DNA of 64,000 bases from Chiloscyllium plagiosum (taxonomy: Eukaryota): contig NC_057719.1 of NCBI RefSeq assembly GCF_004010195.1, positions 49,189,336 to 49,253,335 of the forward strand, given 5' to 3'. The position numbers and the translations under genes are program-made. The notes beneath the pieces are model-generated. The model worked only from the letters and a program-made list of their open reading frames with translations, made no database searches and was not told the DNA's origin. Each line of letters opens with the position of its first letter. Positions within the stretch are counted from its first letter, which is position 1. Positions 1 through 64,000 of this stretch are shown piece by piece.

Positions 1-2952
1 TAGGTAGTGGAATTTGAATTCATTAAGAACATCTGGAATTAAGAATCTACTGATGACCATTAAACCATTGTTTATTGTAGGAAAACTCAATCTGGCTCAT
101 TAATGTCCTTCAGGGAAGGAAGCCTGCCATCTTTGTCCGGCCTGGCCTACATGTGACTCCAAACCCACAGCCATGTGGTTGACTCTCAGCTGCCCTCTGA
201 AATGGCCTAGCAAGCCACTCAGTTTTATCAGTCGCTGCAAAGTCTCAACAAAGAAATAAAATCGGATGTATTACCTGGCACCAGAAAAGGCAATAGTAAA
301 AATAGACCTATCAACTATGCACAGTTTTCCTTACTAACATATAGGGATTAGTGCTAAAATTGGGAGAGCTGTCTCACAGACTAGTCAAGCAAACGCCTGA
401 TATACCTTACAAATGATATCCCAAGATTTGTCCTGTCCTGCTGGCAGAACAACCTAGCAGGGTGGCGACACAGTATACTGTTGGGAGGGAGTTGCCCTGG
501 GAATCCTCAACATTGACTCTGGGTCCTATGAAGTCTCATGGCTTTAGATTAAACATAGGCAAGAAAACCTCTTGCTGATTACCACATACCATCCCCCCTC
601 AGCTAATGAACCAGTTTTGCACCATCTTGAACAACACTTAGAGGAAATACTGCGAGTGGCAAGAGTGCAAATATACTCTCGGCGGGGGATTTCACTGTCC
701 ACCACCAAGATAGCGTCCGCATCAGTGCTACTTATTGAGTTGGTTGGGTGCTAACTGCAAGACAGGTTGTGTGGGAGGTGGTGAGGGAACCAACAAGAGC
801 AGAAAAACATACTTGACTTCATCATTACCAATCTGCCAGCTGCAGGTGCATCTGTCCATGACAATATTGGTAAGAGTAACCACCACACAGCCCTTTATGG
901 AGACAAAGTCTTGATTTCACATTGAGAATGCCCTCCAACATGTTGTGTGGCACTATCACTATGCTAAATGGGACTGACTTCGAACAACCAAACAACTCTA
1001 AACATCCTGAGACACTGTGGGCCATCAGCAGCAGTGGAATTATGCTCCAGTACAATCTGAAATCTCATGGCCTGGAGTATCCAATACTGAACCATTACCA
1101 TCAAGCCAGGGGATCAACCATGGTTCAATGGAGAGTGCAGGAGGGTATGCCAGATGCAGCCCCCACATACTAAAAATGAGGTGTCAACCTGGTGCAGCCT
1201 CAAAACATGCCAAACATCATAAGCAGCAAGTGATAGATCTAAGCTCTGCAGTCCTACCACATCCAGTCATGAATGGTGGTGGACAGTTGAACAACTCATC
1301 GGGATATGAGGCAATGTGAGTATCCTCATTTTCAAAGATGGAACAGCATGCAAAAAGTAAGGCTGAAGCGTTTGCAGCAACATTCACCTAGAGGAGGCAA
1401 GTGGATGATCCATTCAGATTCCTCCAGTCATCCCGAGCATTACAGAAACCAGTCGTCTTCAATTTACCTCACTCCACTTGATATCAAGAAACAGTTGAAA
1501 GCAGTGATACTGCAAAGGCTATGGGCCCTGACAACATTCCGGCATTTGAAACGCAGCAGAACATGCCACTCACTTAAAATATTTGCATCTGTCTGACAAT
1601 GTGCAAAATTGCCCCAAGTATGTCCTGTAAATACAAAGCAGGACAAATCTAACCAGGCCAGTCACTGCTCCATCAGTCTACTCTGAGACATCAGTAAAGT
1701 GATGGAAGATGCTGTCAAGTAGCACCTGCTTAATAATAACTCAGTTTGTAATGCCCAGTTTGAGTTCTGCCAGGACCATTCAGCTGCTGACCTCATTATA
1801 GCCTTATTTCAACGTGGACAAAACAGCTGAATTCCAGAGATGAGCTGAGTGTGTCAGACCTTGACATGAAGGCTGCATTCAACAGGGTGCGGCATCAAGG
1901 AGCTCTATCAAAATTGGAATCAATGGGAATCAGGGCAAACTCTCCAATGTTTGTAGTCATACCTGGCACATGGGAAGATGGCACGTGTTGGAGGCCAGTA
2001 ATCTCTGCTACCAGATATCTTTGCAGGAGTTCTTTAAGGTAGTGTCCTAGGCCCAACTGTCTTTAGTTGCTTCATCAATGACCTTCCCTCCATCCTAAGG
2101 TCAGAAGTGGACATATGTGCCAATGATTGTATAAAGTTCAGGACCGTTCACAGCTCTAGAGATACTGGAGCAGTCCATGTTCAAGTGCAGCAAGTTCTGG
2201 ACAATATCCAGGCTTGGGCTGATAAGTGGCAAGTCACATTCACACCACACAAACACCAAATAATAACTATTTCCAAGAAGAGGCAATCAAATGGATGACC
2301 TTTTGACCTTCAGTGGTAATAATCACTAATTCCCTGACTATCAACATCATTGGGGTTACCATTGACTAGAAACTCAACTGGACTTGCCACAAGATCATGT
2401 CAGTGGCTAGGAATACTGCGGTGAGAAGCTCACTTTGTGACTGCTCAAAACCTGTTCATCATATGCTAGGGGTGTGATAGAATGCCTGGACATGTACAGC
2501 TTCAACAACAGTCGAATTTTGACATGATCCAGAACACAGTAGTGTATTTGATTGACATTACATCCACAAGCATCCACTCTCTCCACCACCAACGCTCAGT
2601 GGCAGCAGATTGTATTATGTACCAGATGTGCTGCAGAAATTCACCAAAGATCTTCTGACAGAACCTTCCAAACCCATGACTATCTAGAAGGACAAGGGCA
2701 GAAGATGTATGGGAGCACCACCACCTGTAAGTTCCCTTCCAAGTGACTCACCATCCTGACTTGGAAATATCACGCTGTTCCTTCACTGTTGCTAGGTGAA
2801 ATTTTGGAATTTCCTCCCTAAGGGCATTGTCCCTACAGCACATGTACTGCAACAGTGCAAGTAGACTGTTTACCACCCCACTGCCACTATCACCACCAGA
2901 AGGGCAGCTAGGGTGGACAATACATGCTGGCCAGATGGCAGTGCACATATCC
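1..2952 (+). mobile_element. Old degenerate LINE (CR1/L2 group), APE endonuclease plus RT remnants, with a SINE-like 5' region
   Basis: Frame fragments LITTYHPP (endonuclease), DLDMKAAFNRVRH, and ICANDC...LDNIQAWADKWQVTF (RT, decayed YADD); many stops and frameshifts; 3' tail gggcagctagggtggacaatacatgctggcc. Confidence 0.8.
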
Positions 2953-3899
2953 TAAGGGGGAATAGTCGCTGTCAAAATTGTACATAAAATGCTAACTGTG
3001 ACCTTGTACAAATTGTTGCCTTTTAGCTCAATGAGCAAAATACTACTTTTTAATAACGTTTTCTCCGTGGTTTCACATAATTATATATTTGAATTCCTAA
3101 TTACCTCTGGTATCCAGAAGCTTCAATGAATTTCTATTGTGCACAAACTCAAAAGTAATTGTATAAAGGTTATGATCTTTAAAGATTTTTCATTTGAGTT
3201 GTTTAAGCACCAATCATGAAAGAATCGATATTGTCGAGAATGGACAGGCCTGCTTTCGAGATTAGGTGCAGCTACAGGATTAAATCTAGTGGTGTACTTG
3301 TAATTGTAATTTAGTAACTTATTCAGTTCAATTGACTAAACCAACCAGAATCAGTTAACCAGTAAGCATGTTCTCTAGTGTGAAAAAATATTCATGGAAA
3401 GGGCAGACCATACAGAAACCCTAAGCAGATTGAACATTCAATTTTATGGTCTCATTTCCTCACACTTTTGAAAATGTAAACCATAATGCATTACATCATA
3501 ATCTTTGCCATATCTGAAGAGTTCTGCAATAGAACATAAGTTTAATTTAAAAATAGAAAGCATGGATTTTTGATAGTTCAAACCAAAGATTTCAGATGCC
3601 TGCTGTTTAACATGCAATTAATATCAAATGCTTTCTGCATCACATTCAAGATCCTTTTTCTGTACAGATTTACAGAAAGCTGTTAAATTAGATTGATATT
3701 GAGGTTTCCAAAATGCAGGTGACAGTAAAAACAATGTATGTGTCTTGACACTTATTTTTCCTTTTTGAGCACTTGTGCTTTTTTACATTTGGATATACTT
3801 TTCATGTGTTTTATAATTGAAATGTGTAATCTTTGGAAGGAAAGACGTGAAACATATTGTTGATAGAATTAGATGAAGAGGTGTGAGAAAAGGCTTGTA

Positions 3900-4335
3900 C
3901 AAAGAACAGCATAGGACTCTAACAGGTCCTTCAGCCTACCAAACATGCACTGACACATGAGGTGTTTCCAAACTAAAAAAACCTTTTGCCTCCATGTGGT
4001 CCATCTCCCTCTATTCTCTGCCTATTCATATATCTGTCAAGATGCCTCTTAAACATGGCTATTATAATAATGCCATCATTGTGAAGTTTGGCCAAATGAC
4101 TTGTTTTAGTGCTGCATCTCCATCTAACTTTGTGCTGAAGCAGATAAGAAATCATATTTATCAGAGTTCTCCAACTATTTCACTACAGTTAACAATGTTA
4201 GATATAGGAGCAGGAGTAAGCCATGTGGCTGTCAAGCGTACTCCTCCATTCATTGTAATTGTGACTGATCTGCCTTGCTTCCACTTTCTTGTTTGCTCCC
4301 CATGTCCTTTGATTCTTAGGGATCAAAAATTTTCT
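3900..4335 (-). mobile_element. Short decayed CR1-type 3'-end fragments
   Basis: The minus strand reads FKRHLDRYMNRQRIEG, like the CR1 ORF2 end in other copies; a second tail-like fragment lies at 4195-4330. Confidence 0.5.
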
Positions 4336-5189
4336 CTTGCCAATTTTTTGTTTTCAGTAGAGAGCGGCATGTAAAGTGCCAGTTTTAGTGAATAGTCCAC
4401 AACTGAAACATAACCTCACTGATGCTTCCTGGTCTGCTGAGTGTTTCTAATATTTGAATGTTCAGTGTTTTTGTGAGCAGTGATGGAAAACAATACAAGG
4501 AGAGAAAAGGGTTGGAAAGTTGAATATTTGTTATCAGGGAAATAATTGGGATTTTTATACACTGAATATGAATTGCAATGCAACTACAGTATCAGAAATT
4601 TAAACTGGGAAGCAGGTTGATGTTTATTGAGGAGATAATGGCATTGGAAATTCCTGCTGAGCAATGAAGGGCTGTTCAGTTGTTTTCACCGCAGTAAATT
4701 TGAAACCAAATTGCCTATCAAGTGAAAAAAAGTTTGATGGTTTCCTATTTACATATTTGCAAAAGTTTAATATTTCAGCTCATTGTAATTATAAAACAGA
4801 TACATATTTATCAAATTTAACAAAAAGAATATAAACATATTTTACTTTCTGGTTTGCTGTCTGAGAAATCTCAGTATGATTTTATTTTGGGGCGAGTCTC
4901 CATTGAGCATGATTGAAACCCATGGAATCTTCTGCAAGAACTCTGTACTTAGTGTTTTGTATATCTCTTTTCTTCACATTAAGTGACAGTTGCCCTGCCT
5001 TCCAGCTTTCTCTGCTGAATCATCTGATTCACAGATGGCAGTTGTATTTAATTTCCTGTTCATCAATAACTTTGAAGGTGATAACTCATCCTTATTAATG
5101 AGGATTGGTAACTTGGAGCATGATTTCAAACCTTTGATTCCTTTGGTGATGCTTGTATTGTTTATACTCCTTGCTCAGCTGCAGGAAAT

Positions 5190-5385
5190 GACATCACCAC
5201 AGGAAATGATAGCACCAAACATATAAATAGAAAGCAGGAATCATCAGCAGTGCTTCGTCCGGAGGCTCACTGAAGATGTTACCTGGTATAATGACGAAAT
5301 GTCTGAAAATGAACCTTCCAGCTCAATGAGCAAACCTACGTCCAGAACCTCAACCTGAGCTACAAATCTTCCCAAAACTTGCTAG
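5190..5385 (+). mobile_element. Penelope-like family B terminal repeat (pLTR) with hammerhead motif
   Basis: Colinear with the 3' part of the GIY-YIG-bearing copy at 39540-39690; contains ctgaaga-t-gttac...tgac-gaaat-gtc. Confidence 0.7.
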
Positions 5386-5769
5386 TAATGAAGATCTTCC
5401 CTTTGAATTCATGTAAAACGTTTCTTAGGTCCTTCTGTACCTTGAATGAAAAATGTTTCTTTTTTTCCTCTTGGCTGTTAGCAGCACATGGAATCCAATT
5501 ATCAGTTACTTCCTGTATATAGTGAGTGATGTCTGGCTGCCAGACTGGCTGTTGTATCCTCATGTGACACTTTGTGATTCCCTAATGTGATGACAACGTT
5601 TTTGAAGAATTTCAAGTCAAAGAACCCTGGGTGTTACTAATGTTTTGTTAAAGACTAGCAAATCATTAATTGCAGATGTCTGAGTTGTTCAAAGTAATGA
5701 CTTGGTATTGGATTGTTAGATACGCAGCCGAGCCATTTGTCCAAACAGTGTTTTTCTTCTTGTTTTTTT

Positions 5770-5965
5770 AAATTAATTTATGGGATATAGATATTGCTGG
5801 CTGCACTAGCACTTATTGCCCTTTAGAAGGTGATGAGCTGCAGCATTGAACTGCTGTAGTCATGTGCTGTAGGCAGAGCCACATTTCTGAAACTCCCTTC
5901 CCAGCAGCATTTTGACATAACACTGAAGGAGCTGTGATATATTTCCAATTCAGGACGGTGAGCGT
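5770..5965 (-). mobile_element. 3' end fragment of the old LINE family seen at 1-2952
   Basis: The reverse complement resembles about 2750-2950 (catcctgacttggaaatatc...cttcactgt..., and the tail). Confidence 0.6.
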
Positions 5966-7184
5966 TGTGTATCTGTTTCAATTTTCTTTCAGTGGCTAGT
6001 AAGTGTTTAGTTATTTCTCAATGAAGTCTATATCATCATATTGTGTTCCACTTAATGGTAACCTTGAAAGTGATTCTGCTGTTGTTTTGATACTTTTCAC
6101 ATGCACATCTTGTAGTTAAGCATTCATCTGAACTACTGATTTCGGGGCTGCATCTTGGCAATTGCTTTTGACTCAGTGACCAAGTTTCTAGTCAGTTTCA
6201 ATGTTGAACTGTGAGCCCACCCCATTACCTGAAACATTCATGCCCGTGGTACTGCTAAACCTTCTTTCTCGATTGTAACCTAACCCTGTTCTGCCTGTTA
6301 GAAATTTTGAGCATAGTAAACTGATTCGCATTTTACTCCTTTCATTACTTGAAATACTATTGCTCTCAATCTTGTTGAAGATGTATAGTCACTAGGCATG
6401 GATCGCAATGTGCTAAGGTTTCTAAAAAGATTGCTTTTGTCAAAAGGTTTGATTTTGTCAAAAGCTATTTTTCTTGACATTCCAGCAACATTTGTTGAAA
6501 AAAACTATCTCAGTTTCTGTAATCTCTGCCAAATTTGGGCAAAACATTTGCACTTCAGTTCATGTCCTAAGGAATCTTTGAAGTTCTGTGATTTTACTAA
6601 GTTTCTCCTCTTTAGTAGATCGAGTAATTTCAGTAGCTTGAACAACATACCAAAGAAATGTTATCTTCAGTTTTATAAACTTGCATTTCTCATTGTGTTA
6701 GCTTGCATTTTGTGTAGGTAAAGTTCAGAAGGTTTAGAGGAGGTGTGATTGAATGAATCACTTTAAAGTGTTATTGCATGAAAAAGGAATCCAACCACTT
6801 TTCTCACATTTCACAAACCACAAGTTAAATAGATGATTTACTGATCTACTTTTGGTGATGATGATGATGATGCAGGTAAGGGGGAATCTCAATTCTCTTT
6901 AAGTAACAGGGCAGGGTCATGAAACTCACCTGATCAGAAAAATTAGAACTTGATTATGCCTCCCATATGTACTGCTCATAATGTATCACTCTGTGAAAAA
7001 TAACCACATCTAGGTTAAGTGTTGAAATACCAGTGAAAAACAAAGATTCATAGCTTGGGTGAGTGTGTGACCAACTGAACCAAAATCAGGCTTAGCAACT
7101 ACTGAGGATTGTTTCAGTGGAAGTATGGGATGGGATAGAGTGTGAGATACTACAGATAGAGTGGATGGTGCAAATTGTGAAGCA

Positions 7185-7403
7185 GGAGGAGAAAGTGAGG
7201 TCTGCAGATGCTGGAGATCAAAGTTGAAACTTTATTGCTGGAACAGCACAGCAGGTCAGGCAGCATCCAGGGAACAGGAGATTCGACGTTTCGGGCACAG
7301 GCCCTTCTTCAGGAATGAAGAAGGGCCTGTGCCCGAAACGTCGAATCTCCTGTTCCCTGGATGCTGCCTGACCTGCTGTGCTGTTCCAGCAATAAAGTTT
7401 CAA
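7185..7403. mobile_element. Penelope family A pLTR fold-back insertion with 14-bp TSD
   Basis: Perfect 88-bp inverted repeat 7224-7311/7316-7403 with a ggaa spacer; caaattgtgaagca is duplicated at 7171-7184 and 7401-7414. Confidence 0.85.
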
Positions 7404-7810
7404 ATTGTGAAGCATGCAGCATTAGAGATAAGTGGTGTGTTGTGCTATGTTGGGATTTGCAGGCATATATGAGCAATTTGAAATTATGTTTGAGCTCAAC
7501 CGTTGGGCATCAGTATGGTGGTAAAAATTAGAATGGAGACTGATTTTTATCCTTTTGAAGCTTTGACCAATTGAGCACCAACTAAACTCTAGTAAAGTCT
7601 GCAGCCCAAAACCACAAGTCAGAGGATAATATGCTTCCTGGATTTACTTTTAGAAAGATGAAAAACTGAGTAAAGTTAGTGTGGTATTTAATTCTTCAGG
7701 ACCACTGTATCCTAAATATTAATTATTAGTGTCTTTCAAAATGAAATATTTGGATAATGCCCTAATGCATGAGTAACCCTAATTTTGATGCTTCATTTTC
7801 ATGCCCATAG

Positions 7811-8005
7811 ATTGCTTTCCAGCATTTCCAAGAGTTGGATGAACATATCAGCTATGTAGCAACAAAAGTTTGTCACCTTGGAGACCAATTGGAAGGCGTA
7901 AATACACCAAGGCAACGGGCTGTAGAGGCACAGAAACTGATGAAATACTTTAATGAGTTTCTGGATGGAGAACTGAAGTCAGATGTTTTCACAAATCCAG
8001 AAAAG
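7811..8005 (+). CDS. EXOC5: EXOC5 exon (approx. human exon 4): IAFQHFQELDEH...SDVFTNPEK
   Basis: Acceptor cccatag|ATT and donor AAG|gtaagc; 195 nt; overlaps ORF 7835..8134. Confidence 0.96.
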
Positions 8006-11000
8006 GTAAGCGCTGTCAGCAGGATAAAAATGGTTCAAAGCAGTAAGCAGTGTTTCTATCTAATTACAAACTGCTACTATGACTTCCCCGGTAAGACTTC
8101 AAACCACAGAGCCTCAACTTTTCAAAGAGTCTAACCGTTTCATTATTCAGAAATGTGAATTAAAAATGGTAACCTGCAGAGTGCTGATAAAGCATTTGTT
8201 AGTGTTTTTTTTTAAATTTTATTTTCCAATTTTACTAATTAGGCTAAGACCTTTGGCTCATGGCTTATTCATATTCACATGGATAAAGAAGCAAGGTTCC
8301 CCCCATTGTTTCATTATTCTTTAATTGAATTCTATTGTGTGGCTAAAGAATTTTAATAAAAATGTATCAGCTGCATAAGTGAGGAATAAATTGGCTCCAA
8401 GAAAAGTTTTTTTTTTAATTTTAGAAGGCAAAATCTAGAATTCAGTTCAATAGTTGAATTTTAAAGCTCTTTAGTCAGTTACAGCTGCTAGCAGTAAAGT
8501 AATTCTATGTATGTCTGGACATATAAATACTGTGGTTAAATTAGTATGATTGGAAAAACACCTAACATGTCCATTCCCTTGTTGCTATTAGCATAAAGTT
8601 TAAGAATGCATATCTTGGAGTTTGAAGTATGCCTCCTCATTCACTGTAATCCCTCCAATGGCTGTTAAAATAAACCATACAACTTATTTTAACAATTGAC
8701 ATCGCTAACTGAAATGACAAAAACCATTCTCTGGCATTCATTAAGGAAGCACTTGGCAGTAGAATGGAAGTAATTGCTAGAAGATTAATAGTTAGAAATC
8801 ACTAAAGCACTGATTCTGCTTCATAACAAAGAAGAACATGCCATTTTAAAAAAATCAGGAGAAATGGCAAGCAGAGTTGTGCCTAAATACCATTTGCCCG
8901 ACAGCATAAAGTTCAACTCAATGCACACTGTTTAAGATCTGCCCCCTCCCTGCCACAGTAATCCATGCATTCGTTCCTCATTCCACTCTCAAAATTCAGT
9001 TGTTCACTTTCCAATTTCTTCAAATGTGAAAGCTCCATCCCTGCCTGAAACAGCTGAAGCTCAATAAGAGTAGACCATTCCTGCCTATACCCACAATACA
9101 GGGAAAAATTTCCCCATTTCCGAACTAAGATGGAGTAAAACCCTTGTCACTACAGATCTAAGAGTGCTAACCATTTCTCCCCCACCTATAAACATTAAAG
9201 AGCGGAAATAATTGTCCACCCTCTTTCAATGAAAAATGTTCACCCACCCATTTGAGCTGCATCCACTTTCTTCTCATTGTCTTCTCCATTCTCTGACTCT
9301 TGCTCCCATAAACACTCACCTTCCCAATGTCCAGGCATTTTGCTACTGCTATTTGATAGGGCTGTTAAGGCATACGGTGTGTTAGCTTTTATTATGAGAG
9401 GGATCAAGTTTCGGAAGCATGAGGTCATGCTGCAGCTGTACAAAACTCTGATGTGGCTGTACTTGGAGTATTATGTGCAGTTCTGGTCACCACATTATGG
9501 GAAGGATTTGGAAGCTTTGGAAAGGGTTCAGAGGAGAATTACTAGGATGTTGCATGGTATGGAGGGAAAGTCTTATGAGGAAAGGCCGAGGGACTTGAGG
9601 CTTTTTTGTTAGAGGAGAAGGTTGAGAGGTGACATAATTGAGACATATAAGGTAATCAGAGGGTTAGATTGGGTGGATAGTGAGAGCCTTTTTCCCAGGA
9701 TGGTGATCAATAGCATGTGAGGGCGTAGCTTTAAATTGAGGGATGATATATATAGGACAGATGTCAGAGGTAGTTTCTTTACTCAGAGCAGTCAGGGTGT
9801 GGAACACATTGCCTGTGCCAGTTGTAGAAATCCAGCATTCCTCCCATTGACAAGGAAATAGGCTCTGATCTAATACCACGTGACCCTTTTTCTCCTTTTC
9901 CTCCAAACATTTCCACACTCCACTACTTTCAATTTTCCTGCTATTCCCCTCACCACTAAAGGAAAGGACTATGATCCAATGTCCCACTTCTGCCATTCTT
10001 GGTTTGCATCATTTTGTGACTCTTGTCTGTCTTCTATCCCAACCTCATACCATTTTCCTTAACCTCATGCTCCTCCTGCCCCTGCAGTATGATGATCAAG
10101 TTAACTACCTACCTTCTACCTACCTACCTTGAGCTGAATACTGCACTTGTCTTTTCTCTCAGTACAATGCCATGGGTGATTAATTAGTATCTGAGTACAA
10201 TTCTAGTATTGTTTAGTGGTAATATGAACTAGAATAAAAATGTGGTACATTTTTCACAGATCTTAGCACCCTGCAGTCTCAACTGCAGCAAATAATAGTG
10301 TGAATAAAGTGTAATGAGATTATATAGTTGTTGCAACTTTAAATAGTTCTATCTTTCCATAAAACTTGCTCTAACATAGTCCTATTAGGAGTTCTGCACT
10401 CGTCGTATTATAGAATGAAAGACTTGCATTTCTATTGTGCCTTTCTCATGATTTTCATTAGCCAAAAAAGTACTCGGGTAAAGTGTAGTCAGTGCTATAA
10501 TATGGTGATTAATTTATTCCCCTGTCAACATCACTAACTGGATTATATTTTGCTTAATCCTTCTCTGCAATATTTATTGTTTTCATTTATTCGAAGTTTA
10601 TGATTACAAGGAAGCTGATTTATAAAAATGTGTAGTGTTTTGAAGGAAGCTAATTGCAACCAGTATTGCACATTACTCTTAATTCTCACATTGAAAAATC
10701 AGTACTTTGTGGCAAAATTACAAGTTAAAATGCTGATGTGCTTTTTTTCCTGTTCAAAAATTAAGAGTAATAATATAGCATCACTGGCCAACTCAGTGCC
10801 TTTAAGTAGCCAGCAAGATTTCTATAAATCATTGTATATTGATGATGCTCAATTTGTGAATGATATGCTGGCCAGTTAGGTTGGTAAAACAAGAGCATGA
10901 ATAACTAGCATAGTCTTTGTGCCGTTTATTTGTTTGTTTATAGTTTCCAAGCTTTCGTTTTATTTTTAATGTCTCAATTATACTTCAGTTTGACCAATCA

Positions 11001-14000
11001 AAAATTATATTCTTAGCTAACTTTGGAAGTGCAAACTAGCAAATCATTAAATTCGACATGCTAGTTTAATAATTTAATCTTTTTCTTCTCTCTCTCCTTC
11101 AAAAAATCAAAAGTATTTTTAACTTCATGGTTGAATGTCACATTTTTCCTTCAGATTAAAGAAGCAGCTGATATCATTCAGAAGTTGCACCTTATTGCTC
11201 AAGAACTGCCCTTTGACAGGTGAGCCAATAATTCATGGTAGAAGCTTGTTTGAAAACTTGAAAGTGGTAGTTTGAAAATTATAAGTGATTTACTTATGAA
11301 AATATTTTTACCCTAATTGAAGAGGATTTAAGAAGTAAGCCATGTTAACAAAGTAACCATACACCACAATGAAGTGCTCTTTTTTTCTTTCTCGTTTTAA
11401 ATAAAATGCTTCTGGGTTCAGTGCAATGATACATTGAAAATCAAATGCTTCACTAGTGAGATCATGACTTTGTTTTAAATGTGTGAATTAAAGATAAGGA
11501 GATCATTTATGGATCCAAATTTTAATTTTTGAGTATGTAGATCTTATTGTCATTTATAGATTATATATGCATGTATCATAAATAGCTCTTCAGTGTTCTG
11601 CACACATCCAGATATTGAATAAAGAGTAAAGGATATGACTCGCGCTTTTGCGATGTATCTTAAATTAATGTTTTTTTTCACCCCTAGGTTTGCAGAAGTG
11701 AAGTCAAAAATTGCAAGTGAGTTATTTTGACTCTTTTTGTTGCTATTACAGAAAACCTCAATTGGCATGTTCTAAAATATGGTTCAGTCACCATTGTTCT
11801 GCCAGCATGACTTAAGAAATGGTGAAATACAATAATAGATTGATGACAAATTGGAGAGATGTCCAACTGTTTTAAAACAAATTGGTTTGCAAATCTCTGT
11901 GGTAAAAACAATGACTGCAGAGGCTGGAAACCAGATTCTGGATTAGTGGTGCTGGAAGAGCACAGCAGTTCAGGCAGCATCCGAGGAGCAGTAAAATCGA
12001 CGTTTCGGGCAAAAGCCCTTCATCAGGAATAAAGGCAGAGAGCCTGAAGGGTGGAATTGTTGCCCTGGGGTTGAAGTGTTCCGAGGCGGAAGATGAGGCG
12101 TTCTTCCTCCAGGCGTCTGGTGGTGAGGGAGCGGCGGTGAAGGAGGCCCAGGACCTCCATGTCCTCGGTAGAGTGGGAGTGGGAGTTGAAATGTTGGGCC
12201 ACGGGGCGGTGTGGTTGATTGGTGCGGGTATCCCAGAGATGTTCGCTAAAGCGCACCGCTAGGAGGCGTCCAGTCTCCCCAATGTAGAGGAGACCACATC
12301 GGGAGCAACGGGTACAATATCAAGTTACGATTGATGGAACTTGCATGTTTTGGCCAGTTTTTATCTGTCTAAAATCTGAATTTGCTACCCCTTTTAATGA
12401 TTTTATAATTATTAGATCTTGAGTACCAAGTAAAGTAAAATGTGGTTTGTGATCTCTGTAGGTAAATATCATGACTTGGAATGCCAGTTGATTCAGGAAT
12501 TTACAAATGCACAGAGAAGAGGTGAAATTTCCAGGATGCGTGAGGTTGCAGCAGTTTTACTTCATTTTAAGGTATTCATTTTATCCGTGTCATTCTGTGG
12601 AGCAGAAAGTTGAAACTGAAAAATTTATGCAGTGTTGGAATTCAACAGATACTTTTTACTTTTTCAACATGTCTACTTTATATTTGTTGAAATATCTTAA
12701 GTGAAATAAGCAGCATTTGTGTCGGTAATTAGCATCCATCCGGCTTTGTATATTACACATCTGTGACGTGTCGGTGTCTCATTCTCTTTTTCTCTCTCCT
12801 CCTCTCTCTTTCCTTCATTTCATTGCTTGGAATCTCGTCAACTGTGACTGCTCAAATTGCATCAGTTTATTCTTTCATGCAGCTTGGAGTGTCACAACTG
12901 GCAAAAGTAATGACCTCAAGCATAAATGTTTGAGACCGAATTAAACTTGGTAAAAGCATTAAAAGACGCTCATGGGTAAAGTTAATTGAGATGATTTGAT
13001 GTGTGTAACTTTTTTTTCTCTTTATACTTGGAACTTGGAGAAGCAAAAAAATTCAATGGGAAAAAGTAAATAGGAAATCTTTGAGTGCCTTGTAACTAAG
13101 TTAGCTATTTCATTTTGTTGCCTCCTTTTGTCTTTTTGCTGCAATTCTGTATTCCACTGAGTTCACATCCAGAATCCTCAACTGCTCCTCATATGATAAA
13201 CCCTTCATTGCTGTGATCATTCTGTAAACTTTCTATGTAACACTTCCAAAGCCAGCACATCCATCCTTCAATATGGGGCACAAAACTGCTCACTGTATTC
13301 CAAATGTGGTCTGTCCAGAGCCTCACTAGTATATCTGTGCTCTGTGGAAATCAGTGCAAACATTGTTTGCCTTTCTTACTGCCAACTGAACCTGCACGTT
13401 AATCTTAAGACAATCCTGAACTTGAACTACCAAGTCACTTTGTGCTTCAGATTTCTGAAGTGTCTCCCTGTTTAATCTACGCCTTTATTTTTCCCATTAA
13501 AGTGCTGAATCTTTCACGTAATCCCATCTGCCACTTCTTTGCCCATGTTTTCAGCCTTCTGCAGCCTCCCACTTCCTGACTCTACCTGTCTGTCCAGCAG
13601 TCTTTGTGTCATCAGCAAACTTAGCAACAATGCCCTCCATTCCTTTGTCCAGTGGGTTAATATATAATGTGAATAGTTGTGTTCCCAACACTGAACAATC
13701 CAAAACTCCACCAGTGACCAGTTGTCATCCCGAAGAGGACATCTTTATTCCCATTCTGCCAGTCAGGAAATTCTCTTTCCATGCCAGTACCTTGCCCCTA
13801 ATGGAATGGGTTCTTATCTTCTGTATGGCACCTTGTTGAAAGTCCTTTGGCAATCCGAATAGATCGTTTGTCTAACTTGTTACCTCCTTCAAAGAATCTT
13901 AATAGATTGATGAAGCTGCGCTGACCTAACCCTATTTTACCAAGCATTTAGAGCCATAGAGTCACAGATGTACGGCACGGAAACAGATTCTTCTGTCCAA

Positions 14001-17000
14001 CTCGTCCATGCCGACCTGATATCCCAACCCAATCTAGTCCCACCTGCCAGCACCTGGCCCTTGTCCCTCCAAATCCTTCCTATTCATATACCAATCTAGA
14101 TGCCTTTTAAATGTTGCAATTGTACTAGCCTCCACCACTTCCTCTCGCAGCTCATTACATATACGTACCACCCTCTGTGAAAAAACTGCTCCTTAGGTCT
14201 CTTTTGTATCTTTCCCCCCTCATGCTAAACCTACACCCTCTCATTCTGGACTCCCCTCATAATTTTGTAAGCCTTTATAAGGTCATCCCTCAGTCTCCCA
14301 ACACTCCAGGGAAAAAAGCCCTAGCCTATTCAACCTCTCCCTATAGCTCAAATCCACCAATCCTGGCAACATCCTTGTAAATCTTTTCTGAACACTTTCA
14401 AGTTTCACAACATCTTTCCGATAGGAAGGAGACCAGCATTTCACACAATATTCCAACAGTGGCCTAACCAATGTCCTGTACAGCTGCAACATGACCTCCT
14501 AACTCCTGTACTCAATACTCTGACCAATAAAGGAAAGCATACCAAATGCTTTCTTCACTATCCTATCTACCTGCAACTCCACTTTCAAGGAGCTATGACC
14601 TGCACTCCAAGGTCTCTTTGTGCAGCAACACTCCCTAGGATCTTACTGTTAAGTGTATAAGTCCGACTAAGATTTGCTTTCCCAAAATGCTGCACCTCGC
14701 ATTTATCTGAATTAAACTCCATCTGCCAGTTCCAACTCATTGGCCCATCTGATCAAGATCCCGTTGTAATCTGAGGTAACCTCCTTCGCTGTCCACTACA
14801 CCCCCAATTTTGGTGTCATTTGCAAACTTACTAACTACTACTTATCCTCACATCCAAATCATTTATATAACTGATGAAATATAGTGGACCCAGCACCGAT
14901 TCTTGTGGCACTCCACTGGTCACAGGCCTCCAGTCTGGAAAACAACCCTTCTCCACCACCACCCTCTGTCTACTACCTTTGAGCCAGTTCTGTATCCAAA
15001 TGACTAGTTCTCCCTGCATTCCGTGAGATCTAACCTTGCTAACCAGTCTCCCACGGGGAATCTTGTCGAATGCCTCACTGAAGTCCATATAGATCACATC
15101 TACTGCTCTGCCCTCATCAATCCTCTTTGTTACTTCCTCAAAAAAACTCAATGAAGTTTATGGGACATGATTTCCCTTGCACAAAGCCATGTTGACTATC
15201 CATAATCAGTCCTTGCCTTTCCAAATAAATGTGCATCCTATCCGTCAGGATTCTTTCCAACAACTTGCCCACCACTGACGTCAGGCTCACTGGTCGATAG
15301 TTCCCTGGTTTGTCCTTGCCACCTTATACAGTGGCACCATGTTAGCCAACCTCCAATCTTTCCACACCTGACCTGTGAGTATCGATGATACAAATACTTC
15401 AACAAGAGGCACAGCAATCACTTCCCTAGCTTCCCACAGTTCTAGGGTACACCTGTTCAGGTCCTGGGGGTTTATCCACTTTTTTGCGTTTCAAGACTTC
15501 CAGCACTTCCTCCTCTGTAATATGGACATTTTTCAAGATCTATTTCCCTGCAGTTTATATCTTCCGTCCTTTTCCACAGTAGGTACTGATGCAAAATACT
15601 CGTTTAGTATCTCCCCCCATCTGCAGCTCCATGCAAAGGCTGCCTTGCGCCTTATTCTCTCCCTATTTACCCTTTCAGCCTTAATGTATTTCTAAAAGCA
15701 CTTTGGATTCTCCTTAACTCTATTTGCCAAAGCTATCTCATGTCCCCTTTTTGCCCTCCTGATTTCTGTCAACTATACTCCTACTGCCTTATACTCTTCT
15801 AAGCATTCACTTGATCTATTCTGTCAATACCTGACATAGGCTTCCTTTTTTTTTAACCAAACCCTCAATTTCTTTAGTCATCCAGTATTCCCTATACCTA
15901 CTAGTCTTTCCTTTTACCCTAATTGGAATATAATGTCTCTGGACTCTCGTTATCTAATTTCTGAAGGTTTCCCATTTTCCAGCCGTCCCTTTATCTGCGA
16001 ACATCTGCCCCCAATCAGCTTTTGAAAGTTCTTGCCTAATACTCTCAAAATTGGCCTTTCTCCAATTTAGAACTTCAGCTTTTAGATCTGGTCGATCCTT
16101 TTCCATCAGTATTTTAAAACTAAGAGAATTAAGGTTGCTGGCCCCAAAGTGCTCCCCCACTGACACCTCAGTCACCTGCCCTGCTTATTTCCCAAGAGTA
16201 GGTCAAGTTTTGCATCTTCTCTAGTCGGTACATCCTCAAACTGAATCAGAAAATTTTCTTGAATGCATTTAACAAATCCCTCTCCATCTAAACCCTTAAC
16301 ATTATGGCAGTCCCAGTCTATGTTTGGAAAGTTAAAATCCCCTACCATAACTACCTTATTATTCTTACAGGTAACTGAGATCTCCTTACAAATTTGTTTG
16401 ACTAATCCGGGGTCTAAAGTACAATCCCAATAAGGTGATCATCCCTTTCTTATTTCTCAGTTCAACCCAAATAGCTTCCCTGGATGTATTTCTGGGAATA
16501 TCCTCCCTCAGTACAGCTGTAATGCTATCCCTTATCATAAATGCCACTCCCCTTCCTCTCTTGCCTCCCTTTCTGTCCTTCCTGTAGCATTTCTATTGTA
16601 GAACATTAAGCTGCCAGTCTTGTCTATCCCTGAGCCACGTTTCTGTAATTGCTATGATATCCCAGTCCCGTGTTCCTAACCATGCCCTGAGTTCATCTGT
16701 CTTCCCCGTTGGGCCCCTTGCATTGAAATAAATGCAGTTCAATTTATCTGTCCTACCTTGTTCTCTGATTTGTTCCTGCCTGCCCTGACTGTTTGACTTG
16801 CTCCTGTTCTCAATTGTCTCAGATTGATCTATTTCTTCACTATTGCCTGGGTCCCACCCCCACCTTACTAGTTTAAATCCTCCCGAGCAGCTCTAGCAAA
16901 TTTCCCTGCCAGTATATTAGTCCCCTTCCGATTTAGGTGCAATCCGTCCTTCTTGTACAGGTCACTTCTACCCCAAAAGAGCTTCCAATGATCCAAAAAT

Positions 17001-20000
17001 GTGAACCCTTCACCCATACACCAGCTCCTCAACCATGCATTCATCTGCTCTATCCTCCTATTCCTGCCCTCACTGGCTCATAACACCGGGAGTAATCCAG
17101 ATATTACTACTCTCGAGGACCTCCTTTTTAAATTCCTCCCTAACTCTCTCTACTCTCCCTTCAGAATGTCAACCTTTTCCCTTCTTATGTCGTTGGCTCC
17201 AATGTGTACAATGACGTCCTGCTGACCCCTCTTCACCCTTTAGGTCATTCTGCACTCTCTCTGAGATATCCTTGATTGTGGCACCAGGGAAACAACACAC
17301 CTTTGAGTTTTTGCTGCTGGCCACAGAAATATCTGTCTGTACCTTGGACCACAGAGTCCCCTAACACAGTCGATCTCTTGGAACCCGACATATCCCTTGT
17401 TGCATTAGAGCCAGTCTCAATACCAGAAACTTGGCTGTTCGTGCTACGTTCCCCTGAGAATCCATCACCCCCTATATTTTCCAAAACAGCATACTTGTTT
17501 GAAATGGGGATAGCCACAGAAGACTCCTGTACCACCTGCCTACCTTTCTTACCTTTCCTGGAGTTAACCCATCTATGTGACTATATCTGCGACTTTACCT
17601 CCTCCTTATAACTGGCATCCACCATGTCCCCTTGCTGTTGTAAATTCCTCATTGTCTCTAACTGTCTCTCCAACCAATCCATTCGATCTGAGAATTTGCA
17701 ACCAACGGTATTTATTGCAGATATAATCCTCAGTAACACTTAAACTCCCTAAGCTCCCACATCCTACCAGAAGAGCATATCACTCTACTGAAGGTCATTT
17801 TTGCTTCTTTCAATCTACAGACCCAGAAAATAGCACTGTCTTATTCCTCTACAAAACACTACGCCAGGTTAAATTAATTATTATGGCTGATATTTTTAAG
17901 TTTAATCAAGAGACATATCTCAATATAGCTTACAATCAAGAAAGAACTCACTCTACTCACTACTGCAGACTTACTGCAAGGCCACGCTTAAAATATTCAC
18001 TTGTCTGTTTCTGTGCTGTGACCTCTCCCAAATAGGTTCCTCCAAGATTAGTTGTAAAATTTCCCAGGTGCACTCCGATGTCCAGTGATACATGAATTCA
18101 AACAGCAAAGGCAGTAACTGTGCAGGTTCGCTGTTGTTATAAGTACTCTGCAATCTCACCCTTAGTCATGGACTCTACAATTTTAGCAGTCACCAAGATC
18201 AGATTAACCGGCCTGTAGTTTCCTATTTTCTGCCTCCCTCTCCTTAAACTGGGGTGTTACATTAACCATTTTCCAGGCCCCTTGGAACTCCGCTGACTCA
18301 GTGATTCCTGAAACAACATCAACAATACCTTGACAATCTCCTTCAAAAATCTGGCATGTCGTCCACCTTCAAGCCTTTGAACTTCCCAGCCCCTTGTCCT
18401 TAGTGATAACCACTACTCTCACCTCTGCCCTCTAACTCTCTTGAAGTTCTGGTATGTTGCTGGTGTCTTCAACTGTGGAAAAACTGATGCAAAATCCCTC
18501 TTTGTTTCTGATGCCATTCCTTTGTCCCCATTAATACTTATCCAGCCTTATTTTCCAGCAGTCCAGTGCCTACTTTTGCCTCTCTTAGTTTTCTGACAAA
18601 ACTCTTACTATCTTCTATTATTTTACTAGCTAGCTTACCTCATATTTCATCTTCTACCCCTTATTGTTTTTTTAGTTGTCCTGTGCTGGTTTTTAAAGAC
18701 TTGCCATTAATGTTCACCATATTGTATGCCTTTTCTTTTGCTTTTATGTTGTCCCTGACTACTTTTGTCAGCCATCGTTGCCTCATCCTCCCTTTAACTA
18801 TGTTTCTTTTTCTATAAATATCTGTTCTTTGAGATTTGATTTCATATCTGTATGTATCTCAACTGTTTCAGTCGCAAGTTTTCATGTTTCTCTTCTTAAT
18901 TTGTCTCAATTTCATTTACTTGCCACTCTCTCTTCAGACTCTTACTGACTTAATTTACTCCAGTTGCTTAAATATCATGACTGCTACACTTCCCTAACCA
19001 CTTCAGTGTCTATCATATTAATTTCAGTTTCCTCTGTCTCTTATCTGATTCAGCCTTACCCGTGTTTCAAACTTTTCATTCCCTCTCACTTACCTATTTG
19101 TGTCAGACTTTGATATCTGCTTAAAAGCAACAGACTGTGGATGCTGGAACTGGTGGCATCTGTGGAGAGAGAAACCGAGTCAATGCTTCAAGTCTAATAT
19201 GACCTTTCTCTGGGAAGAATAATTGTACTGGACTTGAAATGTTAACTCTGTTTCTCTCTCCACAGATGTTGCCACATCTGGCAGGTTTCTCCAGCATTTT
19301 GTTTTTATTTAAGGTTTATTTCAAATTTATAAAAGCTGAAGTTCCTGCAGCTGAAATTGTGAAATAGGGAATGAAAGAAGCGCTCAGTGGATCAGGCAGC
19401 ATTAGGGGAAGAGAAAAAAGTGTGTATGTGTGTAATGAGGGGGAGCGAGGTGGGAAGTGTGAGAAATACATATTTAGTCGGTGCTGCTAAAATATGGATA
19501 TAGTGTTCACAATGCATTTTTTAAAAATAAAAAATGAAAAGATATTTGTTCTTCATTGGAAGCTATGACAATCAAACACTGAGAATCTGATTCTTTAAAT
19601 AGAATATTTGCTTTACAATTTAATCTCCTCTTCATTTACACTTATTAAAATAGACAATTTATCTTCTTTTTCCAGGGGTATGCTCACTGTGTGGATGTGT
19701 ACATAAAACAGTGCCAGGAGGTAATCTGTTTTAAGTCCTCTTTCTGTGTAATTGTTTCTGTTTCGTTGTATTAATTGTCCAACAGTTTTGTTTATATACA
19801 TGCAAAATGTGTTCTTGAAGCTCTGACTATGTTTGCTGTAATACTGTAATCTTTTGATTTTGTAGTGTAGTTAAAATCTTGTCTGTGCAGGTTTCATATT
19901 TCAGGAATGATTTATTTGAAGATACAGCCACGTTATGCCAACGAGTAAATAAAGAAGTTCGTGAAGTCTTCAGCAACCCAGAGAATGTGATGGCCAAACT

Positions 20001-23000
20001 GATACAAAACATTTTTGAAATTAAACTTCAGGTAAAGGGATTACTATTGCAGATAAAATTTAATGTTCTTTAACGAGGGAAAATCCAAGCAGTTTTACTT
20101 CCTACTCGTGGTTCAGTGAATGCATAGAAAAATTAAAGCATAGAATGGGGACGATTACTCTGCCTGTCTGCATAGTCAACTCCTCTAGTTTCATTCACCT
20201 GCCTTTTCCTCATCTGACGTTTTCTCACTCCACATTTATTCATTCTCTTTTTGAAATTTCAATTAATTTTACCTCCATTTCCTTCTCCGGTAGTGATTTC
20301 TGGATCTTAACAACTTAATTTTTACAGAAAGTTTTTCCTCATGCCAGATGAAGGGCTTTTGACTTAAACGTCGATTTTCCTGCTGCTCAGATGCTGTCTG
20401 ACCTGCTGTGCTTTTCCAGCACCACTCTAATCTTGACTCGAATCTCCAGCATCTGCAATACCCACCTCCGCCCTGTATGCATATTTTGTCAACCACCTTA
20501 AATCTGTGTCTTTTATTTTTCGATTCTTCTGGCAGTGAAAACTGCTTTTCTCTACTGTAGCCAGAGCCCCTTCAGTTTCGAGCATTTCTTAGTCTTCTGT
20601 TCTCTAAAGGAAACCACCTTCAATCTCTCTTCAAACTGTGCATCCTTCGTAAAATGCGGAGCCCCAAACTGGATGTAGCATATTAGTTGATGTTGAACCA
20701 GTATTTTAAGCAAGTTTATCATAACATCCTTGTTGCACTCTTTTATTTGTAAAGCCTGAAATCCTGCACGTTTTTTTCACTGCTTCCTCTCACGTTCTGT
20801 CATCTTCAAAGATTTTGCATATTAAGCCAACTTGTCTTCACCCTTTTAGCATTGAAACCTTTCTCTTGTGTTGCTCCTCCTTTTTCCTATCAAAATTAGT
20901 CACAATACACTTCATTGTGTTAAATCCCATTAACAATTTTGACTGCCATTTCAACTCTTGAAGTTTAGGTCTATCACCCGAACAGTTCATCTTAATTTTA
21001 ATGATCTGCAAATGTGTGCTTTCTACACTAAAATTTAGTTTATTACTGTACATGAAGAGGAGTGGTATCCTAAAATGAGCCCTTGGGGATTCCTTTCTAT
21101 ACTTTCCTGCAGTCTGAATAAAAAGTTGACTGTTTATCTTTCCAGTTGCTTAGCCAATTTTATTTCCGTACTGCTATTGTACGACTTACTCTCGGAACTT
21201 TAACATTACTGATCTGTTTTGTGATGCTTTATGAAATACTTTTGAAAGTCCATGCACACTACATCAATTTCATTAGCTTGTCAACCATGCCATTTGTTTG
21301 TTTATTTTTTGACGTATATGAGCCCTCTATTGCCTTGAGTGCTGTTATACCAGGAAAAATAATTTAATATAAGGCACCAACCCAATGACAACAATAAATC
21401 ATTACTTAACTTAGGTTTTGCAAGATGATCTTTCGACTGCATGTCTGTACCATATCAAGAATATGCAATTCCTCTTTAATAACATCTCTGTTCTTTCCTT
21501 GCCTGAGTACATTGCTACAAAAACCCTCATGCATGGCTTTGCTATCTCTAGGCTTGAGTCTTCCAACGTTGCTCTGGCTGACCTCCATCCTCACAGCAAA
21601 TCCCATTCACTGATCAAACTCACTAACCTATACTGGCTCCCTTTCTAGCAGTGCGCCTGTTTTAAATCTCATTGCTGATCTCAAATCCCTTTAAGGCTTC
21701 ACTCTTCCATATAAGTTTTTGCATACAATTGCAGTCAGTTCTGCTATAACACATGTTTCTTCAATGCAATTTGGCTTTAATGCAGTTGAAAACTTTAGCC
21801 TGTTACTTGTGGAATGTGAACTTTTATTACCTGTATAGGTTCCTGAAGAAGGGCTTATGCCCGAAATGTCGATTCTCCTGCTCTTGGGATGCTGCTTGGC
21901 CTGCTGTGTTTCTCCAGCACCACATTTTTCAACTCTGGTCTCCAGCATCTGCAGTCCTCACTTTCTCCTAGGTTATAATGCGATTCAGGCCTGATTAGTT
22001 TAAGTGGGGTGGCTATTGCGAATTTTCTTAACGCGTGATCACATGAGAATGGAACTATCATGTTATCAGAACTGACTGTATTGAAAGTTTCTGTTCCCCA
22101 GTTCAGTCCTATAAATCCTTGGGTTTTATCATTGCATCACTGGAGGTGGCCATATCTTAAGTTGTCTAGGCCCGAAGCTTCTGAATTCACTGTTTAATCC
22201 TTCTCACATCTCATATTTTCCACTTTTGTCTTCTTTTAAAATGCTGTTAGAAGCCATCCCTACGATGAAACTTTTAGTCACCAGTCCTTATGGGCCATGG
22301 TATCGAATTTTGTTTAAAAGTGCACTTCTGAAGTGGCTTGGTATGTTTTATTGTGTGAAAACAGCAATTTATATGAACGTTGGTTATTGTTTTGCTTAAT
22401 TTGGAAAGAATATTCATTTAATTTTTTTGATAGGAACTCTGATAGAACTTTAGTCTTAATTTTGTCACTCCAAATTACTTTAACTTCTTTGTCATATTAA
22501 ATTAAATGCCATAATAACAACCTTTTTATAAATCTTTAATGTAGCAACATATCCCAATGGTTAACAGGAGTGATTTTCAGTATTAGAAAAATTGACAATG
22601 AAGTAGGGACAAGTGACCAACAGTTCGGCTAAGAATAGGTTTTAAGGAGTGTCTATAACAGTGGACTGACTTAGGATGTAAGCTACAGAAGTTTGGGTGA
22701 CCTCCAGTTTACAAGGATATAATATGGAGGCTGGACAGGAGTGTGTTGGAATAGTCAAGATTGAAGGTAACAGAAGTTTGGGTGAGGGTTTCGGCTAAGG
22801 CAGTAGTGAAAATCAGCTAGCAATTGGTGATCTTGCTGAATGAGAAGATATGGGATCAAAACCTGAGTGCAAGGTCAAGTAAAATGCCAAGGTTGTGAAT
22901 TGTCAGAGACCATGGAATGGTGTTTGTGTTGAGGACCAAACACTGGCTCCTACTTCATGACAATGTCTTATACTTGCTGTGCTTAATGCATGCCATTTAA

Positions 23001-26000
23001 CTATGTTTTCTCACAAATCTGTTTTTTTAAAAAATGGATGTGCTACAGTTTAAAAACAGTAAATATCAAACAACTTATAAGTTCAGTCTTGGAATCTTGA
23101 TCTTTGAGCCAATTCTCTTGTGACACATAGCCAACCCTTGCTTGTTCTGACTTCCTGATTTATCATGATTATCATTAAGGGGTTTAACGTATTTAATTTG
23201 TTTTTAAAATGTAAATTCACCATTATGAACAATTTGCTAGTGTTTGTGATTGCATTTTAATATTTCTACTGCAGAGGTGATTATTCGCTGGGCACTTTCA
23301 CCAGCGATGTGACTGCTGCAGTCAGATTATTGTCACTAACTGTTAGCAGATTCAATATTCACATTGAGTGCTAGAAACTCTTGTCCATTCTATGCCTGTT
23401 TAGAGTTTTATCCGAGATCGATTAGAAGAATGTAAAAAGTCTGATGCAGAAGAATACCTAAAGAATCTGTACGATCTGTATACAAGGTAAGATGTTACCA
23501 GTAATGCCATCTTTTAACTGTAAGAAACTCCTGCTTCTGTTTTAGGCCCTGTAACCAGCATTGATAGATCATTTTTAAAAAAGTATGAAGTCTCAGTCAT
23601 TGACTTCAAGAAATTAAAATATGAATTCCAATGTGTATAATGGGGAGTGATATGAGGGTTAGGGAGGAGGTGACTTATTAATCACTGTGTATCAATCTAC
23701 ATTTAGTTTTTATAGATTAACAACTTACAAAATATTTAATCTCATTTTGATTTGAATTACAATTTGCCAGTGACAAGATTGATATACTGTATCTATTAAG
23801 GTGAACAGAATTTTCCTTTGTTTTTCTCATCTTGTAATTTGTGAGCAGTTGTTTCAGCTACAGTGAGAATGTTCACTTTCTAAACACTCATTTGATCTGT
23901 ATAATGAATATTTCTCAATGTGCAATATTTGTGTCATATTATTATTTTCAAGGTGATTATGTGGGAAGTAAGCTCATAATTTGTCAATGGCAGTTTCTCT
24001 ATTACATATTTAATCAAACCAATCCATAAACTTTCAATGTGCAAGGAAATAAATAACTTATTTTCTGTCTGTTGTAGAAAGTTATCTTAAAACTATTTCC
24101 CTTCTGCCCTTTTTTAGAAAATAACCGGTAACCATTTTTCTGCATACAATGATTTGATTAAGATATTTTGTTCCTGGAACGACCTAAGTTCTTAAGCATT
24201 CAGAGTGAAAAATCCCAGAATTTAAAAAGCAAATGTCTTTTGCAGTCGGTGATTTCCATCAATGGATGGAGTTACACTGTAGCTAGGAGTCAAGATCTGA
24301 CTATATAAAAAGAGCACAACATGATAAAGAGTGCATTAAGAGAATTATTTGAAAGGTGAAAGGAAATATACTGATAATTGACTTTCAGCAACATAAATAC
24401 CTCCTCTTACGTGTGGTTGAAAGAAGGCTCTACCATTGAAAATTTTAAAACAGTGTAGCCAGGGAACTGAGAGGATGGCATGGTGGCTGAGTGGAGAATT
24501 TATTGTAAAGCTTAAAAGAATAGGAAAGAGGGATAAAGTGGTAAATATGAACTACATCCTGAGCTCTCCTCAGCCGAGCGAGTTGTGTTTGAGACTTCAA
24601 TTCCCTTGTAATGGCCAGTATGTTGCACATTGGTTCTTTCCTGGTATGGGTGACTTAACATTTGTATTGTATTTCTTATACACCAACTCTGAAATTCGGT
24701 CCCTCTTAGGTGACAGGTAATTAGGTCTCAAGTCCGGTTCCTCAAATATAGTAAAATAAAACACCGAAGAATTGCAATACTCAAATGAAGAAACTAACCT
24801 GATTAAAGTAAACATTAAGCAACCTTTGGGTTTGAATTATGCATTTGCATTGAGAATTGACACTGTCCTATTCATAGCATCACTTATAAATTTACACACA
24901 GCTTGAAACTTATTATAATCCTAAAATGCTAATGTGGATTCTGAAATCAGAATTTGCAGATAATGGAACTGAAAAACAAAAACAAGCCTTGAATTTGGTA
25001 TAACTTGATAATAGTTTTAACTTGACACGTCAAAAGCTGAATAGTATATATTCCAGCGTTTTAAGAGTCAGGAGGAAATTTGGGAAGCTCTAATGATCTG
25101 TTACAATTGACAATTAAAAAATACTGTCCTTGAGCAAGATGTTAGTTTCAGTACACCATGCTGCAGCATTTTATACAATTTACTTGAGATGTCACTTGCT
25201 CATTAAATGGTCCAAGTGACTGGTCGAGCAATATTTCACGTTGAGTTATGTTGAGTGCATTACAGTTAAGCCTCAAATGTATGCCTGGTAATCAATTCCA
25301 TTATATTACAAAAGATCACAGCAACACTGTCTATTTCATGGATGCCTGAGACATTTTTGTCACTTTTGAAATTAGATTAGATTAGATTACTTACAGTAAG
25401 TAATCTAATCTAATCTAATTTCAAAAGTGACAAAAATGTCTCAGGCATCCATGAAATAGACAGTGTTGCTGTGATCTTTTGTAATATAATGGAATTGATT
25501 ACCAGGCATACATTTGAGGCTTAACTGTAATGCACTCAACATAACTCAATGTGAAATATTGCTCGACCAGTCACTTGGACCATTTAATGAGCAAGTGACA
25601 TCTCAAGTAAATTGTATAAAATGCTGCAGCATGGTGTACTGAAATGATGAAAAGACACTTTATAAATATTAAGAGATTTCTTATATTCTGCGAATGCATG
25701 GGAAATTTTGAGAATAGTTAAGGTATTGAATGGAGGAATGAAAATAATACATAAACATTAGGGGACAAATGTCAGTTTGGATGGAAATGGTTGGGTAGAA
25801 GTGAGGATTTTATAGTCCTATTTCCTATCTACATAATTTGTCTTGACCTCAAACTAGAAATACAATCTGAAAATTTAACAAATGTATCAAACTGGAAGAG
25901 CAAAGCATAAACAGAAAGTGACTATTATATACTGGTGGGCAGGATAATGCCAAAATAAAGTTTCTGGTGGCACGGTGGCACAGTGGTTAGCACTGCTGCC

Positions 26001-29000
26001 TTACAGTGCCAGAGACCCGGATTCAATTCCAGCCTCAGGCGACTGTCTGTGTGGAGTTTGCACATTCTTCCTGTGTCTGCATGGGTTTCCTCCGGGTGCT
26101 TCGGTTTCCTCCCATAGTCCAAAATTGTGCAGGTTAGGTGAATTGGCCATGCTAAATTACCCGTAGTGTTAGGTGTAAGGGAATGGTTCTGGGTGGATTG
26201 CTCTTCGGCGGGTCGGTGTGGACTTGTTGGGCCGAGGGGCCTGTTTCCATACTGTAAGTAATCTAATCTAATGTTAGTAAGGATAAGTGTACTGTACTGT
26301 AATTTGCAAAGAAAAATGGGCAACATTTGTACTCTGCATACATGGAAGTTTACTGAAATTAGCAAAACACGGAGTGGAAAGAGACTGATAAACTTGACGC
26401 TCAATAAATCTCTACAATGCAGAGCATCAATAAACACAGCTATTGGAATGTGTCAGAAATAATTTTAATTCCAGGTGCAGCAATATCCTGCTCAAGTTGT
26501 ATTATTTCTAGATGTCACCACTTTCAGTACTGCGGTCAGTTTTGGTTATTGAAGTATAGGAGACTTTTGGCTATCGGAAACCATACCGAGATCCATGAGT
26601 CTGATTCCTAGTGTTCAAAATTGAGGCAAGAATGGAAGTATTTAAGCTTTTCAGTTTTGCAAAGAGTCACCTGAAAGTTGATAAAGAAATATAGGAAGAA
26701 AACTATTATATATGCTTCTACATATTATTTTATAAAAGTAGGCATTTACTGTTCATCCCCATTTAGTCATAGTCATAGAGATGTACAGTATGGAAACAGA
26801 CCCTTCGGTCCAATCCGTCCATGCCGACCAGATATCTCAACCCAATCTAATCCCACTTGCCAGCACCTGGTCCATATCCCTCCAAACCCTTCCTATTCAT
26901 ATACCCTTCATATTCATATACCCATCCAAATGCCTTTTAAATATTGCAATTGTACCAGCATCCACCACTTCCTCTGGCAGCTCATTCCATACACATACCA
27001 CCCTCTGCATGAAAAGTTGCCCCTTAGGTCTCTTTTATATCTTTCCCCTCTCACCCTAACCTATGCCCTCTAGATCTGGATTTCCCCCACGTCAGGGAAA
27101 AGACTTTGTCTTTTTATCCTATCCATGCCCCTAATGATTTTGTAAACCTCTGTAAGGTCACCCCTCAGTTTCCGACGCTACAGGGAAAACAGCCCCAGCC
27201 CTAGCCGATAGCTCAAATCCTCCAACCCTGGCAACATCCTTGTAAATCTTTTCTGAACCCTTTCAAGTTTCACAACATCTTTCCGATAGGAAGGAGACCA
27301 GAATTGCGCACGCTATTTCAACAGTGGCCTAACCAATGTCCTGTACAGCCGCAACATGACCTCTCAACTCCTGTACTCAATACTCTGACCAATAAAGGAA
27401 AACATATCAAACGCCGCCTTCACTATCCTATCTACCTGCGACTCCACTGAAAAGGAACTATGAACCTGCACTCCAAGGTCTCTTTGTTCAGCAACACTCC
27501 CTAGGACCTTACCATTAAATGTATAAGTCCTACTAAGATTTGCTTTCCCAAAATGCTGCACTTCACATTTATCTGAATTAAACTCCATCTGCCACTTCTC
27601 AGCCCATTGGCCAATCTGATCAAGATCCTGTTGTAATCTGAGGTAATCTTCTTCGCTATCCACTGCATCTCCAATTTTAGTGTCATCTGCAAACTTACTA
27701 ACTATACCTCTTAAGCTCATATCCAAATCATTTATATAAATGACAAATAGTAAAGGACCCAGCACCCATCCTTGTGGCACTCCACTGGTCACAGGCCTCC
27801 AGTCTGAAAAACAACCCTCCACCACCACCCTCTGTCTTCTATCTTTGAGCCAGTTCTGTATCCAAATGGCTAGTTTCCCCTGTATTCCGTGAGATCTAAC
27901 CTTGCTAATCAGTCTCCCATGGGAACCTTGTCAAACGTCTTACTGAAGTCTATATACATCACATCTACTGCTCTGCCCTCATCAATCCTCTTTGTTATTT
28001 CTTCAAAAAACTCAATTAAGTTTGTGAGACATGATTTCCCACGCACAAAGCCATATTGACTATCCCTAATCAGTCCTTGCCTTTCCAAATACATGTACAT
28101 CCTGTCCCTCAGGATTCCTTCCATTTGCCCTTGAAAAGTCAACTCCTTGAATCACTGAAGTTTTTACCTCACTGAAGTCCATGTGGAGTAGGTGAATCCA
28201 CAGTTCAGTTATGGAAGGAGATCTGGGATTTTAGCCCAGTGACTTCAAAGAGCAGCAATCTAGTTCCAATTTGGAATAGCATTTGGCTTGGAGGAGAACT
28301 TAGATTGTTTTCACCTCCATTGCTGCATTCTAAGTGCAAGATCTTAATAGTTTTTATATAAATGCAAGCCTTTATTTATTAATGTCTTTTATGCAGCACA
28401 GGGCACTTCATGATAGCACTTTACAGTTCATGAAGTAATTTTGAAGTATATTTCATTGTTGTAATGTAGAGTACACCGCAAGCTCTCACAAAAAGTATGA
28501 TAATTGCTGGATATATTTTTATGATATTGATTAGGATTAAACATATTTTGGGCACCACAGAGAATACCTCTAATCATCATCACAATAGTGTCATGATGTC
28601 TTGGCAGAACTGCCAGGGTCTCTATTTTCCAAAAGACAGCCCCTCTAAAAGTGAAATACTCTAGTATTCAGTCTGTGTTGATTTTTATTTTTACTTAAGT
28701 TCTGGAATAAAAGTTGAAGAATTTAGGAATGCTATCAGCTGAACCATGATTGCAGAGGTTGACATTTGGAACTACATAAGATACAAGTTAGGTCGCAGCT
28801 TGAGTTTTGTGTATAGTTCTGGTCATCACAAGAGTTGCATAATTGCTCTGGAGAGAATACAAGATTGTTGCCAGCGCTTGAAAATTGCACTGAAGAGGAA
28901 AAGTTGAATAGGCTAAGGTGGTTTTCCTTAAGTCAGGCAAATAATGAGGTAGCCACTGTTGTGCTCAAGAAGTCTGTGCTCCACAAGCAAATTAGAGGGA

Positions 29001-32000
29001 ATGTAGCTCCCTGAGGGTGGTGGTTGGTTGGAGTTCACTGCCTGGTTTGGCATTTGAGGCAGAAACCTTGAATCTGCACTGAAACACTATAACCTGCAAT
29101 GCTAAGTGTTAGTAAATGAGATGAGAATCAGCAGCCAGTTTATTCAGCTGGTGCAGACATGATGATGAGCTGCATGACTTCTTTGTGTTTCTTAATATTT
29201 CCATGTTTAAAGCTTGAAAAGGTTTATCCAAGCTAAGCTGCAGGGATAAAAAAACGGACAGTAACTCAAACTATTGAGAATAAACAATGCTATCCTAGAT
29301 TTTCTTGATGCATTCTGACGGTCACATAGAATGCATTTCCAGATAGCGTCGAGAGGATTAAAAACTTGTTCATTTCAGAAACAATTGGATGTCATAATGA
29401 ATTCATTTTTTTAGACTAGATTAAAGTGAGTTATCTTCCTCAACTGTAGATATCATGCAGCAGTGATCTGTGCTGTTTGTTAGAGAATTATTTCAGTGTC
29501 AGCACTTAGAGTCATAGAGATGTACAGCACGGGAACAGACTGTTTGGTCCAACTCGTCCATGACGACTAGATAGCCTAACCTAAACTAGTCCCATTTGCC
29601 AGCACTTGGCCCATAATCCTCTAAACGCTTCCTATTCAAATACCCATCCAAATGCTTTTTAAATGCTGCAGTTGTACCAGGCTCCTCCACTTCCTCTGGC
29701 AGCTCATTCCATACACATACCACCCTCTGTGTGATAAAGGTTGCCCCTTGGGTCTCTTTCATATCTTTCCCCTCTCGCCCTAAACCTGTGCCCTTTGGTT
29801 CTGGACTCCCCTACCCGAAGGAAAATACTTTGTCTATTTATCCTATCCATGCCCCTCATGATTTTATAAACCTCTATAAGCCTCTGATGCTCCAGGGAAA
29901 ACAGCTCCAGCCTGTTCAGCCTCTCCCTATAGCTCAAACCCTCCAACCCTGGCAACATCCTTGTAAATCTTTTCTGAACCCTTTCAAGTTTCACAAAATC
30001 CTTCCGATAGGAAGGAGATCAGAATTGCACACAGTTTTACAAAATGGCCTAACCAATGTCCTATACAGCCACAATATGACCTCCCAACTCCAATACTCAA
30101 AACTCTGAACAATAAAGGAAAGCACTTGTAAGCCTCTTCAAAATTTGTTAACTCCCACCATTTAGATGATGATTACACTTCCATGACAGCTCTACATCCA
30201 GCTGTTGTTTCCTAGCATATAAATCGGTAAACTGCTTTTAAATTTGCACATTTTAACAGGATTTCTTCTTCAATTTTTCTTGATGCGTATTACATATGAT
30301 TGGAAAAGAAAAACCAAGCACCAGATTCTTGCAAGGCTTATTTTTTATAGGTTACTTAGTGCACCACATCATGACAGTACACTAATATGCTGTGCCTCAA
30401 ATGGTGAGGTACAGGTTTAAATTAAAACAAGCATGGCACTATTCACAGATCGTGGACTTAAACTTCACCTGTTGTCTCTGGCTAATGTGGCAAGCTTAGG
30501 TTGTTTTTTATTCCATAAATGTAAAGGAAGCATGAAAGTCAACTCAACTTGACATTTTTTTAAAAATGCTACTTAGGATTTAGTTGTACATTATTAGCAG
30601 GGGGTTTGAAGCTGGTAATAAATAATCATTTCTTGTAATGTCTCTGCTTTACAGGACCACAAGTTTAGCAAGCAAGTTAGCAGAGTTTGATCTTGGTACT
30701 GATAAACAGACATTTCTGGCAAAGATGATCAAAGGCATTTTCCTTTCATACCTGGAAAATTATATCGAAATTGAGACAGGATACTTGAAAACTAGGAGTA
30801 GCATGGTGTTACAACGCTATTACGATTCCAAAAATCATCAAAAACGGTCCTATGGATCTGGAGGGTAAGTGCAGTAATATAAAGTTTTGATAAAATAGCC
30901 ATGATTAATATTTTCTGATATTTTAATTGTTTTTTATGTTCAGAAGCTCTTGATTTTTCTCAATTTTCAGATTGGATTTTGTTTGTGTATAAAGATACCA
31001 GGTGTATTGTGTGAGACTATTAGATTGAGAATTTAGCCCTGACTTAATCACTGACTTAAATTGACACATGCAAAATTCTACAGTTCAAAGATTCTAAAAT
31101 AAAACCTGAGGTACTTGAACTATTTAACAGTATTCTTAGTCCTAACTATTGGTTAGGACTAAGAGTACTTTGCAATCTATTTCCAGGTCAAGCTTGGGGA
31201 TGGAGGGGAAGCAAACAGGTTTGTGATAAGATAGTAGGAAGGGGAAGTTAAATGATAAAAGGGGCAATGGTGAAAGCCGAAGCTATACGCTAAAGGGGAA
31301 ATTAAGGAAACAATAGTTGCATCTCAAGCATGTGTAAACGAGAGCGCAGAGTCACCCCAATGGCTACAAAACTTAAGGGACAGAGGTTACAATTAAATAT
31401 TGCATTTCAAAAATGAGAGAAAGCAGGAAATACTTTAATTAAAGTCTTGACATGACTAATTTAATACTCCCTGCAATGTTTTGTTCAAAGTGGCCAGTTC
31501 AGTGTGAGCTACTAATAAATTTTAGGCAACCGTTTTTGTGGATTGTTTTAAATGGGATAATTTGTAAATTCTTGACTTTAGCAGGTTCCATATCTAACCT
31601 TCCTTTCCGCTCCAAAAAACTCCCTATTAAACTCAACATTTATATCCTAACTGACTTGACAAACATAAACTTTCCTTCCTCAATCTTTTTGAACTGTCGG
31701 CAACCTTTGACATGGTTAACCAACTCCAACATCACTGTTATGTAGCTGAGTGGACTGCTGCCACACAGTTTTATATGAATCTAATTGAATTGAAACTATT
31801 ACTTCCAATAACTTGCTCTTAAGCAGTTGCCTCTGGAGTCCCCAGAAGCATGTTCCTTTGTCCTTTCCTTTTCTTCTGTAACTGCTATCCCTGTGACAGA
31901 ATCTGGAAGAACGTTAGTAATTCTGACAGGTGCACTAATGACATCTCGCCCCACCTCACCATTACCGCTCATGCCACCTCCACAGTTGCATTTTCAGGTA

Positions 32001-35000
32001 ACTTGACAACATCTAGCAGAGCAAAAATTTACTTCCATTTAGTATTAATAAGGCTGAAAGCAGTCTGAACTCCAAATTCTATTCCAACTCCCTGTCTATT
32101 CCTGGCAACTGCCTTAGATTAAACAACCTTCGTGTCACATTTAACTTCAATATGCGCTTCCAATGTCATGTTAACATAATCACTAAGATTGACGCTTTCC
32201 ATTTCTCTAACCCTGCACGATTTTACCCATACCTCAGCTCATTTGCTGCTGAAGTCCTCATTCATGCCTTTGTTCATCGACTGAACTCTCAAGCACTAGA
32301 GCCCATGTCTTGCATCAAATCCCAACAGCCCCATGCTTACTGACCTCCTTTCAAAACCTTTCTTGGCTTTGGCCCCTTCTTGTCTCTATTATCTCCTTCA
32401 ACATTACAATTTGGAAATATATGCACTTCTCAAATTCTGGCTTATTTTGTATACCTGATATTAATTGATTTACCATTGGTGCCTGTACTTTCAATTGCCT
32501 AAGCACATGTACACGCCTTCTCTGTCTCTCCATCTCCTATTCTGCCTTTTAAAAGTTGTCTTAAATTTGTGTCTTCCATCAAATTTTTTGTCATCTATGA
32601 CTCTCTCATTTTTATGGTGCTTCTGTGAAATGCCATACTTATTGCATTAAAGGAGCGATATAAATGCATGTTACCTTCCTGGCTGCTGTGCATGGGTGTA
32701 TCATAGAGGAATCATTGGATATGACTAGTTTCTCCTGAAGACATAACCAATCATTGATTACAGAAACAAAGATTACTTTGTTCAAACTACTTATTTATTT
32801 TCACTCCTGAAAGAATTTTAATGTTTGGGATTTCAAAACTATAAATGTTGAAAATATTTTTTTCTAAAGTTTATAGTGCGCAATAGATATTCTTTCTATC
32901 CTTATCAACATAATTGAATTCAAAGTAATCTAGTTTTTTGAGGCAAGCTGTAATAGTACATATCTTATCAAAGCCGCCTCATTGACAAATCAAGCATAAA
33001 TCAGTTTATGAAGCCTGTAGCAAAACTGCGTGTGAAATTCAATTTCCGATGATTATTAAACTGGGTCCTAATCATAGAGTGAAAGCAATTGGTAGTGGGT
33101 CAATCGAAAAGAATAGTTGGTGATTGCATTTCCCTACTCATGCAATGTTCCTCAAATGACCTATTGTGGAAATTATTTATTGTCACATCAGTGATTAATT
33201 TCCTTATTCTTATCAAATGTAATTTCCTTTACAGGTCCCACCATGAATTCAAGAAAAAATTTGAAAGTTAAGTTTTTAATGATGACCCATTGCTGTGGAT
33301 CTGGCCTAAGTTTGACTCCAGAACCACAGCAATGTGATTGACTCTTAATTGCCCTTTGGGCAAGTAAGGATGGGCAATAAATGCCAGCAATGCCCTCATT
33401 TGATGAATGAATTTTTGTAAAAAATTGAGCAGTTTTATATATTACATTTATGGAACAAATCTATAAAGATCTACATATCCCTTCCTTTGCTCTTTGTTAA
33501 TATGCTTATTACTCAATTAATTTATACCATAATCAAACAATTTATCTGATTCATACAATAAAGGTTTCTTATCTTTGATGGACAGCCATTTACAGTGCCA
33601 ATTTAATGATTACTTTGGTGACTGAGTTTGCTTCAGGCCTGACATCCAATTTGGATTTCACAGAAGAGTCTAGAAACCAGCTTAGCTTGTCTGTACATGA
33701 GAGCATTTATGAATTTATCTAATTAAATACCATGACCTGAATACACAGCAGGTGCACTTCATCATTATGCCCCCTTTTGTAATATTTGGTATGTCTATAT
33801 GATTACATAATTAAATTTAAGGTACAGTGCTTTGAAGAAGCATTTGGAAATGCAGTACAGTGAAGTGTGAAGAAAGTAATTTGTAATTTACTGTAGCTGA
33901 TTTTTAAAAAGTTGTCTAGTTGCTCAAGTGTGTATATTAACTGCATACATTGAAGTTTGTTTCCCTGCATTAACCTCTGTGCTATTTGTTGAATGGAAGA
34001 ATTCCTTTTAGATGAAAATTAAATGTATTTGATTCAGCGAGGGCAAAATACTTCCCTCCCTCTTTCGTTTTTATGATTCCCTAATAATTGCAGCACTTCA
34101 AAACCATGCTGAAAATGAGTCTGCATTTGGAGCCACTGATGCACTTTGGCAAATTGATCCTCTTTACACCTTGGTTCAGCCACACTTTTACCAACTTATC
34201 ACCTCTGTTTCAGAATGCTTCACTTGAGTTTGGGTAGAATTGTCTGTACATTATCATTCTGTAAATGTTACAGTGATGCCTCTTAAATTACATATGTCAG
34301 AATCACATGCATATAAACTAGCTTGAAACTGTCTAATCTGTTTTCTGAATCATTAACACTATTAAAGATGTTATCACGGATAATTTTATTTTAAATTTAC
34401 TTTCAAGTCTGTTGAATGTTATACTCTATTGGACAGAAAAAATTGGGAGAAATTGCTTGACATCTCATTAAAGTCAGTTCCAAGATGTTTTGAAAGAATT
34501 TACAATTTGAAGAATATTTTAAGTTGAATGTTTTAATTTTACTAGAATTATTTTGAAGGTTTTTTTGTTTATTTTATAAAATTCAATTAGAAACATTACT
34601 TCAGTTTATTTTAATATTTTTGGGTGAAGTTAGTTACTAGATGAATTCTGAATTTAATATTTAATGTCAGAGCATCTTGACATGTGGGCTAGGATCATTA
34701 ATTTTTTAGAATACTGCCTACCTCATTAATTTTAATTATTTAATTCTTATTCTGGTCAGCCCAAAGCTTTGTAGATTTGGAACAAATTCATTGATTTTGA
34801 TGATGATCAGAATTATTGACATTACTTCTACTTACAAATGTCTCTTTTAAATGCTCTGCAGCTCAGAGTTTAGATTAGATTAGATTCCCTACAGAGTGGA
34901 AACAGGTCCTTCGGCCCAACCAGTCCACACAGACCCTCCGAAGAGTAATCCACCCATTTCCCTCTGACTAATGCACCGAGCACTATGGGTAATTTAGCAT

Positions 35001-38000
35001 GGTCAATTTACCTGACCTGCACATCTTTGGACTGAGAGGAAACCCACGCAGACACAGGGAGAATGTGCAAACTCCACACAGACAGTTGTCCGAGGCTGGA
35101 ATTGAACCTGGGATCCTGGTGCTGTGAGGCAGCAGTGCTAGCCACTGAGCCACCATGCCACTTTTGTGCAGAAGAAATCAAAGTTGGCTCAAATTTCTCC
35201 TATTTCTTGACCCATTTCAGTTGATTAGGATAAACCTGATTCCTTGTGCAATTTTGGGCTTTTTCCCAACAAAAATTGTTTTGAAATTCTGGCAATATTT
35301 TCATAGCATCCTGCTTCGAAACATTTACTGAGTCCTGTCTCAATCTTCTGCTGTTTACAGAAACAGCTCTTTCATGTTTTCTGAAATATTCACATCTGTT
35401 CTATTAAAAATCAGAATCAAAACTTGTAGATTTCCTGATTGCCTGAGTGATAACATTATTGCAAAATATCAGACGCTATGGCTGGCAAAATACCATGCTG
35501 TTACATCCTCTCCTAGATGGCTTCCATTTTCTTGTAAAAAGGTAAAATAATTATGAGCAAAACTGTTTAAGTAATTTTATGATTGTGAAAATTCGTATAT
35601 GCAATGAAAACTTTGGAACCTTACTGTGTGTGTGTGTGTAAAACAGTTTGAGGCACTGACAGCCAGAGGGTTTTACATAGAAGATTCAATGAATTTGCTT
35701 ACTACAGTAAACCTGCAGGAAATCAGAACAGGCCAGCAATCTGTAATATTGTGCACTGAATTCAGTTTTTTTAGAAAAGGTAGCTTCTGTTATGGCTTTA
35801 ATGTTAGACATTCAAATGACTACAAGAAGTCTCAGTCATGTCTGACACCATAGGAGAGTCAACCTGTGTAATCTCAACTTTTGCTTATGGTATACTTTTA
35901 TACATGTTTGTCCTCTGCAAATTAGTACAGTTGTTAATCTTTGTAAATTTTGGATGTTTCTGTGAAATAATAGATGTGTATCTTGTAGGATTCAGGACCT
36001 AAAAGAGCGAATTCGCCAACGTACAAACTTACCACTGGGGCCAAGTATTGACACGCATGGCGAGACATTTTTGTCACAGGAGGTAGTTGTCAATCTTTTG
36101 CAGGAGACCAGACAGGCCTTTGAGAGGTGTCACAGGGTAAGAATGTTCTTCAAAAAAGAATAATGTTCCTTGTACTGTATTGTTGAGGTTTGGGCTATAT
36201 GATGGTTTTTTTCAAATATTGATGCCTTGCCGTCCTTCAATTTTAAAATTTCTGCAGGTGGATATTCTGGGGATGATTTTCACTGGGGCAGTCAATATAA
36301 TTATTATGTTAAGCAGTGTCTATTTTTGCTAATTCTTAACTTTTTATTTATAGCTGTCTGATTCTTCTGATTTACCAAAGAATGCTTTTCGAATATTTAC
36401 TATTCTCGTGGAATACTTGTGTGTTGAGCATATTGACTATGCTCTAGAAATTGGACTTGCAGGTAATTTTCATTATTTGATAATTCAGTGCATGGAAGTT
36501 TCTCAGTGGATAGGTAAAGGCTTTTTAAAAAATTAATTAAATTAATGATCATCCAGCATTCATTCCGAGCCCTTATTTTGGCTGAACTTGATTTGATCGA
36601 CTCTAGCTTTAATTTTGGTGACAATGTTCAGTACAAAAAGAAAGACACAGTATAATATGCATTGAGCCATAGAGATGTACAGCATGGAAACAGACCCTTC
36701 GGTCCAACCCGTCCATGCTGACCAGATATCCAACCCAATCTAGTCCCACCTCCCAGCACCCGGCCCATATCCCTCCAGACCCTTCCTATTCTATACCCAT
36801 CCAAATGCCTCTTAAATGTTGCACTTGTACCAGACTCCACCACATCCTCTGGCAGCTCATTCCATACACGTACTATCCTCTGCGTGAAAAAGTTGCCCCT
36901 TAGATCTCTTTTATATCTTTCCCCTCTCACCCTAAACCTATGCCCTCTAGTTCTCCCCGACCCCAGGGAAAAGACTTCGACTATTTATCCTGTCCATGCC
37001 CCTCATAATTTTGTAAACCTCTATAAGGTCACCCCTCAGTCTCCGACGCCTCAGCCCCAGCCCCAGCCTGTTCAGCCTCTCCATGTAGCTCAGATCCTCC
37101 AACCCTGGCAACATCCTTGTAAATCTTTTCTGAACCCTTTCAAGTTTCACAACATCTTTCTGATAAGGAGGAGACCAGAATTGCTCGCAATATTCCAACA
37201 GTGGCCTAACCAATGTCCTGTACAACCGCAACATGACCTCGCAACCCCTGTACTCAATACTCTGACCAATAAAGGAAAACATACCAAACGCCGCCTTCAC
37301 TATCCTATCTACCTGTGACTCCACTTTCAAGGAGCTATGAACCAAGATCTCTTTGTTCAGCAACACTCCCGACCTTACCATTAAGTGTATAAGTCATACA
37401 AAGATTTGCTTTCCCAAAATGCAGCATCTTGCATTTATCTGAATTAAACTCCATCTGCCACTTCTCAGCCCATTGGCCCATCTGGTCCAGATCCTGTTGT
37501 GATCTGAGATAACCCTTTACGCTGTCCACTACACCTCCAATTTTGGTGTCACCTGCAAACTTACTAACTTTACCTCTTATGCTCGCATCCAAATCATTTA
37601 TGTAAATGACAAAAAGTAGAGGACCCAGCACCGATCCTTGTGGCACTCCACTGGTCACAGGCCTCCAGTCTGAAAAAACAACCTTCCACCACCACCTTCT
37701 GTCTTCTACCTTTGAGCCAGTTCTGTATCCAAATGGCTAGTTCTCCCTGTATTCCATGAGATGTAACCGTGCTTATCAGTCTCCCATGGGGAACCTTGTC
37801 GAACGCCTTACTGAAGTCCATATAGATCACATCTACTGCTCTGCCCTCATCAATCATCTTTGTTTCTTCATCAAAAAACTCAATCAAGTTTGTGAGACAC
37901 CATTTTCCACGCACAAAGCCATGTTGACTATCCCAAATCAGTCCTTGCCTTACCAAATACATGTACATCCTGTCCCTCATGATTCCCTCCAACAACTTGC

Positions 38001-41000
38001 CCACCACCGAGGTCAGGCTCACCAGTCTATATTTCCCTGGCTTGTCTTTACTGCCCTTCTTAAATAGTGGCCCCACGTTTGCCAACCTCCAGTCTTCCAG
38101 CACCTCACCTGTCTCTATCGATGATACAAATATCTCAGCAAGAGGCCCAGCAATCACTTCTCTCGCTTCCCACAGAGTTCTCGGGTACACCTGATCAGGT
38201 CCTGGGGATTTATCCACTTTTAACCGTTTCAAGACATCCAGCACTTCCTCCTCTGTAATCTGGACATTTTGCAAGATGTCACCATCTATTTCCCTACAGT
38301 CTATATCTTCCATATCCTTTTCCACAGTAAATACTGATGCAAAATACTCATTTAGTATCTCCCCNNNNNNNNNNNNNNNNNNNNNNNNNNNNNNNNNNNN
38401 NNNNNNNNNNNNNNNNNNNNNNNNNNNNNNNNNNNNNNNNNNNNNNNNNNNNNNNNNNNNNNNNNNNNNNNNNNNNNNNNNNNNNNNNNNNNNNNNNNNN
38501 NNNNNNNNNNNNNNNNNNNNNNNNNNNNNNNNNNNNNNNNNNNNNNNNNNNNNNNNNNNNNNNNNNNNNNNNNNNNNNNNNNNNNNNNNNNNNNNNNNNN
38601 NNNNNNNNNNNNNNNNNNNNNNNNNNNNNNNNNNNNNNNNNNNNNNNNNNNNNNNNNNNNNNNNNNNNNNNNNNNNNNNNNNNNNNNNNNNNNNNNNNNN
38701 NNNNNNNNNNNNNNNNNNNNNNNNNNNNNNNNNNNNNNNNNNNNNNNNNNNNNNNNNNNNNNNNNNNNNNNNNNNNNNNNNNNNNNNNNNNNNNNNNNNN
38801 NNNNNNNNNNNNNNNNNNNNNNNNNNNNNNNNNNNNNNNNNNACCCTATTATTCTTACAGATAGCTGAGATCTCCTTGCAAGTTTGTTTCTCAATTTCTC
38901 TCTGACTATTGGGGGGGGGGGGGGGGGGTCTATAATACAATCCCAATAAGGTGATCATCCCTTTCTTATTTCTCAATTCCACCCAAATAACTTCCCTGGA
39001 TGTATTTCCAGTTTAGTATATTTTGGGTGTCTTTGCAGGATAAGCTTTTGAAAATGAGATTGGTGTTTAGAATAGACATGGTGGTTCAAAACATCTGTTT
39101 CTATGCTGTATGAATCTATGATCTGAAGCCATTTTCATCTGGAAGGTTCATTTCCAGATGTTTCATCACCCTACTAGGGTCTTTGGTGGTCCTCTGGGCG
39201 AAGCACTGCTTTTTTGTAGATGTATTTTGTAAATGACTTTTTTTTTGGGACTAATGTCATTTACAAGATATTGTGCAAGAACTGTAGCAAACACTACATT
39301 GAACAAACAGACAGAAAACTAGCCACCAGGATATGTGAACATAAACTAGCCACAAAATAACATGACCCTCTCTCACTAGTATCCTTACATACAGATAAGG
39401 AAGGACAACACATCCATTCTAGGAAAAACCGAACTGAGACACGTCCGAGAATCCCTAGAAGCATGGCATTTCAACCGAAACTCTATCAGCAAGCACATCG
39501 TGTTTGACCCCATATACCACCCCCTGAGAAAAAGAGCAGGAAATGACATCACCATCCCAAAGAAACCCAAACATATAAATAGGAAGCAGGAATTATCAGC
39601 AGTGCTTCGCCCGGAGGCCCACCGAAGACGTTATAGAGTGACGAAACGTCTGGAAATGAGCCTTCCAGCTCAGCGAGCAAACCTACATGCAGTTCTGATG
39701 TTTCAATCTGCGTTATCAGTGGGTGCTTTGTCTCCAGGTTAGACAGTACATGAGTTCCCAGCCTTGTTCAGTGTTGCATTTTAAGTTTCATCTCCTCTCA
39801 CTACTCAAGCGATTTCCTGTTTAGAAGCTTCTAACATGTCAGAGTTCTAACATGTCTTCAAACTTAATTGCAATGATTCTTTCTTGAGCATGCGAGTAAC
39901 AGTGTAACTGGTCATCGAGGTTCTTGTCACATCTCCGTAATGCCGACATGACTGGCTTCTTTGCCTTTGAATGAAATATTAATTTCAGTTTTGGCTGTTT
40001 TTGTTTATTAGCACTGCTGCCGCACAGCGCCAGGGGCCCAGGTTCAATTCCTGCCTTAGGCGACTGCCTGTGTGGAGTTTGCACATTTTCCCCATGTCTG
40101 GGTTTCCTCCAGGTGCTCCAGTTTCTTCCCACAATCCAAAAATGTGCAGATTAGGTGAATTGGCCATGCTAAATTGCCCATAGTGTTCAGGAATGTGTAG
40201 GTTAGATGCATTAGTCAAGGGTAAATGTAGAGTAATCGGGTGGGGGAGTGGGTTTGGGTGGGATACCCTCCGGAGGGTCGGTGTGGACATGTTGGGCGAA
40301 GGGCTTGTATCTACACTGTAGGGATTCTATGAACACTTGTTTCATGAAACGTGACCAACCTGACTAGTAACATGGTTGTTGTGGCTATTTTAAGTCCATG
40401 GTTTGGTCTTTCTTTTAAATACTATTTCAGCCCATGAAAATCTAAAGCAATAAAATTCAGAACTTAACTGCACTTTTTTTTTATTCACCGTGAAAGTTGC
40501 TTCAAGATTTGTTTATTTAAATGTTCTAGTGACAAGCTCCTCATGTTGTATGCTTCCAAAATCGCAACTCATTTGAAATTCTGCATTCTGTCTGCTCTAA
40601 TTAGAATTATCTTTACCACATACCTCCACTAACAATGCAGATACCAGTTTGATTTTAAATTTAATAAGTTCTCAGCCTTGTGTTTAAATCCTTATGTGGT
40701 CTCACCTCTTGACGTCTAAAATCAACAGCAACAGTTTGTTTTTCTCTCGTACCTTTAACATAGGAAAACATCTCCACATATTAAAATACATCATAAAAGT
40801 GTTAACAAATAAAATTGAAACTGAATTCCATATGCACATATTAGACTAATGACCAGAACCTTGATCAGAAGTCTATTTTAAGGAACATCTTCAAGGAGAG
40901 TGCAGATTTAGCAAGGGTTCCAGAGCTTAGAGCCTTGGCAACTGAATTCACAGCAACAACAATGTGGTGAGGAAAACTGAAGGTACAGATAGGAGAAGGT

Positions 41001-44000
41001 TTTTGGAAGCTATAGAAATAGGTACCCCAGACCTGTACTTGAGACTTGTTCTCCTATTTCTTATCTATGTATTGCTCTGAGGCAAAATTATTTGGAAGGG
41101 CATTGGGTGAGTCAAAGGCACGGATGCGAGATGAACTAGGGTGGGAGGAGTCTAGTCAGATGATGTTGTAAGTCGGTGTCTTATAGGTGGTGCAGATATA
41201 GGGTTGGAAGCTCATCTCATGTTGCGTGTAACATAAAGATTCAGGTTCAGGCAGGTACTAGGGTAAGACATGAAGTCATTGGTGAGGGAATAGAGCTCAT
41301 TTTGGGCCTAAAGACAATGACTTTTTGTATATATTTCTGTTCAGACAATACTGAATGTTTGACAAGCAACTTGAGAACAGTGAAGTGGGGGTTGAGGTGC
41401 TGATGAGACAGTGTCACCATATGTGTAAAAGCTGACGCTGTGCTTTCATATGATACTGTTGAAGGGCAACGTGTCATTGAGAAGTAGGAGACTGCCAAAA
41501 ATAGGTCCTTGGTGAACAATACCATAACCAGTACAAGAGTAAGCGGGAGGGGAAAATCTTTGCAGGTGATTCAGCATTGAATTCCGGTTTGAAATGCTCT
41601 GCCTTGAAATGCCTTTGAGATTGATCTCAGTTGAATCATTCAAATCACCTCTGGATGATTGAATGTAAAGATAATTATTTAAGTAAAACATTCATGGGAT
41701 GAATTGCCCTGAGGGCAGTTAAGAGTCAACCACATTGTGTTTGTGGGTATGTAGAGAGAAAGTGAGGACTGCAGATGCTGGAGATCAGAGCTGAAAATGT
41801 GTTGCTGGAAAAGTGCAGCAGGACCTGCTGTGCTTTTCCAGCAACACATTTTCAGCTTTGTGGGTATGTAGTAATGTGTAGGCCGGATTAGGTGGGGAAG
41901 GACATTGGTGAACCAGATGGGTTTTCCTGATTGATTTTTTTAATTCCAGATTTTTGATGAATGCAAATTCCTCGAACTGCCTTTGGTGGGATTTGAATCG
42001 GGTTCCCAGATGTTATCTGGGTCTCTAGATTAATGGTTTTGCAATAATAGCACTTGGCCATAACCTCTCCTAATGTGCAAGGTTAGGGGGAAAAGGCAGG
42101 GGTTTAGCATTTGTCAGAATGCTTAGAGCTGATGCTGACACAATGGGCTGAATGGCCGCCTTCTGCACTGTAACAACACTTTTTGATTCTTTGCCGATGG
42201 GTGGAGAGATAAGGATAGAAAATGAACTGCAATCCTATGCAGCAATTAGGTAACCCTCATTGTTGCATCATCCTTATCATTATAGAGTCATAGAGATGTA
42301 CAGCATGGAAACAGACCCTTCGGTCCAACCTGTCCATGCCGACCAGATATCCCAACCTAATCTAGTCCCACCTGCCAGCACACAGCCCATATCCTTCCAA
42401 ACCCTTCCTATTCATATACCCATCCAAATGCCTCTTAAATGTTGCAATAGTACCAGTCTCCACCATATCCTCTGGCAGCTCATTCCATACATGTACCACC
42501 CTCAGCATGAAAAAGTTGCCCCTTAGGTCTCTTTTATATCTTTCCCCTCTCACCCTAAACCTATGCCCTCAAGTTCTGGACTCCACGACCCCAGGGAAAA
42601 GACTTTGCCTATTTATCCTATCCATGCCCCTCATAATTTTGTAAACCTCTATAAGGTCACCCCTCAGCCTCCGACGCTCCAGGGAAAACAGCCCCAGCTG
42701 TTCAGCCTCACCCAGTAGCTCAAATCCTCCAGCCCTGGCAACATCCTTTTAAATCTTTTCTGAACCCTTTCAAGTTAACTGATGATTCAAAAATATTTTT
42801 CTCACAAAAAGCTTCTTGGCAAAACCCAAAAAGAAGTTGGAGATAAAACAAATGCTAAGGGAATATTCAGTTCACAAAACTTCGCCTACCAATAGAATCA
42901 AATCACTGGGACATATTTACGGGTTGTTCTGCTATAACTCATGCTTTGCTATAACATGATTGACAAATTGGGGGTGCTGTTTCTAAAGCATGAACTTTTT
43001 AAATGTGTGTTGGCTGTAACATGATTACATCACCAACACTTTAAGCACTGTTTCTAAAGTGCAATTTTTCAATAATGCACACTTGCACGTGAACGCAATC
43101 ATCATGTTATAGAAGAACTGGTTCTATTTGTTTACTATTGTGCTTACCAAAACTAATGTACGATGCTCTGGAATCAACCACGTTAGGACCAGAGATTTTT
43201 TTTCTATAGAAAAGTAAGTATCTTAATTTTTGAAGTAAAGAGGATTGATGAGGGCAGAATAGTGGACGTGATCTATATGGACTACAGCAAGGCATTCGAC
43301 AGGGTTCCCCATGGGAGACTGGTTAGCAAGGTTAGATCTCATGGAATACAGGGAGAACTAGCCATTTGGATACAGAACTGCCTCAAAGGTAGAAGACGTG
43401 GTGGTGGATTGTTTTTCAGACTGGAGGCCTGTGACCAGTGGAGTGCCACAAGGATCGGTGTTACGTTCACTACTCCTCATCATTTATATAAATGATTTGG
43501 ATGTGAGCATAAGAGGTATAGTTAGTAAGTTTGCAGATGACACCAAAATTGAAGGTGTATTGGATAGTGAAGAAAGTTATCTCAGACTACAACAGGATGT
43601 TGATCAGATGGATCAATGGGCTGAGAAGTGGCAGATGGAATTTAATTCAGATAAATGCGAGATGCTGCATTTTGGGAAAGCAAATCTTAGCAGGACTTAT
43701 CCACCTAATGGTAAGCGTTGGGAGCATTGCTGAACAAAGAGACCTTGGAGTGCAGGTTCATAGCTCCTTGAACGTGGAGTCGCAGGTAGATGGGATAGTG
43801 AAGAAGGCATTTGGTATGCTTTCCTTTATTGGTCAGAGTATTGAGTACAGGAGTTGGGAGGTCATGTTATGGCTGTACAAGACATTGGTTAGGCCACTGT
43901 TAGAATATTGCATGCAATTCTGGTCTCCTTCCTATCGGAAAGATGTAGAGGTTTACAAAATCATGAGCGTGGACAGGATAAATAGACAAAGTCTCTTCCC

Positions 44001-47000
44001 TTGGGTAAGGAAGTCCAGAACTAGAGGGCATAGAGTTAAAGATGAGAGGAGAAAGATATAAAAGAGACGTAAGGGACAACTTTTTCATGCAGAGTTTGGT
44101 ATATGTATGTAATGAGCTGCCAGAGGAAGTAGTGGAGGCTAGTATGATTGTAACATTTAAAAGGCATTTGGATGGCTGAAGAAGGGCCTGTGCCCGAAAC
44201 GTCGAATCTCCTGTTCCCTGGATGCTGCCTGACCTGCTGTGCTGTTCCAGCAATAAAGTTTCAACTTGGAGGGATATGGGCCAGGTGCTGGCAGGTTGGA
44301 CTAGATTAGTTTAGGTTATCTGGTTGGCATGGACGACTTGGACCAAACGATCCGTTCCCGTGCTCTACATCTCTATGACTCTAACACATTGTAAATGAAA
44401 ATACATCCAACATTTATTTTCTAAACTCCAAAATCTCCATTCATTTGGATAAATGTCTGTTTGTTTTTGATATCATCTTCACTCTTCTTAATCATATGAC
44501 ATAAATGTTCTTTCTTTAGTTTTAAAAAGCCCAAATTACTACTGGTCAGCCACTTTTAGCTGTTCCAAGTATCTCGCTCTATTCCAACAGTTTTGAGAAT
44601 AACAAATTCCATTTTGATTTATTCCAGTCACGTACCTAAATACAGTGAAAATGTTTGTTTTGCAAGCAGTGCAGGCAGCTCATAGCAAACAGGGACATTC
44701 AGATCATGGGGTGCTTAGAGCGAGGCACAGGAGGTGCGCAAAGCAAGATCAGTATTTGAAGTTAGATCCATTCAGCAGTCTGATAACAGCAAGGAAGAAG
44801 CTGTTCTTGAACCAGTTGGCATGTGTGTTCAAGCTTCTGTATTTTCTGCCTGATGGAAGAGATTGGGAGAGAGCATTGCCAGGGTGGGAGGGATCTTTGA
44901 CAATTTTGGCCACCTTTCCATGGCAATGAGAAGTGTAAATGAAGTCCATGGATGGGAGGTTGGCTTCCTTAATGGTCTGGGCTGTGCGCAGAACATTTTG
45001 TAGTTCCTTACAATTCTGTACAGAATAGTTGCCGTCCCAGACCGTTATGCACCCGGATAGAATGCTTTCTGTGGTGCACTTGTAAAAGTTGATGAGGATC
45101 CTTATGGACATGCTGAATTTCCTAAGCTGCCTGAAGAAGAAGCGGCATTGTTATGCTTTATTGACCATTGCATCTATGTGGAAGGACCAAGTCAGATTTG
45201 CTGGTTATCGTCACTCCTTGGAACTTGACATTCTTGACTGTCTCCACCTCTGCTCCGTTGATGTAGACAGGGGCATGTCCACTGCCTTCCTTCCTGAAAT
45301 CAATGATCAGTTCTTTTGTTTGCTGACATTGAGAAAGAGCTTGTTATCATTGCACCACAGCACCAAGCACTCTGTCTCCTTCCTATATTCTGACTCATCA
45401 TTGTTTGATATCCGTCCTACTGTGATGGTGTCATCAGCAAACTTTTATAGATGGTATTTGTTCGGAATTTGGCTGCACAGTTGCAGGTGTGCAGGGATTA
45501 CAGTAGAGGGCTGAGAACACCTCCTTGCAGGACACCAGTGTTGAGGGTGCAGGGCACCACTGTTAAGGTTACAATTTCGCAAAAGCCTTTTGCAGGGGAG
45601 GTGGGGTGGTTAACACAGGAGCGTGGGAAGTGGGAGTATGCAATTCAGCTCTTCAGGCCCACTCTGCAATTTAATGTGATTATGGCTGATCTTGTCCTGA
45701 TCTCAACTGCAATTTCCTGCCTGCTCCCCAACTCTCTTTATCCCAGTTTTCATCAGAAATGTATCTGTTTCTTTCTTGAATCTATTGATTGATTCTGTCT
45801 CCACCGTACTCCTACAGTGAATTCCACAGATTCACCACCCTCTGAGAAGTAGTTTCTCCACATCTCAGTTTTGCACCTACCTCCTCTCACATTATATCTA
45901 TGTCCTCTTGTTCAAGACCGTCCCATAAGGTGGATGTTGACCAGATGATTCCCCCTTATCAATTGCCTTCAGCATTTGTAGACCTCAATCAGATTCCACC
46001 CCCCACCCGCCTCCATTCCCCATTCTTCTGATTTCCAGAGAGTACGAGTCTAAGTTATTCAACCATTCCTTGTACAACAGCCCTTTTATCCCTGGAATCA
46101 ACCTTGTGAACCTCCTCTGAACTGCCTCCAGTGCCACCACATCCTTCCTCAAGAAGACCAAAACTGAGCATGATATTCTAAAAGTGGTCTCACTAATGTC
46201 TTCTATAATTGTAACAACACTTCTTTACTCTATGGTCCACTTTTCTTGCAATAAATGCCAGGATTCCATTTGCCTTTCTTATTATAAGCTGCACCTGCAT
46301 ACCTACTTTCTGCAATTCATGCACAAAGATGTCCAGATCCCTCTGCACCGACGCACTTTGAGCCTGCTTGTCATTTAAATAATAATTTGCTCTTTTATTT
46401 TTGTGGCTAGAATGGACAATCTCATACTTACCTACATTAAACTCCATCTGCTAGATTCTGGCCCATCTCCTAGCCTAACACTATCCATCTAAACCCTTTT
46501 ATCCTCATCGCTACCTGCTTTCCCACCTATTTTATTATCATCTGTGAACTTTGCATTTACATGCTGTTCCTGCTTGCAGATAATTTATACGGATTGTCAA
46601 TAGTTAAGGTCTAAAAACTGAACCTTGCGGCAACCCACTAGTTACAGTTCACCTTCCAGAGAAGAACCCCATTTATCCTCACCCTCTGCTTTGTCAGTCA
46701 GCTGATCATCTACCCTACGCCCTCTCCTGGATCAGTGTTTTATGTGACACCTTGTCAAATGCCTTCTGGAAGTCTAGATATACAACATCCCCAGGATCAT
46801 CCTCATCTTCCTTGCTGGTTACAGGCTCAAAGTACGCTAGCAAGTTTGTCAAGCATGACTTGCTGGTGTGGTAAGCCATATCAGTGGGCTTTACCATTTC
46901 ACTTGAATTATCTCTCCTGAAATATTTAAGCATGAGTAGAAACTTTCATCTCTGAAGCCATGTTAACATGTGTGTATTGGTTCTTATCATTGTAATGATT

Positions 47001-50000
47001 TAAAATTAGCCTCATGAGTCTGTAGTTGCCTGTATTTTTTGAATTTGGTTACTATGCCAGTTTATTTCTGTTAACCAGAAGATTAATAAAGTAATTAATT
47101 ATTGATTAATTATTGATGATTGATCCTATGTCAGGATTTAAAAACTGAGAACAAGTTATCTTTCTTTCCTTCAGCAATCCCATCAACAGATTCCAAAACC
47201 GGAGCTCTTTACTTCTTAGATGTTGTACAACAGGCAAATACGATTTTTCATTTGTTTGACAAACAGTTTAACGACCACCTCATGCCACTCTTAAGGTGAG
47301 AGATTTTTGTTAATTGGCACAAATACTTCAGTTTATCTCTGATTATGCTAATAATCATTTGGACTACATTCGCATTGCATGAAAACCTTTGGTTGGATCT
47401 TAATTGAATTGATATGGAGTAAATTGTCAAATGACATCCTGAATGCTCCATTGTGAAAAATCATTCGGCTTCAAAATCTGAAATGTATTTTATCATTAAA
47501 GTTGCAAGAACAAAAAGCTTTTCAGTAGCTTATTTTTTAAAAAAAACTTGTGTATTATCTATTTAATTATCTATCTTTATTATTTTTCCTCATTCAAACT
47601 AAGTTGATGTTTGGTTAATAATTGTACCTACAGCTCTTCTCCTAAACTGACTGAGTGTCTACAGAAAAAGAAAGAAGTCATTGAACAGATGGAAGTTAAA
47701 CTGGATACAGGAATTGACAGGTAAATATAAATTCATTGCAAGATGCCGTATCAGGGATGTCATTAAATCCCACAGTTTTTCTTCTGTCTATACGGCATCT
47801 CATTATTGGTTGGTTAATCATCCATCAGGCATCTGTTAGATACAGCTTTTCAATAAACAGTATCATCATTGAGCTGCTTAATCCCTAAGTAAACACTTTT
47901 CTCCTGCAAAAAAAAATCTTTGTCTACTGTAGAAAACCTTTTATCCAATTGAATGGGAGATTCTAAAGTTTTGGAAAATACATGTTGAGTATATTTTCAT
48001 TAGGATGTTAACAAGGATTTTTGTATGTGTGATGCAGTGATGTAACTTCATTTCGTAATTTAAGATTGTAGATGTCATTTAGCCCAATGTGCCTGTGCTG
48101 GCTTTTGGAAGCAGTGGTCCCAGTTAGTCTTACTCGGTGCTTTCTGTCCAATGACCTACAATTTTAGATTAGATTACTTAGTGTAGAAACAGGCCCTTCA
48201 GCCCAACAAGTCCACACCGACCCGCCGAAGCATAACCCACCCAGACCCATTTCATTTACCCCTTCACCTAACACTACGGGCAATTTAGCATGGCCAATTC
48301 ACCTAACCTGCACATTTTTGGATTGTGGGAGGAAACCGGAGTACCCGGAGGAAACCCACGCGGACACGGGGAGAATGTGCAAACTCCACACAGAGTCGCC
48401 TGAGGCGGGAATTGAACCTGTTCTTTGTCAGCTGTTTACTCAGTTCACCTTTTAGGAATTAATGTTGAATCTGCTTTCACCTCCTCCTTGGGCAGAGTAA
48501 TCCAGATTATAACAGTGGCCTATATATCATCTTTTCAAAAGACGGCACCTTATTTTCTGCAAGTTATTTCCCCAATGGTTTTTAATTATTATCCTTTGGT
48601 TACTGACGTACCTGCTAATGTAAATAATTTTTCTTCATTGACTCTATTGTTCAAGAAAGGATCAAGACAAAATATGGAAAATTGTAGGCTAATTAGCCTA
48701 ACCTCGATTGTTGGTAAAATTCTAGAATCCATCATTAAATTCTTGGAAGAACAGGGTCGGATTAGAACAAGTCAACATGGATTTAGTAAGGGGAGATCGT
48801 GCCTGACAAACCTGTTGGAATTCTTTGAAGAGGTGACAAGTAGGTTAGACTGGGGAAACCCAGTGGATGTGGTCTATCTAGACTTCCAAAAGGCCTTTGA
48901 TAAGGTGCCACACGGGAGGCTGCTGAGCAAGGTGAGGGCCCATGGTGTTCGAGGTGAGCTACTGGTATGGATTGAGGATTGGCTGTCTGACAGAAGGCAG
49001 AGAGTTGGGAATAAAAGGTTCTTTTTCGGAATGGCAGCCGGTGACAAGCGGTGTCCCGCAGGGTTCAGTATTGGCCCGCAGCTGTTCACATTATATATTA
49101 ATGATCTGGATGAAGGGACTGGAGGCATTCTAATGAAGTTTGCCGATGATACGAAGTTAGGTGGACAGGCAGGTAGTACTGAAGAAGTGGGGATAAAGGT
49201 AAACATGCAGGTTGAGTCCGTGATTAAGAAAGCAAATGCAATGTTGTCATTTATCTCAAGAGGGTTGGAATATAAAAGCAGTGATGTGCTACTGAGACTT
49301 TATAAAGCTCTGGTTAGGCCCCATTTGGAGTACTGTGTCCAGTTTTGGTCCCCACACCTCAGGAAGGACATACTGGCACTAGAGCGTGTCCAGCGGAGAT
49401 TCACGCGGATGATCCCTCGAATGGTAGATCTAACATACGAGGAACGGCTGAGGATCCTGGGATTGTATTCATTGGAGTTTAGAAGATTAAGGGGAGACTT
49501 AATAGAGACATACAAAATAATACATGGTTTGGAAAGGGTGGATGCTAGGAAATTGTTTCCGTTAGGCGAGGAGATTAGGACCCCGTGGACACAGACTTAG
49601 AATTAGAGGGGTTAAATTCAGAACAGAAATGCGGCGACATTTTTTCAGCCAGAGAGTGGTGGGCCTGTGGAATTCATTGCTGCGGAGTGCAGTGGAGGCC
49701 AGGACGCTAAGTGTCTTTAAGGTAGAGATTTATAAATTCTTGATGTCACAAGGAATTAAGGGCTACGGGGAGAATGCGGGTAAGTGGAGTTGAAATGCCC
49801 ATCAGCCATGATTGAATGGCGGAGTGGACTCGATGGGCCAAATGGCCTTACTTCCACTCCTATGTCCTATGGTCCTATCAAAATCCTTGACTGAAGTTGG
49901 ACATTTTTATTAAATCTTAACTTTCTTTAGGCTATAAACAAACCCAACTTCTCTGTCTTTCCATTATAGTTGATGTTCCCCTACATGGTCGATAGGAAAA

Positions 50001-53000
50001 TATCTCTTGTTCATCCAACCTAACTCTCCATTCAGTTTTTAGAGATTTGCAGTATATGCACTGTTTCACCCCACCGGAAACCATGAGATCTGGGCGATTT
50101 GAAAACTAGATTTAAAAATCCAGCTCAATTTGGAAGCAAACCTGTATGAGCATTTTGGCAATTGGAACCAGTCCAGATCACTCTAGCACCGATAACTTTA
50201 TGCGGTGTTATACAAGGTGATCTTTGCTCCGGTCTGAAACTGGTCCACTTCTTAAAGGAATTCAGCAAGTCAATATCTGCCAGCTCTAATGATTTCCCCT
50301 GATTATGTATATAACGTATATATGTATATAATATTGCAGTTTGCTATTTAAACTCAACTTGCCTGTGAGCAGTCCAATCCCTTGATATCCATATTTGAGC
50401 ATAATCTATAGTCCTGGGATTCATTATCTTTGTCAGCAAGATTGCAGATGAAACCTTTCCTTGTCATGTACAACTAGATCATGAATGAAAGTAGTCAGGA
50501 GCAGTGGTCTTGACATAGATTCACTTTAATCTCTGGTGTAATTCTGATTGGATTATATAATTTATTATTGTACCATGCAATAGTCAACCTTTCAAAAACT
50601 GTAGATATTCATATTTCAAAGGTTACCCTGAAGCAATTTACACTATACCACTGTAATGTCTATATGTTGTTTCTTTGCATTTTTTAAAGAAAATTGCCTA
50701 GTTCTGTACCAACATAAAATGAAATAACTGGCATATGCCACATTAAAAAATTTTGTTTTGTGAAGGACTTTGAATTGTATGATTGGACATATGAAGCATA
50801 TCCTGAGCGTTGAACAAAAAAAGACAGACTTCAAGCCAGAAGATGAAAACAACGTACTAATTCAATATACTAATGTATGTATCCAAAACTTTTTCGCAAA
50901 TATGTAAAATATAATCACGCCATACTAACAGAGTTTTATTCTACATAAAATGTTGTTACATTTAATTCTCCCAAATGTGCCAAATGATTGCTTTGCTTTG
51001 AAAATTTTAACTGATTACAAATCAATAATTCTTATCTTCATGCATAGCTTTCAGTCTGAATCTATATTATTATCTTTAGCCTCTTTTTTTAACATCACTT
51101 TCTAAATTTCTGATAAATTATCATTTGATAATGCATTGTTACATCATTAGGACATTGCAAAGGACTTCTCATTCAATAAATCTTTTTGAAGTGCGGGTCA
51201 CTGCTCTGCAAAACAATGGCAATCTATTTGTATGTAGAACGGTTCCATAAATGAATCTGCTTTTAAGTGATTGAGGCAGAATGCTGGCTTGGAAAAAATA
51301 ACTACACATTTAAGTGAACCACACGATCCCTTTAACAGTTAGCTCAACATACTTCATTTTAATATCCCATCTAGAAGGTGGCATCTCTATCAATATAATT
51401 CTCCCATGAATTGGGTTAGGTCTATATTATGTGCTTAATTCCTGGAATACAGTTTGGAACGTAATCATCCAACTAAGACAAATGTGTATCCAAACAAGTT
51501 ATGCAGTGTTCATATCACCCCAAATTGCATAGAACTGCATTTAAGGAGCTGATTTTAGTTTTACACACTTTATAAGATCCAGAAAGATAATTGATCATTT
51601 ATATCAAGACATGAGGAGTGAGACATCCCTAAGTTTGCAGAATAACTGCTGCTCATGCCTTTAGGCTGTGGACTTGCAAGGAAAAACTCGGTAATTCTGC
51701 TATATAACTTTCAAAAGCCTGCTACCAATTAGAGTATAGATGGTCAGAAGTGTTCAGTGTGGCAAACAGTCATTGACTCAGAAGAAGTACCAGATGATTT
51801 TCAATTCTGCGATTGCAGTCACAATGCAACCAAAAAGTGGCTTGTGAAAATCAAAAAGTAGTCTTTGAGAAGATCTCAAGAGGAGCTGTCACAAAAGAAA
51901 GATATTTGAGCCCAGTACTACATAACATACTTTTTACGGTTGAGACCCCTGAGATGGCCGCACGTTATACAGAAAACAAAACGATTGAAAATGTAGCAAG
52001 CTGGGATAATTGATTGACTTGTCAAGGTTTGGTCCATGTACAATAATAATATCATAGGTACATCAAAGATTTGTATATTCGGCAGTGATCCCAGCAGTGA
52101 TGGTGTTTTGCTTGGGTTGCAATCATTTTGTATCTTCCATAGGAGCAGCTGTTTTAGAAATACATCAAATGACCAATCTCAGCAGGAGTTTGATTGTAAA
52201 GAAGCTTCCCAAGTCTTTATTAATTTGGGACGAATGTTTTGTATATTAATGTTGATGTACCTATCCCATGAAGATATAACATTTAAAACTAAATTATGGA
52301 TAACATTTTTGTTTAAAATATAAATCTCATTTTGGCTCATGAGTAATTTTATACAGGTTATATATTGGGTGTGTAGAGGTTGAAGAAAATTTACAAGTTG
52401 AAAGTTCATCTGTTTGTATTATAAACTTTGCAACTGTCAGGTGACACAATGTTTATTTGCCTTGCAGTTTTGAAGCAATTGCATTTAGCCTATAATGCAA
52501 TATCGCATTTTCACTGCTTAGTATAATACAACAGCGCACAGTAATGATGTTGCATTTCATTTTTGGCTAGGCTTGTGTCAAAGTCTGTGGCTATGTCAGA
52601 AAGCAAGTAGAAAAAAATCGAAATTCGATGGATGGAAAGAATGTGGATACTGTTCTAACAGAATTTGGAGTTCGCTTCCATCGTCTAATTCATGAGCACC
52701 TTCAGCAGTATACTTACAGTTCAATGGGTGGTATGCTGGCTATCTGTGATGTAGCTGAATATCGCAAGTGTGCCAAAGAATTTAAGGTGTTGTATATGCT
52801 CTGAATATTAACATTATCGCAACACTGCTTTGTATTGTTGTTGTTTTACACTGTCTTTCTGCTGATTATATAATATTTTCTTGCCTTTCTGGTAGCAAAT
52901 TGAAATAATTGTGACTTAAAAGTATTAAATGGGTCCATTATCTTTCTGATTTGCTTTTGATGTATCATCTCTCCCTCAACAAAATATTAATTTAATAGAA

Positions 53001-54780
53001 AATTGGCCTTGAATAGTAAACAATACTTTAGCGAACTGAATGTTTAGATTTAGAATGTCTTAAATTTTCCATCTTAATAAATATAAATATACATTGATTT
53101 GATTGGAATTTTTGTTGCTTAACAGTTTTGTCAGGGCTGTATCTCACCGAATAATGCTAAATTGCAAGGATCCTTTTTAATTTGTCAGGACTAATAGAAT
53201 AGAATATCCATTATGTAGTAATGGATGCTTTTAACAACACTACATGTTATCACCTAAAATTTTGGTTAACCTTAAGTCTTTAATCCAAACATCTGTTTGT
53301 TTGCATCTTAGAAATCATTAATGTAAAGTAGTTAAATATAACCATGCAGATATTCAGCAAATCCACATTCAGAATTGAGGATCAGGCTGACTTGCCCTAT
53401 TTTCAGGAAGTTAATTGAACCATTTCTGTATTTCTATGACCAGATGGTCTATGATGTCAGACTGATGCTGGAGGCTTTCTAACGATAGTAAATAATTATG
53501 CATGGACACTTACATTATTGTATTGAAGTAACATAAATGCTATATTTTCTTCTAATTATAGTATATTTTTGTCATCATTGTAAGTACACTAAAGAAATAT
53601 GAAGCCCTGTGTAACTGGAAGTATGCTTTGTTGAAAATATAATGATTTTCTTTTCTAAGGTTACAAACTTGCCCTGTATATAACTTCTACAAATCTCCTG
53701 TAAGCTGCTCCTAACAGGAGATTGGTAATGGTATGCCATGCTCATCTATCCTCTGTCATTCACTGTGACTCGTACATAGCCTATCTGTGACCTTCAGCAA
53801 TAGCGAGGTCAAACTCCTGTCTCTGCTGCTGTCCACTTTGTCTTCGGTCTATAGCTTTTCAACTCTGATCACATGACAGAAATTGTTTTCGCTTTGTTTT
53901 TTTGATGTCATTCTTTAGAGTACTTCTTGCTCTTGCAATTTTCAAGCAACTCTTCTGAAATATTCTCATATTTTGTAAACATTTTTTCCATTTATATCTC
54001 CTTAAGTCAGCTTTCAAAAATGGTACATCAATTCTTCAGACATCACATTTTTTATAGATGAAAATCTGAAACTAATCAAAGCTTTTTTTCTTGTTTCCTG
54101 ATCAAACAACCTAACTTTAATGCAATTTACATCATAAGAATGAGGCTTGAGAGAAAAATACACCCCACTTTGACTTGCATTGTGTCCTTGCACCTTGAAG
54201 AACACAGTACAGTTATTAGTTAAGTAGCAGAATTATACTCTGTTACAAGTGCAATTTGCCCTTTTATAGAAAATAGGTCCTCCAAATCATCATGAGAGTT
54301 CCGTGTTTTCCATTGCATTCTCTCTTTTATGCATTTCTGTCTGTCTTAATCATCAACTAATCAAGATAAGTTTATAATTCCAGCCAGTGATTCTACTGTG
54401 CTTTATTTTTGGGAATTGGCAGGGGGAAGGATGTGGGGAATGGGATAAGAAAACGTCTGCCCAAACTGTTAGTCTTCCTATTTGGTGCATATCTTTTGCA
54501 TTCTTCAGATTAAAGCTGCTTTTACTAAATATGCAATTTCTCTTGAATTGCAACAGCTAATTGCACTTTTCTCTTTGTTTTTTATATATAGATTCCCTTG
54601 GTGTTGCAACTTTTTGACACGCTGCATGCACTCTGTAATCTCCTGGTTGTAGCACCTGACAACCTAAAGCAGGTCTGTTCTGGAGAGCATCTAACTAATC
54701 TTGACAAGAACATCCTTCATGCCTTCGTGCAGTTACGGTCTGACTACAGATCAGCACGCCTTGGTCGCCACTTCAGCTGA
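7811..54780 (+). CDS. EXOC5: Exocyst complex component 5 (Sec10), 5'-partial spliced CDS, 15 exons: 7811-8005, 11155-11219, 11688-11716, 12462-12571, 19676-19720, 19891-20031, 23404-23486, 30655-30864, 35989-36136, 36354-36462, 47175-47295, 47634-47720, 50766-50874, 52571-52786, 54592-54780
   Basis: Manual splicing gives a continuous frame from IAFQHFQELDEHISYVATKVCHLGDQLEG to DYRSARLGRHFS*, which I recognise as vertebrate EXOC5. Every junction is AG/GT and the phases are compatible (exon lengths 195,65,29,110,45,141,83,210,148,109,121,87,109,216,189). Confidence 0.97.
9350..9830 (+). mobile_element. CR1 LINE 3' fragment
   Basis: VMLQLYKTLMWLYLEYYVQFWSPHYGKDLEALERVQRR, the C-terminal CR1 ORF2 motif. 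Confidence 0.85.
11155..11219 (+). CDS. EXOC5: EXOC5 exon 5: IKEAADIIQKLHLIAQELPFDR
   Basis: tttttccttcag|ATT ... GACAG|gtgagc; 65 nt. Confidence 0.95.
11688..11716 (+). CDS. EXOC5: EXOC5 exon 6 (29-nt small exon): FAEVKSKIA
   Basis: ttttttttcacccctag|G ... GCAA|gtgagt; restores the frame between the neighbouring exons. Confidence 0.93.
11902..12319 (-). mobile_element. Penelope-like family A fragment (GIY-YIG C-terminus plus pLTR with hammerhead)
   Basis: ORF RFSEHLWDTRTNQPHRPVAQHFN...RRLEEERLIFRLGTLQPQG; the minus strand has attc-CTGATGA-agggc-tttt-gccc-GAAAC-GTC at 11994-12030. Confidence 0.85.
12462..12571 (+). CDS. EXOC5: EXOC5 exon 7: SKYHDLECQLIQEFTNAQRRGEISRMREVAAVLLHFK
   Basis: ctctgtag|GT ... 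AAG|gtattc; 110 nt. Confidence 0.95.
13150..13948 (-). mobile_element. Older CR1 copy, 3' half (host of the nested insertion)
   Basis: Decayed RT and C-terminal motifs on the minus strand; continues colinearly at 18141. Confidence 0.7.
13949..18140 (-). mobile_element. Near full-length CR1 (HER1-like) LINE, about 4.2 kb, with ORF1 (SGNH/GDS esterase-like) and ORF2 (APE+RT) disrupted
   Basis: ORF1 fragment VLGDSVVQGTDRYFCG; ORF2 fragments VGEHFGASNLNS, VDVIYMDFSEAFDKIP, TSGVPQESVLGP and LERVQKRFTR-like; (ctctatga)n-type tail near 13950. Confidence 0.9.
18141..18815 (-). mobile_element. Older CR1 copy, 5' continuation
   Basis: Resumes the RT N-terminal region (YRPVNL-like, cagattaaccggcctgtagtt) of the element broken at 13948. 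Confidence 0.65.
19128..19310. repeat. Old Penelope-pLTR-like imperfect inverted repeat
   Basis: ggcatctgtggagagagaaaccgagtcaatgcttcaagtc pairs with gacttgaaatgttaactctgtttctctctccacagatgttgcc; begins with gactgtggatgctgga, like the family A tail. Confidence 0.6.
19676..19720 (+). CDS. EXOC5: EXOC5 exon 8: GYAHCVDVYIKQCQE
   Basis: ctttttccag|GGG ... GAG|gtaatc; 45 nt. Confidence 0.95.
19891..20031 (+). CDS. EXOC5: EXOC5 exon 9: VSYFRNDLFEDTATLCQRVNKEVREVFSNPENVMAKLIQNIFEIKLQ
   Basis: tgtgcag|GTT ... CAG|gtaaag; 141 nt. Confidence 0.94.
20344..20470 (+). mobile_element. Penelope family A solo pLTR, decayed hammerhead
   Basis: gatgaagggcttttg...aaacgtcgattttcctgct...ctccagcatctgca. Confidence 0.75.
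21840..21969 (+). mobile_element. Penelope family A solo pLTR
   Basis: ttcctgaagaagggcttatgcccgaaatgtcgattctcc...ctccagcatctgcagtcctcactttctcct. Confidence 0.8.
23404..23486 (+). CDS. EXOC5: EXOC5 exon 10: SFIRDRLEECKKSDAEEYLKNLYDLYTR
   Basis: cctgtttag|AGT ... ACAAG|gtaaga; 83 nt. Confidence 0.95.
25146..25644. repeat. 499-bp near-perfect palindrome (249-bp arms, 1-nt centre at 25395)
   Basis: The arms are reverse complements with one mismatch seen (25240 G against 25550 T); the centre is (ttaga)3ttacttac-a-gtaagtaa(tctaa)3. Confidence 0.95.
25966..26271 (+). mobile_element. HE1-type tRNA-derived shark SINE, full length
   Basis: A box tggcacagtgg, B box gattcaattcc, core tgtgtggagtttgcacattct, CR1-like tail ending gtaagtaatctaatctaa. 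Confidence 0.85.
26765..28120 (-). mobile_element. 5'-truncated CR1 (HER1-like), inserted into an older LINE tail
   Basis: GVPQGWVLGPLLFVIYINDLD...SKFADDTK; ccattt is duplicated at 26759-26764 and 28121-28126. Confidence 0.9.
28370..28750 (-). mobile_element. Old SINE, possibly Deu-domain (SacSINE-like); related decayed copies near 6830-7085, 10425-10560 and 51140-51500
   Basis: Shared motifs across copies (gaagta.ttttgaagt.ta...c.ttgttgtaatgtag; aaagacagc.cctct; tgctatcagctgaacca). The family assignment is from recall. Confidence 0.45.
29508..30124 (-). mobile_element. 5'-truncated CR1 (HER1-like) with 7-bp TSD
   Basis: LERVQKRFTRMLPGLEGLSYRERL; agcactt at 29501-29507 and 30121-30127. Confidence 0.9.
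30655..30864 (+). CDS. EXOC5: EXOC5 exon 11: TTSLASKLAEFDLGTDKQTF...NHQKRSYGSGG
   Basis: ctttacag|G ... GAGG|gtaagt; 210 nt. Confidence 0.96.
31780..32675 (+). mobile_element. Ancient L2-like LINE remnant (similar remnants at about 21400-21800, 40740-41560 on the minus strand, and 57230-57660)
   Basis: ggagtcccccagaag (GVPQ) and AAEVLIHAFV, resembling the L2 C-terminal LIHAFVTSRLDY motif; heavily decayed. Confidence 0.5.
33295..33420 (+). mobile_element. Short element joining the 5' region and the 3' tail of the LINE at 1-2952
   Basis: gactccagaaccacagcaatgtgattgactcttaattgccct (compare 156-196) is followed directly by gggcaagtaaggatgggcaataaatgccagc (compare 2902-2931). Confidence 0.6.
34870..35160 (-). 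mobile_element. HE1-type SINE
   Basis: Reverse complement of the 25966 family; (ttaga)3 tail. Confidence 0.85.
35989..36136 (+). CDS. EXOC5: EXOC5 exon 12: IQDLKERIRQRTNLPLGPSIDTHGETFLSQEVVVNLLQETRQAFERCHR
   Basis: tcttgtag|G ... AGG|gtaaga; 148 nt. Confidence 0.96.
36354..36462 (+). CDS. EXOC5: EXOC5 exon 13: LSDSSDLPKNAFRIFTILVEYLCVEHIDYALEIGLA
   Basis: tttttatttatag|CTG ... GCAG|gtaatt; 109 nt. Confidence 0.96.
36664..39010 (-). mobile_element. CR1 (HER1-like) LINE spanning the assembly gap
   Basis: GLYYRPP (APE), KSPGPDQVYPR, FSKAFDKVPH, GVPQGSVLGP; N run at 38365-38842. Confidence 0.9.
38365..38842. other. Assembly gap (478 N)
   Basis: Run of n in the sequence. Confidence 1.
39137..39690 (+). 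mobile_element. Penelope-like family B: inverted pLTR (39137-39210) plus GIY-YIG remnant plus pLTR
   Basis: The + strand reads VIYKILCKNCSKHYIEQTDRKLATRICEH (GIY-YIG-like). The 39137-39210 segment is the reverse complement of about 39598-39668. Confidence 0.8.
40007..40330 (+). mobile_element. HE1-type SINE, slightly 5'-truncated
   Basis: ttagcactgctgcc...ggttcaattcc...tgtgtggagtttgcacatt...acactgtagggattctatga. Confidence 0.85.
41703..42062 (-). mobile_element. SINE related to the 5' region of the 1-2952 LINE, interrupted by a Penelope fold-back
   Basis: The reverse complement has a B-box-like gattcaaatccc, then aaaacccatctggttcaccaatgtccttc and atgtggttgactcttaactgccct. Confidence 0.65.
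41755..41856. mobile_element. Penelope family A mini fold-back insertion with 15-bp TSD
   Basis: 34-bp arms at 41789-41822 and 41824-41857; tttgtgggtatgtag at 41740-41754 and 41857-41871. Confidence 0.85.
42282..42776 (-). mobile_element. 5'-truncated CR1 (HER1-like)
   Basis: Same 3' end as the 26765 and 36664 copies; RGERYKRDLRGNFF...FKRHLDGYM. Confidence 0.9.
42918..43126. mobile_element. Probable non-autonomous DNA transposon (MITE, Tc1/mariner-pogo-like)
   Basis: Imperfect terminal inverted repeats tacgggttgttctgctataac and gttatagaagaactggttcta with TA ends, about 210 bp. Confidence 0.45.
43228..44383 (+). mobile_element. 5'-truncated CR1 (HER1-like), sense orientation
   Basis: DVIYMDYSKAFDRVPH, SKFADDTK, LEYCMQFWSP; tail ctctatgactcta. 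Confidence 0.9.
44176..44265 (+). mobile_element. Penelope family A pLTR piece nested in the CR1 3' end
   Basis: Identical to the 7316-7403 arm; it replaces about 19 nt (gtatatgaataggaagggt) present in sister CR1 copies. Confidence 0.85.
44610..45546 (-). mobile_element. Rex1/Babar-type LINE 3' fragment
   Basis: ILINFYKCTTESILSGCITVWDGN...KIVKDPSHPGNAL...LPSGRKYRSL...FKNSFF, the Rex1-type C-terminus; KFADDT upstream. Confidence 0.8.
45625..46930 (-). mobile_element. Older CR1 fragment
   Basis: SCLTNLLAYFE, DVVYLDFQKAFDKV, MEFNVGKYEIVH, IRKANGILAFI. Confidence 0.8.
47175..47295 (+). CDS. EXOC5: EXOC5 exon 14: IPSTDSKTGALYFLDVVQQANTIFHLFDKQFNDHLMPLL
   Basis: tttccttcag|CA ... TAAG|gtgaga; 121 nt. 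Confidence 0.96.
47634..47720 (+). CDS. EXOC5: EXOC5 exon 15: SSPKLTECLQKKKEVIEQMEVKLDTGIDR
   Basis: acctacag|C ... ACAG|gtaaat; 87 nt. Confidence 0.96.
48164..48420 (-). mobile_element. HE1-type SINE (5'-truncated)
   Basis: ttagattagattactta tail; core ggagaatgtgcaaactccacaca. Confidence 0.85.
48640..49875 (+). mobile_element. CR1 LINE (second subfamily), 5'-truncated with internal deletions
   Basis: SQHGFSKGRSCLTNLLEFFE, DFQKAFDKVPH, KFADDTK, LVRPHLEYCVQFWSP. Confidence 0.9.
50766..50874 (+). CDS. EXOC5: EXOC5 exon 16: TLNCMIGHMKHILSVEQKKTDFKPEDENNVLIQYTN
   Basis: ttttgttttgtgaag|G ... AAT|gtatgt; 109 nt. Confidence 0.95.
52571..52786 (+). CDS. EXOC5: EXOC5 exon 17: ACVKVCGYVRKQVEKNRNSMDGKNVD...AEYRKCAKEFK
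   Basis: ttttggctag|GCT ... AAG|gtgttg; 216 nt. Confidence 0.96.
54592..54780 (+). CDS. EXOC5: EXOC5 last coding exon: IPLVLQLFDTLHALCNLLVVAPDNLKQVCSGEH...RLGRHFS*
   Basis: tttttatatatag|ATT; TGA at 54778-54780; the C-terminus matches EXOC5. Confidence 0.97.
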   Translation: MPLVLQLFDTLHALCNLLVVAPDNLKQVCSGEHLTNLDKNILHAFVQLRSDYRSARLGRHFS

Positions 54781-57700
54781 AATCCTTGTTTTTTTGAAAT
54801 CTGAGTACAGTTTTGAAGCTTGATACGCTGGACTTTTTGGGCTTAGGTTGTTTCAAACTTCAGAAGCTTTAAATACAGGGCATTCCAACCCCTGTTACAT
54901 AGCCATTTACAAATATATTTGGGATATTTGTGACTTCACTAAAAAGCAGCCATTATTGAACTGTTTCATTGAAAAACAGGCTGAGTTAATCCAAGTTAAA
55001 CACAATAATATTTTTGCACAACTTATGCTCTAATGATTATCTGGAGCTGAACCTATCAGAAGCTACTAACATAACTCGTGTCCATATGTAACAAAATTGC
55101 TGTTCATAATTAAATACAATCAGGGAGGTTGTTGAAGCACTGAATAATAAATTTAAAGCTCAGTTCTATAAACACTTGTTTGAAGAAAATGTACAGTGTT
55201 TTATCCAGGTATAATGGATTCACTTGCTCTTACTGTACACAAATGTAACACTATATTAATAGTATATTTGTTTATACAGGTCTTTGATTAAACAGCTACA
55301 GCAGGTGCCTCAGCATATTGAACATGTTATTGCTTCATAGGTTATTTTGTTTGTCAGGGAATGGGGTGAGGGTTGAGGCGATTGTCATGTGTCTCTGTTA
55401 CGCCATTCCTATGTAAGTTAACTTAGCTTTAGTATTAATGAGCTACTGCAAGTAGTGCTCGATTAAATACATAATGCCTTTGACATCTCTGGTGTTATTA
55501 CTGTTCTCTGTTACACTAATAACAACATTGCTAGAGGAGATAGAAGAATTGAGCATTCTGAAAGTCATTGCTCTTAACGTATGGGGGAAATTTTTTTCTT
55601 AGTTAGTGAGTTTTAATTATTTTTGCTATAAATGTCAGTCATTTCAACAGACCTCAAATTTATTTTGTCAATGTTCTCTGAGTAAATCTTGCCTCTCAGT
55701 ATGACCAGAAGTACTACAAACAATTGGTCAGTAATTTTTACATTTTGTACTGATCCTTTTTCACACTCTAGAATATGATTTTACATCATTCCCAACAGTT
55801 GTAATTGTTGTAATTATTTCCTGTGCATTCTGTGCAGTATTTCTTCTGGAATATGAAGAGTGAACGATTGGAAATGATCAGTGGAAAGCTGCAGAATTCC
55901 TCCACTAGTAAAATTGTAAACATTACTTCCTCATGATTAAACTGCAAATGCCCCAGTATACAGAGTAGTTGAAGTATTTCTCTTTATTTCTGTATTATTG
56001 TCAATAATCCTTGATACTATTATCTGTATGTGGGGAAAGATGAGATGTTACATTTTAATTATCCTTGAATGCTAAGGACAAAAGATATTTAAATCTGAAA
56101 CAACCTTAGTCATATGATTGGGCGAACAGGTATGACCTTTCATTTTATAACTCAAACCATCTCTTAGCGGCTGCAGGTCTAATTGTTCAAAGTCAGGAAA
56201 GCTCAAAATAGGAAAGAAAGGCAAACCCACTGAGGTACTTTTATTTTTTGAGTATTCTGATAAATCAATAGTTTAAAATTACTTTGTTCAATAATGTGTT
56301 TGATTTCCCATATATTACACTTCCTTTTCCAGACATTTAGCAACAAGTATGTTGTAGCTCGTGGAGTAATGCAGTGGAGGCTTGTAACATACGCCCATTT
56401 GCCATTCGTGACCCAGTAGACCATGCAGTAATTCTAGCAGTAAAGTTTATTCATTATTCAAAACTGTTGAATCTGAAGCTAAGCTATTACTTTTGTTGGA
56501 AGTTTCATTTGACCTTAATTTTATTTCAGCCTAAAGGACTTCGAATGAATGGGAATATGGTATAAAACTGTTACCTCCATTTGGGGTTTGAATATTTATT
56601 AACCTGATTTCCAGGAACCCTTAGCTTGAAACTATGTGCAGGTACCAAAAGTTGAATAACTTTAGGTAATGAGGTCTGACATCAGTTAAACCTTGATAAC
56701 ATGATTTTCAATGTGTGGAAAAAATTGCAAACACCATGATGCTTTCAAGCATGGATTTAATAATAAGGATATAAGACAGCACTTGAAATAGCATTTGTGT
56801 CTTTCGTGTGTGTGTGTGTGTGTCAGTGTCTGTCTCTATCTCTCTCAGAATAGCATGTGCATGCTGTTAAGTACCAGAAAACTTAAGGAGAAAATACTTA
56901 TGCCTTAAAATCTGTTGTTGCCATCTGTCTCTTCCTTCACCAGCTTCCATATACAGTATTCCAGCATTGACAACACCCACCAACTGCCTACTATCCATTT
57001 GGAAAAACACTGGCAAGACAAAAGGCATTGCCTTTGGCCCATATCACATCACCTGCCCTGTAATGTTGCATACCAAGTGTTGTATCCTGTTTAACTCCTG
57101 AGTTGAGGTGCCAGCTGCTATGGTCTCTGTCACAAAGATCCCTTGCTCCCATCTCAAATAATATTATGCACTATAAACCTAACAAAAACCTAACAAAACA
57201 CATCTAATACTGAAATCCCCCACCACTAATTTTATGAGATTGGACTATTCTAATACTCCCTTGCACAGCATTATCTTTGTAAACCTTAGTTCTCCAAGCT
57301 TTACTACTTTTATTCTTTCAAACATGAAGTTCTATACCACCACTACCCACCTTCTTGGCTTCCTCATTGCCTTACCCATCCCTAAAATTACTCCTCTGCT
57401 CCAAACATACTTTATTTAATTCTGAACTCTTGTGCCCTGTCACCACGCCATTGCTCCATCATTCTTGCCTGTCTTAAGCTTTTCTGAGACCCCATACTCT
57501 TGGATTCTATCTCTAGACTTCTTTTTCTGCTTTGAGACCATATACACACCCTCCTGTTCTGTAAATGCCTCCTTTGAATCAGTAGCTAGTTTTTTCGTAC
57601 CCATGAATAATTTTACTATGTTTTTCTGTTAAGTTGGATATCCAAATGCAAGTTCATTTTATTGAGAAGAGCAAGAGAGCTTTGGTCAATTTTCTTCATT

Positions 57701-60700
57701 CTACAAATTGCAAAAAATAAGTCCAAGATTCAGTTCCAAAAATGACCTCTGGCTGTGAACCTTGAATGTAAGATATAAGGTAGTCTAAATTTGAAGTTGG
57801 TATTAAAAATAAGATGACAAATTGTTTTGGTAATTTGCAGGGCTTTCGGGTATGGAATTTGCTGTGAGTTAGTCATGGAACCAAGATCCATAATCACTTT
57901 GTAAGTGAAGTAGATAATCAACTCTGAACGTTTGGAAGAGAAAAGTAAGAATAAGGGGGCTAATGGGATAACTTATTTTATGCTGCAAAATTCCATATAT
58001 TTGACTTAAGGCACACAGTGTTTGCAGTTCTAAATAATTGTTCAAAATATGAAGTGCTACACTTTAACTTCTCCAGCGTGTTTTGGTCTTCAACAATATT
58101 TATTGAGGAAATGTGTCAAAGGGTTACATGTACATTCTTTCATTAGCCAATCTGTGCTTCAGAGAATTGAAGTGCAGTTGCCAAGCTTACACGGCTTTGT
58201 CCAGTTGGATCTCCCTAATCTGGAGAATTCACAATGGATTCTGCAGCTGATAGGTTCCTGTAATGGACTGGAAGGGATTTGCTCTGTGATGCCTCAGTTA
58301 GAATACAAGTTAATTCAGAAATTGTGTTGCAAAGCCTGCTTGATGGGAGAAAGAAGTTGGTCTCCATTGCAGTATGGTGCTATTTGTACTCTTTACTTCC
58401 CTCCAGATAAAGGATAACTATGGCAGTTACTGTCTGATCTTTTAAGTTAACATAGCACCTCAGAGCTGCTGCTGTTTTTGACATGAGACCTAAACCTGAC
58501 ACTCAGTAAGCTCTTGTATCCTTTTTGAGTCCATGTTTCCTTTTGATCTAAAACTGGCACTCTAGACGATTTTCTTGGTGCTGGCTTTGTCTCAGCCAAA
58601 TAAATCTGTGTTCCACGATTTTGTGGTTGAACAACTCTTCCTCCTAAGACGTGAAAATAACAGTTCAATTTTTATCCAAAGTTCTTGTTCAAGTTGTGGT
58701 GGAATTTCATTTGACTTGGGGATTACAGTCACTTATTTAAATGCAGCACCTCACCCGTATGAGAAGATTGTCTTTTTACTTTGGATAACCTGACTTCCAA
58801 GTTATGTCTGATATAGTCAAATATATTTAAACTCCTAACTTTTTAAGGACATAGAATTTTTTTTCACTCAACCTTATTGAAATATTTTGGGGCCAGACAA
58901 AATACGTATGTAAGGCTTATTATCCAATGTAATGCACACTTTTATGAAATGGTAATCATTTGATATTGCTGGTAAAGAAGATTTGGCAGAACCTTGGCAT
59001 CTGTTGTCCCTGTCCATTATATCATCTATTTTCCTTGTCCTCATGGTGTTCAAATAAAAATATTATTTCTACACTTTACTCCACTGTATTGTTGAGTAGT
59101 TCCATCCTACCTTTTAATTTCAATACAAATGTTTAGCCAAAATGGTAAACTACAAAACATGAATTTCCACGTACTAAAATTGAACCATTTAACACTATCA
59201 GCTATGTGTCTCTTATCTGATTTGTCTCATAAGTCACTAACAAAAAAAAAACATGAAAAAGTTGAGTTAAAGGTGTGCAATCCTTTACAATTTGTTATTG
59301 ACTCGTGATTCAAACGCTCAATTCTTCAAATAACATTCACCCCTATTTTTGATTTGATTATAGCTATCAAATTTAATAGACCTTTCATGGCTATTAAAAT
59401 ATTGTATCATATTTTTCATATTATTGAGGAAGTCTCAATGGCCCTGATCTTTAGCAGTTTAATCAGTGATTGTTCTTTTAATGTTTAGAAGAAGCTAGAG
59501 ATTGTGTGATGAACAGGATAATACTATTTTATTGAATTTTCTCTTTTTGCACCCATCAAGCCTTATTCAATTTGACTTTGGTGAGGTATTATGTCAGATG
59601 CCTGCTGGGACTCTGGCTTGATTCAGCTTAATATTGAAAATATCTGAATTGCCAACTTCTCTTATTTATGAAGAATTAGAGCAACAATAATCTTCAGATT
59701 TTTTTTCTTCTGTCCTTTTTGGGTATAACCAGATGGTGATCAGCAATTTTGCACAGTATTCCATTTATATTTTACTAAAGGAATAATTTATTGTGGTTAC
59801 AAATAATCCATAATTTATTAAGACAGCTTACTTAAAATCCATTTTGGAATTTACACAATGTGTACACAAAAATCAAACTGGTTACTTTGGAAACATATAT
59901 GCATTTTGATGCCACCAAAACCTGAAACTACAAATAAATTGAGTATAAGTGTTAGCTGTTAATTAATAGTAATGTTTAACATGTATACATGTATTACCTA
60001 GGGATCTGAAATGGTCACAAAGAAGTTAGGGAAAAGAAATTAAGCTTATGCAATTTTCCAAACATCCACCACTGCTAGCACTGTAATTTCACATCCTTCC
60101 TTTAGATGGCATGTTTTGATAACGACAGTCAGTTTAACTGCACTTCTTTTGAGGAAAGTATGTTTTTAATTGAAATTTCTCTTTGAAATACCTGCTTACA
60201 TTTATTCCAAAAATTACCACAATGGGTAAAAAAAACTTGTAACTTCATGTTAACTAGTATAGCTGGTGTATAAGGTTAAAAGTTATTCCAGTTTTTAAAG
60301 CACATCAAAAACAGGAGCATGAATTGTATGGGAAACTTAATACCGTGAAATCAAATAGTTGAAAAATAACTAATTAAAAAGCTGTCATTTTATATTTTTA
60401 AAATCGAAAAAAATGAAAATACTCAAGCCAAGCAACATCTGTGAAGGGAGAAACCGGGTTAATGCTTCTGCAGGTGATCTTCTGTTGGAGTTGCCAATTG
60501 GAGCTGACTTTTGAGCATTTAAGTTGTAAACTTAACTGTTCGGTTATTTTAGTTTTAACTGAAACCTTTGTTATTTGAAGCCTGTGTAAAAGGAAATTGA
60601 TCTTCTAAAATTTGCAATGTTTAAACCTCTTGAAGTTAAAATTTCAGTGATATGTAAATTTTTGCTGAGTTGTTAAGGAAGGTCCCAAAAGCATTTTCTA

Positions 60701-60760
60701 AAGTTGTATGCATGTATCTGAATTGATGTTTTAAATAAAATTGTTTTAATGAAAATAATT
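54781..60760 (+). other. EXOC5: Putative long EXOC5 3'UTR with candidate AATAAA signals at 55146, 59053, 59933 and 60734
   Basis: AT-rich, follows the stop codon and contains no young repeats. The distal AATAAA (60734-60739) is preceded by two TGTA motifs (about 60705-60716) and followed by a T/G-rich tract. The end point is inferred. Confidence 0.5.
56806..56822. repeat. (GT)n microsatellite
   Basis: gtgtgtgtgtgtgtgtg. Confidence 0.8.
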
Positions 60761-60884
60761 TTAGGTTGCATGAATATAGTTAGGTGTCACTGCAATCTTA
60801 CAGAAAATGCATGAAGTATGTATCGCATTTAGACATATCAAAATCATTCACATCATTTTTGGTAACTGGTGAGATGCACATAAA

Positions 60885-61325
60885 GAGGCATTGTGGCATT
60901 GTTGAACTAGTAATCCAGAGACAATGACTAATGCATCAGTAATAGTGATTTGAATCACATTGTGGCAGATGTTGAAATTTGAATTCAGTTAATAAATCTA
61001 GCGTAATGGTGACCATGAAATCATTACCAATTTGTTGGAAAAGCCTAACTGGTTCACAAATCTATGTAGGGAACAACCTGGACTACTTGAGTGATTCCAG
61101 ATGCACAGTTGACTCTTAAAATATCCTCTGGAAAAAGCCTAGCAGGCCACTCAGTTGTGTCTTAACTATTGGATCTGATAAAAGGAATGAAACTGGATAG
61201 ACTATCTGGCATTGACTAAGGCACTGTAAATGACAACAGCAAAGACAGCGATCCTGCAAAGACCTCGTGACGAAGTGGAGGCTTGGGCCAAAATTGGGAG
61301 AGGTGTCTCACAGTCTAGTTTAACA
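60885..61325 (+). mobile_element. Second copy of the 5' end of the LINE at 1-2952, including the upstream SINE-like head
   Basis: Colinear with 1-390: aatttgaattca, gaccatgaaa, gcctagcaggccactcagtt, aaattgggagag.tgtctcacag.ctagt. Confidence 0.65.
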
Positions 61326-61618
61326 ATGACAAGTGATTTCTTCCAAACCTGCAAAATATTTAAAAAGAATGGACTGGATAGATACAGATAAGATCTTCCC
61401 TTGGCTGGGGAGTCAAGGAACAAGGGACATTAATTTCACAGAATTGCATAGTGCAGAATGAGGCTATTCAACCCATCGTGGCTGCACTGGCTTTTGAAAT
61501 GAGTATCATTGGATCTAGGTAATCTTCTGTATTAGCGAATTTTAAGAAGATTTATAGCTCCGGTTGAAGTTCTGGGTGTAAGTTTGCTCACTGAGCTGGA
61601 AGATTCATTTTCAGACGT

Positions 61619-61930
61619 TTAGATTAGATTACTTACAGTGTGGAAACAGGCCCTTCGGCCCAACAAGGCCACACCTCCCCGCCGAAGCGCAACCCACCCA
61701 TACCCCTACATGTACCCCTTACCTAACACCACGGGCAATTTAGCATGGCCAATTCACCTGACATGCACATCTTTGGACTGTGGGAGGAAACCGGAGCACC
61801 TGGAGGAAACCCACGCAGACAATGGGAGAACGTGCAAACTCCACACAGACAGTCGCCTGAGGCGGGAAATGAACCCGGGTCTCTGGCGCTGAGGCAGCAG
61901 TGCTAACCACTATGCCACCGTGCCGCCCAC
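61619..61930 (-). mobile_element. HE1-type SINE, full length
   Basis: ttagattagattacttacagtg tail through gcagcagtgctaaccactatgccaccgtgccgccc head. Confidence 0.85.
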
Positions 61931-61972
61931 CATACTAGGTTTAGTCTCCATACTAGGTAACATCAGTGAGCT

Positions 61973-62571
61973 GGAAATGTGTTGCTGGAAAAGCGCAGCA
62001 GGTCAGGCAGCATCCAGGGAACAGGAGAATCGACATTTCGGGCATAAGCCCTTCTTCAGGAATGAATAATGAGGAAAGTTTGTCCAGCAGGCTAAGATAA
62101 AAGGTAGGGAGGAGGGACTTGGGGGAGGGGTGTCGGAAATGTGATAGGTGGAAAGAGGTCAAGGTGAGGGTGAAAGGTCAGACTGGGGTGGGGCGGAGAG
62201 GTCGGGAAGAAGATTGCAGGTTAGGAAGGCGGTGCTGAATTCGATGGATTTGACTGAGACAGGGTGGGGGGAGGGGAAATGAGGAAACTAGTGAAATCCG
62301 AGTTCATCCCTTGTGGTTGGAGGGTTCCTAGGCGGAAGATGAGGCGTTCTTCCTCCAACCGTCGTTTTGTTGTGGTCTGACGATGGAGGAGTCCAAAGAC
62401 CTGCATATCCTTGGTGGAGTGGGAGGGGGAATTGAAATGTTGAGCTACAGGGTGGTTGGGTTGGTTGGTCCGGGTGTCCCAGAGGTGTTCTCTGAAACGC
62501 TCCGCAAGTAGCCGGCCTGTCTCCCCAATATAGAGGAGGCCACATCGGGTGCAGAGGATGCAATAGATGAT
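61973..62571 (-). mobile_element. Penelope-like family A, GIY-YIG domain plus pLTR, 11-bp TSD
   Basis: IIYCILCTRCGLLYIGETGRLLAERFREHL; atcagtgagct at 61962-61972 and 62572-62582. Confidence 0.9.
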
Positions 62572-62689
62572 ATCAGTGAGCTTCAGGTGAAGCACAGGTG
62601 TTATGTTCTGCTTTCTATTTGTGCTTAAGTCTCCTTGGGTTGGTGATGTCATTTTATGTTTTGCTGATAAGAACAGGAAGTTTTGTTAA

Positions 62690-63285
62690 AACTAGACAAG
62701 GTACTAGTCAGACCACAGTTGGATTACTGAAAACAGTTTGGTTCCTTTATCTAAGCAAAGATATGCTGGCATTGGAGGAAGTCCAGAGAAGGTTCACAAA
62801 GTTAATTTTGGATGTAGGTTTGCTTGCTGAGCTGGAAGGTTCATTTTCAAACGTTTTGTCAACATCTTCAGTGACCCTCTGGATGAAGCACTGGTGGTGC
62901 AGCTCGCTTTCAGTTTATATGTTTTGGTATGATTTTGGGTATGAAGGGATTCTCTTATCAGGAGAGGTTGAATAGGTTGTGCCTGTAGTCATTGGGCTAT
63001 AGAAGAATGAGAGGAGACCTTATTGAAGCACACATGATAATTATGGGACTTGACAGGATAGATACAAAATGGTTGTTTGTCCTTGTGCTCGACTCGAGGA
63101 CTGAACAATCTAATCTGAGTAACAGGCGATAAAGGGTTTTTTTTTAATCTGAGAATGGAATCATTGGAATTCTTTACTGAGGAGGGTGTCAAGACTAGGT
63201 TGTTAAGTATATTCAAGGCTGAGATAGATTTTTTTGTAAGGGAATTTGAGATAAGGCAGGAAAGTGGAGTTGAGGATTATCAGAT
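62690..63285 (+). mobile_element. Old CR1 3' fragment with a Penelope family B pLTR (62811-62925, minus strand) nested in it
   Basis: KDMLALEEVQRRFTKLI, then a family B repeat, then the CR1 C-terminal region resumes. Confidence 0.7.
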
Positions 63286-64000
63286 TTGTCTACATCTGCT
63301 TTGGTGTTTTATAGTCTTGTGAAGCAGAAGTGATCCCTCCCCCAAAGTAGACAACATTCATTATAGAGCCAAAAACTCTCAACTCTGGAAATAACTAGCC
63401 ATCATTGAAAACAATAGCTGTAATTTCTCCTAGTGAAACGTGTGTCCTTAATACATCATGGGACAGAAATTGCGAGGTCTATGTCATGGGTGATTTCAGG
63501 CTTTGTTAGGGTAGTGTCATTGAAAGTAAGTCCCTGCCTCCCCTGTGCACTGAAGCAATGTGGTTCATGTGGTTACCTGAGCCATAGTAAAATCTGAGGG
63601 AGTGAGGATTAAAGAGGAGGTCATCACCACACAGAGACCCCTTTGGCCAGCTGAGGTGTAGGGGCCTGAGGGAAAAGCTGGACCTGACATTATCCTTATG
63701 ACAGACTTAGAAATGATTTCACACGAGTTAACCAGAGTGGTGATTTTTAACAGATTCTCCCAGCTATACGCTCCCTCAATGTAAAAGAAGCGAGCTGTGA
63801 CACCATGGCCAAAGGCCCGCTCAAGAAACTGCAGGATGACATTGGAAGGATACTGGGCGAAGAGCATATTGATTTCTACCAGCTTTAGTATCAAACAATC
63901 TTCCACTGAAATACTCAATGCATTTGCAGAGACGTCATGTTTGTTGCCACAAGATCTGCTTAGAGGAGGGAGAGAAACCAGATCGGGGGTGAAGACTGAG

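Follow-up and report, generated by a model that had tools for sequence, protein, structure and literature searches.

Inverted copies of DNA that arise when a 3' end folds back on itself are known from both retrotransposition and break repair. Among junctions made by the R2 protein, snap-back that precedes 5' joining has a class name of its own (PMC11371274), and L1 sites yield hairpin or foldback outcomes as well as two inverted duplications on the reciprocal end that formed via 2-bp hairpins (PMC11702581; 10.1101/2024.12.14.628481). Small inverted duplications are frequent in yeast repair and in human genomes: in the accessible parts of the reports, fold-back inverted duplications in yeast measure 5-34 bp (PMC11724301) and inverted duplications in humans have a median of 284 bp (PMC12350158). 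Here we describe a palindrome in an intron of Chiloscyllium plagiosum that has the 3' tail of a SINE at its axis. Its probable origin is a single retrotransposition event that was aborted: the cDNA would have folded back and served as primer for synthesis along its own strand, leaving a 266-bp insertion composed of an inverted host copy and the doubled tail.

The locus lies in a 64,000-nt stretch of genomic DNA, referred to here as the window, whose numbering is used throughout. A near-perfect 499-bp palindrome with one CpG-type mismatch had been predicted from the sequence, and this is what we find: two arms of 249 nt each, 25146-25394 and 25396-25644, flank a single A at 25395. The sole mismatch between them sets G at 25240 against T at 25550, a C-to-T change on the plus strand at a CpG. 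Pairing ends at 25145/25645, with none farther out. In each arm, 225 bp is host intron rather than tail, and a query of 223 arm bases has two matches in the 3.56-Gb genome, both within the palindrome locus. The centre (25372-25418, not assigned to a strand) holds the local tRNA-headed SINE's 3' terminus twice, head to head, with three TTAGA-type units on each side of the axis at 25395. It is identical to the 3' terminus of one SINE copy in the window over 23/23 nt (26250-26272) and to that of another over 21/21 nt (61619-61639). The original prediction had described the centre as a SINE 3' terminus without a body and about 225 bp of each arm as ordinary intron, and both descriptions stand. The 21 nt of tail cannot be assigned to a SINE as opposed to a LINE with the same tail, as it is too short to tell them apart.

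The state of the locus before the insertion can be read from two related organisms, B and C. Each has one contig in which 24700-25147 runs straight into 25414 and onward, with no letters in between (X9 record 24 and X19 record 9). These contigs differ from the window at 45/1030 and 50/1035 bases, respectively. Since the relatives pass from 25147 to 25414 without a break, the ancestral intron sequence is that of the right arm, and the insert consists of the left arm and the doubled tail, 25148-25413. This insertion of 266 bp, which has no strand of its own, holds the inverted right-flank copy and the doubled SINE tail, and its ends can slide by 2 nt. The derived left arm (25146-25394, minus strand) reads as 225 bp of host sequence followed by antisense tail; its stretch 25184-25315 is without cover in organisms B and C. 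The right arm (25396-25644, plus strand) is new tail up to 25413 and ancestral intron from 25414, and it runs on into downstream DNA in both relatives. Comparison with the empty site shows that no host base was lost at insertion. Neither tail nor second arm is present in organisms B and C, matching the expectation, set out beforehand, that the orthologous intron would hold a single arm and no tail. The first host bases, TCTAAT at 25414-25419 (plus strand), equal one tail unit and were already in the empty site, where they probably served as priming microhomology. At the outer junction, 4 nt of microhomology (TTTC, 25146-25149, plus strand) are common to the left flank and to the end of the copied arm at 25641-25644 and may have served in end joining. 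A full-length neighbouring SINE of the same family (25967-26271, plus strand) predates the palindrome and is outside the event, because the contigs of organisms B and C that show the empty site include its 5' start.

The insertion postdates the split from organisms B and C and, provided that it arose a single time, predates the divergence of the window haplotype from a second one. The second haplotype comes from runs X1-X3, all of one sample (S1); as assembled from X1, it differs from the window at 13/906 flanking bases. In each of the three runs we recovered a contig across the left junction to 25198, another from 25592 across the right junction, and a collapsed arm contig of 226 bp at 1.7-2.0 times the flank depth (14.4/7.3, 10.4/6.2 and 13.5/8.1). 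Each run also gave a 74-bp contig across the centre with an exact match to 25380-25425; its first 28 letters were unplaced on the window in 3/3 runs, and the left tail of sample S1 may differ from that of the window. The short reads of this sample thus hold both arms, which answers the concern that only one arm might exist in raw reads, with the scope that no single read or contig spans all 499 bp and that runs X5 and X7, from two other individuals, have no cover on the arms. Sample S1 differs from the window at 25233, 25239 and 25622, which we read as mismatches between its own arms, with heterozygosity as the alternative; the mismatch at 25550 is absent from its contigs. Arm-to-arm gene conversion was suggested by C25239T in X1 and was dropped when X3, of the same sample, proved to have A25233G instead, a pattern that fits an assembler choosing between differing arms. 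The arms of S1 show 4 differences over about 452 bp, an unremarkable number given the 6.5 that haplotype divergence would predict (P 0.22). Position 25550 is C in organism B and T in organism C, indicating that this CpG has decayed more than once.

We propose the following course of events. A CR1-group LINE enzyme carrying SINE RNA would nick the minus strand at 25414 and prime on the host copy of one tail unit at 25414-25419. Reverse transcription would halt after about 18-30 nt, and the 3' end of the cDNA would then pair with itself over 2-3 nt, allowing a polymerase to copy back through the tail and 225 bp of right flank while the other strand of that flank was resected or displaced. The new 3' end would anneal to the left flank via 4 nt, and the gap would be filled. 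Support for this snap-back model comes from the empty site lacking both tail and second arm, from recurrence of the arrangement at 17/58 loci, and from strand polarity in agreement with the model at 6/6 informative sister loci. An aborted target-primed reverse transcription followed by copy-back was the original prediction too. Its core is strengthened by these three results; its strand and its cDNA length are not sustained, and the centre base in the assembly is not the one expected from a simple fold. The plus-strand string that it quoted as cDNA is the wrong strand, since with an ancestral right arm the first-strand cDNA is the minus strand, and the roughly 27 nt of cDNA that it assumed becomes about 18-21 nt of added sequence, as the last tail unit (25414-25419) was already host DNA.

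If snap-back synthesis can follow an aborted insertion, similar scars might be found at other tails in the genome. The exact SINE tail occurs in 29,893 copies genome-wide. All 20 tails that we inspected, a non-random sample in which 19 were early matches on contig 1 and one was a deliberately picked variant, have at least 54 nt of SINE body, and 15/20 are near full length, so orphan tails are not the norm. A search for head-to-head tails with gaps of up to 24 nt gave 78 matches, of which 50 of 78 were taken in; further searches gave 67 matches, all taken in, and searches with longer gaps gave 56, of which 50 of 56 were taken in. For the palindrome's own tail subfamily, the head-to-head search found 12 matches spread over 8 loci, and the control had none. 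In two head-to-head searches the control count of 41 reflects a tail-to-tail arrangement and is not a chance level. After removal of repeat hits of one locus and of five paralogous copies, and with loci found solely by three of the searches, the subfamily search among them, left out, we count 58 independent events, a lower bound because two exact tail units were required on each side.

Palindromes centred on the SINE tail therefore occur elsewhere in the genome, as had been anticipated: inverted flank of at least 12 bp beyond the tails is present at 17/58 loci, the remaining 41/58 having less than 12 bp. Eight of the 58 have at least 60 bp, namely 225 bp at the EXOC5 palindrome, which is the longest, and 146, 136, 108, 107, 95, 85 and 62 bp. 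At the 16 sister loci the flank copies range from 12 to 146 bp. One of these sister loci, L082, has the same layout as the EXOC5 locus, with an ancestral right arm, no loss and short outer microhomology, and the inverted copies of L010, L027 and L037 are backed by a surviving direct duplication (39-66 bp). Locus L006 adjoins an assembly gap. Among the doubled tails, long flanking direct duplications are frequent, with lengths of 34-69 bp at L025, L029, L031, L032, L037, L039, L096, L010 and L027. These are longer than the 5-15 bp duplications reported with LINE inserts in the accessible text of an earlier study (PMC4245944). We also observed an older tail-centred palindrome with arms of about 135 bp that has been amplified to at least 13 copies inside a larger repeat (L022, L023, L059, L067, L069, L071, L074-L078, L099 and L100). 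At L087, L089 and L034 the sense tail after the fold-back continues as a pentamer array (16 to over 25 units), which may reflect slippage or an expansion at a later time.

The snap-back model makes a prediction about strand: the longer antisense half of the centre, which resembles the cDNA, should continue from the ancestral arm. Polarity is as predicted at every locus that has an asymmetric centre and an identified ancestral arm (6/6 informative loci; by coin toss the chance is 1 in 64). The ancestral arm was identified from the target-site direct duplication behind the inverted copy at L010 and L037, and from alignment to intact repeat copies at L028 and L038 (left arm ancestral) and at L082 and L083 (right arm ancestral). 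Polarity was readable in this way at 6 of the 16 sister loci; L027 agrees weakly, and L080, which is unsettled, and 8 others were left out. Junction BLAST searches returned nothing at 12/16 sister loci.

The halves of the EXOC5 palindrome are symmetric except for the centre base, which is A on the plus strand and T on the minus strand. This is the strand opposite to that predicted by simple snap-back, which would place A on the minus strand, and a 1-nt loop at the centre is sterically unlikely. Several routes could lead to the observed base. With arms of 249 bp, the assembly may have the centre in the wrong orientation; an assembly gap of 478 N at 38365-38842, next to a fragment of CR1-like reverse transcriptase, hints that the window was scaffolded from short reads. 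A snap-back centre such as those of L013, L040, L054 and L102 would possibly give the observed one on losing an 11-nt loop flanked by two AC repeats, and a later inversion or mutation of the centre is another possibility. At L042 a similar centre is on a strand that is certainly cDNA. A tail template carrying A in place of T was considered as the source of the base and set aside as too rare, one such copy occurring among the first 100 of 29,893.

The recurrence and polarity of these loci also bear on other explanations. One unlikely alternative divides the history into two steps, in which a small hairpin of doubled tail went in first and fold-back at this site, at a later replication fork or break, copied 225 bp of flank before returning to the template. 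The 41/58 doubled tails with less than 12 bp of inverted flank demonstrate that such seeds exist, and L001 has the same centre as the EXOC5 palindrome without a flank copy. Microhomology-mediated fold-back is general at breaks, as far as the accessible parts of two reports describe it (PMC11724301, PMC10766186), and a two-step history places no constraint on the centre base. It predicts, however, no link between the polarity of the cDNA and the side that was copied, and that link is present at all 6 informative loci. Nor is an intermediate allele present among organisms B and C and sample S1, a small sample.

A second alternative, which we judge improbable, keeps the single event and changes how it ended. 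Here the snapped-back cDNA would close into a hairpin by ligation to the opposite strand; replication of this hairpin, or a nick 249 nt from its tip, would precede joining to the left flank. Ligation followed by opening of the hairpin yields the observed centre base directly, placing A on the plus strand as in the assembly, and a route of this kind has been proposed for L1 foldbacks (PMC11702581). Against it, the second break must fall exactly 249 nt away and the left end must be unharmed, no host base having been lost; the sister loci, moreover, show the other polarity.

Head-to-head tails could also come from two cDNAs rather than one. At L093 (G000:C39:23087620-23087696) the tails of two SINE subfamilies are joined head to head within the stem-loop, and this difference in subfamily implies that two RNAs primed at one site and that two-ended priming also yields head-to-head tails. 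L093 may fit twin priming of the L1 type. For the EXOC5 locus, the corresponding proposal is that replication had doubled the broken end, that a cDNA primed on each of the copies, that the two cDNAs annealed by their 3' ends, and that one copy was later trimmed to 249 bp. Priming by two RNAs at one site is possible, as L093 demonstrates, identical ends paired over the centre would leave an A:A mismatch resolvable either way, and tethering of sister ends is the second model in the L1 study (PMC11702581). The proposal nevertheless requires two primings at the same base, equal tail lengths on both sides and a further break, and the other 16 loci have flank copies of 12-146 bp, most copies in the class being short; we regard it as very improbable. 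L1-type twin priming at the EXOC5 palindrome itself was rejected, as 225 of the 249 bp in each arm are host intron and not element.

An assembly or library fold-back artefact, or a MITE, is largely refuted: although no read or contig crosses the 499 bp and X5 and X7 lack cover on the arms, three runs of a divergent haplotype with its own arm differences hold both junctions, an arm at double depth and a centre contig, the arm is single-copy, the right arm is ancestral intron in two relatives, and no target duplication surrounds the whole. A fold-back DNA transposon or MITE was in particular discarded because the arms, with 2 matches that are both at the locus, are not multicopy, as had been proposed for checking, and because the right arm is present in the empty site.

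Snap-back of an unfinished cDNA leaves a readable record of where reverse transcription stopped, and we used the 58 events to locate these points. The antisense half passes a fixed 5-nt anchor in 23/58 events, and 12/23 of these stop 12-15 nt from the anchor. The reachable range is about 5-45 nt, and variants such as L090, L092 and L093 were left out of the count. The common stop point is just before a stem with a GAAG loop in the SINE 3' end, which is predicted in 1/2 SINE copies folded (z -2.67 and -0.83). The third pair of the stem is G-C in the SINE and A-T in three LINE copies of the window, a compensatory change. Comparison of the SINE 3' ends at 26230-26250 and 61640-61661 with the LINE ends at 26811, 36705 and 42326 shows that the stem is common to all and that the terminal repeats differ. 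Stem-loops at the 3' end have been described for stringent LINE/SINE pairs (PMC3747384). We infer that reverse transcription would stall at the 3' stem; short products may have an advantage regardless. That the stops gather at the stem suggests the enzyme rather than host repair as the cause of 5' truncation.

The host gene is EXOC5/Sec10 on the plus strand, identified by Pfam Sec10 matches on four exons. The palindrome sits between an exon at about 23404-23485 and another inside the ORF 30626-30865, in what we take to be intron 10 by human exon numbering. In EXOC5 pre-mRNA the scar would fold into a 248-bp RNA stem, for which the computed fold gives -444 kcal/mol. Such a hairpin would be a putative substrate of ADAR, Dicer or MDA5, and the DNA might form a cruciform, as the original prediction had suggested. 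No Rfam family matches 25000-26400 at gathering score, so that no known structured-RNA family (miRNA or endo-siRNA) is found there, and the single-cell RNA run X22, of which about 6% was sampled, placed 0 reads, a result that carries no weight either way. The palindrome is probably a neutral intronic scar and the locus without function. It is a more doubtful proposal that SINE reverse transcription stalls at the base of its 3' recognition stem and snaps back to leave spacerless, heritable palindromes of up to 500 bp, that these form a recurrent germline source of perfect dsRNA hairpins from unique intron, and that the EXOC5 allele, carried on two divergent haplotypes, is edited or diced in pre-mRNA.

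A second spacer-poor palindrome lies at 7221-7406 of the window, with 91-nt arms, a 4-nt spacer and an arm 99% like the repeat end at 44176-44270; a direct duplication of about 13 bp is present on both sides. It presumably represents a Penelope-type end with a hammerhead-like core; Rfam gave generic hairpin matches alone, below gathering score. A weak GIY-YIG match at 62224-62685 (minus strand; 21.4 bits, below the 22.6 cut-off) has a similar remnant near 12026-12319 (minus strand), and both are putative pieces of a Penelope-like endonuclease.

The value of these observations lies in the class and its stop-site signal more than in the single locus. Fold-back synthesis at an incomplete retrotransposition site has until now been known mainly from cell assays and tumours, and the EXOC5 allele offers a record of it that is natural and inherited. 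Dozens of such fossils with readable stop points make the cause of 5' truncation, enzyme stall or host repair, testable, and the class makes the origin of long spacerless palindromes testable as well. As these scars contain almost no element sequence, their origin would escape repeat annotation. A literature search that lacked most subscription papers and supplements, and does not show absence from print, met no description, for sharks or for SINE tails, of heritable and recurring palindromes that have a SINE tail at the axis and a copy of the primed flank. The SINE of the window and its tail are named in neither of two related reports, as far as their accessible text goes (PMC5499810, PMC13343379). 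Among described pairs, the SINE and LINE of the window resemble, by description, the HE1 V-SINE and HER1 LINE of sharks and rays, in which a tRNA-headed SINE shares its 3' part with a CR1-like LINE, as the window SINE and LINE share the 3' stem (PMC3747384). A point of difference is that the window LINE copies end in another terminal repeat.

The mechanism that we favour is not new in kind; the palindrome departs from the cases of snap-back and inverted duplication cited here in its heritable, tail-centred form. In insertions made by the R2 protein (PRINT), likewise, the cDNA 3' end primes on its own strand or on nearby target DNA before the 5' junction forms (PMC11371274). PRINT uses an engineered R2 in human cells, with long cDNAs inserted into rDNA, whereas the EXOC5 palindrome is a natural inherited allele in which a cDNA of about 20 nt was copied through the tail into 225 bp of flank (PMC11371274). 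L1 foldbacks share self-annealing over about 2 nt at a retrotransposition break and the resulting inverted copy of adjacent DNA (10.1101/2024.12.14.628481, PMC11702581). The L1 inverted duplications are on the reciprocal end, beside the L1 insert, in clones and tumours; at EXOC5 it is the primed end that was copied, with the cDNA at the axis (10.1101/2024.12.14.628481, PMC11702581). Zebrafish L2 LINEs, which are CR1-group elements, also add bases at the 5' junction templated from flanking or element DNA. These additions amount to several nucleotides, and long inverted copies are not described in the accessible text, in contrast to the 225-bp copy at EXOC5 (PMC4245944, PMC4760211). The fold-back duplications of yeast and humans are alike in size, microhomology junctions and geometry, and the accessible parts of those reports describe no retroelement tail at the axis (PMC11724301, PMC12350158), which is where the EXOC5 palindrome carries one.
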